NCBI GenBank assembly: GCA_041695085.1
Contig: JBGFRO010000041.1
Coordinates: forward strand, 78,245-142,244
Length of the DNA: 64,000 bases
Source: Bacteroidota bacterium
GTDB lineage: Bacteria; Bacteroidota; Ignavibacteria; UBA10030
Direction: 5' to 3'
How positions within the stretch are numbered: position 1 is the stretch's first letter; every line of letters begins with the position of its first letter. Shown piece by piece: positions 1-64,000 of this stretch. The position numbers and the translations under genes were made by a program. A model generated the notes under the pieces. That model worked only from the letters and a program-made list of their open reading frames with translations, ran no database searches and was not told where the DNA came from.

Positions 1-1710
1 ACCCTCATCGATTTTATTTCCATTCACATCGTATCCATACAAATTCATCCCGCCAGCCCGCTGAACAAAAATGTCATATTCCTTGCGCAGATTCGGATCG
101 GCAGCGAGTTTGGCTGGGGTGTACTTATCACCCGACTGGGCAATGAAGTTGTTGTAGGCCGCAATGTTGCCGACGGAGAAGAGCCGCATCGTCCACGAGT
201 CGATCTTACCACCCGCTTTCAACTCCCACTGAGGATTAATCTGCGAGGTAAAGTCGACCGTCAAACCTATCGATTGCTGACTGTTGAGCTGGTAGGAGTT
301 GTTCACGGCGAACGGATGGGCAAAACCGAAGCCGAAGATCACAGAGTAGCCCGGAGGACCGTTGTAGCGAGTCAGGAACTCCGTCGATCCCTTTTCCGTG
401 ATATACCCTTTTTCCCGTGCAGCGACACTATCGCTATAGAGCTTCCAGTCATCGCCGTAATCAGGATCGTAGGCACGGAAGTCACGATTGTAGTACGAGA
501 CACCAACTTCGTAGAAGGTCTTGGGGCCGAGAACGTGTGTGAGGCGGAGGTTGGCAAGCGTGTTCTTCGTTTCCTGGCGGTAATCACGCTGCCAGAAGAG
601 ATTCTGGAGTCCGACCGGCCAGTTACGACCCGTTGGAAGATCCACTTCACCATAGTTGCCCGTGAAGCGAATCTTAATCGGGTTCATATCGTACAGCAAC
701 GTTCCCTGGACGGAGTTGTCGTTCCGCCAGTTCTTGTACATGTAGTTTTTCTTGATCTCGATCGGACCCGGAAGCGGTGTCCCCGCGGGCCGTGTTCCGA
801 ACGCATCCGTCACCATATTCTCGAACACGAACGGCTCAAGACGGACGTTGCTGCGATTGCGCAGGTAGTTATGCTGACCTGCGACGAAGTAACGTAGGTT
901 GGAAACAATTGGACCACTCAACGTCACAACGGCATTGCGATAACCTCTGGCGGTCGTTCCAAGAAATTCCTTACCGGGTCCAGCAAAGTCATCCGTCTGA
1001 TAGTCAACCGATGCCTTGAACTGTGGTCCTCCCGTCCGTAAGGTCGTTCGGACGATACCGGAGTTTGCTCCACCAAACTCTGCCGTGTAACCGCCGGACT
1101 GAAGCTGAAACTCCTCGATGGCTTCTTGAATGGGGCTTACAGCTTCGCTTCGGAAGAGTGGGTTGGTGGTATTCGCGCCGTCAATGAAGTATGCAACTTC
1201 ACCGGCTCGACCACCGCGGATGTACAATGTTCCGTCTTGCTGAACGACGCCCGCGTTGTAGGCCAACATGTTTTGCAGTCCGCGAACGGGAATCGTCCGA
1301 ATCTCCTCCTGCGTGCTGATGCGAACCGTGTTGGTTGTGTTGCGCTGGATGAGCGGACGGTCGGCAACGACTTCTACCGCCTGCACCTGGATGGCCGTGC
1401 TGGAAAGTTTAAAGTCCTGCGTGGTTGTGATGTTGGAGCTCACGCGGATGTTCGAGATCGACACAGGTGCGTATCCGATGTACGACACGCGCACCGTGTA
1501 GACTCCCGGAGGAACCGAAAGGATGACGTACTCACCGTTGATGTCGGTCGACGCACCCAGATTCGTCCCTTCGATGACCACGTTCGCACCGATGAGCGGC
1601 TCGCCCGATTCCCTATCGGTTACGATACCGCGCAACTTTCCATCCTGCGCGAGCACCATCACCGGAAGCAGAAACAGAGCGAGGAAAGCTACGAGTAGCT
1701 TACGGTACAT
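1..1710 (-). CDS. TonB-dependent outer-membrane receptor with N-terminal carboxypeptidase-regulatory-like domain (runs off the window edge)
   Basis: Manual translation from ATG 1710 (SD AAGGAGG upstream): MYRKLLVAFLALFLLPVMVLAQDGKLRGIVTDRESGEPLIGANVVIEGT...YIRGGRAGEVAYFIDG...IEEFQLQSGGYTAEFGGANSGIV. This is a signal peptide, CarboxypepD_reg-like domain and plug motif. Absent from the ORF track because no stop lies in the window. Confidence 0.9.
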   Translation of the reverse strand, partial: MYRKLLVAFLALFLLPVMVLAQDGKLRGIVTDRESGEPLIGANVVIEGTNLGASTDINGEYVILSVPPGVYTVRVSYIGYAPVSISNIRVSSNITTTQDFKLSSTAIQVQAVEVVADRPLIQRNTTNTVRISTQEEIRTIPVRGLQNMLAYNAGVVQQDGTLYIRGGRAGEVAYFIDGANTTNPLFRSEAVSPIQEAIEEFQLQSGGYTAEFGGANSGIVRTTLRTGGPQFKASVDYQTDDFAGPGKEFLGTTARGYRNAVVTLSGPIVSNLRYFVAGQHNYLRNRSNVRLEPFVFENMVTDAFGTRPAGTPLPGPIEIKKNYMYKNWRNDNSVQGTLLYDMNPIKIRFTGNYGEVDLPTGRNWPVGLQNLFWQRDYRQETKNTLANLRLTHVLGPKTFYEVGVSYYNRDFRAYDPDYGDDWKLYSDSVAAREKGYITEKGSTEFLTRYNGPPGYSVIFGFGFAHPFAVNNSYQLNSQQSIGLTVDFTSQINPQWELKAGGKIDSWTMRLFSVGNIAAYNNFIAQSGDKYTPAKLAADPNLRKEYDIFVQRAGGMNLYGYDVNGNKIDEG

Positions 1711-1723
1711 ATGATACCTCCTT

Positions 1724-1870
1724 CTAGGTGTGGAGAAAGGTGAAATGAAGGTATGAAACGAGTAGCCCCTTGCAAACCATGCTGAGGAGCCGAGGGCTTA
1801 ATTGAGAAGTCGTCGCAAATTGAATTGTTCGAGCGGACTGCCAACAGAACATCTTCGCTCGAATTAGCAT
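1724..1870 (-). CDS. Putative 48-aa leader peptide upstream of the TonB-dependent receptor
   Basis: SD AAAGGAGGTGA directly before ATG 1870. The ORF MLIRAKMFCWQSARTIQFATTSQLSPRLLSMVCKGLLVSYLHFTFLHT ends in TAG abutting the receptor SD. SD-ATG spacing is short. Confidence 0.35.
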   Translation of the reverse strand: MLIRAKMFCWQSARTIQFATTSQLSPRLLSMVCKGLLVSYLHFTFLHT

Positions 1871-2043
1871 GTCACCTCCTTTAAAGTCGAGATGCTAACG
1901 CGGATGATTGAATGATGTTGGATAAACGAAGAGAATTTCGGGATATGAAACGCAACGCCGGCGAGACTCGGTATCTCACCGACCAGCGAACGGGGCACCT
2001 CCTTCTTCAGGTTGGCGTTCGGTTATGTGGCTGAGGACGGCCT

Positions 2044-2072
2044 AATATAGAAGTTGGCCTCTCGTTTGTCAA
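2044..2072 (-). promoter_or_regulatory. sigma70-type promoter for the TonB receptor transcript
   Basis: TTGACA-17 bp-TATATT on the minus strand. Confidence 0.7.
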
Positions 2073-2212
2073 GTACTTTTTCAGCGACTCGTGACATTTT
2101 CCATATCTCTCAAGCCCCAATTGCTGGAAACCCTTTTTTGTAATGGGAAATCAATAAGGAGAAGTAGGTACCCGGCACCCTTTTCATATGTAAAACCTCT
2201 CTCGCAACAACA

Positions 2213-2611
2213 CTACTCACGATCCTTCCGCCAGAACGATCTTCGCTCGCTCCATTTGCTCTGAAGATTGCCCGCTATGGCCCGAACGTGCCAATAATAC
2301 TTGCCCGATGGGAGCGCCTGTGACCGAACGGAGGTACTGTCAAGAACATGCACTTCTCGCACCCGCACAAATGTGGAATCTTCGGAAAGCTCAAATTGAT
2401 ATCGCTGAGCGCCGGGGACGGCTCGCCATCGCGCAAGAACGCTGTTGCTGCTCCATAAAAACTTTCCGTCGTTCGGACCAATCAAGGAAGGAGGATCGAG
2501 ACTCAGGAGCGTGACACCAACGGGAATCAACTTCGAAGAAGCCTCATCGCGCATACACCCGATCAACAGCGCAAGAGTCAACAGCATCGCGAGAAGAGTT
2601 ATCTTCATCAT
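2213..2611 (-). CDS. Small lipoprotein with a fibronectin-III/Ig-like beta domain
   Basis: SD GGAGGTGA, then MMKITLLAMLLTLALLIGC lipobox. The pattern W..VPGA..Y.FELSED..F...LPSGKYYWHVRA...SKWSE.RSF is typical of FnIII-like modules. Confidence 0.7.
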   Translation of the reverse strand: MMKITLLAMLLTLALLIGCMRDEASSKLIPVGVTLLSLDPPSLIGPNDGKFLWSSNSVLARWRAVPGAQRYQFELSEDSTFVRVREVHVLDSTSVRSQALPSGKYYWHVRAIAGNLQSKWSERRSFWRKDRE

Positions 2612-2649
2612 CGTTCGATCACCTCCACCTCCCACTCTGAGGTGAAGGC

Positions 2650-2678
2650 AACCTAATAAATGTGTGATTGAATGTCAA
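2650..2678 (-). promoter_or_regulatory. sigma70-type promoter for the lipoprotein gene
   Basis: TTGACA-17 bp-TAGGTT; the -35 overlaps the left direct repeat of repeat copy 1. Confidence 0.45.
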
Positions 2679-2715
2679 CTCCTTAAATCCGATTTAGAGA
2701 GCCGTTACAACTTAA

Positions 2716-2889
2716 CTCAAGTTAACCGTCTGATCGTGTGAGGGGCTAAAGCCCCAGGAGTTTTATTGGGCTTTCCGTATCCCCGACCTAAAGGTCGGGG
2801 CTATAGCCACGTCCTTTAGGAGGTGGATAAAAATTTCAAACAATAATTTCAGGGGTTTCAACCCCTTACCCAAAAGCGGTCAACTTGAG
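2716..2889. mobile_element. 174-bp MITE/REP-cluster element nested in copy 1
   Basis: Ends CTCAAGTTAACCG / CGGTCAACTTGAG. AACTTAA is duplicated at 2709-2715 and 2890-2896 but single at the empty site in copy 3. Internal palindromes at 2742-2755, 2781-2800 and 2852-2865. Confidence 0.85.
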
Positions 2890-3078
2890 AACTTAACTTG
2901 AGCAAGCGGGAGGAGGTCGAAATCACGGCGCGCGGGTTGGAAAGCGATGGCGTGCGTTCAATTCTTGGCGCACTCCCGTCTCACGTCCATCACCTCCTTC
3001 CGCAGATGCGCCAAGAATTGTGGGTGGTGTGGAGGAACGGCCATCGCGTGCGTTTGATTTCGGCACGTTTTCTTTTGT

Positions 3079-3216
3079 GAGGCTATGCACAATGGAGGGC
3101 GAGAAGCCTTCTCGCCCACAGTGGTGTTGCGAAAACTGTCTGAATTCCGAAAACTGTCTGAATTCCTCAAAGCTCGAACTCGCACATCACGTCGATTGAA
3201 CTTTTTGCATAGCCTC
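3079..3216. mobile_element. 138-bp inverted-repeat-bounded module nested in copy 1
   Basis: Ends GAGGCTATGCACAA / TTTTGCATAGCCTC. Internal hairpin GGGCGAGAA-GCC-TTCTCGCCC and an exact 18-bp tandem duplication CGAAAACTGTCTGAATTC (3130-3165). Confidence 0.75.
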
Positions 3217-3411
3217 GAGCGGATTCTCGCGTTGCGGGTTATGACGTTCACCTCTGCGGTGAAGAAGAGTGTGTCCATTTCGAACGGATGTAGTTCTGGG
3301 AACCTACGACAGAACACGCCTCTATGTCGGAATCAAGGTCAACTTCGACACCTTGCATTTGCTGCTCATTTGGTGTAGATTTTTCCGTCCTCTCACCACA
3401 ATCATATCTGC

Positions 3412-5463
3412 ATGAAACTACGACGGCTTGTCGTTTCAGATTCTATTGTACTCCTTTCTCTTCTGCTCCTCATCTTCCTTCCCGGCTGTGGGCAAAGGGA
3501 GACCAACCGGCAAGGATCGTCTTCCAACGAGAGGGGCAACTTTGCCGGGAGTGAATCGTGCGCATCGTGTCACGCGGAGATCTACCGGACGTTCCGACAG
3601 ACAGGAATGGGACGCAGTCTCTCCCCTATCAACGCAACAAGCCTCGAGTCGGCCTTGAAACATGCAAAGCCTGTGTATGATCCCAAAACAGACTTCTTTT
3701 ATGAGGTTTTCGAAAGGGAAGGAAGAATCGGCCTCCGGGAATATAGAATAGAGGCGGGAGAAGTCGTGTTTGAGCAAACCCGTTATGCTCGCTATCAGGT
3801 GGGCAGCGGGAACCAAACCGTCAGCTTCATCGAAGAGGTGAACGGCTACCTCTTTGAGATGCCGCTCACGTGGTATACAAACAAGCGGATCTGGGACTTG
3901 AGTCCGGGTTATGAATTTCACAACTGGCGATTTGACCGGCCCATCTCCTCCTCATGCATGAATTGCCATAATTCGCCCACGGTGCGAACTGCCGAGACAG
4001 AGAATCACTTCACAAATGTCCCGTTTGGTATCGGCTGCGAAAACTGTCACGGCCCGGGGGGTGAACACGTCGCACTCGCTTTGGAGGGAAGAATCACGAA
4101 GTGGCAACGCGACAACCTCGCCATCGTATCGCCAGACCGACTTGATCGTACCATTCAAATGGATATCTGTCAAACGTGCCATTTGGAGGGTATAGCGGTA
4201 TGGAATGATAGTATCGAGCCGCATATGGTAGAGGTTGCACGACCGCTTGTTACTTACAAACAGGTCTTCGCAGCAAGCACTGCCCTGGAGAGCGAATCGG
4301 AATTTGCTATTGCGGCACAAGCAGGCCGATTAAGGAAGAGCCTCTGCTATCAAAAAAGTGACGTGATGACTTGCACGACGTGTCACGATCCTCACCGGCC
4401 ACCGGAATTGCAGGGCCGCGAGGCATTCAACGTCACGTGTAACTCATGCCATTCCGATGCAATGGCACATACGCTTTGTTCGCTGCCGAACGCGTCGGTG
4501 GCAAACAACTCCGACTGTATTTCTTGCCACATGAACGTAGGAGAGACGAGCGATATTCCGCACGTTTCCTTTACCGACCATTACATTCGACGATCGATTC
4601 GGCGGGAGGAGAGAACCCCCAAAACAGAGAAGAAGCAACCTACACAACTCATTCCAGTGCTCACGAGCGACGACACGGTCGAGCAAAAGAGGGCTCTTGG
4701 GCTCGCTTACTTCGATTATTTTCAGAACCATCAATCTGATCTGCGATTTCTCGACAGCACGATCCATTATCTCGAACGGGTGCTTCGACAGAAACCAGCG
4801 CGTAGAGACGGTGAAGATCTATATGCCCTCGGCAATGCCTACTTTCTCAAAGGGAACTTTACCGAAGCGGAACGGAAATTCAAGGGCGCCATCGTCCAGA
4901 ATCCACAACATGCTCGGGCTCATCAGATGTTAGGACGAACACTGCTAGCCACCGGAGCGATTGATGGGGCCGTCTCCGCTTTCTCGGAAGGGATCCATGC
5001 CCAACCACTCCTGATCGAAAACCACTTAGGGCTTGCAGAGGCGTTGCTGCAACGCGGCGACCTGAACGAGGCATTCCGGCATGCACAAGAAGCAATCCGG
5101 CTCGACTCACTTTCATATCCCGACGCGTTCGTTCTTCTGGGACGTATCGAAGAGGCGCGCGGGAACACAATGGAAGCGCGCGGATATTACATTCAAACGC
5201 TCCAACGCAATCCAGATCATCGAACCGCACTCATCAACATCGGGGCGTTGCTGATGCAGGAGAAGCGATGGGAGGAGGCGATCATATTCTTCGATCAGGT
5301 GCTCAAGAAAGACCCCCGGCACGTCGGCGCGTTGAACAACGTCCTCGTTTGCCTCATCAATCTTCAGCGACGGCGGGAGGCTCGCGAAGTGGCTCAACAA
5401 ATTCTCGCTCTGCAACCGGACCACTCACAGGCCCGCAAGGCCCTCACGTTCCTCGGCCGATGA
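3412..5463 (+). CDS. Multiheme c-type cytochrome lipoprotein with C-terminal TPR array
   Basis: Lipobox LPGC. Seven CxxCH motifs (CASCH, CMNCH, CENCH, CQTCH, CTTCH, CNSCH, CISCH), an FTDHYIR motif, then several TPR-like repeats. Confidence 0.9.
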   Translation: MKLRRLVVSDSIVLLSLLLLIFLPGCGQRETNRQGSSSNERGNFAGSESCASCHAEIYRTFRQTGMGRSLSPINATSLESALKHAKPVYDPKTDFFYEVFEREGRIGLREYRIEAGEVVFEQTRYARYQVGSGNQTVSFIEEVNGYLFEMPLTWYTNKRIWDLSPGYEFHNWRFDRPISSSCMNCHNSPTVRTAETENHFTNVPFGIGCENCHGPGGEHVALALEGRITKWQRDNLAIVSPDRLDRTIQMDICQTCHLEGIAVWNDSIEPHMVEVARPLVTYKQVFAASTALESESEFAIAAQAGRLRKSLCYQKSDVMTCTTCHDPHRPPELQGREAFNVTCNSCHSDAMAHTLCSLPNASVANNSDCISCHMNVGETSDIPHVSFTDHYIRRSIRREERTPKTEKKQPTQLIPVLTSDDTVEQKRALGLAYFDYFQNHQSDLRFLDSTIHYLERVLRQKPARRDGEDLYALGNAYFLKGNFTEAERKFKGAIVQNPQHARAHQMLGRTLLATGAIDGAVSAFSEGIHAQPLLIENHLGLAEALLQRGDLNEAFRHAQEAIRLDSLSYPDAFVLLGRIEEARGNTMEARGYYIQTLQRNPDHRTALINIGALLMQEKRWEEAIIFFDQVLKKDPRHVGALNNVLVCLINLQRRREAREVAQQILALQPDHSQARKALTFLGR

Positions 5464-6404
5464 AACGACTTCTTTTTGTTGCTACTTTCATCACCCTTGT
5501 CTCCGGTTGTTCAAAGCCGCCCGACACCATCCGCCTACCGCTCGAAGGTGCACAGGGGAAGAAGACTGCTTCGTTCTACCTTGGGATGATCCCCGGCGTT
5601 CAACCTCATCACGCGCTGAGGCTTGACGAGAAGGGAGTCCAACTTCGGCGTTCCATCGTCTCCGACGCTGCACCGGAACTTGGCGAGCTGTTGGATCGGC
5701 TGCGGCAGGACGATTCTCTGGCGAAGGAGTCGTGGAATGAATTCGCGGTCGAGATCGACAAGCGTTGGAATTCTCTCCCCCCTTCACTCGACGCGCTCAT
5801 TGAATCGGAAAATTCAGACAATGGGACGAACACTCCCTTCGTACTTTCGGTATATGGTGCTATGACCACCTATCGGCGCGACATTCAGGTCCCGCGAAAG
5901 TCGTTGGAGGATGCTCTTCTCTACTACTGGGATCGCGGGGAAAAGCTGATCTATCCCCCCGGTACGACGATCATCGCTTATCATAAAGACGAAAGGGGAA
6001 AGACTGTGGAAGTAACTGCGAAGAGAAAACGAGAAGATGGATTCTGGGATTTTGGAGTCTATGGTGACGACGGACAGCGTACATCAAGAACGGTCTCTCC
6101 ACCGACCCCTTACGCTGCACCCACACAATGTGTGGGATGTCATCTTGGAACGATGCCGTATGAACCGGAAGCGTCGTTCTTGTTAGAGGGAGATGAACCG
6201 TCGGGACGTGAATATCTTCTTCTCGACCGGCGACTCAGGAACGAGAAAGTAGTCAATCTGTTGAATGAACACGCACGGCGCTCGGATAACGTCCTCGGTG
6301 TCTATGGCACCGTCTATCTCGCCGAGATTCTAAGTCTGCCACCCGCGCATCGCACACCCACTCAGAAGCAGATTGTCGATCTTTTCAAAGATCGTGTTCG
6401 CTAA
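5460..6404 (+). CDS. Lipoprotein with a single C-terminal-domain heme, cytochrome P460-like
   Basis: Start ATG overlaps the upstream TGA (ATGA). Lipobox VSGC. The layout YPPGTTII...TAKRK...GFWDFGVYGDDG...CVGCH resembles the cytochrome P460 family. Confidence 0.6.
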   Translation: MKRLLFVATFITLVSGCSKPPDTIRLPLEGAQGKKTASFYLGMIPGVQPHHALRLDEKGVQLRRSIVSDAAPELGELLDRLRQDDSLAKESWNEFAVEIDKRWNSLPPSLDALIESENSDNGTNTPFVLSVYGAMTTYRRDIQVPRKSLEDALLYYWDRGEKLIYPPGTTIIAYHKDERGKTVEVTAKRKREDGFWDFGVYGDDGQRTSRTVSPPTPYAAPTQCVGCHLGTMPYEPEASFLLEGDEPSGREYLLLDRRLRNEKVVNLLNEHARRSDNVLGVYGTVYLAEILSLPPAHRTPTQKQIVDLFKDRVR

Positions 6405-6411
6405 CCGCTAC

Positions 6412-6559
6412 CAGTTGTTGAAAAAGGAAACCGCCAAGACGCGAAGGACGCCACGGTGAACAGACAGGTCTTATTTCTTTTAGATTTCAACAAAATTCCT
6501 TCGCGCTCTTGGCGTCTTAGCGGTTGAACTTTCATTCATAAAGTTTTTTCAACATCCTG
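6412..6559. mobile_element. MITE-like palindromic element between convergent genes
   Basis: Ends CAGTTGTTGAAAAA / TTTTTCAACATCCTG. Internal inverted arms AACCGCCAAGACGC (6429) and GCGTCTTAGCGGTT (to 6525). Abuts the serA stop codon. Confidence 0.65.
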
Positions 6560-8137
6560 CTAGAGTTTGACTGCCTTCACTTCAAACACGCCGTCAATTT
6601 GTTCGAGCTTCTTCAGGAGATCAGATGATATGGGGCTATCGACGTTGATAATCGTGAGGGCCTTTTGTCCCGGTTTGTCGCGCCCCAACGAAAGGCCTGC
6701 AATGTTGATATTCTCCGCGGCCAGCATGGTACCAACGCTTGCCAGCATACCGGGTCGGTCAATGTTGGAGTAGATCAGCAAGTGCCCTTCGGGATTCACT
6801 TCGAAGTGATAGTCGTCGATGCGGACAATACGTGCATGGGAATTGCCGAAAACCGTTCCTGCAAAGCGACGCGATTCGTTTGTCGTCTCATACTTCAACG
6901 TAACAAGGTGCGCATACGCCTCGTTATCACTTTCTCGCTCTTCGTCGATGATCAGGCCGAGTTCCCGTGCAATAGCCGGGGCATTGACGAGGTTAACGGG
7001 TTCGGTCATCAAGTAAGAAAAGATGCCTTTGAGAATCGCTGCCGTGATAAGTTCCATGGAGCTTGTCAGGAATGTGCCGGTGCATGCTACCGAGATGCGA
7101 CGTAATTGTCCCGACATGATTTGCGCCTGTAAGCTTCCGAGTTTTTCCGCAAGATGAACGAAGGGCCTCAGTTCCTTCTTGAGCGCCATTTGGAGCGCCT
7201 CGGCGTTCACGGCCCCCGATATGCCTCGTTCCTTCAGCGCGTCCGCAATCTGATGTGCGATTTGCCTGGCAACCTTTTCCTGTGCCTCTTCGGTCGATGC
7301 ACCCAGATGCGGAGTTGCGATCACGCGCGGATGTCGCAGCAACGGATGATCACCGGGAGGCTCTTTCACAAACACATCGAGCGCAGCTCCTGCCACCTTC
7401 CCCGATTCGAGTCCCCGCAGAAGAGCATCTTCATCCACAATACCGCCGCGCGCACAGTTGATGATGCGAACCCCCTCCTTGCATTGCGCAATGGTGCGGT
7501 CGTTGAGGAGCCCTCGGGTTTCGTCTGTGAGCGGCGTGTGAACTGTGATGAAATCGGATCTCCTGAACAGCTCATCAAGTGAAACAAGTTCGATGTTCAA
7601 CTTCGCGGCAACTTCTCTTGACATGACAGGATCGTACCCGATCGTCACCATGCCGAAGGCCTGGCACCGCACGGCAACCTCGCGGCCAATTTTGCCGAGT
7701 CCGACAATTCCGATCGTTTTGCCAAGAAGTTCCGTTCCCGTGTACTTCTTGCGATCCCATCTCCCCTGTCGCAGCGATTCGGTGGCCTGAGGAATGTTCC
7801 GGGAAAGCGAGAGGATCATGCACATCGTATGTTCGGCGGTCGAAATGGTGTTACCACCGGGAGTGTTCATCACAATGATGCCGCGCCGCGTCGCAGCATC
7901 GACGTCGACGTTGTCTACACCTGCACCCGCACGTCCGATGACCTTCAGGTTTTTCGCAGCCGAGATGACATCCGCGGTCACCTTCGTGCCGCTTCGGATA
8001 ACCAGACCGTCGTACCCACCGATGATTTCTTTGAGCTGGTCGGCCGGGACGTTCGGTCGGGCATCAACCTCAAAGCCTTCGCTTTTCAATATGTCTGCGC
8101 AGATTTGTTCGAGCGGATCACTAATGAGGATTTTCAT
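6560..8137 (-). CDS. serA: D-3-phosphoglycerate dehydrogenase (with ASB and ACT domains)
   Basis: GRAGAGVDNVD, GLGKIG, INCARGG, TPHLGAST, C-terminal ACT domain (DRPGML). Confidence 0.97.
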   Translation of the reverse strand: MKILISDPLEQICADILKSEGFEVDARPNVPADQLKEIIGGYDGLVIRSGTKVTADVISAAKNLKVIGRAGAGVDNVDVDAATRRGIIVMNTPGGNTISTAEHTMCMILSLSRNIPQATESLRQGRWDRKKYTGTELLGKTIGIVGLGKIGREVAVRCQAFGMVTIGYDPVMSREVAAKLNIELVSLDELFRRSDFITVHTPLTDETRGLLNDRTIAQCKEGVRIINCARGGIVDEDALLRGLESGKVAGAALDVFVKEPPGDHPLLRHPRVIATPHLGASTEEAQEKVARQIAHQIADALKERGISGAVNAEALQMALKKELRPFVHLAEKLGSLQAQIMSGQLRRISVACTGTFLTSSMELITAAILKGIFSYLMTEPVNLVNAPAIARELGLIIDEERESDNEAYAHLVTLKYETTNESRRFAGTVFGNSHARIVRIDDYHFEVNPEGHLLIYSNIDRPGMLASVGTMLAAENINIAGLSLGRDKPGQKALTIINVDSPISSDLLKKLEQIDGVFEVKAVKL

Positions 8138-8219
8138 TGGTTCGATGGATCGGTCAGATTGTCGTTGGATTATTCAGAGCTTGCTATTCAAAGTGAATCC
8201 CTCATTTCTGAAGGATTGC

Positions 8220-8298
8220 CTCCCCCTCTCTCCCCCTCAGTGGGGGGGACATCTCGCGCGCATCTCTCCCCCTCCACGAGGGGGACCAAGGGGGAGGA
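8220..8298. repeat. C/G-run palindromic REP-like repeat
   Basis: CTCCCCCTCTCTCCCCCTCAGTGGGGGGA...TCTCTCCCCCTCCACGAGGGGGACCAAGGGGGAG: two nested hairpins in the aminotransferase-serA spacer. Confidence 0.6.
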
Positions 8299-8416
8299 TT
8301 TGGAAGATCTGTTCTCTTACAATTTCCGCGAGAGTTATTTAGGACAGGTCTGATTCATTGTCTTATGCTCAGGCACTCAGCCCGTGCAGGGTCGTGATAT
8401 GGTGTTTCGAATACTC

Positions 8417-9550
8417 TCAACCGACAAAGGCCCGTTGCGCAGCGCTCATCCCAACACCTAATTCGAATGCATAACCGCATTCCTTCAGGGTCATCTCCAA
8501 GGCCGAGAGCATCGAAACCATGTCCAGTTCGTCATAATAACCGAGATGGGAAATACGGAAGATTTTGCCTGTGTAGCCGTCCTGTCCGCCTGCGATGGTA
8601 ATGCCGTACTTCCCTTTGAGGATCTTGTTGAATTGCTTCCATTCCACACCTTCCGGTACCCAAACAGGCGTAACGGCGTAGGAGGGGGAGTCTGAAAAAA
8701 GCCGCAATCCAAGCGCTTTGATCCCCTCACGCAAAGAGGTGGCTAACCGTTCGTGTCGCCTCCAGATGTTCTCGATTCCCTCCACCCGAATCATCTGCAA
8801 AGCGGTGTCGACACCGATGATGAGCGAGATGGCGGGTGTCCACGGCGTGTCGTTTTTCTCGTATGACTTAAGGGCCCTGCGGAGATCGAAATAAAATTTG
8901 GGAAGCCTCGACGTCTGCATCGCCCGGATCGCCCGTTCGCTCACAGCCACAAAGGCCAGGCCGGGAGGAATCATCAGTCCTTTTTGCGAGCCGGTGACGC
9001 ACGCATCGATCCCCCACTCATCAAACCGGAACTCGTGTGCTCCGATTGCCGTGATGCCATCAACGCACACCAATGCGTTCGAGTTTTCACGGATACGCTT
9101 TGCTAATGACTTCACATCTGTCGCCGTGCCGGTCGATGTTTCGCTGTGGACGAGATAGACGGCTTTCGCCTCCGGGTGCTCTCGGAGAGCAGAAAGAATC
9201 TGTTCGGCGGTTGGAGCTTTACCCCATTCTGTTTTGATTTCGACTACATTCAAACCAAACGCGCGCGGCATGTTCACCCATCGCTCACCGAACTTTCCGC
9301 CGTTGACGGAGATAACGGTGTCCCCCGGCGAGAAGAGATTGACGAACGTCGCTTCGACGCCCCCGGTGCCGGAGCTTGCCAGTGTGAGTACCGGTTGTGT
9401 GGTCTGGAAAAGGTATCGAAGGTTTTCGTTCACGCGGGTGAAGAGTTCCGTAAATTCGGGATGGCGATGATGGATGATGGGTTCCGCCATCTTGAGCATG
9501 ATCGATTCGGGCACAGGTGTAGGCCCGGGGGTAAACAAGCGCTTTTTCAA
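8417..9550 (-). CDS. Class V PLP-dependent aminotransferase (alanine-glyoxylate/serine-pyruvate family, probably acting on phosphoserine)
   Basis: LFTPGPT, HSETSTG, VDGIT, GSQKGLMIPPGL (PLP lysine), FRISHLG. TTG start after AAAGGA. Upstream of serA. Confidence 0.9.
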   Translation of the reverse strand: MKKRLFTPGPTPVPESIMLKMAEPIIHHRHPEFTELFTRVNENLRYLFQTTQPVLTLASSGTGGVEATFVNLFSPGDTVISVNGGKFGERWVNMPRAFGLNVVEIKTEWGKAPTAEQILSALREHPEAKAVYLVHSETSTGTATDVKSLAKRIRENSNALVCVDGITAIGAHEFRFDEWGIDACVTGSQKGLMIPPGLAFVAVSERAIRAMQTSRLPKFYFDLRRALKSYEKNDTPWTPAISLIIGVDTALQMIRVEGIENIWRRHERLATSLREGIKALGLRLFSDSPSYAVTPVWVPEGVEWKQFNKILKGKYGITIAGGQDGYTGKIFRISHLGYYDELDMVSMLSALEMTLKECGYAFELGVGMSAAQRAFVG

Positions 9551-9747
9551 TTGAGGTCCTTTGTTGTCGATGAGATGGGTGCATTGTTTCGGTAAGAAAA
9601 TAACACAACGATGAGGGAGATGCAAGAAACGCTGCCGCAGAGAACAGACTGCTGACGGGTTCAATTTCCGCGCGTCGATTCGTGGTAACAGGGGTCCTCG
9701 TCCACGTCTCGAGCGTGGATGAAACAGATTCCGATTATTACTAAAGA

Positions 9748-9775
9748 CAAAACCCCGAACGTGTTCGGGGTTTTG
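9748..9775 (-). terminator. Intrinsic terminator at the end of the ribosomal/engB transcript
   Basis: Perfect palindrome CAAAACCCCGAAC-GT-GTTCGGGGTTTTG, 25 bp after the engB stop. Confidence 0.75.
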
Positions 9776-9799
9776 ATACGCTGGAGCTCTTTCACTTGC

Positions 9800-10429
9800 T
9801 CAGACAGCTTCTTTTTTCTGTCTCGGCTTCTCCTCGAGATGCTGCTCGATGAGTTTCAGAAGTTCCGCTTTACCATCTCCCGACACGACGGAAAAGGGGA
9901 CGATGCCGCGGCAACATCCTTCGGTCAGTTGCGTTTGGAAGCGGACTTTATACGCATCGACTTGCTTCTTCAGCTTACTGACGGGGAGTTTATCCGACTT
10001 TGTCAGGACGAGGAGGTACGGAACTTCGTAGTAATCGAGCCAGTCCATCATCATCAGATCGAGCGGGGTGGGTTCCTGACGGGAGTCGATCAACTGCATG
10101 GCGAGGGCGATCGGGCCGCCACGCTTGAGAAAATCTTCGATCAACCGTTTCCATCCTGCACGCATCTGCTCCGGCACTTTGGCGTAGCCGTAGCCGGGCA
10201 GGTCGACAAAGTAAAAGGCGTTGTTGATGATGTAGTAGTTGATCTCACGCGTCTTTCCCGGCGTCGAACTCGAACGTGCAAGGTTCTTCCTGTTGCATAT
10301 CTTATTCAGCAGCGACGACTTTCCGACATTCGAGCGGCCGATGAAGAGAATCTCTTTTAACTCGTTCTTCGGCAGTTGCCGGAGGTCGGACACACCTTGC
10401 AGAAATTCAGCAGAAGTGATCTTCAGCAT
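9800..10429 (-). CDS. engB: Ribosome biogenesis GTPase YihA/YsxC
   Basis: GRSNVGKSSL, PGKTREIN, DLPGYGYA, TKSDKL. Confidence 0.96.
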   Translation of the reverse strand: MLKITSAEFLQGVSDLRQLPKNELKEILFIGRSNVGKSSLLNKICNRKNLARSSSTPGKTREINYYIINNAFYFVDLPGYGYAKVPEQMRAGWKRLIEDFLKRGGPIALAMQLIDSRQEPTPLDLMMMDWLDYYEVPYLLVLTKSDKLPVSKLKKQVDAYKVRFQTQLTEGCCRGIVPFSVVSGDGKAELLKLIEQHLEEKPRQKKEAV

Positions 10430-10500
10430 AACGTGTACCTCTCTCCCTTAGTGAATCGGATGCCTCAGGGGACGTTCCCACTGAGGAACAATGTCGAGCG

Positions 10501-11097
10501 TCAGGCGCTCTCCTTGTTGGATTCTGACTCCTTCTTCTCTTCCCCGGACTTGGCAACACTGTGTGTTGAGGATGAATCGGCTTCGGCTTTGGGCGGGGCC
10601 GATTCACTCGCGCCGGTCGTTGCTGTCTCGCTTTTTTGTTTCTTCTCCGTCTTCTTCCGGGTCGTTGTTGCTTTCGATTTTGCTTTTGTTGCGCTTTTCT
10701 CTTGGCCTGTGTTGAAGTCAACCAGTTCAAGAATCGCCACCTCCGCCCCATCGCCATGCCGTTGGCCCAACTTCACCACGCGGGTATATCCACCTGGACG
10801 GGAGTTTACTTTCGGAGCGATATCGTTGAAGAGTGTCGAGACGGCCGAGCGATCACGCAAGAACGCAAAAACTTGACGTCGGGCGTGCACATCCTTCGGC
10901 TTGCCGTCGGCTTCTTTGAGCACCGCGCGTTTGGCGCGTGTGATAAGCTTCTCCACCACTGTACGCGCTTCCTTCGCCTTCGCAGTCGTGGTCCGGATGC
11001 GTTTATGCTGAATGAGCGACACGCTCAACGCGGAAAGGGTCGCCTTCCGATGGCTCCGTGTCCTCCCTAATTTCCTCCCAGATTTTAGATGTCGCAT
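10501..11097 (-). CDS. rplQ: 50S ribosomal protein L17 with low-complexity C-terminal tail
   Basis: MRHLKSGRKLGRTRSHRKA...RPGGYTRVVK...GDGAEVAILELV. Confidence 0.97.
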   Translation of the reverse strand: MRHLKSGRKLGRTRSHRKATLSALSVSLIQHKRIRTTTAKAKEARTVVEKLITRAKRAVLKEADGKPKDVHARRQVFAFLRDRSAVSTLFNDIAPKVNSRPGGYTRVVKLGQRHGDGAEVAILELVDFNTGQEKSATKAKSKATTTRKKTEKKQKSETATTGASESAPPKAEADSSSTHSVAKSGEEKKESESNKESA

Positions 11098-11140
11098 ACG
11101 TTGGTTCCTTGTTCAAGTATCCTTCCCTGAGCCGGGGACA

Positions 11141-12136
11141 TCATCGTGAGTCGTTGCCGTCCTTCAGATATTTGTCAACGTCCATCCCGAACGTCAACCC
11201 ATGTTGCTCCACGATTTCGGCAAGTTCTGCAAGTGATTTTCGTCCGAAGTTGCGGAACTTGAGCAACTCTGCTTCATCACGACGCACGAGGTCGGCCAGC
11301 GTCTTGATGTTGGCCGAGCGGAGACAGTTGTGCGAACGCACCGACAGTTCAAGTTCGTCGACCGACATCTTGAGCACTTTGCGAACGCGCTGGAATTCGA
11401 CATCCTGTTCCGTTTCGACCTTTTCCGCCTCCGGCTCCATATCGAAGTTGATGAAGAGTTGGATATGATCGCGGAGAATCTTTCCCGCATGCGTCAACGC
11501 ATCTTCCGGCGTAATGGAACCGTCTGTTTCGATCTCAAGGATCAGCTTTTCAAAGTCTGTCTGACCGCCGACGCGCGTCGGCTCGACGAAGTACCGAACA
11601 TTCCGGATTGGCGTAAAGATTGAGTCGATGGCAATCATCCCGAGCGGTTGATCGGCCGTCTTGTTTTCTTCGGCGGGGAGATATCCCTTGCCGCGGCCCA
11701 GTCGCAACTCCAGCTCAAAGTTCGCTTCTTTATTGAGCGTGGCAAGATGCAGGTCGGGATTCAAAATCTCGATTTCCGCTGAGGCCTTTTGGATGTCTGC
11801 AGCCTTAAACACGCCCGGTCCCTTCAACGGAACGACAATTTTCGTCAGCTTCTTGTTGATTGGTTTGATGCGCACTTGCTTCAGGTTCAGGATCAGCTCG
11901 GCGACATCCTCCACCACGCCTTTGATGGTGGAGAATTCATGCTGAATCCCCTCCACACGGATGGCGGTGATCGCCGTGCCCGGAAGCGACGACAAGAGCA
12001 CCCGGCGAAACGAATTGCCGATGGTCACGCCAAATCCCTTTTCCAAAGGCTGCACAGTGAAGCGTCCGAACGTCGCAGTGTAGCTGCTGTCGTCCAGCTC
12101 GATCTTTTCCGGCATTTGAACTAACGCGTTGCTCAT
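11141..12136 (-). CDS. rpoA: RNA polymerase alpha subunit
   Basis: PLEKGFGVTIGNSFRRVLLSS, HEFSTIKGVVEDV, LELSVRSHNCL, NFGRKSL. Confidence 0.99.
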   Translation of the reverse strand: MSNALVQMPEKIELDDSSYTATFGRFTVQPLEKGFGVTIGNSFRRVLLSSLPGTAITAIRVEGIQHEFSTIKGVVEDVAELILNLKQVRIKPINKKLTKIVVPLKGPGVFKAADIQKASAEIEILNPDLHLATLNKEANFELELRLGRGKGYLPAEENKTADQPLGMIAIDSIFTPIRNVRYFVEPTRVGGQTDFEKLILEIETDGSITPEDALTHAGKILRDHIQLFINFDMEPEAEKVETEQDVEFQRVRKVLKMSVDELELSVRSHNCLRSANIKTLADLVRRDEAELLKFRNFGRKSLAELAEIVEQHGLTFGMDVDKYLKDGNDSR

Positions 12137-12225
12137 ACGTACTCTTTCCCCCTACCCACCGTAGGGCGATTGGTAACACGAAGTCGGTACATCGACTTCA
12201 AGGTGAATAAAAGAAATAGAAGGTC

Positions 12226-12855
12226 TTACTTCGAGTACAACTCGACGATGAGTTGTTCATTGGCATTGAGCGGAACATCCGCCCGCTCTGGTATCTGCAG
12301 GAACGTTCCCGTGAGCGTTGCCTTATCGAGACTTAACCACGGCAACATGGCGGTATCCTTCACCCGTTTCATCGCCGAGTGAATGAGAGCCAGCTTTTTG
12401 CTCTTCTCCCGCACCTGAACGACGTCGCCCGGATTAAGAAGATAGGACGGGATGTCCACAATCTGGTTGTTCACCAGGAAATGACGATGCAGGATCAGCT
12501 GCCTCGCCGCTTTGCGCGAAGGCGCAAGTCCCATCCGATAGACAACGTTATCCAACCGACGCTCGAGGATCTTCACCAACGTCTCGCCCGTGCGGCCAGT
12601 CTGTTTGAGTGCGCGCTCGAAGTAGTTCCGGAATTGACGCTCCAGCAATCCGTATGAGCGCTTGATCTTTTGCTTTTCTCGCAACTGCACGCCATATTCG
12701 GAAATCTTCTGCCGACGACTCTGTCCATGCTGTCCCGGCGGATAGCTGCGTTTTTCGATGGGACATTTTTCCGTATAGCACTTCGTGCCCTTCAAAAACA
12801 ACTTCTGACGTTCTCGACGGCACAGCTTGCAACTGGCATCTATGTACCTTGCCAT
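12226..12855 (-). CDS. rpsD: 30S ribosomal protein S4 (zinc-motif form)
   Basis: CKLCRRE...KC...KC, PPGQHG, LERRLDNVVYR, LIVELYSK. Confidence 0.98.
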   Translation of the reverse strand: MARYIDASCKLCRRERQKLFLKGTKCYTEKCPIEKRSYPPGQHGQSRRQKISEYGVQLREKQKIKRSYGLLERQFRNYFERALKQTGRTGETLVKILERRLDNVVYRMGLAPSRKAARQLILHRHFLVNNQIVDIPSYLLNPGDVVQVREKSKKLALIHSAMKRVKDTAMLPWLSLDKATLTGTFLQIPERADVPLNANEQLIVELYSK

Positions 12856-12924
12856 ATCTCTCCTGATGAATTGAGCATATTCAACCGGGCGGGACTCTTC
12901 GCTACTCCGCCGGTCGAGATTCGA

Positions 12925-13323
12925 TTACACTCGTCGCCGTTTCGGCGGGCGGCACCCATTATGGGGAATGGGAGTGATGTCGCGGATCATCGTAATCTCC
13001 AAACCGGCAGATTGCAACGATCGCACCGCCGCTTCGCGTCCGGCCCCCGGACCTTTGATGAAAACTTCCACACGTCGCAAACCGAGGTCATAGGCCTCTT
13101 TCGCAGCCGCTTCGGCAGAGACCTGAGCCGCAAACGGCGTATTCTTCCGCGACCCTTTGAAGCCGTTGCGGCCTGCCGACGACCACGCAATGACGTTGCC
13201 GTACGGATCGGTCAGCGTCACCAGTACATTATTGAACGTTGCTTTGATGTACGCTTTCCCGTTGGTATCGACGTGGACCTTCTTTTTCTTCTTCGTTACC
13301 GGGGCTGCTTGTTGTTTTGCCAA
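12925..13323 (-). CDS. rpsK: 30S ribosomal protein S11
   Basis: [38 protein letters not shown]; TTG start. Confidence 0.98.
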
Positions 13324-13383
13324 GACTCAATCTCCTTTTGAACGTTCGCTTCAAACCCGGGCCAGTGGAGCTCGGGCTCTTCC

Positions 13384-13767
13384 TTACTTCTTCTCAGCTG
13401 CCTTCTTCTTTCCGGCTACCGTCTTTCTCTTTCCTTTGCGCGTGCGTGCATTGGTTCGTGTGCGTTGACCGCGGACGGGGAGTCCCTTGCGGTGCCGCAA
13501 TCCGCGATAGCTGCCAATATCCATCAAGCGTTTGATATTCATTTGCACTTCGCTGCGGAGCGCACCTTCCACTTTGTAGTCCGATTGGATGACGGACCGA
13601 ATGGCTGCCACCTCTTCGTCGTTCAGCTGCGCAACGCGTTTGTGGAGATCCACCTTCGCCTTGGCGAGGATCTCCCTCGAGGTCGATCGGCCAATTCCGT
13701 AGATGTAGGTCAGTCCAATCTCGACCGGCTTATTTTTGGGTAAATCAACTCCAGCTATACGAGCCAC
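13384..13767 (-). CDS. rpsM: 30S ribosomal protein S13
   Basis: [35 protein letters not shown]; GTG start. Confidence 0.98.
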
Positions 13768-13778
13768 GCGTGATCCTT

Positions 13779-13876
13779 TCAATGAAAAATGAAAAATTCA
13801 AAACGAAAAAAGAAAATCGGAGTTTCGCCTTTCTCAATTCTTAATTTTTAATTTTTCATTTTGAATTTTCAATTGA
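13779..13876. repeat. Inverted pair of 7-mer tandem arrays between rpmJ and rpsM
   Basis: TCAATGAAAAATGAAAAATTCAAAACGAAAAA ... TTTTTAATTTTTCATTTTGAATTTTCAATTGA. Confidence 0.7.
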
Positions 13877-13878
13877 CC

Positions 13879-13992
13879 CTACCCTTGACGCTGCTTGTGT
13901 TTCGGGTTTTTGCAGATCACCTGCACAACGCCTTTGCGACGGATGATCTTGCAGTTATCACAAATTTTCTTGACGGATGATCGAACTTTCAT
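13879..13992 (-). CDS. rpmJ: 50S ribosomal protein L36
   Basis: Manual translation [37 protein letters not shown] (37 aa, below the ORF-track cutoff). Confidence 0.98.
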
Positions 13993-14032
13993 TGTGCTTC
14001 CTCCAGCCGGTCGGATGCTCCGGCCTTCCGTG

Positions 14033-14251
14033 TCATTTGTATCGATACGTAATGCGACCCTTGCTGAGGTCGTATGGCGACATTTCCACTGTCACACGGT
14101 CACCCACCAGAATTTTGATGAAGTGCATCCGCATCTTACCCGAAATGTGCGCAAGGATCTCGACCCCATTGTCCAACTTCACACGAAACGTCGCGTTGGG
14201 CAGCGTTTCCGTGATGACGCCGTCTACTTTGATCGGACCTTGCTTTGCCAT
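14033..14251 (-). CDS. infA: Translation initiation factor IF-1
   Basis: [37 protein letters not shown]. Confidence 0.99.
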
Positions 14252-14254
14252 TGT

Positions 14255-15013
14255 TTACTGCGTCAGAATCTCCGCTTTGCCGTTGAGGATCGCGATGGTG
14301 TGTTCATAGTGTGCAGACACAGACCCATCCAGCGTCCGCACCGTCCAGCCATCAGCATCAATTCGCACTTCCCATCCCCCCGCATTGACCATCGGTTCGA
14401 TGGCCAATGTCATTCCCTCCTTCAACTTCATGCCGGTGCCCGGCTTTCCGAAGTTCGGAACAGCCGGCTCTTCATGAAGTGCAGCTCCTACTCCGTGCCC
14501 GACGAGGTCCCGCACTACCGAGAAGCCGTGTTCCTCAACGTGTCGCTGAATAGCCGCCGATATATCGTGCACTCTGTTCCCGACTTTTGCCTGTGCAATC
14601 CCCGCATAGAGCGCCTCTTCGGTGGCTTCCATCAAACGTTGCAGCTCCTCAGAAATCTCCCCGATGGCGAACGAGTGAGCACCATCGCCATACCACCCGT
14701 CCTTCTTCACGCCCACATCGATCGAGAGGAGATCGCCATCGCGGAGAATCCGCTTGCTCGGTATGCCGTGCACGACCTCGTCATTGACTGAGGTGCACAG
14801 CGTCCCCGGAAAGGGATTCGACTTGGAGTGACGATATCCTTTGAACGCCGGCACACCTCCCATCGACCGGATATAATCTTCCGCCAAGCGATCCAACTGC
14901 AACGTCGTCACGCCCGGCTTAGCGTGGGCTCCAATCAACTTCAGGACATCGGCGACGATCTTCGAACTTTCCCGGATCAGTTCAATCTCTCGTTTCGTCT
15001 TCAAGCGCACCAT
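14255..15013 (-). CDS. map: Methionine aminopeptidase type I
   Basis: SVNDEVVHGIP, GHGVG..LHEEP, AIEPMVN, SAHYEHT. Confidence 0.98.
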   Translation of the reverse strand: MVRLKTKREIELIRESSKIVADVLKLIGAHAKPGVTTLQLDRLAEDYIRSMGGVPAFKGYRHSKSNPFPGTLCTSVNDEVVHGIPSKRILRDGDLLSIDVGVKKDGWYGDGAHSFAIGEISEELQRLMEATEEALYAGIAQAKVGNRVHDISAAIQRHVEEHGFSVVRDLVGHGVGAALHEEPAVPNFGKPGTGMKLKEGMTLAIEPMVNAGGWEVRIDADGWTVRTLDGSVSAHYEHTIAILNGKAEILTQ

Positions 15014-15025
15014 TGAAGTGAGAGA

Positions 15026-16363
15026 TTAACCTCTCCGACCTTTCAGCTTCCCGCTCTTCATAAAGCCATCATAGTGCCGCATCAGAAGATGCGATTCAAT
15101 CTGCTGCAGCGTGTCAAGCGCCACACCGACGACGATAAGCAGGCTCGTTCCTCCGAAGAACGATGCAAAGGAAGGGGCAACCCCCATCTTGATCATGACC
15201 GTCGGGAGAATCGCGATGATGGCGAGGAAGATCGATCCCGGCAGTGTAATCTTCGTCAAAATGTTATCGACGTACTCCGCCGTGTGGGCGCCGGGTCGAA
15301 TGCCCGGGATGAAGCCGCCTTGCTTCTTCATATTGTCCGCCACATCCTTCGGGTTGAAGGCGATCGCAGTGTAGAAGTACGTGAAGAAGACGATCATCAG
15401 GCCGTACACGATCGAGTACGTCCAGCTATCGTAACTAAACCAATCGGACGAGAGAGTTTGAACGAACTCGTCTTCTGGAAAAAAGGAAAAGATGATCTGC
15501 GGCACAAACATGATCGCTTGCGCGAAGATAATAGGCATCACCCCTGCTGTATTGACGCGAAGCGGGATGTATTGCGTTACCCCACCGTAGACTTTTCGGC
15601 CAATCACGCGTTTCGCATACTGAACGGGAATGCGGCGAGTCCCTTGTGTTACTAAGACCACACCTGCGACGATGAAGCCCATCAGCACCAAAATGACGAG
15701 CTCGATGATGATGTTCCTCCCGGCCAGCACCAGCTGGTATTCATCCAGAACTGCCGCTGGGAACGCCGCGACGATACCAATGAAGATAATGAGTGAAATA
15801 CCGTTGCCGATGCCGCGCTCGGTGATCTGCTCCCCCAACCACATCATGAAGACCGTGCCGGCGGTCAGGATGATAATCGTACTGATCGCAAATCCGAGGC
15901 CTTGAACCGCCTCAGGCACGATCGGTCCGGCTTGGGTCGTTGTGCTCTGGAGCTTCACCACCACACCGCTTGCTTGCAGCATCGAAATCAGCACGGTGCC
16001 GTAGCGCGTGTACTGGGTGATCTTCTTCCGTCCGTCTTCTCCTTCTTTCTGGAGTTTCTGGAAGTACGGCACCACTGCTCCCAACAGTTGAATTACGATC
16101 GAGGCGCTGATGTACGGCATGATGCCCAGCGCAAAGATCGCCGCGTTGCTGAACGCCCCACCGACAAACAAATCGTACAATCCGAAGAGCGTGCCTTCCG
16201 ACGAACGACGAATTGTGTCCGCCAGCAGACTGGCATCGACTCCGGGAAGCGTTATATGAGAACCGATACGAACAACGATGAGGAGGGCTGCCGTGAAGAG
16301 CAACCGATCCCGTAGTTCCTGAATCTTAAAGATGTTGGTAAAGGTTTCTGAGAGTTTGCTCAT
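15026..16363 (-). CDS. secY: Preprotein translocase subunit SecY
   Basis: ALGIMPYISASI, GIGNGISLIIF, IPGIRPG, FGGTSLLIVVGV. Confidence 0.99.
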   Translation of the reverse strand: MSKLSETFTNIFKIQELRDRLLFTAALLIVVRIGSHITLPGVDASLLADTIRRSSEGTLFGLYDLFVGGAFSNAAIFALGIMPYISASIVIQLLGAVVPYFQKLQKEGEDGRKKITQYTRYGTVLISMLQASGVVVKLQSTTTQAGPIVPEAVQGLGFAISTIIILTAGTVFMMWLGEQITERGIGNGISLIIFIGIVAAFPAAVLDEYQLVLAGRNIIIELVILVLMGFIVAGVVLVTQGTRRIPVQYAKRVIGRKVYGGVTQYIPLRVNTAGVMPIIFAQAIMFVPQIIFSFFPEDEFVQTLSSDWFSYDSWTYSIVYGLMIVFFTYFYTAIAFNPKDVADNMKKQGGFIPGIRPGAHTAEYVDNILTKITLPGSIFLAIIAILPTVMIKMGVAPSFASFFGGTSLLIVVGVALDTLQQIESHLLMRHYDGFMKSGKLKGRRG

Positions 16364-16845
16364 TCCTTCGTGTGCTCTTTCACAAGGACGGTTGCCTTTC
16401 CGCCTGCAGCCTCAATCTTCGCAACGGCAGATTTGCTGAATGCGTGCGCCGTTATTTCCAGTTTCGTCTTGAGCTCACCGTTGCCTAGTATTTTCACCGG
16501 TTCGTTTTTCTTGGAAATGACGCCAGCGTCGTACATCGCTTGAGGCGTAATAGTGCTTCCGCTCAACTTTTTTGCTGCGACCGCAGTCTCAAGCCTCTCA
16601 ACGTTCACGGCCTGGTATTCGACCCGATTGCGCGGCTTGAATCCGAACTTGGGAATGCGGCGCGTCAGCGGCATTTGACCCCCTTCAAACCACAACTTGA
16701 ACTTGTGGCCCGACCGAGCCTTCGCACCTTTATGCCCCTTCGTGGCCGTTCCACCATGACCGGAGCCCTGTCCACGCCCAATGCGCTTTACTTTCTTGCG
16801 TGAACCCTTCGCTGGAGTGAGATGACTGAGAATATCTTTTGCCAT
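16360..16845 (-). CDS. rplO: 50S ribosomal protein L15
   Basis: GRGQGSGHG, FEGGQMPL.RRIPKFGF, VKILGNG. Confidence 0.98.
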   Translation of the reverse strand: MAKDILSHLTPAKGSRKKVKRIGRGQGSGHGGTATKGHKGAKARSGHKFKLWFEGGQMPLTRRIPKFGFKPRNRVEYQAVNVERLETAVAAKKLSGSTITPQAMYDAGVISKKNEPVKILGNGELKTKLEITAHAFSKSAVAKIEAAGGKATVLVKEHTKE

Positions 16846-16907
16846 TTCTTAATCCTTCTTCCGTGCGATAACCAGACGATCTCCGCCGGTACGCTCAGAG
16901 ACCAATC

Positions 16908-17099
16908 TTACTGCACTTCCTCGACCCGAACCAGATGACGGACGACACGAATCATTCCGCGTATCTGTGGCGTGTCGTTCTTGATCACAAAATAGTTCGG
17001 TCGCCCGAGTCCGAGCGCCTTCATCGTCCGCTTGTGATTCTCGAGTTCGTCGATGATGCTCCGAGTCTGGATAATTTTGATTTTCTTCGTTTCCGGCAT
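16908..17099 (-). CDS. rpmD: 50S ribosomal protein L30
   Basis: KIKIIQTRS...TMKALGL...DTPQIRGMI..VRHLV; operon position. Confidence 0.95.
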   Translation of the reverse strand: MPETKKIKIIQTRSIIDELENHKRTMKALGLGRPNYFVIKNDTPQIRGMIRVVRHLVRVEEVQ

Positions 17100-17140
17100 G
17101 CTCACACCCGTCGTACGTACACGTTCTGAAGTCCGATAAC

Positions 17141-17647
17141 TTAATTCTGATGGAATAATTCCTGCAATGTTATTCCCCGCCGTTCAGCCACGCTTCGCGC
17201 ATCCGAGAGACTCAAGAGCGCCTTCATCGTTGCTTTGACAACGTTGTGGGGATTCGAAGAACCCATTTGTTTCGTTAGGACATCCTTCACGCCCGCGGAC
17301 TCCAGCACAGCTCGCACACCACCCCCCGCAATTAATCCCGTTCCGGGAGAGGCAGGCTTCAGCAGGACTTTCCCGGCTCCGAACTTACCGATCACCTCGT
17401 GTGCGATCGTTCCCTTCACGATGGGAACCTTGACGACGTTCTTTTTCGCATCGTCGACCCCTTTGGAGATCGCATCCGCCACCTCGTTCGCTTTGCCGAG
17501 ACCGATCCCCACATGGCCGTTGCCGTCGCCTACGACGACAATAGCGTTGAAGCTAAACCGGCGTCCCCCCTTCACGACTTTCGCGACGCGGTTGATGTGG
17601 ACCAATCGTTCCTTGAGTTCGATTTCGCCTGCTTTAATCTTAGACAT
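17141..17647 (-). CDS. rpsE: 30S ribosomal protein S5
   Basis: [28 protein letters not shown]. Confidence 0.99.
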
Positions 17648-17673
17648 GAAAGAAATTTACCTCAGTTGAGTCG

Positions 17674-18042
17674 TTAGAATTTGAGTCCGCCTTCACGCGC
17701 ACCATCGGCAAGGGCTTTGACGCGACCGTGATACAGGTAGCCGTTGCGATCGTACACCACCGTCTGGATGTTCTTGTCGAGAGCCTTTTTCGCTGTGAAG
17801 AGGCCGACCATTTTGGCCACATCCTTCGGATTTTTGACCTTCTGCAATTCCTCTTTCAAATCCTTCGAAAGCGTGGAGGCGGATACCAGCGTCCTTCCCG
17901 ACGTGTCGTCGATGATTTGTGCGTAGATGTGCCGACCGCTTCGATAGATCGTGAGGCGCGGGCGTTCCCGCGTGCCGGAGATCTTCTTCCGGATGCTGAT
18001 CTTCTTTCGCAGCCGGCGTTCTCTTCTATTGGATGTGATCAT
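17674..18042 (-). CDS. rplR: 50S ribosomal protein L18
   Basis: [38 protein letters not shown]. Confidence 0.98.
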
Positions 18043-18081
18043 ATGCCATACACCTTCGTGCTAAACACTTATCAGGGTCGA

Positions 18082-18630
18082 TTACTTACCGGCCGTGGCA
18101 GCGGCTTTCCCTGCCTTGCGGCGGATGTATTCACCTTCGTACTTCACACCCTTTCCTTTGTACGGCTCGGGGGGACGGAAGGATCGAATCTTCGCTGCCA
18201 CGAGACCAACGAGCTGCTTGTCGATGCCGCTGACGACGATGTTCGTTTGGGTCGGCGTCTCCAGCGAGATTCCTTCCGGTGCTCCGAAGACGATAGGATG
18301 TGAATAGCCGAGGAGCAACTGGAGTTTCTTCCCTTTCATCTCGGCACGATATCCCACTCCAACGATCTCCAGCTTCTTCTGAAATCCTTTTGTGACGCCG
18401 TCGATCATGTTCTGAATAAGTGCACGCCACAAGCCGTGGAGAGCACGGTGTTCCTTTTCATCGGAGGCACGCTTCACGTGCACTTCCGATGGAGTCGTTT
18501 CGACGCTGACCGCCGGATGGAGCTTCGCGTTTAACTCCCCTTTCGGCCCTCTCACAACGATGTGGCCGTCCTTCTGTGCGATGCTGACGCCTTTTGGAAT
18601 TTGAATTGGCTTACGCCCAATACGTGACAC
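18082..18630 (-). CDS. rplF: 50S ribosomal protein L6
   Basis: SRIGRKPI, GVGYRA, RPPEPYKGKGV; GTG start. Confidence 0.99.
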   Translation of the reverse strand: MSRIGRKPIQIPKGVSIAQKDGHIVVRGPKGELNAKLHPAVSVETTPSEVHVKRASDEKEHRALHGLWRALIQNMIDGVTKGFQKKLEIVGVGYRAEMKGKKLQLLLGYSHPIVFGAPEGISLETPTQTNIVVSGIDKQLVGLVAAKIRSFRPPEPYKGKGVKYEGEYIRRKAGKAAATAGK

Positions 18631-18647
18631 GGTAACCTCTCCTCGAA

Positions 18648-19043
18648 TTACCAGATGTAAGCGAGCACTTCGCCGCCGACATGTTCTTTGCGCGCTTTGT
18701 GATCCGCCATCACCCCTTTTGAAGTCGAGACAATCGCAACGCCCAATCCTCCAAGGACGCGAGGCAATTCCGATACGGGGCGATAGAGGCGGATGCCGGG
18801 TCGGCTCACCCGTCGAAGCCCCGAAATCACAGGACGCCCGTTGTTGTACTTCATCTGAATGCGGAGGACGCCTTGCTTCCCATCTTCAAGAACGGTGTAG
18901 CCCGCGATGAACTTCTCCTCAAGCAGAATCTGCGCAATTGCCTTCTTGAGGTTCGAGGCGGGAACGTCGACTCGTTTGTGTTTCGCTTTCGCTGCGTTCC
19001 GGATTCTCGTGAGGAAATCCGAAACGGGATCGGTCATGGACAT
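18648..19043 (-). CDS. rpsH: 30S ribosomal protein S8
   Basis: [34 protein letters not shown]. Confidence 0.99.
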
Positions 19044-19082
19044 TGAATTACTTCTCCTGAATAAAAATCTGAGCGAAGGTCG

Positions 19083-19268
19083 TTACCAGCTTGCCTTGCG
19101 CAGGCCAGGGATTTTTCCTTCCAGCGCGAGATTGCGCAAGCAGATGCGGCAGATGCCGAACTTCCTGTAGAACGCACGCGGGCGTCCGCAGATGTTACAC
19201 CGGTTATGTTGGCGAACCTTGTACTTCGGCGTCTTCTTCGCCTTAACCCTCATTGCTAAACGTGCCAA
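19083..19268 (-). CDS. rpsN: 30S ribosomal protein S14, zinc-binding type Z
   Basis: 61 aa, RCNICGRPR...FGICRIC...IPGLRKASW; TTG start. Confidence 0.98.
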
Positions 19269-19289
19269 AGCTGCTCCTTTTCTGAATCG

Positions 19290-19976
19290 TTATGCTGCCG
19301 TCGCAGTCTGCAACACTTCCTGTCTTTTTACGAACGGAAGTCCCAACGCCTTCAACAGCTCATAGGCTTCTTCGTCCGTCTTTGCGGTGGTGACAAAGGT
19401 GATGTCCATCCCGCTGATCCGCGACACCTTGTCGACATCGATCTCCGGGAAGATGATTTGTTCTTTGACACCCAGCGTATAGTTCCCGTGCCCATCGAAT
19501 GATCGATCCGAAACCCCTCGGAAGTCGCGCACGCGCGGAAGAGCGATGTTGATGAGGCGATCCAGAAACTCATACATCGTCGCCCGTCGGAGTGTCACTC
19601 TGCAGCCGATGGGGAGTCCTTCTCGTAACTTGAAATTCGAAATTGCTTTCTTGGATTTCGTCACGGCCACTTTTTGACCCGTAATGAGCTCTAACTCCTT
19701 TACCGCCGTGTCGAGAATCTTCGGGTCCTGCGTTGCGCTTCCGACACCCATGTTGACGGAGATCTTCTCCAGACGCGGCACCTGCATGACATTCTTGTAG
19801 TTGAAGCGCTTCATCATGTAGGGAATGACGTCCTTCTTATACTGCAGGAACAGGCGAGGAGGAACGCCCTTCTCGCGCACACCCCCCTGTTTCTTCCCGC
19901 CGCCTTCTCCCACCGGTCTTTCAGGCTTCGAGCCCTTCTTCTCTTTTTGTTCTTTTTGTTCTTTGTCTTTTGCCAT
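19290..19976 (-). CDS. rplE: 50S ribosomal protein L5 with Lys/Gly-rich N-terminal extension
   Basis: [48 protein letters not shown]. Confidence 0.98.
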
Positions 19977-20009
19977 AAATCGTACCTACCTCCTTAGAGG
20001 TGCATCCAC

Positions 20010-20333
20010 TTAAAACATTTCGCCCGATTTTCGAGAAATACGCATTGCTTTCCGTTTCCCTGTGGTTGGGTCTGTGACATGTTTGTAGCCGATGCGCGTC
20101 GGCTCGTTCGTCTTCGGGTCGATTACCATGACGTTCGAAGCGTGGATGGGAGCTTCTTTTTGCATAATCCCCCCTTGGCGATTCTTCTGCGAGGGGCGCG
20201 TATGGCGTTTTACCACATTCACCCCTTCGACGATGACCCGGTTCTTTTCCGGAAACACCTTCAACACTTTTCCTTGCTTGCCTTTGAAGTTACCGGCGAT
20301 CACCATAACCGTATCGTTCTTATGAACGTGCAT
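20010..20333 (-). CDS. rplX: 50S ribosomal protein L24
   Basis: KOW motif [25 protein letters not shown]. Confidence 0.98.
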
Positions 20334-20351
20334 ACTCCGTTCCTTTTTTTC

Positions 20352-20720
20352 TTACAAGACCTCAGGTGCGAGCGAGACGATCTTCATGTACTGCCGCTCA
20401 CGCAGTTCGCGTGCGACAGGTCCAAAAATACGTGTTCCGCGGGGCTCTCCTTGCTGATTCAATAACACAACCGCATTCTCATCGAAGCGAATGTACGAGC
20501 CGTCTTTGCGTCCCACTTCCTTCTTGGTGCGCACGACGACCGCTCGCGAGACATCCCCCTTCTTCACAGGGGCTCCGGGAATGGCGCTTTTCACCGACAC
20601 GACTACGAGATCGCCCAAGGAGGCGTAACGCTTGTCGTGTCCACCGAGGACGCGAATGCAGCGCACCTTCTTGGCGCCTGAGTTATCCGCAACTACTAAG
20701 TTCGTTTCTTCTTGAATCAT
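20352..20720 (-). CDS. rplN: 50S ribosomal protein L14
   Basis: [28 protein letters not shown]. Confidence 0.99.
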
Positions 20721-20762
20721 GATCGTCGCTCCGGCATGAGGTCAGAAACCTGCAGTGAGGAA

Positions 20763-21044
20763 TTACTTTGCTTTCTCCAAGATCTCCACCAGGCGCCATC
20801 GCTTCCGCTTGCTGAGCGGCCGCGTCTCCATCACTTTCACCACATCACCAATTCCCGCCTCCTGCTTTTCGTCATGAGCCATGAGCGTGGAGGTTTGTTT
20901 GTAGTACTTCTTGTACAAAGGATGAGGAACCCTACGCTCCAAGGAGACCACGATGCTCTTCTGCATTTTATTGCTGATCACCTTGCCGATACGAACTTTC
21001 CGCCGGTTACGTTGCGAGGCGGAGGTTGTTGCTTCAGTACTCAT
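20763..21044 (-). CDS. rpsQ: 30S ribosomal protein S17
   Basis: [35 protein letters not shown]. Confidence 0.98.
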
Positions 21045-21047
21045 CCT

Positions 21048-21287
21048 TTACACCTTCTTCTCTTGTTCGGTGGTTACCGGTTGCGGAGTTGCCGACGGCT
21101 TGATGTGCCGCTCACGCAGCACCGTCTTCATCCGCGCAATATCTCTGCGAATGAGCTTCAGCTTCATTGGATTCTCAAGCTGATTGATGACCTTCTGAAA
21201 CCGAAGGTTGGCCAGGCTCTCCTCTTCTTCCTGGATACGCTTGATCAATTCAGCATCGGACAACTGTCGAAATTCAAATGCTTTCAT
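21048..21287 (-). CDS. rpmC: 50S ribosomal protein L29
   Basis: LANLRFQ, QLENP, RRDIARMKTVLRER; operon position. Confidence 0.96.
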   Translation of the reverse strand: MKAFEFRQLSDAELIKRIQEEEESLANLRFQKVINQLENPMKLKLIRRDIARMKTVLRERHIKPSATPQPVTTEQEKKV

Positions 21288-21302
21288 ACGCTTTCTGGTC
21301 TC

Positions 21303-21725
21303 TTAGTGTCCTTCGTAATCTAAACGAGTGACAACCTTCGTCTTGATGGGGAGCTTGTGCTTCGCGAGATGAAAAGCCTCTTCCGCCACCGCGCGCGTTA
21401 CTCCGCCAAGCTCAAACAGCACCCGGCCCGGCTTTACTACAGCAACCCAGAATTCCGGTATGCCCTTCCCACTTCCCATACGAGTCTCCAACGGCTTCTT
21501 CGTGACTGGCTTATCCGGAAAGATGCGAATCCAGACTTTCCCTTCGCGCTTCATCATGCGGGTCAGGGCAACGCGCGAGGCCTCGATTTGTCGCTGTGTA
21601 ATCCAACCCGGTTCGAGCGCCTTCAATCCAAAATCGCCAAATGCGATCGTGTTTCCCCGAGTCGCTTTACCGCGACGACGACCCCGTTGGGCTTTTCGAA
21701 ACTTGACTCTCTTGGGCATCAACAT
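21303..21725 (-). CDS. rplP: 50S ribosomal protein L16
   Basis: [29 protein letters not shown]. Confidence 0.99.
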
Positions 21726-21784
21726 AGGTTACCAGACTCCTTGTTCATTCTGCGATGCAGTCCCGTCGGATGCACACGCCCGGA

Positions 21785-22423
21785 TTATCGCGTTGCAGGA
21801 CCGAGGATCTCCCCCTTGCAGATCCACACCTTGACGCCGATGGCGCCATAGATGGTGCGAGCCGTTGCGGTGGCGTAATCAATATCGGCTCGAATGGTGT
21901 GAAGCGGAATACGCCCCTCTTTGTATTGCTCGCTGCGGGCAATCTCGGCTCCGCCCAGCCGTCCTCCGCACATCACGCGAATTCCCTCAGCTCCCATCCG
22001 CATCGCCGCCGTGATCGCCTGCTTCATTGCGCGACGGAAGGAGATACGGCCCTCAATTTGCGAGGCGATATTCTCCGCAACGAGCGCTGCATCGAGCTCA
22101 GGACGCTTGATCTCGTGGATCAGAATCTTCACCTCTTTTGAAGTCACCTTCTTTAACTCTTCTTCCAATTGAGCGATCTCTTTCCCACTCTTACCAATGA
22201 CAATACCGGGGCGGGAGGTGTGGATCGTGATAACGGCGCGTTTCGGCGTTCTGTCGATCTGAATCCGGGAGATGCCTGCTTTCTTCAACCGGTTACGGAC
22301 GTAATTCCGCACCATCAAGTCTTCCTGCAACTTCCCCGCGAATCCCTTCTCATCATACCAGTTGGCATCCCATGTTTTGGTGATGCCGAGCCGAAATCCT
22401 ACCGGATTGGTTTTTTGACCCAA
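21785..22423 (-). CDS. rpsC: 30S ribosomal protein S3
   Basis: [32 protein letters not shown]; TTG start at 22423 after AGGAGG. Confidence 0.98.
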
Positions 22424-22436
22424 GAGATCCTCCTGA

Positions 22437-22913
22437 TTACGATTCTTTCGTGACGGTCTTCGTTGCGGCCGACTTCTTCGACCGTATCGTCTTCTTCTTT
22501 GCTGTTTCTGCCGCTTCTGCTTTGGGAGCCGCCTCGGTTGCTTTCGCTCGAGGCGCAACATGGACTTTCTCCGGCCTGCGGGCAACGACAATCGTCAAAT
22601 GATGTGATCGCTTCCGTATGCGGTAGGCCCGCCCCATCGGTGCCGGCATGATGCGCTTCATCGTCGGTCCGCCATCGACGAACGCTTCCTTCACAAACAC
22701 GTGTGTCGGATCGATCCGACCGCTCTCATCTTTGTTCTGAAGATTGGAGATCGCGGAACGCAGAACCTTCTCCGCTGTTTTCGAGGCATGCTTCGGCGAG
22801 AAGTGCAGAATGGAGAGAGCCTCCTCCACACCTCGCCCTCTGATGAGATCGATTACCAGTCGCATCTTCCTCGGCGACGTTCCGACAAATCTGTTAATTG
22901 CTCGTGCTTCCAT
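22437..22913 (-). CDS. rplV: 50S ribosomal protein L22 with Lys/Ala-rich C-terminal tail
   Basis: [38 protein letters not shown]. Confidence 0.97.
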
Positions 22914-22967
22914 AGATCTTCCTTTTACCACACGGTCGACGACGTCAACCGCGATATCTCTCTGTTA

Positions 22968-23255
22968 TTATGCGGGAGACGTTGTCTTTTCACTCTTGAT
23001 GCCGGGATGTGCCCGGAAGATACGTGTCGGGGCAAACTCTCCCAGCTTGTGTCCCACCATTGCTTCCTGAATGTAGACGGGAATGAACTTATTGCCGTTG
23101 TGCACCGCGAAGGTATGCCCCACGAAGTCCGGGATGATGGTGCAATCCCTCGCCCATGTCTTGATGACCCTTTTTTGATTCGACTTGTTGAGAGCTTCGA
23201 CTTTCTTCTGCAATTTCGGGTCAACGTATGGACCCTTTTTTAAGGAACGGCTCAT
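22968..23255 (-). CDS. rpsS: 30S ribosomal protein S19
   Basis: [29 protein letters not shown]. Confidence 0.99.
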
Positions 23256-23276
23256 TGCTTTCGATTCTCGTTAGGT

Positions 23277-24110
23277 TTACTTGCGGCGTTTGACGATGTA
23301 CTTGTTCGATGGATTCTTCTTTTTGCGCGTCTTCAAACCCTTTGCGTATTTCCCCCATGGCGATTCGGGGTGTTGCCAGCCACCGCCACTCTTTGAGCGA
23401 CCCTCACCACCCCCCATCGGGTGATCGACCGGGTTCATGGCCATACCACGGGTTTGAGGACGAATTCCAAGCCAACGCGAGCGCCCTGCTTTTCCGAGAC
23501 TGATATTCTCGTGGTCGGCGTTGCTCACCATGCCGATGGTGGCATAGCAATCGATTCGCACTTTGCGAACTTCGCCTGAAGGGAGTTTCAGCGTGGCGAA
23601 CTCTCCCTCTTTCGCCATGAGCTGAATCGAGTTGCCAGCACTCCGACCGACCTGCCCTCCCTTGCCCGGGCGAAGTTCCACGTTGTGCACGAAGGTTCCG
23701 ACCGGAATCTCACCAAGCGGTAACGCGTTCCCTGTTTGCACTTCGACACCGGACCCGGCTTGCACGGTCTGGCCGACTTTCAATCCATCCGGCGCGATGA
23801 TGTAGCGTTTCTCGCCATCCACATAATGCAAGAGCGCGATACGGGCGGAGCGGTTCGGATCGTACTCAATCGCAGCCACCTTTGCATCGACGCCTCGCTT
23901 ATCACGCTTGAAGTCGATGAGCCGGTAGCGGCGCTTGTGACCGCCGCCGCGATGGCGCGAGGTGATGCGGCCGAGGTTGTTACGCCCTCCACTCTTTTTC
24001 AGCGGACGAAGGAGCGATTTCTCCGGCTCGGTCTTGGTGATCTCCTCGAACGTTGAGATCGAGTAGAACCGAGTGGCCGGCGTCATTGGTCGTAGTTTTC
24101 GGATTGCCAT
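23277..24110 (-). CDS. rplB: 50S ribosomal protein L2
   Basis: [27 protein letters not shown]. Confidence 0.99.
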
Positions 24111-24132
24111 AACGTGCCTGCCGTTCCTTCAA

Positions 24133-24423
24133 TCAAACATTCTCAAAGTAATCGATCTTGTCCCCTTCTTTGAGGGTGACGATCGCTTTCTTCCACGTAG
24201 CGGTTCGCCCCTCGAATCGTCCGCGGCGCGTCATCTGCGCTTTTCGCTTTCCTTTGACGACCACGGTGCGAACACCGGTTACCCTCACTTTGAACTTCGC
24301 CTCAACCGCTTTTGCGATCTCGATCTTGTTTGCATCCTTCAACACTTCAAAAGCGTATTGCCGCTGACCCTGCAAGCGGGTAATCTTCTCTGTTACAATG
24401 GGACGTGTTAGGATTCCGGACAT
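24133..24423 (-). CDS. rplW: 50S ribosomal protein L23
   Basis: PIVTEK, ANKIEIAKAVE, WKKAIVTLKEG. Confidence 0.98.
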   Translation of the reverse strand: MSGILTRPIVTEKITRLQGQRQYAFEVLKDANKIEIAKAVEAKFKVRVTGVRTVVVKGKRKAQMTRRGRFEGRTATWKKAIVTLKEGDKIDYFENV

Positions 24424-24432
24424 AGGATTGAC

Positions 24433-25065
24433 TCAATTCTTCAACGAGTTCTGTAACACTTCAACGGCGCTCTTCTGGATGAGGAGCACCTGATTATTGA
24501 GAATATCGAACGTCGAAGCCTTATCCGCTTCGCGGATGTTCAGGTGAGCGATATTCCGGCCGGATTTGAAGATCGCTTGATCAGTCTTCGGCGTCAGGAA
24601 CAACGTCTTCTTACCGCTCAGGGACAACGCTTTTAATACAGATGCCATCTCTCTGGTCTTGGGAGCATCGATCGTGAAATCCTCCACGACGAGAATCGCC
24701 TGGTCTTTCGCCTTGTAGCTGAGTGCGGATTTGCGTGCGAGCGTTTTGACCCTTGCCGGGAGTTTCACGACGTAGTCGTGCGGTTGAGGGCCGAAAATCG
24801 ATCCGCCACCGACCCAGAGGGGGGATCGGATCGTTCCGGCACGCGCTCGTCCGGTTTTCTTCTGCCGATATGGCTTTTTGCCGCCGCCGCGTACTTCATT
24901 CCGCGGTTTCACCTTATGCGTGCCCTGGCGTTGATTCGCCTGAATGGAACGAATGGCCTGATAGATCGCGTGGTCGTTCGGGGTGATCTCAAAGATCTCC
25001 GGCGCCAGCTTTACCTTCTCGCCGCTCTTCGTTCCGTCTTTCTTATAGACTTCGAGTTCCATCAT
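24433..25065 (-). CDS. rplD: 50S ribosomal protein L4
   Basis: RQGTH, GGGKKPYRQKKTGRARAG, SPLWVGGG..FGPQP. Confidence 0.98.
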   Translation of the reverse strand: MMELEVYKKDGTKSGEKVKLAPEIFEITPNDHAIYQAIRSIQANQRQGTHKVKPRNEVRGGGKKPYRQKKTGRARAGTIRSPLWVGGGSIFGPQPHDYVVKLPARVKTLARKSALSYKAKDQAILVVEDFTIDAPKTREMASVLKALSLSGKKTLFLTPKTDQAIFKSGRNIAHLNIREADKASTFDILNNQVLLIQKSAVEVLQNSLKN

Positions 25066-25086
25066 TCAGCTTCCTCAGAACAAGGC

Positions 25087-25713
25087 TCAGCCTTGCTTTA
25101 CAATTTCGAGATAACTATTAATTGCCCCGGGGACCGAACCTTTCACAATCAGGATGTTCGAATCGGCAATCACCTTTAACACTTTCAGATTCTTGACGGT
25201 AACACGATCCCCGCCCATGCGACCCGCCATCCGCATTCCTTTGAACACGCGCGAGGGGAATGAGCTTCCACCGATCGATCCGGGGGCACGGACACGATCA
25301 GACTGACCGTGTGTCGTCATGCCGACGCCGCCGAAGTGATGGCGCTTGACGACGCCTTGGAAGCCGCGACCCTTCGATCGTCCGGTCACGTCTACCGTGT
25401 CTCCTTGATGGAAGAGATCGACTTTCACTTCCGCACCCAATTCCAGCTTCATACCGTTGAAGTTGCGGAACTCCGAGAGGAGGCGAAGCGGCTTGACGCC
25501 GGATTTTTTGAAATGCCCCTTTGTCGGTTTGTTAACGAGGCGCTCTTTGATCTCATCGAAACCGAGCTGCACTGCGTCGTACCCATCTTTTTCCTTGGTC
25601 TTAATCTGGGTGACGTAGCATGGACCCGCCTCGATGATGGTGCATGGGATCATCTGCCCATTCTCATCAAAGATGCTTGTCATACCAAGCTTTTTACCTA
25701 AGATGCCGCTCAC
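25087..25713 (-). CDS. rplC: 50S ribosomal protein L3
   Basis: [34 protein letters not shown]; GTG start. Confidence 0.99.
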
Positions 25714-25801
25714 TGTTCTGCTCCTGAGTCATCTCCCCCTCCGAATCACTCCGTTGTGTCGGGCCGGGGATACACATTGGTCAATACGTGTGAAGCCTTC
25801 G

Positions 25802-26110
25802 CTACACCTTGATCTCAACATCCACACCAGCGGGCAATTCGAGTTTCATCAGGGAATCGACCGTCTTGCTCGTGGAGTTGAGAATGTCGATCAGTCGCTT
25901 ATGCGAACGTGTTTCAAATTGCTCGCGCGATTTTTTGTCGACGTGAGGGGACCGGTTCACCACGAAGAGCGACCGTTTGGTCGGCAAAGGGATGGGACCA
26001 GACACAACGGCACCGGTCGACTTCACGGTTTTGATGATCTTCTCCGCCGATTTATCGATCAGGTTGTGATCGTACGACTTCAACTTGATACGAATCTTTT
26101 GACCAGCCAA
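25802..26110 (-). CDS. rpsJ: 30S ribosomal protein S10
   Basis: [30 protein letters not shown]; TTG start. Confidence 0.99.
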
Positions 26111-26140
26111 CGACTAATCCTCGCTGATTGACACGTGAGA

Positions 26141-26178
26141 AAAAGCAACGGGTTCCAACCGAAGCCGGAACCCGGAAA
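26141..26178 (-). terminator. Terminator-like hairpin after tuf
   Basis: Minus strand CGGGTTCCGGCTTCGGTTGGAACCCG followed by TTGCTTTTT. Confidence 0.5.
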
Positions 26179-26181
26179 ACG

Positions 26182-27393
26182 TTACTCGATGATCTTGGTA
26201 ACGACGCCAGCGCCAACGGTGCGACCGCCTTCGCGAATAGCGAAGCGAAGCCCTTCTTCCATTGCGATCTCGGAGATCAACTCCACGTTGATCGCGTCCA
26301 GGTTGTCACCGGGCATCACCATTTCGACACCCGGGGGGAGAGTAACGACGCCCGTGACGTCCGTCGTCCGGAAATAGAACTGTGGACGATATCCATTCAA
26401 GAACGGCGTGTGGCGTCCGCCTTCTTCCTTCTTCAGGACGTACACTTGTGCCGTGAACTTCTTATGGGGCGTAATCGAACCCGGCTTGGCGATAACCATA
26501 CCACGCTCCAATTCGTTCTTCTCGACGCCGCGGAGAAGCAATCCGGCATTGTCGCCCGCCTGAACTTCGTCCAATTCCTTGCGGAACATCTCAGCACCGG
26601 TGATGACGGTCTTCTTGTGTGCACCCAGACCGACGATTTCAACCTCATCGCCGACTTTTGCACGGCCGCGCTCAACCCGTCCGGTTCCGACCGTCCCGCG
26701 ACCGGTAATCGAAAATACGTCTTCCACCGGCATCAAGAACGGCTTGTCGATGTCGCGTTTCGGGATAGGAATGTAGGAGTCAACTGCCGCCATCAAATCA
26801 TAGATGCACTTGAATGCAGGATCATCCGGCGAGCTATCCGGACGCAGCGCCGCTTCCATCGCCTTCAGCGCCGATCCGCGGATAATGGGAATCTCGTCAC
26901 CGGGGTACTCATATTTCTTTAACAAGTCACGCAACTCGAGCTCGACCAGATCGAGCAACTCAGGATCATCCACGGCATCGACCTTATTCATGAAGACAAC
27001 GATGCGGGGCACACCGACCTGGCGGGCGAGCAGGATGTGCTCGCGCGTTTGCGGCATCGGTCCATCGGTAGCTGCAACGACGAGGATGGCTCCGTCCATC
27101 TGCGCGGCACCCGTGATCATGTTCTTAACGTAGTCAGCGTGGCCGGGACAGTCCACGTGTGCGTAGTGACGGTTCTCCGTCGAATATTCCACGTGCGCCG
27201 TTGCAATGGTGATACCGCGCGCCTTCTCTTCGGGGGCGTTGTCGATCGAATCAAACGTGCGAACCTCCGACAAGCCCTTCTTCGCCAAGACCATGGTAAT
27301 CGCCGCGGTCAGCGTGGTCTTGCCGTGGTCGACGTGACCAATCGTGCCGACGTTCACGTGCGGCTTGCTGCGATCAAATTTTCCCTTTGCCAT
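26182..27393 (-). CDS. tuf: Elongation factor Tu
   Basis: [47 protein letters not shown]. Confidence 0.99.
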
Positions 27394-27444
27394 TGGATTG
27401 ATCTCCTTTTGTTGTGTCGTTGGTCTAGTAATGCGTTACACTTG

Positions 27445-29547
27445 TTAGGCAGGAACGCTTTCCTTGCCTTTGACTTTCTCGATAATTTGATCCGAGATGG
27501 ACTTGGGAGCTTGCTCATAATGGGCAAACTGCATCGTGTAGAGCGCACGCCCTTGCGTCATCGACCGAAGGATCGTCGCATATCCGAACATTTCGGAAAG
27601 CGGAACCATCGCCTTGATCACCTGCGCATCCTTGCGCGGAATCATGCCTTCGATCTTCCCGCGACGCGAATTCAAGTCGCCCATCACATCGCCGAGATAC
27701 TCTTCAGGCGTCACCACCTCGACCGCCATGACTGGTTCGAGAATGATCGGCCCCGCTTTCCGGGCAGCCTCTTTGAACGCCATGGAGCCGGCAACTTTGA
27801 AGGCCATCTCAGAAGAATCGACAGGGTGGAACGAACCATCAAAGAGTTTCACCTTTACGTCTTCCACAGGATAACCCGCCAGGACACCGTTCCGCATCGC
27901 CTCGATGATCCCTTCTTCTATCGGCTTAATGTACTCCTTCGGTACCACGCCGCCCACGATCGCGTTCTCGAACTCGAAGCCCTTTCCTTTTTCATTGGGC
28001 TCGATTTCGATGACCACATGACCGTATTGGCCGCGGCCGCCGCTCTGCCGCACGAACTTGCCTTCGGCAGTGACTTTCTTCGTGATGGTTTCCTTATAAG
28101 CGACCTGCGGCTTGCCGACATTGGCTTCAACTTTGAACTCACGCTTCATCCGGTCAACGATAATTTCGAGATGAAGCTCACCCATACCGCTGATGATTGT
28201 CTGCCCTGTCTCTTCATTACTTGAAACCCGGAACGTCGGATCCTCCTCCGCCAGTTTCTGAAGCGCCTCGCTTAACTTCTCCTGATCCGCTTTTGTCTTC
28301 GGTTCAATCGCGACGTCGATCACGGGATCCGGGAATTCCATCTTCTCAAGGATAATCGGATCTTCTTCAACGGTGAGCGTGTCTCCGGTTCTCGTATTCT
28401 TCAAACCGATTGCAGCGACGATCTCTCCGGCATACGCCTCCGTCACCTCCTCACGATGGTTCGCGTGCATGCGGAGAATACGGGCGACGCGCTCTTTGCG
28501 GTCGCTGGTCGCATTGTAAACATAGGAGCCAGACGACAAGGAACCCGAGTAAATGCGGAAATACGTCAACCGACCGACGAAGGGATCGGTCATAATCTTG
28601 AATGCGAGAGCTGTAAACTTTTCATTATCGCTCACCTTCCGCACCACGTCATCCGAACGGTGCGGGTGATGGCCATGAATTTCGCCATTATTGATATCCA
28701 ACGGTGACGGCAGGAAGTCAACGACCGCGTCGAGAAGAAGCTGAACACCCTTGTTCTTGAACGAAGAACCGCACAGCACGGGAATAATACTCACCTTCAA
28801 CGCAGCACGCCGCAACACGGCCCGGATCTCCGCCGGGGAGATCTCTTTCCCTTCAAGATACTTTTCGAGAAGGGTGTCGTCTTCGTCTGCAACGGCCTCG
28901 AGCATTTTGATACGATACTCGTTGGCTCTCGCTTTGAGGCTTTCCGGGATGTCGATATCATCCCACGACGTTCCCTGCGTCCCTTCGTGGTACATTCGCG
29001 CCTTCATCGTAATGAGATCGATGATGCCCGCGAACATATCCCCTTGACCAACGGGGAGCTGGACCGGAACAGCATTTGCACCGAGCCGCTGCTTTATCAT
29101 ATCAACCACGCCAAGAAAGTCTGCGCCCGCGCGATCCATTTTGTTCACAAAAGCGATACGAGGGACCCCATACTTGTCCGCCTGACGCCAAACCGTCTCG
29201 GATTGCGGCTCCACGCCTCCGACGGAACAAAACAGCGCAACAGCGCCGTCCAGCACGCGCAGCGAGCGCTCCACTTCAATCGTGAAGTCAACGTGCCCCG
29301 GCGTATCGATGATATTAATACGGTGGTTATTCCAAAAGCAGGTAGTTGCGGCACTTGTAATCGTAATGCCGCGCTCCTTCTCCTGCTCCATCCAGTCCAT
29401 CGTTGCAGCACCGTCATGGACCTCCCCCATCCGATGGAGCACACCGGTGTAGAAGAGGATGCGCTCGGTCGTCGTCGTCTTACCGGCATCGATGTGCGCC
29501 ATGATGCCGATGTTTCTCGTCTTCTCTAAAGAATATTCTCTGGGCAT
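27445..29547 (-). CDS. fusA: Elongation factor G
   Basis: [32 protein letters not shown]. Confidence 0.99.
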
Positions 29548-29630
29548 ACGTAGATCACCAAACCGCCGCGGACACCTCTCCGATGCGGAAACAATGGACA
29601 GTTATTGATTTGAGGCGAAACGAAAACCGA

Positions 29631-30098
29631 CTACCACTTAAAATGGGCGAAGGCCTTGTTGGCCTCGGCCATACGATGGACGTCATCTTTCTTCTTGATC
29701 GCCCCGCCTTCGCCGGCAGCGGCAGCAATCAATTCAGCGGCAAGCTTGTGCGCCATCGATTTATCCGAGCGTTCTTTGGCGTAGCTGATCAGCCAACGGA
29801 TTGCAAGAGCGGTTCGCCGCTCGGGGCGAACTTCTGTGGGAACTTGATAGGTAGCACCACCAACTCTGCGCGCACGAACTTCAATCAAGGGCGAGACATT
29901 GTTCACCGCTTTCTTGAAGACCTCCAGCGGCCTGTTCTTCGTTCGCTCTTCGATCAAATCAAACGCCCCATACAGAATCCGACGCGCCGTATGTTTCTTC
30001 CCACGCTTGAGAAGGGAATTGACAAACCGCGCCACCAGAATATCCTGGAATTTCGGGTCGGGGGTAATGATGCGCTTCGATGCTCGTTTCTTTCTCAT
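29631..30098 (-). CDS. rpsG: 30S ribosomal protein S7
   Basis: [24 protein letters not shown]. Confidence 0.99.
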
Positions 30099-30113
30099 CT
30101 GCGATACAGGCGT

Positions 30114-30488
30114 TTACGCCTTAGGTCTCTTGGCTCCGTACTTCGATCTCCCCTGCTTGCGATCCTGAACTCCCTGCGTGTCCAGCGTGCCACGGATGAT
30201 GTGATAGCGAACGCCGGGAAGATCCTTCACTCTTCCACCACGGATCAAGACAATGGAGTGCTCCTGGAGATTGTGCCCCTCACCGGGGATATAAGCGGTC
30301 ACTTCGATTCCATTCGACAGGCGAACGCGCGCCACTTTCCGGAGAGCCGAGTTAGGTTTCTTTGGCGTCGTCGTGTACACCCTCGTGCAAACCCCCCGCT
30401 TCTGGGGGCTTGACTGAAGAGCGGGCGATTTGCTCTTCCAGAAGACTTTTTCTCGACTGTTACGGACCAGCTGATTTATCGTGGGCAA
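30114..30488 (-). CDS. rpsL: 30S ribosomal protein S12
   Basis: [30 protein letters not shown]; TTG start. Confidence 0.99.
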
Positions 30489-30527
30489 GCAGCAATGCTC
30501 CTTTAATCCTTATGAAAAAAGCCTACA

Positions 30528-30556
30528 AATATAATGGATTCGAATAGCATTGTCAA
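30528..30556 (-). promoter_or_regulatory. sigma70 promoter of the str (rpsL) operon
   Basis: TTGACA-17 bp-TATATT, 40 bp upstream of rpsL. Confidence 0.75.
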
Positions 30557-30570
30557 CATCTTTTTGATTC

Positions 30571-30752
30571 GCTCTTCCTCCACACCACCCACGATTCTTG
30601 GCGCATCTACGGAAGGAGGTCATAGACGTGATACGGGAGTGCGCCAAGAATTGAACGCACGCCATCGCTTTCCAACCCGCGCGCCGTGATTTCGAGATCC
30701 TCCCGCTTGCTCCACTTAAGTTGTAACGACTCTCTCAAAATCGGACTTGAGG
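30571..30752. mobile_element. Structured repeat element, copy 3 (about half length, opposite orientation)
   Basis: Reverse complement of about 48147-48326. Keeps one end (TCGGACTTGAGG). Flanked by TGATTC at 30565-30570 and 30753-30758. Lies between the rpoC stop and the rpsL promoter. Confidence 0.85.
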
Positions 30753-30758
30753 TGATTC

Positions 30759-43330: not shown

Positions 43331-45214
43331 TCAATTGGAAACGCGCTCTTGCACTAATCGCTCGCGCAACTGTCTCCCTGGCAGAAACTCAGGATCAATG
43401 GTCGTAACGAGTTCAAGCATCTCGAGGGCTTCGTCGATTTTTCCTTGATCCCGAAGGGCAAGGGCAGTGTAGCTGAGCATCTGGGAGTACTGGCTCTTGA
43501 TTCCTTTTACGTCCTTGCTCATTTTTTTGGCATTTTTGAATTGAATTTTGGGTTTTTCAAGGGAGACTGTATCATTCGGCCCGGCCAGCCGGAACACCAA
43601 TCCGGCCGGTATCCTCTTAAAATCAACGAGGAATTCCGGCTCAATCTCAGGTCCAACATAAACCGGCCTCATTTTGGACGCTTCCTTGATGAACGCTCTC
43701 ATCATCTCAACGAAACGTGCTTCAATAATGCGTGGATCATACGGCTCGTCTTTCTCAAATTTAGCTAACTGCACTAAAAACGCCTCAACCTGAGGTCGTG
43801 CCAGATCTATGAGCCATCTTTGGTAATCCCCTAAGTAGCGAAGATACCACGATCGCCGAAAGAGTTCTTTGTCGATGACAACAACATCTCGCCGGATATT
43901 CCGCATGGTCTGGAAATAGAGAGCTGGTGAGACGAAATAATCCCACTGATAACTCAAGACGACCGCATTGCTGTCGAGATTTTCAAGAATATTGAGCGTG
44001 TAGTCCCGTACCAACGTGTTATCCGACTCATCGACCGACGAGAAGTTTTGCGCTAGCTGCACGAACGGCAGAGCCAAAGCGGGCAGCCACAACCAACGCC
44101 GTTTCGCTCCAAGGTCGACCAGCCAGAAAATTCCAAACGATACGAAGACCCCAAGCGAGACATACGCAAGCAGGAAGTAAGAGTCGATGTCGTGAATATC
44201 GTAGTTGATTGAGTAGAGAAGACATCCGACGAAAGCGATTCCCCAGAAGTACAACATCTCACGGTTCCTCACCCACAGCGCTGCGACACCGATCAAGGCC
44301 AAAGCGAGTCCCAACCAATGAATCTCATTATGAAGATTCTGTACGAAGTAGGAAAGCTGTCGGGAAGCACTCTCGAAGCCGGAGAAGATCCAACTTCGAT
44401 ACTGTTTACCCGAAACATGCCAGAGGAACCGCTCGAGATCTGTTGCATACCCCCAGTTAAGAGGTGGCCGTTGAACAGCTCTGAGGGGAAGAAGCAGATA
44501 CACCGAGAGCCCAAGCGAGAAGAACAATGCCAGTCTCGAACCAAGGTATAGTCGCTCCTTCGTATCTCGGAACGCTCGGAAGAACAATAATGTCAGAGCC
44601 GGTAGGATGAGCAGCGTTGTGAGATGATTTGCGAAAGAAAGGCCAAGAACAAATGCCGCTAAGAAGAGGAAAGGTGAGAACTGTTGCGGGGTTTCGAGAG
44701 TCTCGAGAACCCCTCGCAACGCTGCATACAGTATAATCGACAACAGCATCAAGTGCAGCGCATAGACTTCGATGGAGGTTGACTGCATCCAGACCGTCGT
44801 TGAGAAACCGAGTGCGAGAGTACCTGTAACGGCGGCAAGCTTCGAACGAAGATCGTCAGAAATTGAGTCGGAAGATTTTCGAGTAATGCGTGGATTCGCG
44901 TTTCTCAGTAACAGCAAGATCGTCTTGAAGAAGAATACCATCCCGCTCCCGGTTAACATCGCAGCGAACGTATTGAGCCTAATGATCTCCTCCCCTCCCA
45001 CCGGCAGCATTGTGACGATGCGACCGACTATGGAAAAGAGGGGATAACCGGTCGGATGAGCAACCCCCAGCGTCCCAGCCACTGCGGCAAGTTCTCCGCT
45101 ATCGATGAAGGAAACGGTGGGGCACATCGTCGTCAGATAGATCGTGAGGAGGATGAGCCCACAGAGAAACGCTACGACGTTTTCTTGAAGAAGGAACTCC
45201 CTGATTCTTTTCAT
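43331..45214 (-). CDS. DUF2723-family multi-pass membrane glycosyltransferase (GT-C fold, TMEM260-like)
   Basis: N-terminal DSGEL.......GVAHPTGYPL, EVYAL, GLSFANHLT, LNWG..TDLERFLWHVSG; many TM helices; TPR-like end. Confidence 0.85.
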   Translation of the reverse strand: MKRIREFLLQENVVAFLCGLILLTIYLTTMCPTVSFIDSGELAAVAGTLGVAHPTGYPLFSIVGRIVTMLPVGGEEIIRLNTFAAMLTGSGMVFFFKTILLLLRNANPRITRKSSDSISDDLRSKLAAVTGTLALGFSTTVWMQSTSIEVYALHLMLLSIILYAALRGVLETLETPQQFSPFLFLAAFVLGLSFANHLTTLLILPALTLLFFRAFRDTKERLYLGSRLALFFSLGLSVYLLLPLRAVQRPPLNWGYATDLERFLWHVSGKQYRSWIFSGFESASRQLSYFVQNLHNEIHWLGLALALIGVAALWVRNREMLYFWGIAFVGCLLYSINYDIHDIDSYFLLAYVSLGVFVSFGIFWLVDLGAKRRWLWLPALALPFVQLAQNFSSVDESDNTLVRDYTLNILENLDSNAVVLSYQWDYFVSPALYFQTMRNIRRDVVVIDKELFRRSWYLRYLGDYQRWLIDLARPQVEAFLVQLAKFEKDEPYDPRIIEARFVEMMRAFIKEASKMRPVYVGPEIEPEFLVDFKRIPAGLVFRLAGPNDTVSLEKPKIQFKNAKKMSKDVKGIKSQYSQMLSYTALALRDQGKIDEALEMLELVTTIDPEFLPGRQLRERLVQERVSN

Positions 45215-48093
45215 TGTGAAGAAGACTTGAGCCGTCGCAATGTCTTAAGAAGAAATGCGCGATTCTCTTTCTGAAATCGTCGAACAAGTTCTTTCAACCG
45301 CTTCGCCGATCCCAATCCCAAACCTGCAGCAATTGCCTGAGCGCGCAGCGAATCGGCAGGAACCACAAACTCGTTGGACTCGGCATTGATGCGGATCAAC
45401 GTCTCGAGCGACCGAAACACCGTCAGCCGCCTTCGAAGATCCCGAACCTCCGCTTGGGTGAGAAGTCGGAGACGGTTGAACTCGTCGAGCTGTTCAAAAC
45501 TATTCGGCGGGAATTCATCCGCGCCGCGAGCGCATTTCCACAACGCTATGGATTGAAGGGCGAACTCGATGTCGATGAGCCCTCCACGCGAAGTCTTCAG
45601 ATTCGACCGGGTCCGCTCGCCGCTCCGTTCCTTCTCTATCTTCTTTTTCATCTGACGAATTTCACGCGTCCAGCCATCTGGTAAGCCTCTCCGGACGATT
45701 TCGTCTCGAAACATTTGAAGTATGCGTCGGCCAAATCCTGAATCACCGCCGACCATGCGGGCTTTTTGGAGCGATTGAAGTTCCCACAACGATGCTCGTG
45801 ATCGAAGGTAGTCTCTATAATAGATGAAATCTGTCGCCAGAGGTGAACTCTTGCCTTCGGGCCGGAGACGGAAATCGACTTCGTACACTCCGCCTACCTG
45901 ATCGATAAATCTCTGAACCGCTCTGTTCGACCGTTTGGCAGATTCATCCCCCCTTCCTTCATACACGAAGATCAGATCAAGATCGGAACCAATGGTTATT
46001 TCCCTTCCCCCGAACTTACCGAGGGCCACGAACGCAAAAAGAACACCTTTTTGAGTAAGACCCACCTCCTCATCGATTGATTCTCCTGATCGCTTCACGA
46101 CATATTCGGCCAAAGATGAAAGATTCGCGAGCATCGTTGGCAGGTCGTCCAATCCCATCAACCAGCGCAGAATGTATTTGAATTCGTTATACTTTCGTAA
46201 TCGAAGAAGATCGTTCTCTTGAAAGAATTCCCATCCACGCGGCGGAGCGAGAACTTCCTCGGTTCGACCAACAAGCGTCTCAAAAAGAAGGGGCTCCTGC
46301 GCAAGAAGTTCCGACAATTTCGACGATCGAGAACAGATCACAATCAATAACTCCAGCAGTTTGGCGTGCCGGACCGATTGGGCAAGTGTTCTTCTGATCG
46401 GTGTGGAGGTGGCAAGATGAAGAAAGTTACGCACAGCCCAATCGCCGGCACCAAACTGTCGGCAGAGCTCAACAAAAGAACGGAGTCGCTTCGAAACACG
46501 GAGCTCTTCAAGCTCCCGTGCGATCGAGACGAGTGCCTCTGCGGTCTGCTCCGGTTCTTTGAAACCCAGACGACGTAGGGCAGGAGGAGAGAGCAGTTGT
46601 TCTGTCGATTCAACAGATACGTCTTTTTTGTCCCCTCGATCCGAACCACCGTGGAACAATACATCAAAGAGTTGCCGCACTCCACACCGATGTTTTTGCA
46701 GCGTCCGTTCGAATGTCTTGGCGGAACTGAATCCGAGCTGGCGCGCAAGCACGGCTTTCTCCTCTGCCGATTCCGGCAACGAGTGTTTTTGAAGACCGTG
46801 AAGGAGCTGCAGTCGGTCTTCTACGGTGCGAAGAAACCTGTATGCTGAAGCAAGCAACCGATCCTCCTCGTCGTTGAGGATTCCTGCAGCGGCGAGCGTC
46901 GAGATGCCGGACAGCGTTGATTGCTGACGGAGTTCGTGACGCGATCCGGCGTGAGCCATCTGAAGCGCCTGAACGATGAATTCTATGTCACGAATCCCCC
47001 CACTCCCCAGCTTTACGTTCTCTTCCCCGCGGAGATAATCTTCAATCTTTGCCTTGATGCGCGCGATTTCTTCGAAGGGACTTCCCATCAGACTTTTCGG
47101 ATAGATGAAGGGCTCCAGAGTACGGAGCCAACGCTCCCCCACTTCTTCATTACCCGCAACGATGCGTGCTTTGAGGAGCATTTGTCGCTCCCACAGCTCT
47201 CCCCGCGTTTCGTAGTAGGAAAGATATCCGCTAATCGGGAGCGCGAGCGGACCGGATTTTCCCTCCGGCCGCAATCTCATATCGACCCTGTACAAATGCC
47301 CCTCATTCGTGTGCTCACTGAGTCTTCTTATCACAAATTCCGCCAACCGGTTATAGTACTCAAACGATGAACCGATCCTTCCAAAGTTCGTGCTCCACTC
47401 TTCATCGCGATCGTAGACAAACATGAGGTCGATATCGGAACTGAAATTCAACTCTCCACCTCCTAATTTTCCCAATCCGATGACTGTGAATTCACCGCGT
47501 CGTTCAATTCCAACGGTTTCGTAAAAGTATCGCTCACCCAGCTCCAGAACCGTCCCAACGATAACGTCTGCCAGCGCAGCCAACTCGGACGACGTCTGCT
47601 GCACGTTTGCCTCTCCTAGAATCGCCCTCGTGCCGATGCGAAGCAATTCCCGCCGCTGAAGCCGCTTCAGACTGTCAAGTTTCCGTTCCAGGCGTTGAAA
47701 CACTATTACGGCATCCAGAGCATCACGAGTCAATTCTTCTTTCGATTTCGCCCTTCGCAACACATCCGGGGAAGTGAGCCACGTAAGAAGTTCAGGATGT
47801 CGGACGAGAATATCCGCGAGAAATTGGGATTGGGAAAAAATCTGTGCTGCCGTGTCAAGCAGGAAGGGATGGGCGAGGAACTCTCTCAACGTAGCCGACG
47901 CAAATCCGGCCGCCAAATAGCGATGCAGGTTAACAAGTCCGCGGCGGGGATGTGGCGTGGTGCGCAGAACACGTCGGACCTGGTTTACCACTGCGCGCGG
48001 CGACAACGAAGCTTCCGCTGCCAACACGCCGAGTCTTTGATAAAGGGCTTCGAGTGAAGAGTCGAGTGAGTGGAATTCTTCCGTAGATGCCAT
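45211..48093 (-). CDS. glnE: Bifunctional glutamine synthetase adenylyltransferase/adenylyl-removing enzyme
   Basis: Two nucleotidyltransferase halves: GLGKLGGGELNFSSDIDL...YRVDMRLRPEG...WERQMLLKAR...KLGSGGIRDIEF and ALGKFGGREITIGSDLDL...VDFRLRPEG...GGLIDIEF. Confidence 0.93.
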   Translation of the reverse strand: MASTEEFHSLDSSLEALYQRLGVLAAEASLSPRAVVNQVRRVLRTTPHPRRGLVNLHRYLAAGFASATLREFLAHPFLLDTAAQIFSQSQFLADILVRHPELLTWLTSPDVLRRAKSKEELTRDALDAVIVFQRLERKLDSLKRLQRRELLRIGTRAILGEANVQQTSSELAALADVIVGTVLELGERYFYETVGIERRGEFTVIGLGKLGGGELNFSSDIDLMFVYDRDEEWSTNFGRIGSSFEYYNRLAEFVIRRLSEHTNEGHLYRVDMRLRPEGKSGPLALPISGYLSYYETRGELWERQMLLKARIVAGNEEVGERWLRTLEPFIYPKSLMGSPFEEIARIKAKIEDYLRGEENVKLGSGGIRDIEFIVQALQMAHAGSRHELRQQSTLSGISTLAAAGILNDEEDRLLASAYRFLRTVEDRLQLLHGLQKHSLPESAEEKAVLARQLGFSSAKTFERTLQKHRCGVRQLFDVLFHGGSDRGDKKDVSVESTEQLLSPPALRRLGFKEPEQTAEALVSIARELEELRVSKRLRSFVELCRQFGAGDWAVRNFLHLATSTPIRRTLAQSVRHAKLLELLIVICSRSSKLSELLAQEPLLFETLVGRTEEVLAPPRGWEFFQENDLLRLRKYNEFKYILRWLMGLDDLPTMLANLSSLAEYVVKRSGESIDEEVGLTQKGVLFAFVALGKFGGREITIGSDLDLIFVYEGRGDESAKRSNRAVQRFIDQVGGVYEVDFRLRPEGKSSPLATDFIYYRDYLRSRASLWELQSLQKARMVGGDSGFGRRILQMFRDEIVRRGLPDGWTREIRQMKKKIEKERSGERTRSNLKTSRGGLIDIEFALQSIALWKCARGADEFPPNSFEQLDEFNRLRLLTQAEVRDLRRRLTVFRSLETLIRINAESNEFVVPADSLRAQAIAAGLGLGSAKRLKELVRRFQKENRAFLLKTLRRLKSSSQ

Positions 48094-48146
48094 GCGAAGG
48101 CAATTATAGCAAAAAACGAGATGAGATTCCGTGCTGAACTGACTTC

Positions 48147-48516
48147 GCTTAAATCCGATTTAGAGAGTCGTGAGAACTTAGGTAGAGCAAGCGGGAGGAT
48201 GTCGAAATCACGGCACGCGGGCTGAAAAGCGATGGCGTGCGTTCAATTCTTGGCGCACTCCCGTGTCACGTCCATCACCTTCTTCCGCAGATGCGCCAAG
48301 AATTGTGGGTGGTGCGGAGGAAGAGCCATCGCGTGCGTTTGATTTCGGCACGTTTTCTTTTGTGCCACTTTTCTTTTCCGAAAAGAAAAGTGGCGAGAGG
48401 ATTCTCGCGTTGCGGGTTCTGACGTTCACCTCTGCGGTGAAGAAGAGTGTGTCCATTTCGAACGGATGTAGTTCTGCGAACCTACGACAGAACACGCCTC
48501 TATGTCGGAATTAAGG
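48147..48516. mobile_element. Structured repeat element, copy 2 (370 bp, apparently uninterrupted)
   Basis: Ends GCTTAAATCCGA / TCGGAATTAAGG. Flanked by ACTTC at 48142-48146 and 48517-48521. Nested stems include AATTCTTGGCGCA/TGCGCCAAGAATT and a 31-bp palindrome at 48364-48394. Confidence 0.85.
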
Positions 48517-48529
48517 ACTTCCCTCCACC

Positions 48530-48558
48530 TTGCTTCTCTTCACGTGATGCTCTATATT
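48530..48558 (+). promoter_or_regulatory. sigma70-type promoter for the ethD-paa cluster
   Basis: TTGCTT-17 bp-TATATT. Confidence 0.55.
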
Positions 48559-48605
48559 TGTCCGTCCTTGAACCGTCCACCACGCTTCCGGAGCGATCGA
48601 TCCTT

Positions 48606-48935
48606 ATGGTCAAACTCATTGCACTTTACAAAACGCCTCCCGACCCAAAAGCATTCGACGAACATTATTTTGGCATCCACACGCCGCTTGTCAAAAAATG
48701 GCCGGGCCTTCGCAAGCTTGAAATCGCAAAGATCACCGGCGCTCCGATCGGCGAGCCGAAGCACTATCTGATCGCTGAAATGTACTTTGACAATGCTGAA
48801 GCCATGCAGCGAGCGCTCGCATCGCCCGAAGGCAAAGCAGCCGCACGGGATGTGATGGAATTCGCGGGAAACCTCATCACGATGTTCTACGCCGAGGTAA
48901 ACGAGGAGTCGGCGACAACGACATTTCAAGATTAA
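48606..48935 (+). CDS. EthD-family protein
   Basis: MVKLIALYKTP.DPKAFDEHY...HTPLVKKWPGLR...IAEMYFD...ALASPEGKAAARD. Confidence 0.88.
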   Translation: MVKLIALYKTPPDPKAFDEHYFGIHTPLVKKWPGLRKLEIAKITGAPIGEPKHYLIAEMYFDNAEAMQRALASPEGKAAARDVMEFAGNLITMFYAEVNEESATTTFQD

Positions 48936-49022
48936 GGGAACCGGCATCACGTGCCGTGCGGGATCATCCGCCACACAAATTCGCATCAATCAATTCACCG
49001 CTCACGTTCTACCCACCGGAAC

Positions 49023-49931
49023 ATGACCATGGAAAAGTACTCCGGCCGACCTTCGAGCAGTTTCCGCTTCAAAAGTATTCTCTATGAAAAGAGAGAGTGG
49101 ATTGCGACTGTCACCATCAACCGGCCGCGCGTCCATAATTGCCTGAACCTCGAGACGCTTCGTGAATTGGGTGAAGCCTTCCTCGATGCATCGTGGGATG
49201 ACGAGATGGCAGTTGTCGTCGTGACCGGCGCTGGCGACAAAGCGTTCTGTACGGGGGCAGATTTGAAGGAATGGAAGGAAGATTTTCTCCCCCGGCCAAA
49301 CGACTTTTATAAATGGATGGGAGCGTTCATTGAAACGTTCGAGCGACTGCGGAACATCGGGAAGCCGACGATTGCGCGATTGAACGGCATGGCCGTGGGC
49401 GGCGGGAACGAACTGCAAATGTCGTGCGACCTCGCCATTGCCGCAGAGGATGTGTCTATCCGCCATGTGGGAACAGAGCATGGTTCCGTTCCGGCGGCTG
49501 GTGCAGCACAATGGCTCCCCCTCATCGTGGGCGATCGGCGCGCACGGGAGATCCTCTTTTTATGCGAGCAGATTTCCGCACGAAAAGCCCTGGAGTGGGG
49601 ATTGGTCAATGAAGTTGTACCTCGCAAAGAGCTGGACGCAGCCGTCGAGCGCATGTGCAAGAAACTCATCAGGAAGTTACCCGAGTGCACACGGTATACA
49701 AAGCAACAGCTCAATTTCTGGCGAGAGTTTTCATGGCATATGACGATCGGTCACGTCAAGGATTGGTTGACCGTTCACACTGCTGCGCCGGAAATTGTAG
49801 AAGGAATCAACGCCTTCAACGAAAAGCGCCCAATCGATTACGAGAAGATTCGACGCCAAATGGCAGAGGCCGGTTCAGCGCGACCGCAATTCGGAAAGAC
49901 CAAACGACTCAAACGGACGCGCTCGCATTAA
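49023..49931 (+). CDS. Crotonase-family enzyme of the MenB/BadI/Oah (C-C cleaving or forming) type
   Basis: AFCTGADL, GGGNELQMSCDL, HVGTEHGSVP (second catalytic Glu absent), GDRRAREILFLC. Confidence 0.8.
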   Translation: MTMEKYSGRPSSSFRFKSILYEKREWIATVTINRPRVHNCLNLETLRELGEAFLDASWDDEMAVVVVTGAGDKAFCTGADLKEWKEDFLPRPNDFYKWMGAFIETFERLRNIGKPTIARLNGMAVGGGNELQMSCDLAIAAEDVSIRHVGTEHGSVPAAGAAQWLPLIVGDRRAREILFLCEQISARKALEWGLVNEVVPRKELDAAVERMCKKLIRKLPECTRYTKQQLNFWREFSWHMTIGHVKDWLTVHTAAPEIVEGINAFNEKRPIDYEKIRRQMAEAGSARPQFGKTKRLKRTRSH

Positions 49932-49965
49932 AACCTTCGTACACCTTCTACCTTCCCTTCAACGT

Positions 49966-50739
49966 ATGGCTTACGAACACTTGCTGATCACAAAGGAATC
50001 GGGGTATGCGCTCATCCAATTCAACCGTCCCGAGGTGCTCAACGCGCTCAATATCAAATTGATGTCAGAACTCGTGGACGCGCTGGAGGAGTTGGACAAA
50101 GATCCCGAAGTCCGCTGCGTCATTCTCACCGGCAACGAGAAAGCCTTTGCAGCGGGAGCAGACATCAAAGAGATGGCAGATGCCTCCGCCATGGAAATGC
50201 TGCAGCGCGATCAATTTGCCCGGTGGGATAGAATCCGAAAGATCAAAAAGCCGCTCATCGCCGCCGTCAGTGGTTTTGCGCTTGGAGGAGGATGCGAGTT
50301 GATGATGACGTGCGATATGGTTATTGCTTCCGAAACGGCGAAGATCGGTCAACCGGAAATCAACATCGGCGTGATGCCCGGAGCGGGAGGAACACAACGC
50401 CTGACGCGTGCGGTCGGCAAAGTAAAAGCAATGGAAATGGTGTTGACAGGAAAACCCATCTCGGCCCAAGAAGCGTTGCAGTGGGGATTGGTCAACAAGG
50501 TTGTGCCGGTTGAATATTATCTGCAAGAAGCCAAAGAGCTCGCGAAGGAGATCGCCTCCAAAGCTCCGATGGCCGTCAAGCTTGCCAAAGAGTCTGTCCT
50601 CAAATCATTCGATACAACGATCGAGGGGGGATTGGAGTTCGAACGAAAGAATTTCTATTTACTCTTCGCAAGCGAGGATCAGAAGGAAGGAATGAAGGCG
50701 TTCATCGAGAAGAGGAAACCGGAGTGGAAGGGGCAATAG
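49966..50739 (+). CDS. paaF: Enoyl-CoA hydratase, PaaF-like
   Basis: AFAAGADIKEM, GGGCEL, GQPEINIGVMPGAGGTQRL (both Glu present); cluster context. Confidence 0.8.
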   Translation: MAYEHLLITKESGYALIQFNRPEVLNALNIKLMSELVDALEELDKDPEVRCVILTGNEKAFAAGADIKEMADASAMEMLQRDQFARWDRIRKIKKPLIAAVSGFALGGGCELMMTCDMVIASETAKIGQPEINIGVMPGAGGTQRLTRAVGKVKAMEMVLTGKPISAQEALQWGLVNKVVPVEYYLQEAKELAKEIASKAPMAVKLAKESVLKSFDTTIEGGLEFERKNFYLLFASEDQKEGMKAFIEKRKPEWKGQ

Positions 50740-50766
50740 ATCACAGGAATTAACTTCTTGAAGACG

Positions 50767-51558
50767 ATGGCTGACTACCAAGCAGTACGCCTCTCACTTA
50801 CCGACGCCGTCCTGACCATCACCCTTCATCGACCGGAGGTCTACAATGCCTTGAACGAGCAGATGAAGAAAGAATTGAACGACGCGTTTAAGGAAGCAGA
50901 GAGGGACGCAAGCGTCCGATGCATCGTTCTCCGTGGTGCCGGCGAGAAAGCGTTCTGTTCGGGTCAAGACCTCAAAGAACATGCAGGTAGGTCGGAACGC
51001 CGCTCGTTGAAGGAGTCGTTGGACAAGAGCTACAATCCCCTCATTCGGAAAATTCGCTCAATCGAAAAACCGGTCATCGGTATGATCAACGGTGTCGCCG
51101 CGGGGGCTGGATTAAGCATCGCTCTCGCATGCGACATGCGTACGATGGCTGAGCACGCGAAACTCATCGAAGTGTTCATCCGCATCGCGCTCGTGCCCGA
51201 TTCGGGCTCACATTGGTTCTTGCCGCGTTTAGTTGGGATCGCCAAGGCTTTTGAATACGCCGCGCTGGGAGATGATATCGCGGCCGAAGAAGCGGAGCGC
51301 GTGGGATTGGTCAACAAGGTCGTCCCCGCCTCTGAGCTTGAATCAACAACGATGGATCTTGCTCGACGTCTATCCCAAGGCCCGACGAAGTCCATCGGGC
51401 TCATCAAACGCACACTCAACAAGGCCCTTGTCTCGGATCTCGATTCTCTCCTCGATTATGAAGCGATGATACAGGAGATCGCTTCCCTTACAGAAGATCA
51501 CAAGGAAGGTGTCAATGCTTTCCTTGAAAAACGAGCTGCACAATTCAGAGGACGATGA
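50767..51558 (+). CDS. paaG: Ring-1,2-epoxyphenylacetyl-CoA isomerase, PaaG-like
   Basis: FCSGQDL, YNPLIR, GVAAGAGLSIALACD, FIRIALVPDSG (catalytic Asp, no Glu pair). Confidence 0.82.
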   Translation: MADYQAVRLSLTDAVLTITLHRPEVYNALNEQMKKELNDAFKEAERDASVRCIVLRGAGEKAFCSGQDLKEHAGRSERRSLKESLDKSYNPLIRKIRSIEKPVIGMINGVAAGAGLSIALACDMRTMAEHAKLIEVFIRIALVPDSGSHWFLPRLVGIAKAFEYAALGDDIAAEEAERVGLVNKVVPASELESTTMDLARRLSQGPTKSIGLIKRTLNKALVSDLDSLLDYEAMIQEIASLTEDHKEGVNAFLEKRAAQFRGR

Positions 51559-51751
51559 TGTAAAGACTTGTCCAAGGTTTCTCCCCTCTCCATTGTTCCA
51601 AATCACGTCGTTCGGGGAACATCTCCTCCTCATTTCTTCAACAAGCTGGTGCTTCTACACATTTTTGGTGACAATCTCACCGAGTATTGTTTTTCACCCC
51701 TCATTTCTGTAAGTTCTCGCACATTTTCAACAGCTCTCCGCACTCGATTCA

Positions 51752-52609
51752 ATGATCAAACATCTCGGCGTCGTCGGCGCGGGCACGATGGGAGCGGGCA
51801 TCGCTCAAGTTGCCGCACTGGCCAATATTGAAGTCGCCCTCTACGATATCAACGACACGGTCCTTCGGCAGGCGTTCGAACGGATCAAAGCCGATCTGAA
51901 GAAGGGGATTGAGAAGGGAAAACTAACAAAAGACCAAATAGAAGCCGCCCTGGATCGAATTCATCCCCGAACACATCTCGCGGACTTACGTCACAGCGAA
52001 CTCGTGATTGAAGCCGTTATCGAAGACCTGCGCGTCAAGAAAGACCTATTCAAACACCTCGAAGCGGATACGCGCCCCTCAGCGATCCTCGCATCCAATA
52101 CTTCATCCTTTTCAATTACATCGATCGCTTCGGCAGTCAAACGCCCCGAACGGGTTATCGGCATGCACTTCTTCAATCCACCCCACGTGATGAAACTCGT
52201 TGAGGTCGTTCGCGGTCATCGCACCTCCGAGGAGGTAATGCGCCGGACAATCGAAATTGTAGGCCAGCTGTCGAAAACGGCTGTCGTCTCAAAAGATCGT
52301 CCCGGCTTCATCGTCAACAGGGTTGCTCGTCCATTCTATGGCGAGGCGTTAAGACTCCTCGGCGAGGGTGTCGCCGACATCGAGCAGATCGACAAGATCG
52401 TCAAGCTGGAAGGAGGTTTTCCGATGGGTCCTTTCGAGCTGATGGATTTGATCGGGCTCGATGTCAATCTTGCCGTCACACAATCGGTGTACGAGCAGTA
52501 TTTCGGCGATCCGCGTTACCGGCCACATCCCATCCAGAAGCAAATGGTGGAGTCCGGACTTCTTGGCCGCAAGACAAAGCGCGGATTTTATTCGTACGAG
52601 GAACAGTGA
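51752..52609 (+). CDS. paaH: 3-hydroxyacyl-CoA dehydrogenase (N-terminal half of a PaaH-like enzyme)
   Basis: [52 protein letters not shown]. Confidence 0.85.
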
Positions 52610-53445
52610 GCATGTCCAAGAAGAAAAAGCGCACGATGTCAACAGCGCACACTCCGGCAGCTCACGACTCAAGGGAGCCGGATCGCCCGAGGGTGTATCT
52701 CATAGGCGAGCCCCCCCTCGTCGAGCAATATGCCCAGATTATCGCGGAGAAAGAGTACGAAGTATGTGTGCAGTGGAACAACCGCCGACCGGCAGACATC
52801 GAGCTTGATCGAGTCCGCGTACAACAAACATCCGTCATCCCGGCCTCTACTTCAGTCGCGTTGGAGCTCACGAACAACGATCGCGCCTTCAAGCAGAAGA
52901 ATTTGACGAAACTCGACGCAACATTGCCTGCGACCACTCCCATCCTCTCATCGTCGGTCACCATCACAGCCGCGGAACAGTCACAATGGATGCGTCACCG
53001 TCATCGGTTGGTGGGATTTTGCGCGATGCCCACACTTGCCGATCGTCCACTGGTCGAGGTGGCCCCGACAGTCTTCTCCCCTCGCGAGACGCTGACAGTC
53101 GTACAGCATTTCTTCGCATCGATCGGGAAGGAGATTGTCCTCGTGCAAGACCGTGTCGGGATGGTGCTCCCCCGTATCCTTTGTCAGATCATCAACGAGG
53201 CGGCATTTGCGTTACAGGAAGACGTTGCGACCCCTCAAGATGTGGATATAGCGATGAAGCTCGGCACAAACTATCCGCTGGGGCCAATCGAGTGGGGCAA
53301 CAAGATCGGAATACGGAACGTTTATCACATCCTCCAAGCTATGCACGACGATTTACTGGAAGACCGGTATCGCATTGCTCCCCTGTTGAAACAACTCGCC
53401 CTCACCGGCGAGTGGTGGCGGGAAGAATTGACCATATCTCAATGA
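52606..53445 (+). CDS. 3-hydroxyacyl-CoA dehydrogenase C-terminal-half homolog (degenerate NAD domain)
   Basis: [22 protein letters not shown]...[16 protein letters not shown] matches the second dimerisation domain of long PaaH. No GxGxxG or HFFNP. GTGA overlap with the previous gene. Confidence 0.8.
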
Positions 53446-53453
53446 GGCTTCGT

Positions 53454-54113
53454 ATGAAACACATCGCTCGAATAGCACTGCCTGGCCTGGTCTCCGTTTC
53501 TTTGATCTACGGCCAGTCGCCCACCTCCCAGCATCCGTTCGAAGGAATTATCGAATTCAAGATGCAAGATTTGATGGAGGTCGTGATATTCGATCTCTTT
53601 GTGAAAGGTGACAGAATGATGATGCAGTCGCATGCAAGAAATGACGCAAGACCGACCTTCATCTGGGACTTCGGCGGGGGAAAGTTGATTACGTTTGTGA
53701 CTGCAACGGAAAAATACCTCGAGAGACCGTATACTCCCTCCGCTCCCACCGTCACGGAGGAGATGCCAGACATCAAAGCAACAGAGGAACGAGAGACGAT
53801 CGCAGGGCTTCCTTCGGATCTGTTCATCGTACGATCGGACGAAGCCGAAATAGAAGTATGGGCGACCAAAACGTTAGGTGCGCTTGCCAGTATCGGGAAT
53901 CCGAATCGACCCACAAAAAACCTGACGTGGCAGCAACACTTGCGCCAGCAAGGCTACACCATCACGCGCATGGTGTGGAAAGACGCCAGCGGTTACGAGA
54001 CGGGCCGTTGGGAAATTCTTAAGGTAACGCGCAGGGCGGTTCCCGAGTCGGTGTTCCGCATCCCGCGTGGTTTTCAAAAGGTAGAGAATGAACAAGAGCT
54101 CTTTCGTCGTTAA
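53454..54113 (+). CDS. Secreted DUF4412-like protein
   Basis: Signal peptide, FEG.I.F, T.ERETIAG.......EIEVWATK.LG, VPESVFRIPRGFQ. Confidence 0.65.
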   Translation: MKHIARIALPGLVSVSLIYGQSPTSQHPFEGIIEFKMQDLMEVVIFDLFVKGDRMMMQSHARNDARPTFIWDFGGGKLITFVTATEKYLERPYTPSAPTVTEEMPDIKATEERETIAGLPSDLFIVRSDEAEIEVWATKTLGALASIGNPNRPTKNLTWQQHLRQQGYTITRMVWKDASGYETGRWEILKVTRRAVPESVFRIPRGFQKVENEQELFRR

Positions 54114-54126
54114 AGGAGAAAGAACG

Positions 54127-54843
54127 ATGCACACTCGCAATTCGAACAGACAGATCGAACGATGGAGCGCCATGGCGGCCCTCCTTTTCTTCGCCACGAT
54201 CTCCGCCCTTTCACAACCACGGGTGTCGGTGGAAAAGTCAACGATCGACCTTGGTGTCATATACAACGGGCAGACACGTAAAGCCAGCATTGTCTTGAAA
54301 AATACCGGCAAAGTCGTTCTGAAGGTGTTGGACATCCAGACCTCGTGCGGGTGTACAGCGGTGAAACATCCGAAGAATGAGCTCAAACCGGGTGAATCCG
54401 ACCATCTCGAAGTTGAGTTCAATTCCACCGGCTTTCGAGGCAAGGTATCCAAGACGGTGACCATTCAAACAAATGATCCAGCTCATCCCGCCGTGACTGT
54501 GACACTGCTCACAGATGTGATCGAGGAACTGGTTCCCATCAACAACTCGTCGGCCGTCTGGTTAGGCAGTCTGCCCGTCGGAAAAGAAGTGGAACATAAG
54601 GTCGGTTTCAAAAACGTCTCGGCTCAAGTAGTGACCCTGAAAGGATATACATCATCTACGCCGAACGTGTCGGTGAAATTCGAAAGTAAAGCGGTCAAGC
54701 CGGCGGACACAATCTACGTTGTGGTGAAGGTAAAGCCGGAGAAGGCTGATTTCCAGAACGAACAGATCATGATCCAAACGGACAGCAAGAAGCAATCTCT
54801 CGTCCCGATGCGCGTCACATTCATTGGAATGAAGTCCAGCTGA
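54127..54843 (+). CDS. DUF1573-domain Ig-like secreted protein
   Basis: SD AAGGAG; signal peptide; KNTG...L....IQTSCGCT...LKPGES..LEV.FNS...GKVSKTVTIQTNDP. Confidence 0.85.
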   Translation: MHTRNSNRQIERWSAMAALLFFATISALSQPRVSVEKSTIDLGVIYNGQTRKASIVLKNTGKVVLKVLDIQTSCGCTAVKHPKNELKPGESDHLEVEFNSTGFRGKVSKTVTIQTNDPAHPAVTVTLLTDVIEELVPINNSSAVWLGSLPVGKEVEHKVGFKNVSAQVVTLKGYTSSTPNVSVKFESKAVKPADTIYVVVKVKPEKADFQNEQIMIQTDSKKQSLVPMRVTFIGMKSS

Positions 54844-54845
54844 CC

Positions 54846-55325
54846 ATGCGTGAAGCCATCCGAGAAGCGGGAATCCTTTTCCTCATAGCCACTCTTCTAG
54901 GTTTGGCGTACACGGCTGTAACCGGTAAGGGACTCTTCGCAGACCGCACCTTTCCTGCTTCGCCAACAGGCAATTCCCTCCCCCGTACTGTTGCTCCCTC
55001 CATGATCCATCTTCAGGAAGCTCAACGCCTTTTCGAGACGGGATCGGCGCTCTTTCTCGACTCACGCAATGCGTACGACTATGACCGGGGCCACATCAAA
55101 GGGGCAATGAACATTCCGCTCAAAGAGTGGGAGAACGCAAAACATCGGCTCGAAAGCCTATCGAAAGATCATCCTTTTGTGGTCTATTGTGATGGTGCGG
55201 AATGTAATTCGAGCATCGAACTGGCAGCAAAGCTCTATGCTGCCGGATTCACCAACGTGAAGATCTTCTTCGGTGGATGGCGTGAGTGGGAGGGAAGTGG
55301 CCTTCCGACAAATAAATCTGATTAG
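54846..55325 (+). CDS. Membrane-anchored rhodanese-like domain protein
   Basis: N-terminal TM, LDSR...YDRGHIKGAMNIP, VVYCDGAECNSS, FFGGWREW. Confidence 0.9.
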   Translation: MREAIREAGILFLIATLLGLAYTAVTGKGLFADRTFPASPTGNSLPRTVAPSMIHLQEAQRLFETGSALFLDSRNAYDYDRGHIKGAMNIPLKEWENAKHRLESLSKDHPFVVYCDGAECNSSIELAAKLYAAGFTNVKIFFGGWREWEGSGLPTNKSD

Positions 55326-55360
55326 ATGATCCGAACATCTCTTTGTTTACAACAAACATT

Positions 55361-55837
55361 ATGAAAGTACTCCTTCAAAACGATCATTTGTCGCTCCTTG
55401 CGCGAGCGTTTGTTGGAGGATTATTTGTTGTCATCAGCATTGACAAGATCGCTGATCCCGCGAGCTTTGCAACTTCAATCGGTAATTATCGGCTCCTGCC
55501 ACAATGGAGCCTTGAGGTCATTGCAACAATCCTTCCATGGCTTGAACTCCTTTGCGGACTTTCGCTCTTGGCGGGACTCTTCGTACGAGGAAGCGCTCTC
55601 CTGCTTACCGGCATGCTCTTCATCTTCACCGTTGCCATTGTGACTGCCCTTCTGCGCGGGCTCGACATCACGTGTGGATGTTTCACACAAGACCCCTCCG
55701 CGGAGAAGATTGGTTGGATGAAAGTTGCTGAAAATGTCTCTCTCTTTCTGTTGATCCTGTTTGTGTTCCTCGCGAAAAATGCGAGATTTACTGTTGTATC
55801 GTATCTTCAACATACCGCAGGGGGACGCCCGAGCTAA
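55361..55837 (+). CDS. MauE/DoxX-family redox-associated membrane protein
   Basis: DKIADP..FA.SI.NYRLLP, LPWLELLCG, RGLDITCGCF. Confidence 0.88.
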   Translation: MKVLLQNDHLSLLARAFVGGLFVVISIDKIADPASFATSIGNYRLLPQWSLEVIATILPWLELLCGLSLLAGLFVRGSALLLTGMLFIFTVAIVTALLRGLDITCGCFTQDPSAEKIGWMKVAENVSLFLLILFVFLAKNARFTVVSYLQHTAGGRPS

Positions 55838-55897
55838 CTACGAAATGCCGCTGGAGTCCGCTCGGTCTTCTCCTTTCACCACGTTCTTTTAATCACC

Positions 55898-57112
55898 ATG
55901 TCAACACGTACTGAAGCTGTCATCGTCGACGCTCTCCGTACCCCCATCGGCAAATATGGTGGCGTGCTCAAAGACGTTCGCCCCGACGATCTCAGTGCCT
56001 TCGTTCTCAAAGCGCTCGTCGAACGAAACAAGCTCGATCCCGAAGAAGTAGATGACGTTCTCTGGGGATGCGCCAATCAAGCCGGAGAAGACAACAGAAA
56101 CGTAGGTCGGATGGCAACGATCCTGGCCGGATTTCCTTTTTCCGTTCCAGCAGCCACAGTGAACAGGCTCTGTGGATCAAGTCTGGAGGCGATCAATCAA
56201 GCTGCTCGCGCCATATGGGCAGGGGAATACGAACTCATTCTTGCGGGGGGTGTAGAAAGCATGACGCGCGCCCCCTATGCGATCCCGAAGAATGTCTCCG
56301 GCCAGGCTCTCTATGGCAATCTCACGGCGTATGACACGGCTCTCGGTTGGCGCTTTCCGAACCCGGCGATGGAGAAGATCATTCCTCTCGAATCGATGGG
56401 GGAGACAGCAGAAAACGTAGCGACGTTGTACTCCATCAGCCGCGAAGAGCAAGATCTCTTCGCGCTGCGCAGTCATCAACTCGCCGTTCAGGCCCAACAA
56501 GAAGGAAGGTGGAATGATGAAATACTTCCGGTCGAAGTGCCTCAAAAAAGGGGGGAACCGATTCTTGTGCGACACGATGAAGGACCGCGACCCGATACAT
56601 CGTTTGAAAAGCTCTCGAAACTTCCTCCCGCGTTTCGGCAGGGAGGGAGCGTTACCGCCGGCAATTCCTCGTCTCTCAACGACGGCGCAGCGGGAATCAT
56701 ACTCATGTCCGAGCCTCGCGCAAAGGCACTGAACCTCACTCCGTTGGCGCGAGTCGTCTCAACAGGAATTGCGGGGGTCGATCCCCGGTGCATGGGGATC
56801 GGTCCTGTTCCGGCAACCGAAATGGCGCTCAAGCGCGCAGGTCTTCAAATGACTCAAATCGATCTGATGGAGTTGAATGAGGCATTCGCAGCACAGTCGC
56901 TCGCCTGTATTCGGGAGTTGGGCGTCGATCCCGACCTTGTGAATGTCAACGGCGGCGCGATCGCGCTTGGCCATCCTCTCGGTTGCAGCGGTGCACGCAT
57001 CCTTACGTCGCTCGTTTATGAAATGAAACGACGCAAGTCCCGCTACGGAATAGCGACAATGTGTATTGGTGTGGGCCAGGGAATCACAACGCTCATCGAG
57101 GGGATATCGTAA
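55898..57112 (+). CDS. paaJ: Thiolase, 3-oxoadipyl-CoA/PaaJ-PcaF type
   Basis: [53 protein letters not shown]. Confidence 0.88.
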
Positions 57113-57146
57113 ACTCTTTCCAATAGATTTTTAACGAAAACTTCAC

Positions 57147-57175
57147 TTGACTCTTGATCCCGTTTTTTCTACCAT
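57147..57175 (+). promoter_or_regulatory. sigma70-type promoter about 430 bp upstream of the giant secreted protein
   Basis: TTGACT-17 bp-TACCAT. Confidence 0.5.
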
Positions 57176-57604
57176 CGAAATGTCAGGAATGGGTGGATGA
57201 TCCATCCATGGTTACTGGCGTCTCAGAAACCCTGCCTTTTCCCGACGCGTCGTCACGACGTGCGCACCGCCTCATCGTAACCAGCACGCCGCGTTCCTTC
57301 TCGAAGGACAATCGTTGTCGCACGTATCTGTCCGTGATGGACGAACGATCCATTGCGGTCAGTAACTCACGAAGTTGATTCCCGCTTTATGCGCTGTCGT
57401 GTTCTCGTCAGGGGGGAGCTGGACGAGAGAACATGAGCTCCTCCGTTTGATCTCAACGCTTTCGCGGCCGTAAAGCATACTCCCTCTTGCGTTGCACGAC
57501 TCGCTTCCATCATCTACTGCGAGGAAAGGGAAGGCACTTTCATTTTGGAGTTATCCGAGCTTCAAGGTTTCTCTTTGCGATCTCCCTCAATCATGGAGGT
57601 TGTT

Positions 57605-60600
57605 ATGCGCTGCACGTACCGAGCCGTTTCACTCTTTGTCCTTTTGACCACATCCCTCTTTCTAACACCGGACGCACGGGCGGGTGACGTTTCCGGTGCA
57701 ATCACTTCCGACACGACGTGGACGCTGAGCGGAAGTCCGGTCGTCATACTTGATTCCGTGACGGTGACGCTCGGGAAAACGCTCACGATCGAACCCGGAG
57801 TTGTTGTGAGGTTCAACTCGGGTACGACACTTGTCATCGCGGGGAAACTTGTTGCGGCAGGAACAGCAACGAACCGGATTCGTTTCACCTCCTCTCTCAC
57901 TTCCCCGTTGCCGGGAAGTTGGCGCAACCTGACATTCCTTGGATCTGCCGACGTGAGCTCTGTAGTAGCATACTGCCTCTTCGAGTATGGGGGCAGCGGG
58001 ACAAATGGATCCACGATCTTTTACGCGACCGGAGCTCCCGCCATCCGCATCGCCCACACGACGGTTTGGTTGAGCGGCGGCCATGGCATCAACGTTCGGT
58101 CTTCCTCTCCCCGCATCTCCGCCTCTATCATCCGCTCCAACAACGGATACGGTATCTATAGTGACCTCGTCACATCGGTGATCATCGATTCTTCCATCAT
58201 CAACAGTAACGTCCATGGAGGGATCCGTATTCCCATCAATTCTTCACCGACCGTCACCTATTGTGATGTTGATTCCAACGGTATCGGTATCTTCATCGAC
58301 AACAGCTCCTCTCCAACGGTCCAACGGAATAACATTCGCAAGAACAACATCGGAATTCAGTTTGCTGGAGTCGGGACGACACAGCCGACGATTTCTCTCA
58401 ACACGATTACGGGCAACACGACGTGGGGATTCCTCAATACCAGTATATCCACCACCGTGCTGGCAAGAAACAACTACTGGGGAAGCGATCTCGGTCCGTA
58501 TCACCCCGGACTCAACCCGACAGGCCTTGGTGAGAAGGTCAGCAACAACGTCGACTTTCAACCGTGGACAATCCTTGCTCCTCCATTGCTGGTCACGCCA
58601 GTAACCACCATCTCCGGAAGTCCGGTCTGGGAAACCGGTGTCTTCTGGATTAAGAACAGCGTCAGCGTCGCACCTGGCCAAACACTTACGATACGTCCAG
58701 GGGTGATCGTAAAGTTTGCAATCAACGCCCGACTCACCGTCAGCGGTACCATTATCGCCAACGGGAAGGCGGACAGCCTCATCATCTTCACATCTGAGCG
58801 GGACGATCCGTATGGTGGGGATACGAATGGAGATGGCGGAACTACAATCCCCGCTCGCGGGAATTGGGATATGGTCTGGTTGTCTGGAGGAGGAAACGAC
58901 TCGAGTGTCTTGAAGCACTGTGTGTTCCGGTTCGGAGGATCTTCAGGTAATGGTAACGTCCGTGTAGACGGACGCACGCGGGCGATCTTCAACAGTACAT
59001 TCACTCAAAGCTCGAACTACGGTCTGTACCTCGCAGGTGGTGCCCACGACTCGATCGCACATTGCACATTTGGATCGAATAGTCTTGATGGAGTACTGAT
59101 TCAGAACTCAAGTCCGAGATTCTACAACGTCAAAGCAGTCGGGAACGGCCGCCATGGGATACTCGCTAATAGCGGCTCGATTTCCTTCAACGTTCGGAAA
59201 TCTGTGTTTACGGGGAACAGCCACGGCATCGTTGCGGATGCCGGCTCTTCAGGGGCGACCCTTGTCTCCCTAGATAGCTCGGACATCTCCAACAACGTTC
59301 ACAGTGGACTTTATCTGTGGTACGGGAAGGGGCCGCAATATTTCGGTCATAACCGGATTGCCAACAACGGCGGCGAGGGCTTGTGGTGTTACAACGTGGA
59401 TGGTCTTGTGACGATTGAGAACAATTCCATCATGAACAACGGCCGGGAAGGGATCATCACCTCGAAAGCAATCATCCGGAACAACGTCATCAATGGAAAT
59501 CGCTATCCGATTGCGCTGCAAGGACGTGTCAATTCGACCTACAGCAACAATACAATTACAGGCAACACATACAACAACGTGATGGCCCTGCGGATCAATC
59601 GGTGGGAGGAGAGCTTCTCGGACACACTCAAAGCGACCGTTCCGGCGGGAATGGTGCCGGGGAACTACGTTGTCATCGAGAACAATCCCGGATGGGGACT
59701 GGTGAGCGGCCAAACGTTGGTGATTCAGCCGGGTGTTGTCATCAAGATGGATCCAGGTATGTACCTCCGAATGGAGGGGACGCTCATTGCAAACGCAAGC
59801 GGGGGAAATCCGGTCGTCTTCACGTCTTACAGGGACGGAAGTTACGGCGGGAAAACGAATCTGGGGACGGACAACGCTCCCCCTTCCCCGGGAGATTGGC
59901 GGTACATCCGCATTCGAACAAGCTCTGCGAACAGTACGATTCTGAATAACGTCGTGTTGAAGTTCGGTGGGATGGACGGATGGGGCAATTTGTGGTTTGA
60001 TGCGACGATCACTCTTGGGACACCGGTGCGAAATGTCGTCAGCAGACGATCGAGCAATATCGGCATTCGTGTAGGAGACGGCGTGATGACATTTGAGAAT
60101 GCGACGATCGATAGCAATGGAACGCACGGGATGTATGTGGAGGGGAACCGTCCTTCCAACGTGGCAATTCGGAATAGTACGGTTCAGGATAATGGTACGG
60201 GTCAGGGTCTTCGGTGTGCCGATCAATCGGCCTTTTCCGAGGTCTTGAACTGTCTCATTCGAAGGAATGGGAGTTGGGGTATCGGCGTTGACAACGGTAC
60301 GATCCCTCAAACATATAGCGGCAACACCATTACGCATAATGGCGCAGGAGGAATCTGGAACAACAGTCCAACCCTCTCAGCAAACAGTCTTCTCATCATA
60401 GGCAACACCATCACTGATCATCCGAACGAGGGGGTACTGAGTACGCGCGCCCGTTTTATCGACAACCGGTTCGAACGCAATCGGTATCCTCTCGCCGTCT
60501 GGCGTGCACTCGGAAATATCTATACCGACAATAACGGCGTCGACGGCAACATCATCGCAAACAACGTCTACAACAATGCGATCGCCATCTGGGAGGGGGA

Positions 60601-63268
60601 AATTTTTGACACGTTGAAGGCCACGTTCCCGCAAGCCATCACCTCCCGCACGTACGTGGCGATTTATGACATTCAGGTGAACACGGGTAAAACGCTCGTA
60701 ATCGAACCGGGCGTTCGCATCAAGTTTCAACAGATTCCAACCAACAACTGGCAACGGTTCGATGTGCACGGAACGCTGATCTCCGAAGGAACGCAAGCCA
60801 ATCCGATCGTCTTCACCTCCTGGCGTGACAGCACTGCAGGAGGGAAGACAACGGCACCAAATGATTTCGTCCCCCCTGCGCCCGGCGATTGGGAGTTCAT
60901 TGCATTTCGAGACGGAAGCGAGAACTCAAGAGTGCGTTGGACGCACTTTAAGTTCGGGGGGAGGCACCACGATATGACTGTCTACATTTACCGGAACCAC
61001 GGTACGATGAAGTTCGCGAACAACCTCGTCAGGAGATCAAGCAGCGCGGGCATCGTGATCGACAACTCCCCCATCGTTATCGACAGTACGACGGTCGACA
61101 GTTGCGGCTCGTACGGAATCCGGCTCTACGACCGGGTAAGCGGCAACCTCACTCTTCGCCACAGCAGGATTGTGGCAAACGGATCGCATGGCATCCTAGC
61201 TCAAAATCAGGCTAATATCTCCACCATTTCCAATTGTGACATTTCCTTTAATAGAGCGAACGGTGCGGTGACGGAAAACAATACCCTTCCTCTTTCCGTC
61301 ATCAGCAATCGAATCAACAACAATGCGGAGCACGGGCTCTATTTGATTGCCCGCAATGATGCCCTCGACACGCTACTCATGATCGCCAACAACGCGATCC
61401 GAAACAATCAGTTGACGGGACTCTTCTCTTCGCGCGCGTACGTTGTGGAGGATTCCATCACCGGTAACAGGTACCCTATCGGGGTCGTGGGCCAAATCTC
61501 CCTTGCGAGCACCGGCACGGCGAACGGCAACGTGTATCAAGGCAATGTCATTACCGGCAATTTGTACAATGATATCCTGGTAACCGAGGAGTCTGTCTTT
61601 GGCCTTCTGGGTGCTTCCTTCCCGCCGGGATATACAAAGGTGGTTGCGGTGCGCGGCACATTGTTGGTGCCGGGCGGAACGACGCTGCGCATTGCACCCG
61701 GAACGATCATCAAGTTTCCTCGTGAGTACATCGGTGGGGTAGCCGGCGGCGATGGACGGTTCAGGGTCGACGGCATTCTTCTCTCCGAAGGCACGTCCAC
61801 CAACAAAATCGTCTTCACATCCTGGAGAGATGATTCGTTCGGAGGCGATTCGAATCGCGACACAACGGCTTCGGTTCCAGCGCCGGGCAACTGGGATATG
61901 ATGTACCTCAATGGATCCCAAAACAACTCTTCGAAGATCTTTCAAACAATCGTGCGCTACGGCGGGCTTTCCGGCAACGGCAATATTCGTTGGGATAACA
62001 ACACGGCGCCAATGGACTCAAGCTTCTCCTCATTCTCGAGCAACTATGGCCTCTACATGAACAACGCGTCACCTTCGATCACATCAAATGAAATTCACAA
62101 CAATCACACCGGCATTCTTTTGCAGGGCTCTTCCAATCCGACAATCTTCCGGAACAACATCCGAGATAATTCAACGTACGGTTTGAACAACAATACCAAC
62201 AATACGATTAACGCGGTCAATAACTACTGGGGCGCGTCAAGTGGACCTTTCGTGAATCAGGGAGCCGACCAGAATCTGACGGGGACAGGTAACCGCATCC
62301 TTCTCAATCCCGGAGCGGTGAGCTACCGTCCTTTCCTCACTTCACGTTCCGGCATCCTCCTCGGTGATGTCAGTGAAAATGGCACGATCAGCGCGTACGA
62401 TGCGGCGCTCATTCTCCAACATCTGGTCGGCATCATCGCGCTCGGCCCATCACAGCGTGCTGCAGCTGATGTGAGTGGAGATGGTTCAGTAAGCGCGTTT
62501 GATGCCTCGCTGATACTACGATACATGGTAGGCAGCATCACAGGATTCCCCGGAGCCGGCAAGCAGAGCATCGATCCCCTCATCGTCACAGCGTTCGATA
62601 TTCGCACGGATCGGCCTCGTGATGGAGAGATCGAGATCGCTCTCAACCTCCGAAAGAGCGTTCCCATCTATGCAACTGAAATGACCATTGCGTTCAAGAG
62701 CCGCTGGATGACACCGCTCCTCATTTCCAAGACCTCTCTTTCTGACGGCATGATACTTGAGTCGAAGATCGAGGACGATACCATTCGCATCGCGATGGCA
62801 GGCGCTGCTGCCATCACCGATGAAGGGGAGGTGCTTCGTATCGCCTTCCGGCTCTCCGAAGAAGGCAAAGCGAGAGGGTCGACTCCGTTTGATATCGTGA
62901 AACTCATCTTGAACGAAATGGACCTCACGCGGGAAATCAGACAAGCGGGAACCAATCCGGAACGGACCACTCCCACTACGTTCGCACTTGATCAGAACTT
63001 CCCCAATCCATTCAATCCCGTCACACGGATTTCATATCAGCTTCCCACAACGAGCAGCGTTCAACTGAAGATTTACGATTTGCTCGGACGTGAAGTGCGG
63101 ACGCTTGTGTTTGAAGAACAGAAGGCGGGGTTCTATACAGTTGCATGGGACGGGCGCTCACACTCAGGGGAGCCACTCGCCAGCGGAGTATATCTCTACC
63201 GTCTTGAAGCGATCAGCAAGGAGACATCGGCCTTTATCCAAACAAAGCGCATGCTTTTGTTGAAGTGA
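57605..63268 (+). CDS. Giant secreted right-handed beta-helix repeat protein with dockerin, cohesin-like and FlgD-Ig/T9SS C-terminal domains
   Basis: SD GGAGG and signal peptide. Five TL.I.PG...G.L...G....I.FTS...PG.W modules, each followed by Asn-rich beta-helix turns. Dockerin GDVSENGTISAYDAALIL...ADVSGDGSVSAFDASLIL. C-terminus QNFPNPFNP...KIYDLLGREVRTL...WDG...LASGVYLYRL...TKRMLLLK. Confidence 0.9.
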   Translation: MRCTYRAVSLFVLLTTSLFLTPDARAGDVSGAITSDTTWTLSGSPVVILDSVTVTLGKTLTIEPGVVVRFNSGTTLVIAGKLVAAGTATNRIRFTSSLTSPLPGSWRNLTFLGSADVSSVVAYCLFEYGGSGTNGSTIFYATGAPAIRIAHTTVWLSGGHGINVRSSSPRISASIIRSNNGYGIYSDLVTSVIIDSSIINSNVHGGIRIPINSSPTVTYCDVDSNGIGIFIDNSSSPTVQRNNIRKNNIGIQFAGVGTTQPTISLNTITGNTTWGFLNTSISTTVLARNNYWGSDLGPYHPGLNPTGLGEKVSNNVDFQPWTILAPPLLVTPVTTISGSPVWETGVFWIKNSVSVAPGQTLTIRPGVIVKFAINARLTVSGTIIANGKADSLIIFTSERDDPYGGDTNGDGGTTIPARGNWDMVWLSGGGNDSSVLKHCVFRFGGSSGNGNVRVDGRTRAIFNSTFTQSSNYGLYLAGGAHDSIAHCTFGSNSLDGVLIQNSSPRFYNVKAVGNGRHGILANSGSISFNVRKSVFTGNSHGIVADAGSSGATLVSLDSSDISNNVHSGLYLWYGKGPQYFGHNRIANNGGEGLWCYNVDGLVTIENNSIMNNGREGIITSKAIIRNNVINGNRYPIALQGRVNSTYSNNTITGNTYNNVMALRINRWEESFSDTLKATVPAGMVPGNYVVIENNPGWGLVSGQTLVIQPGVVIKMDPGMYLRMEGTLIANASGGNPVVFTSYRDGSYGGKTNLGTDNAPPSPGDWRYIRIRTSSANSTILNNVVLKFGGMDGWGNLWFDATITLGTPVRNVVSRRSSNIGIRVGDGVMTFENATIDSNGTHGMYVEGNRPSNVAIRNSTVQDNGTGQGLRCADQSAFSEVLNCLIRRNGSWGIGVDNGTIPQTYSGNTITHNGAGGIWNNSPTLSANSLLIIGNTITDHPNEGVLSTRARFIDNRFERNRYPLAVWRALGNIYTDNNGVDGNIIANNVYNNAIAIWEGEIFDTLKATFPQAITSRTYVAIYDIQVNTGKTLVIEPGVRIKFQQIPTNNWQRFDVHGTLISEGTQANPIVFTSWRDSTAGGKTTAPNDFVPPAPGDWEFIAFRDGSENSRVRWTHFKFGGRHHDMTVYIYRNHGTMKFANNLVRRSSSAGIVIDNSPIVIDSTTVDSCGSYGIRLYDRVSGNLTLRHSRIVANGSHGILAQNQANISTISNCDISFNRANGAVTENNTLPLSVISNRINNNAEHGLYLIARNDALDTLLMIANNAIRNNQLTGLFSSRAYVVEDSITGNRYPIGVVGQISLASTGTANGNVYQGNVITGNLYNDILVTEESVFGLLGASFPPGYTKVVAVRGTLLVPGGTTLRIAPGTIIKFPREYIGGVAGGDGRFRVDGILLSEGTSTNKIVFTSWRDDSFGGDSNRDTTASVPAPGNWDMMYLNGSQNNSSKIFQTIVRYGGLSGNGNIRWDNNTAPMDSSFSSFSSNYGLYMNNASPSITSNEIHNNHTGILLQGSSNPTIFRNNIRDNSTYGLNNNTNNTINAVNNYWGASSGPFVNQGADQNLTGTGNRILLNPGAVSYRPFLTSRSGILLGDVSENGTISAYDAALILQHLVGIIALGPSQRAAADVSGDGSVSAFDASLILRYMVGSITGFPGAGKQSIDPLIVTAFDIRTDRPRDGEIEIALNLRKSVPIYATEMTIAFKSRWMTPLLISKTSLSDGMILESKIEDDTIRIAMAGAAAITDEGEVLRIAFRLSEEGKARGSTPFDIVKLILNEMDLTREIRQAGTNPERTTPTTFALDQNFPNPFNPVTRISYQLPTTSSVQLKIYDLLGREVRTLVFEEQKAGFYTVAWDGRSHSGEPLASGVYLYRLEAISKETSAFIQTKRMLLLK

Positions 63269-63351
63269 GGGGGTAAAGGAAGCATCACGACATGCTCACA
63301 ATCCTTCACAAAGCGATGGGTTCCCCTCCCCACATCTTCAACTCTGAGAAG

Positions 63352-64000
63352 ATGCAACGAACGCGGCGCGTTCTTCGTGTCGTGCTCCTTCTCACACTTA
63401 CCGTCTTGGTGACGCACCCTCTGATTGGTCAGAGCGTACAGCTGACGGTGCCCGATACCACCGCGCAACGCGGAGATACACTGCTCGTGCCGGTGTATGC
63501 ATCTTCGCTCACCGGACAGAATGTTTTCGCGGGAAAACTCGTTCTCTCGTACAACAGTGGGATGATGTTTGTCTCTGGCATCGAAACCGCGGGAACACTG
63601 CTCCAGAATGGCCCGATCGTACAATTCAACGCAACGACGCGCCAATTGGCCTTTGCAACTCACCAGCCCTTAACGGGATCAGGTGTGCTTGTTCGTCTGA
63701 AGGTCGCGACATTTGCAGCGCCGTCGACAATGAGTGATTCTATCAAGATCACCTCTGCTCTCTTCAACGAAGGATCCCCGGCAACCGTCATCGACAACGG
63801 ACGGTTTCGGTTTCTGAGCATCACGGTTGCCCCGAAGACGCCGAGCGTGACACTGGTTGTTGGTGACACGCTTCCGTTCTCTGCTTCAGGCGACGTTCAT
63901 CCTCCGCTCAGTTGGTCTACGTCAGATGCGGCGGTGGGTACGATGACAACCACCGGAGTGCTCCGGACGCACGCTGTGGGACAACTGAAGGTACTCGTCC
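63352..64000 (+). CDS. Secreted protein with N-terminal cohesin-like domain and Ig-like (Big_2) domain (runs off the window edge)
   Basis: Manual translation, open to the window end: MQRTRRVLRVVLLLTLTVLVTHPLIGQSVQLTVPDTTAQRGDTLLVPV...LSYNSG...ETAGTLL...PLTGSGVLVRL...FNEGSP...DNGRF, then ITVAP...LVVGDTLPFSASG...WSTSDAAVGTMTTTGVL. Confidence 0.75.
   Translation, partial: MQRTRRVLRVVLLLTLTVLVTHPLIGQSVQLTVPDTTAQRGDTLLVPVYASSLTGQNVFAGKLVLSYNSGMMFVSGIETAGTLLQNGPIVQFNATTRQLAFATHQPLTGSGVLVRLKVATFAAPSTMSDSIKITSALFNEGSPATVIDNGRFRFLSITVAPKTPSVTLVVGDTLPFSASGDVHPPLSWSTSDAAVGTMTTTGVLRTHAVGQLKVLV

Follow-up and report, generated by a model that had tools for sequence, protein, structure and literature searches.

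A highly structured repeat of 370 bp at 48147-48516 of the window, by which we mean the whole 64,000-nucleotide stretch of DNA analysed, raises the question of what kind of mobile element it is, what moves it and where it goes. A sequence-only reading of this DNA had described it as one of three copies of an abundant non-autonomous element whose secondary structure might make it a mobile ncRNA or an ssDNA substrate, and not just a plain MITE. The host is a groundwater bacterium of the class Ignavibacteria, and the 24 public runs listed as holders are all groundwater metagenome DNA, none of them RNA. The three copies in the window, at 2681-3338 (copy 1), 30571-30752 (copy 2, inverted and partial) and 48147-48516 (copy 3), are real by pairwise matches of 90-97%. 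Between copies 1 and 3, 2886-3079 matches 48171-48364 at 94%, 3216-3338 matches 48394-48516 at 97% and 2682-2714 matches 48148-48180 at 91%, and the copy 2 segment 30571-30738 is complementary to 48159-48326 at 90% and to 2890-3037 at 94%. The family does not stop at three copies, however: BLAST finds 46 loci in the 3.89-Mb assembly (G000), which is 99.6% complete. Both ends are present in 24 copies, nine of them 459-460 bp long, four 370 bp and the others 161-658 bp. Across the family, sizes range from 68 to 658 bp, and target duplications still flank deletion derivatives as short as 68 bp.

Comparison with relatives shows that these copies have moved recently. A genome of the same genus (G001) is without all three window copies, and each site there has the target only once: for copy 1 a lone TCAATT together with the promoter, for copy 3 a single diverged ATCTC (versus ACTTC), with copy 2 likewise a precise insertion relative to that genome. 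In the contigs of four DNA metagenome runs we found no empty allele at 48147-48516 and no joint across the element, though a rare empty allele could escape contigs; in the same contigs the element lies at roughly 8-180 times the depth of its flanks. Identity between one copy in another genus (G019) and a copy of G000 is 96.5%, while the flanking genes stand at only about 72-73%. The three internal ORFs of the element (61-95 aa) have no Pfam match. Because there are 46 loci, empty sites for 3/3 window copies and no coding capacity, the evidence supports an abundant, non-autonomous and recently mobile MITE without coding capacity, which agrees with the earlier reading on abundance and lack of autonomy.

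The ends of the element tell us which transposons it belongs with. The family end sequence, CCTYRAWTCCGAYWTAGAG, matches the ends of IS1380-family ISs in related genomes, and 63 ends occur in the genome at up to 5 mismatches to the 25-mers. What had been described as 12-bp imperfect inverted ends are indeed inverted and imperfect, but they are longer, about 19-25 bp, with left and right identical at 15/19 and 17/25 positions. In copy 3 the left terminal inverted repeat (TIR), GCTTAAATCCGATTTAGAGAGTCGT (48147-48171, plus strand), agrees with the ends of IS1380-family ISs at 15-17/19 positions, and the right one, which reads inward as CCTTAATTCCGACATAGAGGCGTGT (48492-48516, minus strand), is the promoter-facing end. 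The direct repeats noticed at each window copy proved exact: TCAACT at 2675-2680 and 3339-3344 for copy 1, TGATTC at 30565-30570 and 30753-30758 for copy 2, and ACTTC at 48142-48146 and 48517-48521 for copy 3. Among the 24 two-ended copies, eight have duplications of 5 bp, eight of 6 bp, four show one after a 1-nt shift and four have none.

Between these ends, copy 3 represents the basic form on the plus strand, in the order left TIR, module A, palindrome, module B, right TIR. Module A (48187-48363, plus strand) consists of nested inverted repeats (TGTCGAAATCA/TGATTTCGGCA, GCGATGGC/GCCATCGC and AATTCTTGGCGCA/TGCGCCAAGAATT) and is common to related MITE subfamilies in G000, G019 and G011 at 73-85% identity. 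The palindrome CCACTTTTCTTTTCCGAAAAGAAAAGTGG (48364-48394), all nine genome occurrences of which fall within these elements, is flanked by terminator-like hairpins on both strands (48347-48366 on the plus strand, 48408-48393 on the minus strand). Module B (48395-48491, plus strand) is specific to the subfamily and contains the short hairpins TTCACC/GGTGAA, GTAGTTC/GAACCTAC and AGAGTGTGT/ACACGCCTCT. Copy 1, on the plus strand, had been counted as the same element; it matches the family, but it is a 658-bp composite in which a foreign 172-bp repeat (2714-2886, plus strand; about six loci in G000, many matches in G019) is nested and a 137-bp module (3079-3216, plus strand) bounded by the inverted repeats AGGCTATGCA..TGCATAGCCT replaces the 29-bp palindrome of copy 3. 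A 119-bp form of this inverted-repeat module, which has 40 matches of at least 100 bp in G000, is the hallmark of the commonest variant (459-460 bp), and that variant is without the palindrome. Copy 2, 182 bp on the minus strand, retains the left TIR and most of module A and has no right TIR. BOX-type repeats are mosaics, and the modular build of this MITE, with its nested repeats, resembles them.

What lies beyond the ends differs sharply between the two sides. In right-end flanks a TTG starts at +13 to +16 in 28/32 cases (four of the 32 are without it), and TTG is joined by TAnnTT in 18/32, against 1/31 and 0/31 in left-end flanks and against 7.5% and 0.09% at random genome positions. A correctly spaced -7 box accompanies 64% of the adjacent TTGs and only 3.6-5.0% of intergenic (C)TTG sites (binomial p ~1e-17 to 1e-19). 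Where the motif occurs in intergenic DNA, the next gene is co-oriented with it in 240/290 cases. By their likeness to the -33/-7 promoter consensus of Bacteroides (PMC9330008), the right-end motifs are predicted to be -33/-7 promoters. At copy 3 the putative host promoter spans 48530-48560 on the plus strand (TTG at 48530-48532, TATATTTG at 48553-48560), is also found in the G001 empty site and precedes a gene that begins near 48606. Past the right end of copy 1 it comprises TTG at 3353-3355 and TAGATTTT at 3376-3383 on the plus strand, and at copy 2 TTG at 30556-30554 and TATATTTG at 30533-30526 on the minus strand. The motif is already in place in the empty sites. Of the 14 copies in which the duplication is exact and a TTG lies within range, 11 have the promoter-side edge of the duplication 8 nt from the TTG; with that edge fixed, the variation between 5 and 6 bp therefore sits on the opposite side. 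In tandem gene contexts the MITE is co-oriented with the genes in 27/31 cases (p = 3.4e-5, a test that rests on crude ORF calls). The promoter pattern recurs in 8/10 related MITEs of G019, G001, G011 and G000, and at the transposase-proximal end of autonomous ISs we find TTG in 2/3 and the full motif in 1/3 (n=3 with a readable promoter-side flank).

We take this adjacency to reflect target selection by the transposition machinery. It is also conceivable that insertion is random, or guided only by a short CTTG-like sequence, and that the pattern arises from survival of those copies that spare the core promoter. A C does precede the TTG in 19/32 right-end flanks, the tip of the right TIR reads CCTTGA, so that a pseudo-end in the target can be imagined, insertions within genes would be purged, and members of the IS1380 family have been reported to misrecognise end-like sequences (PMC9330008). 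But survival would have to account for a spacing fixed within 1 nt, a uniform orientation and an excess of -7 boxes over what intergenic (C)TTG sites offer, and neutral insertions at non-promoter intergenic CTTG should persist, yet are rare. We therefore consider survival unlikely as the source of the pattern. Oriented insertion at promoters, which the sequence-only reading had not seen, is what sets this element apart from a plain MITE. By the refuting condition which that reading had named, ends like those of a catalogued IS family, the element is a MITE; its duplications vary in length, and its stems do covary. The portions of the literature returned by our search contain no account of IS1380-family elements that choose promoters and a set orientation.

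Which enzyme might read such targets? As had been noticed for the window, there is no sign of a transposase or reverse transcriptase there: the whole contig gives no match to PF01609, PF13701, PF00665, PF01797 or PF00078. PF01609 and PF13701 are absent from the entire assembly, and among 71 TIR pairs 700-4,000 bp apart in that assembly, none has a target-site duplication (TSD) such as an autonomous copy would show. With no IS1380-family transposase in this assembly, the helper has to be sought in other genomes. The earlier reading had proposed looking for a transposase gene bounded by the same ends, and such genes do exist elsewhere, in IS1380-family ISs. A 1,649-bp element in G150, of the same class (L171), has ends equal to the MITE ends at 13-15/19 positions and a 6-bp duplication, TCTTGT; its transposase frame is broken by one TAG, matches PF13701 and reaches 196.4 bits with NCBIfam NF033539, for which the cut-off is 180. 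Metagenome relatives of this transposase (86, 70 and 69% identity) bear the same ends, one of them as a 1,703-bp IS, and two further loci (L169 and L178) have a one-mismatch TIR beside C-terminal PF13701 fragments. Across L171, L228, L226 and L227, whose TIRs all match, 13-17/19 positions are like those of the MITE ends, and the related ISs, 1,649 and 1,703 bp long, have duplications of 5 or 6 bp. The likeness between IS and MITE is limited to the terminal ~19 nt, and module A was found in none of 39 IS-bearing loci. From these shared ends we infer that the helper would be an IS1380-family transposase acting in trans on the MITE.

Other candidates for parent or helper were set aside. A species-wide pattern scan for the ends gave 79 stretches, mostly lone chance matches in coding DNA, and three of them considered as parent (L013, L018 and L067) have no transposase tied to the end. 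The two rve matches in the genome, and the DDE_Tnp_1/rve loci of relatives, have no TIR beside any of them. All 16 listed ends in G336 and all four in G300 lie within ~120 bp of a contig end; sitting at contig edges, their interiors were not recovered. A different IS1380-like IS in G376, with TIRs that start ACCTAAAAG and a 5-bp duplication by junction reading, was examined at two of its four copies: one flank has a TTG at +13 with a poorly spaced -7-like box, and one has no TTG.

Members of the IS1380 family usually make duplications of 4-5 bp. This MITE differs in having 6-bp as well as 5-bp duplications and in that neither it nor its genome contains a transposase. Known members include IS1247, ISEcp1 and ISPme1. 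The related ISs are 1.65-1.70 kb long with 5-6-bp duplications, and IS1247 is a member of 1,672 bp with a 5-bp DR (PMC3281130, Table 2). Copy 2, which has a duplication without a right end, recalls the end misrecognition of ISEcp1 and ISPme1 (PMC9330008).

The hairpin-rich interior had suggested an ssDNA substrate, that is, a derivative of IS200/IS605-type transposons in which a HUH/Y1 transposase reads the hairpins. The genome does contain three Y1_Tnp genes, with a MITE fragment 0.8 kb away from one of these, and insertion is oriented, as this would lead one to expect. None of those genes is bounded by MITE ends, however. IS200/IS605 elements are not known to have TIRs or target duplications, and the MITE has both, the latter of 5-6 bp; DDE transposase genes of the IS1380 family lie between ends like those of the MITE, and the orientation follows the adjoining promoter. 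We regard an origin from ssDNA transposons as extremely improbable.

If the stems are not there for an ssDNA transposase, do they belong to an RNA? Each of the stems listed from the sequence is present, and on either strand the predicted fold of the 370-nt element is far more stable than those of its shuffles, with z of -5.35 on the plus strand and -5.38 on the minus strand (minimum energies -152.8 and -130.2 kcal/mol). Across subfamilies 96.1% of cells in the interior stems are paired versus 89.1% after shuffling (0/500 shuffles as high), slid controls giving 38-53%, and compensatory changes affect 10/34 pairs, spread over three helices of which the palindrome is the third. The internal stems thus exceed chance, as the earlier reading had supposed. 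These compensatory changes come from few lineages, and helix 2 is altered as a block in five related sequences; an exchange of modules, or repair by template switching, could look like selection on the stems. Departures from Watson-Crick pairing are balanced between G.T and A.C (24 versus 26 pair positions, 34 versus 38 cells). This is a restricted count, used in place of a raw count of G.U versus A.C (322 versus 58 cells in the plus-strand minimum-energy structure), which we discarded: the prediction of that structure had permitted G.U on the plus strand, and this biases the count. Searches against Rfam at gathering score give only tRNAs in the window, with no match within the element even when E may reach 1 (L001, L002), and a simple scan finds no sigma-70-type promoter inside it.

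That the element is, or carries, a structured ncRNA gene with stems selected as RNA is what the strong fold and the compensatory changes in three helices would suggest at first sight. The plus strand is the lower in absolute energy, and co-orientation in 27/31 tandem contexts means that many copies would be co-transcribed in sense. The equal z-scores of the two strands and the balance of G.T and A.C departures argue the other way, as do the results with Rfam and the promoter scan. The promoter motif beyond the right end is enough to explain the whole orientation bias, the commonest variant does without the palindrome, and derivatives of 68 bp still have duplications. We thus consider an ncRNA very unlikely, and the notion of a mobile ncRNA or ssDNA substrate gives way to that of a DNA element with TIRs, target duplications and IS1380 ends. 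With both strands folding equally, G.T and A.C in balance and no Rfam match, the nested stems fit DNA-level inverted repeats kept by compensatory change, with no sign of an ncRNA. Their role is most likely to provide extra protein-binding sites or transcriptional insulation.

Insertion of this kind has a close parallel in the conjugative elements TnGBS and in ISs of the ISLre2/ISKra4 group. They land 15-17 bases upstream of the -35 region of sigma-A promoters and keep one orientation, which is ascribed to asymmetry between the two IRs (PMC3942029). The MITE, too, keeps one orientation, its right end ~13-15 bases upstream of the -33 TTG, and its two ends differ at 4/19 positions. Their transposases, however, are Mutator-like DDE enzymes of the p-MULT 3/4 kind and the one linked to the MITE is of IS1380 type; their promoters are -35/-10 and those of the MITE host FCB-type -33/-7; and the present elements are for the most part non-autonomous MITEs. 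The text of that paper does not mention IS1380 (PMC3942029). Because the associated transposases score as IS1380, the MITE acts like these elements without being a member of their group. Among bacterial MITEs, long stem-loops are "a classic feature", and in some of them there are promoters, sites bound by proteins or structures resembling terminators (PMC3184786). With Correia/NEMIS, ERIC, Nezha, BOX, RUP and SPRITE the present family shares TIRs, target duplications, intergenic location and empty and filled sites in relatives; it is set apart from them by its larger size (370-460 bp), an identifiable IS1380-type parent and precise promoter-proximal placement.

Taken together, we think it probable that this is a high-copy MITE with a mosaic interior, served in trans by an IS1380-type transposase and inserted one way at promoters. 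An IS1380-family DDE transposase would recognise the ~19-25-bp TIRs of the gene-less MITE and join it to a 5- or 6-bp staggered cut, in one orientation. On its promoter side the duplicated target would stop 8 nt short of the TTG of a -33/-7 promoter (TTG, 19-20 nt, TAnnTT), which leaves the core promoter intact and displaces the upstream DNA by 370-460 bp. The interior is a mosaic of module A, common to sister subfamilies, the palindrome with its terminator-like hairpins and the subfamily-specific module B; other small repeats have nested into the MITE, and internal deletions have given rise to the 68-363-bp derivatives. A bolder reading, which we offer tentatively and consider rather doubtful, is that promoter reading evolved independently in a transposase of IS1380 type that has no kinship with the Mutator-like enzymes, perhaps via promoter-bound RNA polymerase/sigma or via the FCB -33/-7 architecture, so that it cuts 8 nt before the -33 TTG, and that module A and the two-way terminator-like palindrome make the copies mobile insulators. 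If that were true, dozens of promoters would be cut off from upstream transcription and regulators, and a non-coding element would be rewriting the regulatory wiring of its host.

For annotation, the lesson is that an intergenic repeat may be highly structured, with covariation that is real, and still be a DNA transposon instead of an RNA gene. Whether the two strands fold equally well and whether wobble departures balance are inexpensive checks to tell a DNA from an RNA repeat. Among bacterial transposons, insertion in one orientation at promoters is a rare "safe-haven" strategy, documented in print for one superfamily, the Mutator-like TnGBS/ISLre2/ISKra4 elements. That an element of IS1380 type shows the same geometry suggests that both have converged on one landmark, probably the transcription initiation complex, and since the promoters of the host are predicted to be of the -33/-7 kind, it would therefore be a second, independent system for finding what the transposase touches. 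The flanks of the MITE right ends would also be a free promoter catalogue for an uncultured lineage without transcription data.

The sequence-only reading had placed three copies of the element in the window, and mutual matches between 2681-3338 (copy 1), 30571-30752 (copy 2, inverted and partial) and 48147-48516 (copy 3, 370 bp) confirm them. Copy 1 matches copy 3 at 91% (2682-2714 with 48148-48180), 94% (2886-3079 with 48171-48364) and 97% (3216-3338 with 48394-48516), and 30571-30738 of copy 2 is complementary at 90% to 48159-48326 and at 94% to 2890-3037. The direct repeats reported on their flanks, TCAACT, TGATTC and ACTTC, are all exact, and every stem listed in that reading is found in the element. 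Inverted ends are present as described, but the 12 bp assigned to them is too short: the left end, CCTTAAATCCGATTTAGAGAGTCGT, and the right end read inward, CCTTGATTCCGACATAGAGGCGTGT, agree at 15/19 and 17/25 positions, giving a real length of about 19-25 bp.

The element had also been taken to be abundant, mobile and non-autonomous, and this is confirmed by its copy number and by empty sites. A BLAST search of the window's own assembly (3,894,436 bp, 50 contigs, completeness 99.64%) with the 370-bp copy as query returned 46 family loci, 24 of them two-ended: nine of 459-460 bp, four of 370 bp, and otherwise deletion or insertion forms of 161-466 bp plus the 658-bp copy 1. Two seemingly one-ended fragments are deletion forms (~68 bp and ~350 bp) that have both tips and a duplication. 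Orthologous sites in a genome of the same genus, G001, lack the element for all three window copies, each holding a single, slightly diverged copy of the target; the flanks of the copy 3 site align at 84-85% and abut directly (G001 C31 11774/11775), with 9 bases between the flanks at the copy 1 site and 8 at the copy 2 site. Matches to the element occur in 8 of 41 related genomes, the window's own counted, and all eight belong to the same taxonomic family. One copy in a different genus (L199, G019 C34:19068-19437) is 96.5% identical to one in the window's assembly (C6:36598-36967) at a non-orthologous site, while flanking housekeeping DNA of the two genera is ~72-73% identical, a comparison of sequences that suggests recent horizontal spread of this subfamily between genera.

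The family is mosaic in its make-up. At the precise position of the 29-bp palindrome of the 370-bp form, the 459-bp form has a 119-bp module with inverted repeats at its borders. Copy 1 has a 137-bp form of this module (3079-3216) at the same junction, bounded by AGGCTATGCA and TGCATAGCCT. The assembly contains 40 matches to the module that are 100 bp or longer, both free-standing and nested. In the MITE it takes the place of the palindrome rather than interrupting it, so simple insertion is not a sufficient explanation. Copy 1 also holds a foreign repeat of 172 bp (2714-2886) that contains three short hairpins of high GC content; it belongs to a small repeat family of its own, with ~6 loci in the assembly and dozens of matches in G019. 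The copy 1-type composite is found again at C5:152095-152438, and composites therefore remain mobile or become duplicated.

Where the copies lie is far from random. By crude ORF calls, 44 of the 46 loci fall outside ORFs, and in tandem gene contexts the copies are co-oriented with the genes in 27 of 31 cases (p = 3.4e-5), a bias that stems from a promoter motif in the right flanks. Outward from the right end, TTG starts at +13 to +16 in 28/32 flanks and is followed 22-24 nt on by TAnnTT in 18/32; the corresponding counts are 1/31 and 0/31 at left ends, and 7.5% and 0.09% at random genome positions. The motif is, as judged from its sequence, the -33/-7 promoter type of Bacteroides, given as TTTG / TAnnTTTG in a passage of PMC9330008. 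Across intergenic DNA of the assembly, the next gene after a loose form of the motif is co-oriented in 240 of 290 cases, at a median of 52 bp to the start codon. A -7 box accompanies 64% (18/28) of the TTGs adjoining the element, against 3.6% of TTG sites (p ~1e-19) and 5.0% of CTTG sites (p ~1e-17) in intergenic DNA, and thus the insertions mark predicted promoters, more than a pentamer. All three empty sites in G001 carry the motif, which argues that the promoters are older than the insertions. The same geometry accounts for the target duplications, flagged earlier as variable in length: they are indeed 5 or 6 bp, with TTG starting at +14 in 6/7 of the 5-bp copies and at +15 (5/7) or +16 (2/7) in the 6-bp copies, such that the promoter-proximal edge of the duplication lies 8 nt from TTG in 11 of 14 copies. 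Among related MITEs of G019, G001, G011 (a related genome) and the window's assembly, 8 of 10 have the TTG and five the full motif.

What moves the element has to be sought outside the window, which had been said to lack a transposase or reverse transcriptase; all rve, Y1_Tnp and reverse-transcriptase genes of the assembly do lie off the window's contig. None of these genes is bounded by MITE ends, a search for pairs of terminal inverted repeats (TIRs) 700-4,000 bp apart with a duplication found no helper in the assembly, and a profile search of it gave no PF01609 or PF13701 match. The assembly has three Y1_Tnp (HUH) genes (C27:70797-71135, C45:186718-187062, C7:66623-66889), of which one lies 0.8 kb away from a MITE fragment, and a 751-aa reverse-transcriptase ORF (C31:32473-33093) 1.4 kb from a related MITE; all four probably just share mobile-element-rich regions with the MITEs. 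Of 401 genomes in the class, 30 contain the end motif CCTYRAWTCCGAYWTAGAG, with 57 matches in the window's assembly and 16 in G336, compared with 0-1 per genome for the reversed pattern, and it adjoins 3 of 30 class loci encoding a PF13701 (IS1380-type) transposase. The clearest of the three, L171 in G150, measures 1,649 bp, has CCTGAAATCCGATATAGG and CCTTGAACCCGATTTGGGG as its ends and is flanked by a 6-bp duplication (TCTTGT); its transposase frame, interrupted by a single TAG (350 + 75 aa), scores 196.4 bits against the NCBIfam 'IS1380 family transposase' model (cut-off 180). A metagenome scan with its transposase found three relatives (86, 70 and 69% identity), one a complete IS of 1,703 bp, and the ends of all three are of this kind. 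IS and MITE ends are alike at 13-17 of 19 positions, on par with the match between left and right MITE ends, and IS1247 of the IS1380 family is listed in Table 2 of PMC3281130 with 1,672 bp and a 5-bp duplication. From the shared ends and this length and duplication we infer that an IS1380-family transposase moves the MITE in trans. Among autonomous ISs with readable flanks (n=3), the transposase-proximal end faces TTG in two and the full motif in one (L171).

Two further observations concern related elements. In two other genomes of the class, G336 (16 occurrences) and G300 (4), every listed end motif, at L120-L141, lies within ~120 bp of a contig end, mostly at 35-55 bp, and the sequence past the motif is identical; these assemblies appear to be broken by a high-copy element with the same ends. 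A different IS1380-like IS of 1,636 bp, with ends starting ACCTAAAAG, has four copies in G376 (L158 and L181 on C1), a closed genome of the class, and its junctions read as a 5-bp duplication. Of the two copies examined, one has a flanking TTG at +13 with a poorly spaced -7-like box and the other has none.

The stems invite the question of the level at which they act. The predicted fold of the 370-nt element has an energy of -152.8 kcal/mol (shuffles, -121.3 +/- 5.9), and sister subfamilies in the window's assembly, G019 and G011 have the left TIR, the nested inverted repeats of module A (48187-48363) and the palindrome (48364-48394) in common at 73-85% identity, with differing right halves. 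RNAalifold on a 20-sequence alignment kept 22 pairs, seven with compensatory changes. For three helices that we specified (34 pairs), 96.1% of cells are paired, compared with 89.1% in shuffles (reached by 0/500) and 38-53% when partners are slid by 1-3 columns, and ten pairs are altered on both sides (matched by 1/500 shuffles). Compensatory changes include ATTCTTGGCGC/GCGCCAAGAAT to ATTCCCCGCC/GGCGGGGAAT, GAAATC/GATTTC to GAAGTC/GACTTC, GCCAC/GTGGC to GCCGC/GCGGC or GCGAC/GTCGC and, by eye, GCGATGGC/GCCATCGC to GCAATAGT/ACTATTGC. This excess and these changes show that pairing is maintained. The changes come from few lineages, with five related sequences sharing the helix 2 changes as one block, and quasi-palindrome template-switch 'correction' is known to generate mutations that look compensatory in inverted DNA repeats. 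Neither of the functions first proposed, a mobile ncRNA or an ssDNA substrate, is supported. Several results speak against a reading specific to RNA: the fold signal is strand-symmetric (z -5.35 on the plus strand, -5.38 on the minus), departures are balanced between G.T (24 positions, 34 cells) and A.C (26 positions, 38 cells) over the 111 of 132 minimum-energy pairs with a Watson-Crick majority state, the element has no Rfam match and its internal ORFs have no Pfam match. We read the stems as inverted repeats at the DNA level that may bind protein or insulate. Two terminator-like hairpins in 48347-48408, one per strand and with the two palindrome arms as T-rich tails (2 against 0.6 +/- 0.9 in shuffles), hint at a two-way transcription stop; the palindrome cannot be essential, because the commonest (459-bp) variant has lost it. 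A third copy of TTTTCTTTT lies directly upstream of this hairpin pair.

In copy 2 the left TIR is followed by the greater part of module A and the sequence ends inside the element, yet the copy has a perfect 6-bp duplication on its flanks, is inserted cleanly when compared with G001 and has the promoter motif at the canonical distance. A later deletion would have had to stop exactly at the element boundary, an unlikely event, and transposition from an internal pseudo-end would be a better fit. ISEcp1 and ISPme1 of the IS1380 family are reported to misrecognise end-like sequences (PMC9330008); here the internal end resembles the true right end only weakly. On the minus strand, the copy 2 motif TTGAC ... 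TATATTTG (30556-30526) is followed by only a short stretch and then, near 30395-30415, by a GC hairpin with a T run, and it is the opposite strand that has the next long ORF. The interval ~30390-30560 might correspond to a small transcript or a leader, for which Rfam gives no match at gathering score.

By structure the element is an ordinary MITE, though large and mosaic, with IS1380-type ends. It shares stem-loops, TIRs, duplications and empty/filled sites with bacterial MITEs, for which PMC3184786 gives these features as standard, the stem-loops being long, along with promoters or binding sites carried by the element. We found no paper on miniature inverted-repeat elements in Ignavibacteria, and titles, abstract openings and passages of two papers yielded no IS1380-derived MITE. 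Its notable property is oriented insertion ~13-15 nt upstream of predicted -33/-7 promoters. Oriented insertion a short distance upstream of a promoter is shared with TnGBS, ISLre2 and ISKra4-group ISs, which have Mutator-like transposases and, in the text of PMC3942029, insert 15-17 nt upstream of the -35 box, an orientation ascribed there to asymmetry of the two IRs, with contact to the initiation complex proposed. The transposases associated with the present family are instead IS1380-type, and for that reason it is not a member of that group. 'IS1380' is absent from the text of PMC3942029, and titles and abstract openings on TAnnTTTG promoters and insertion sequences, promoter targeting or oriented insertion mention no IS1380-type promoter targeting. 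The family displays a targeting habit that is known but rare, in this case with a transposase family and a promoter architecture that differ from those of the published elements.
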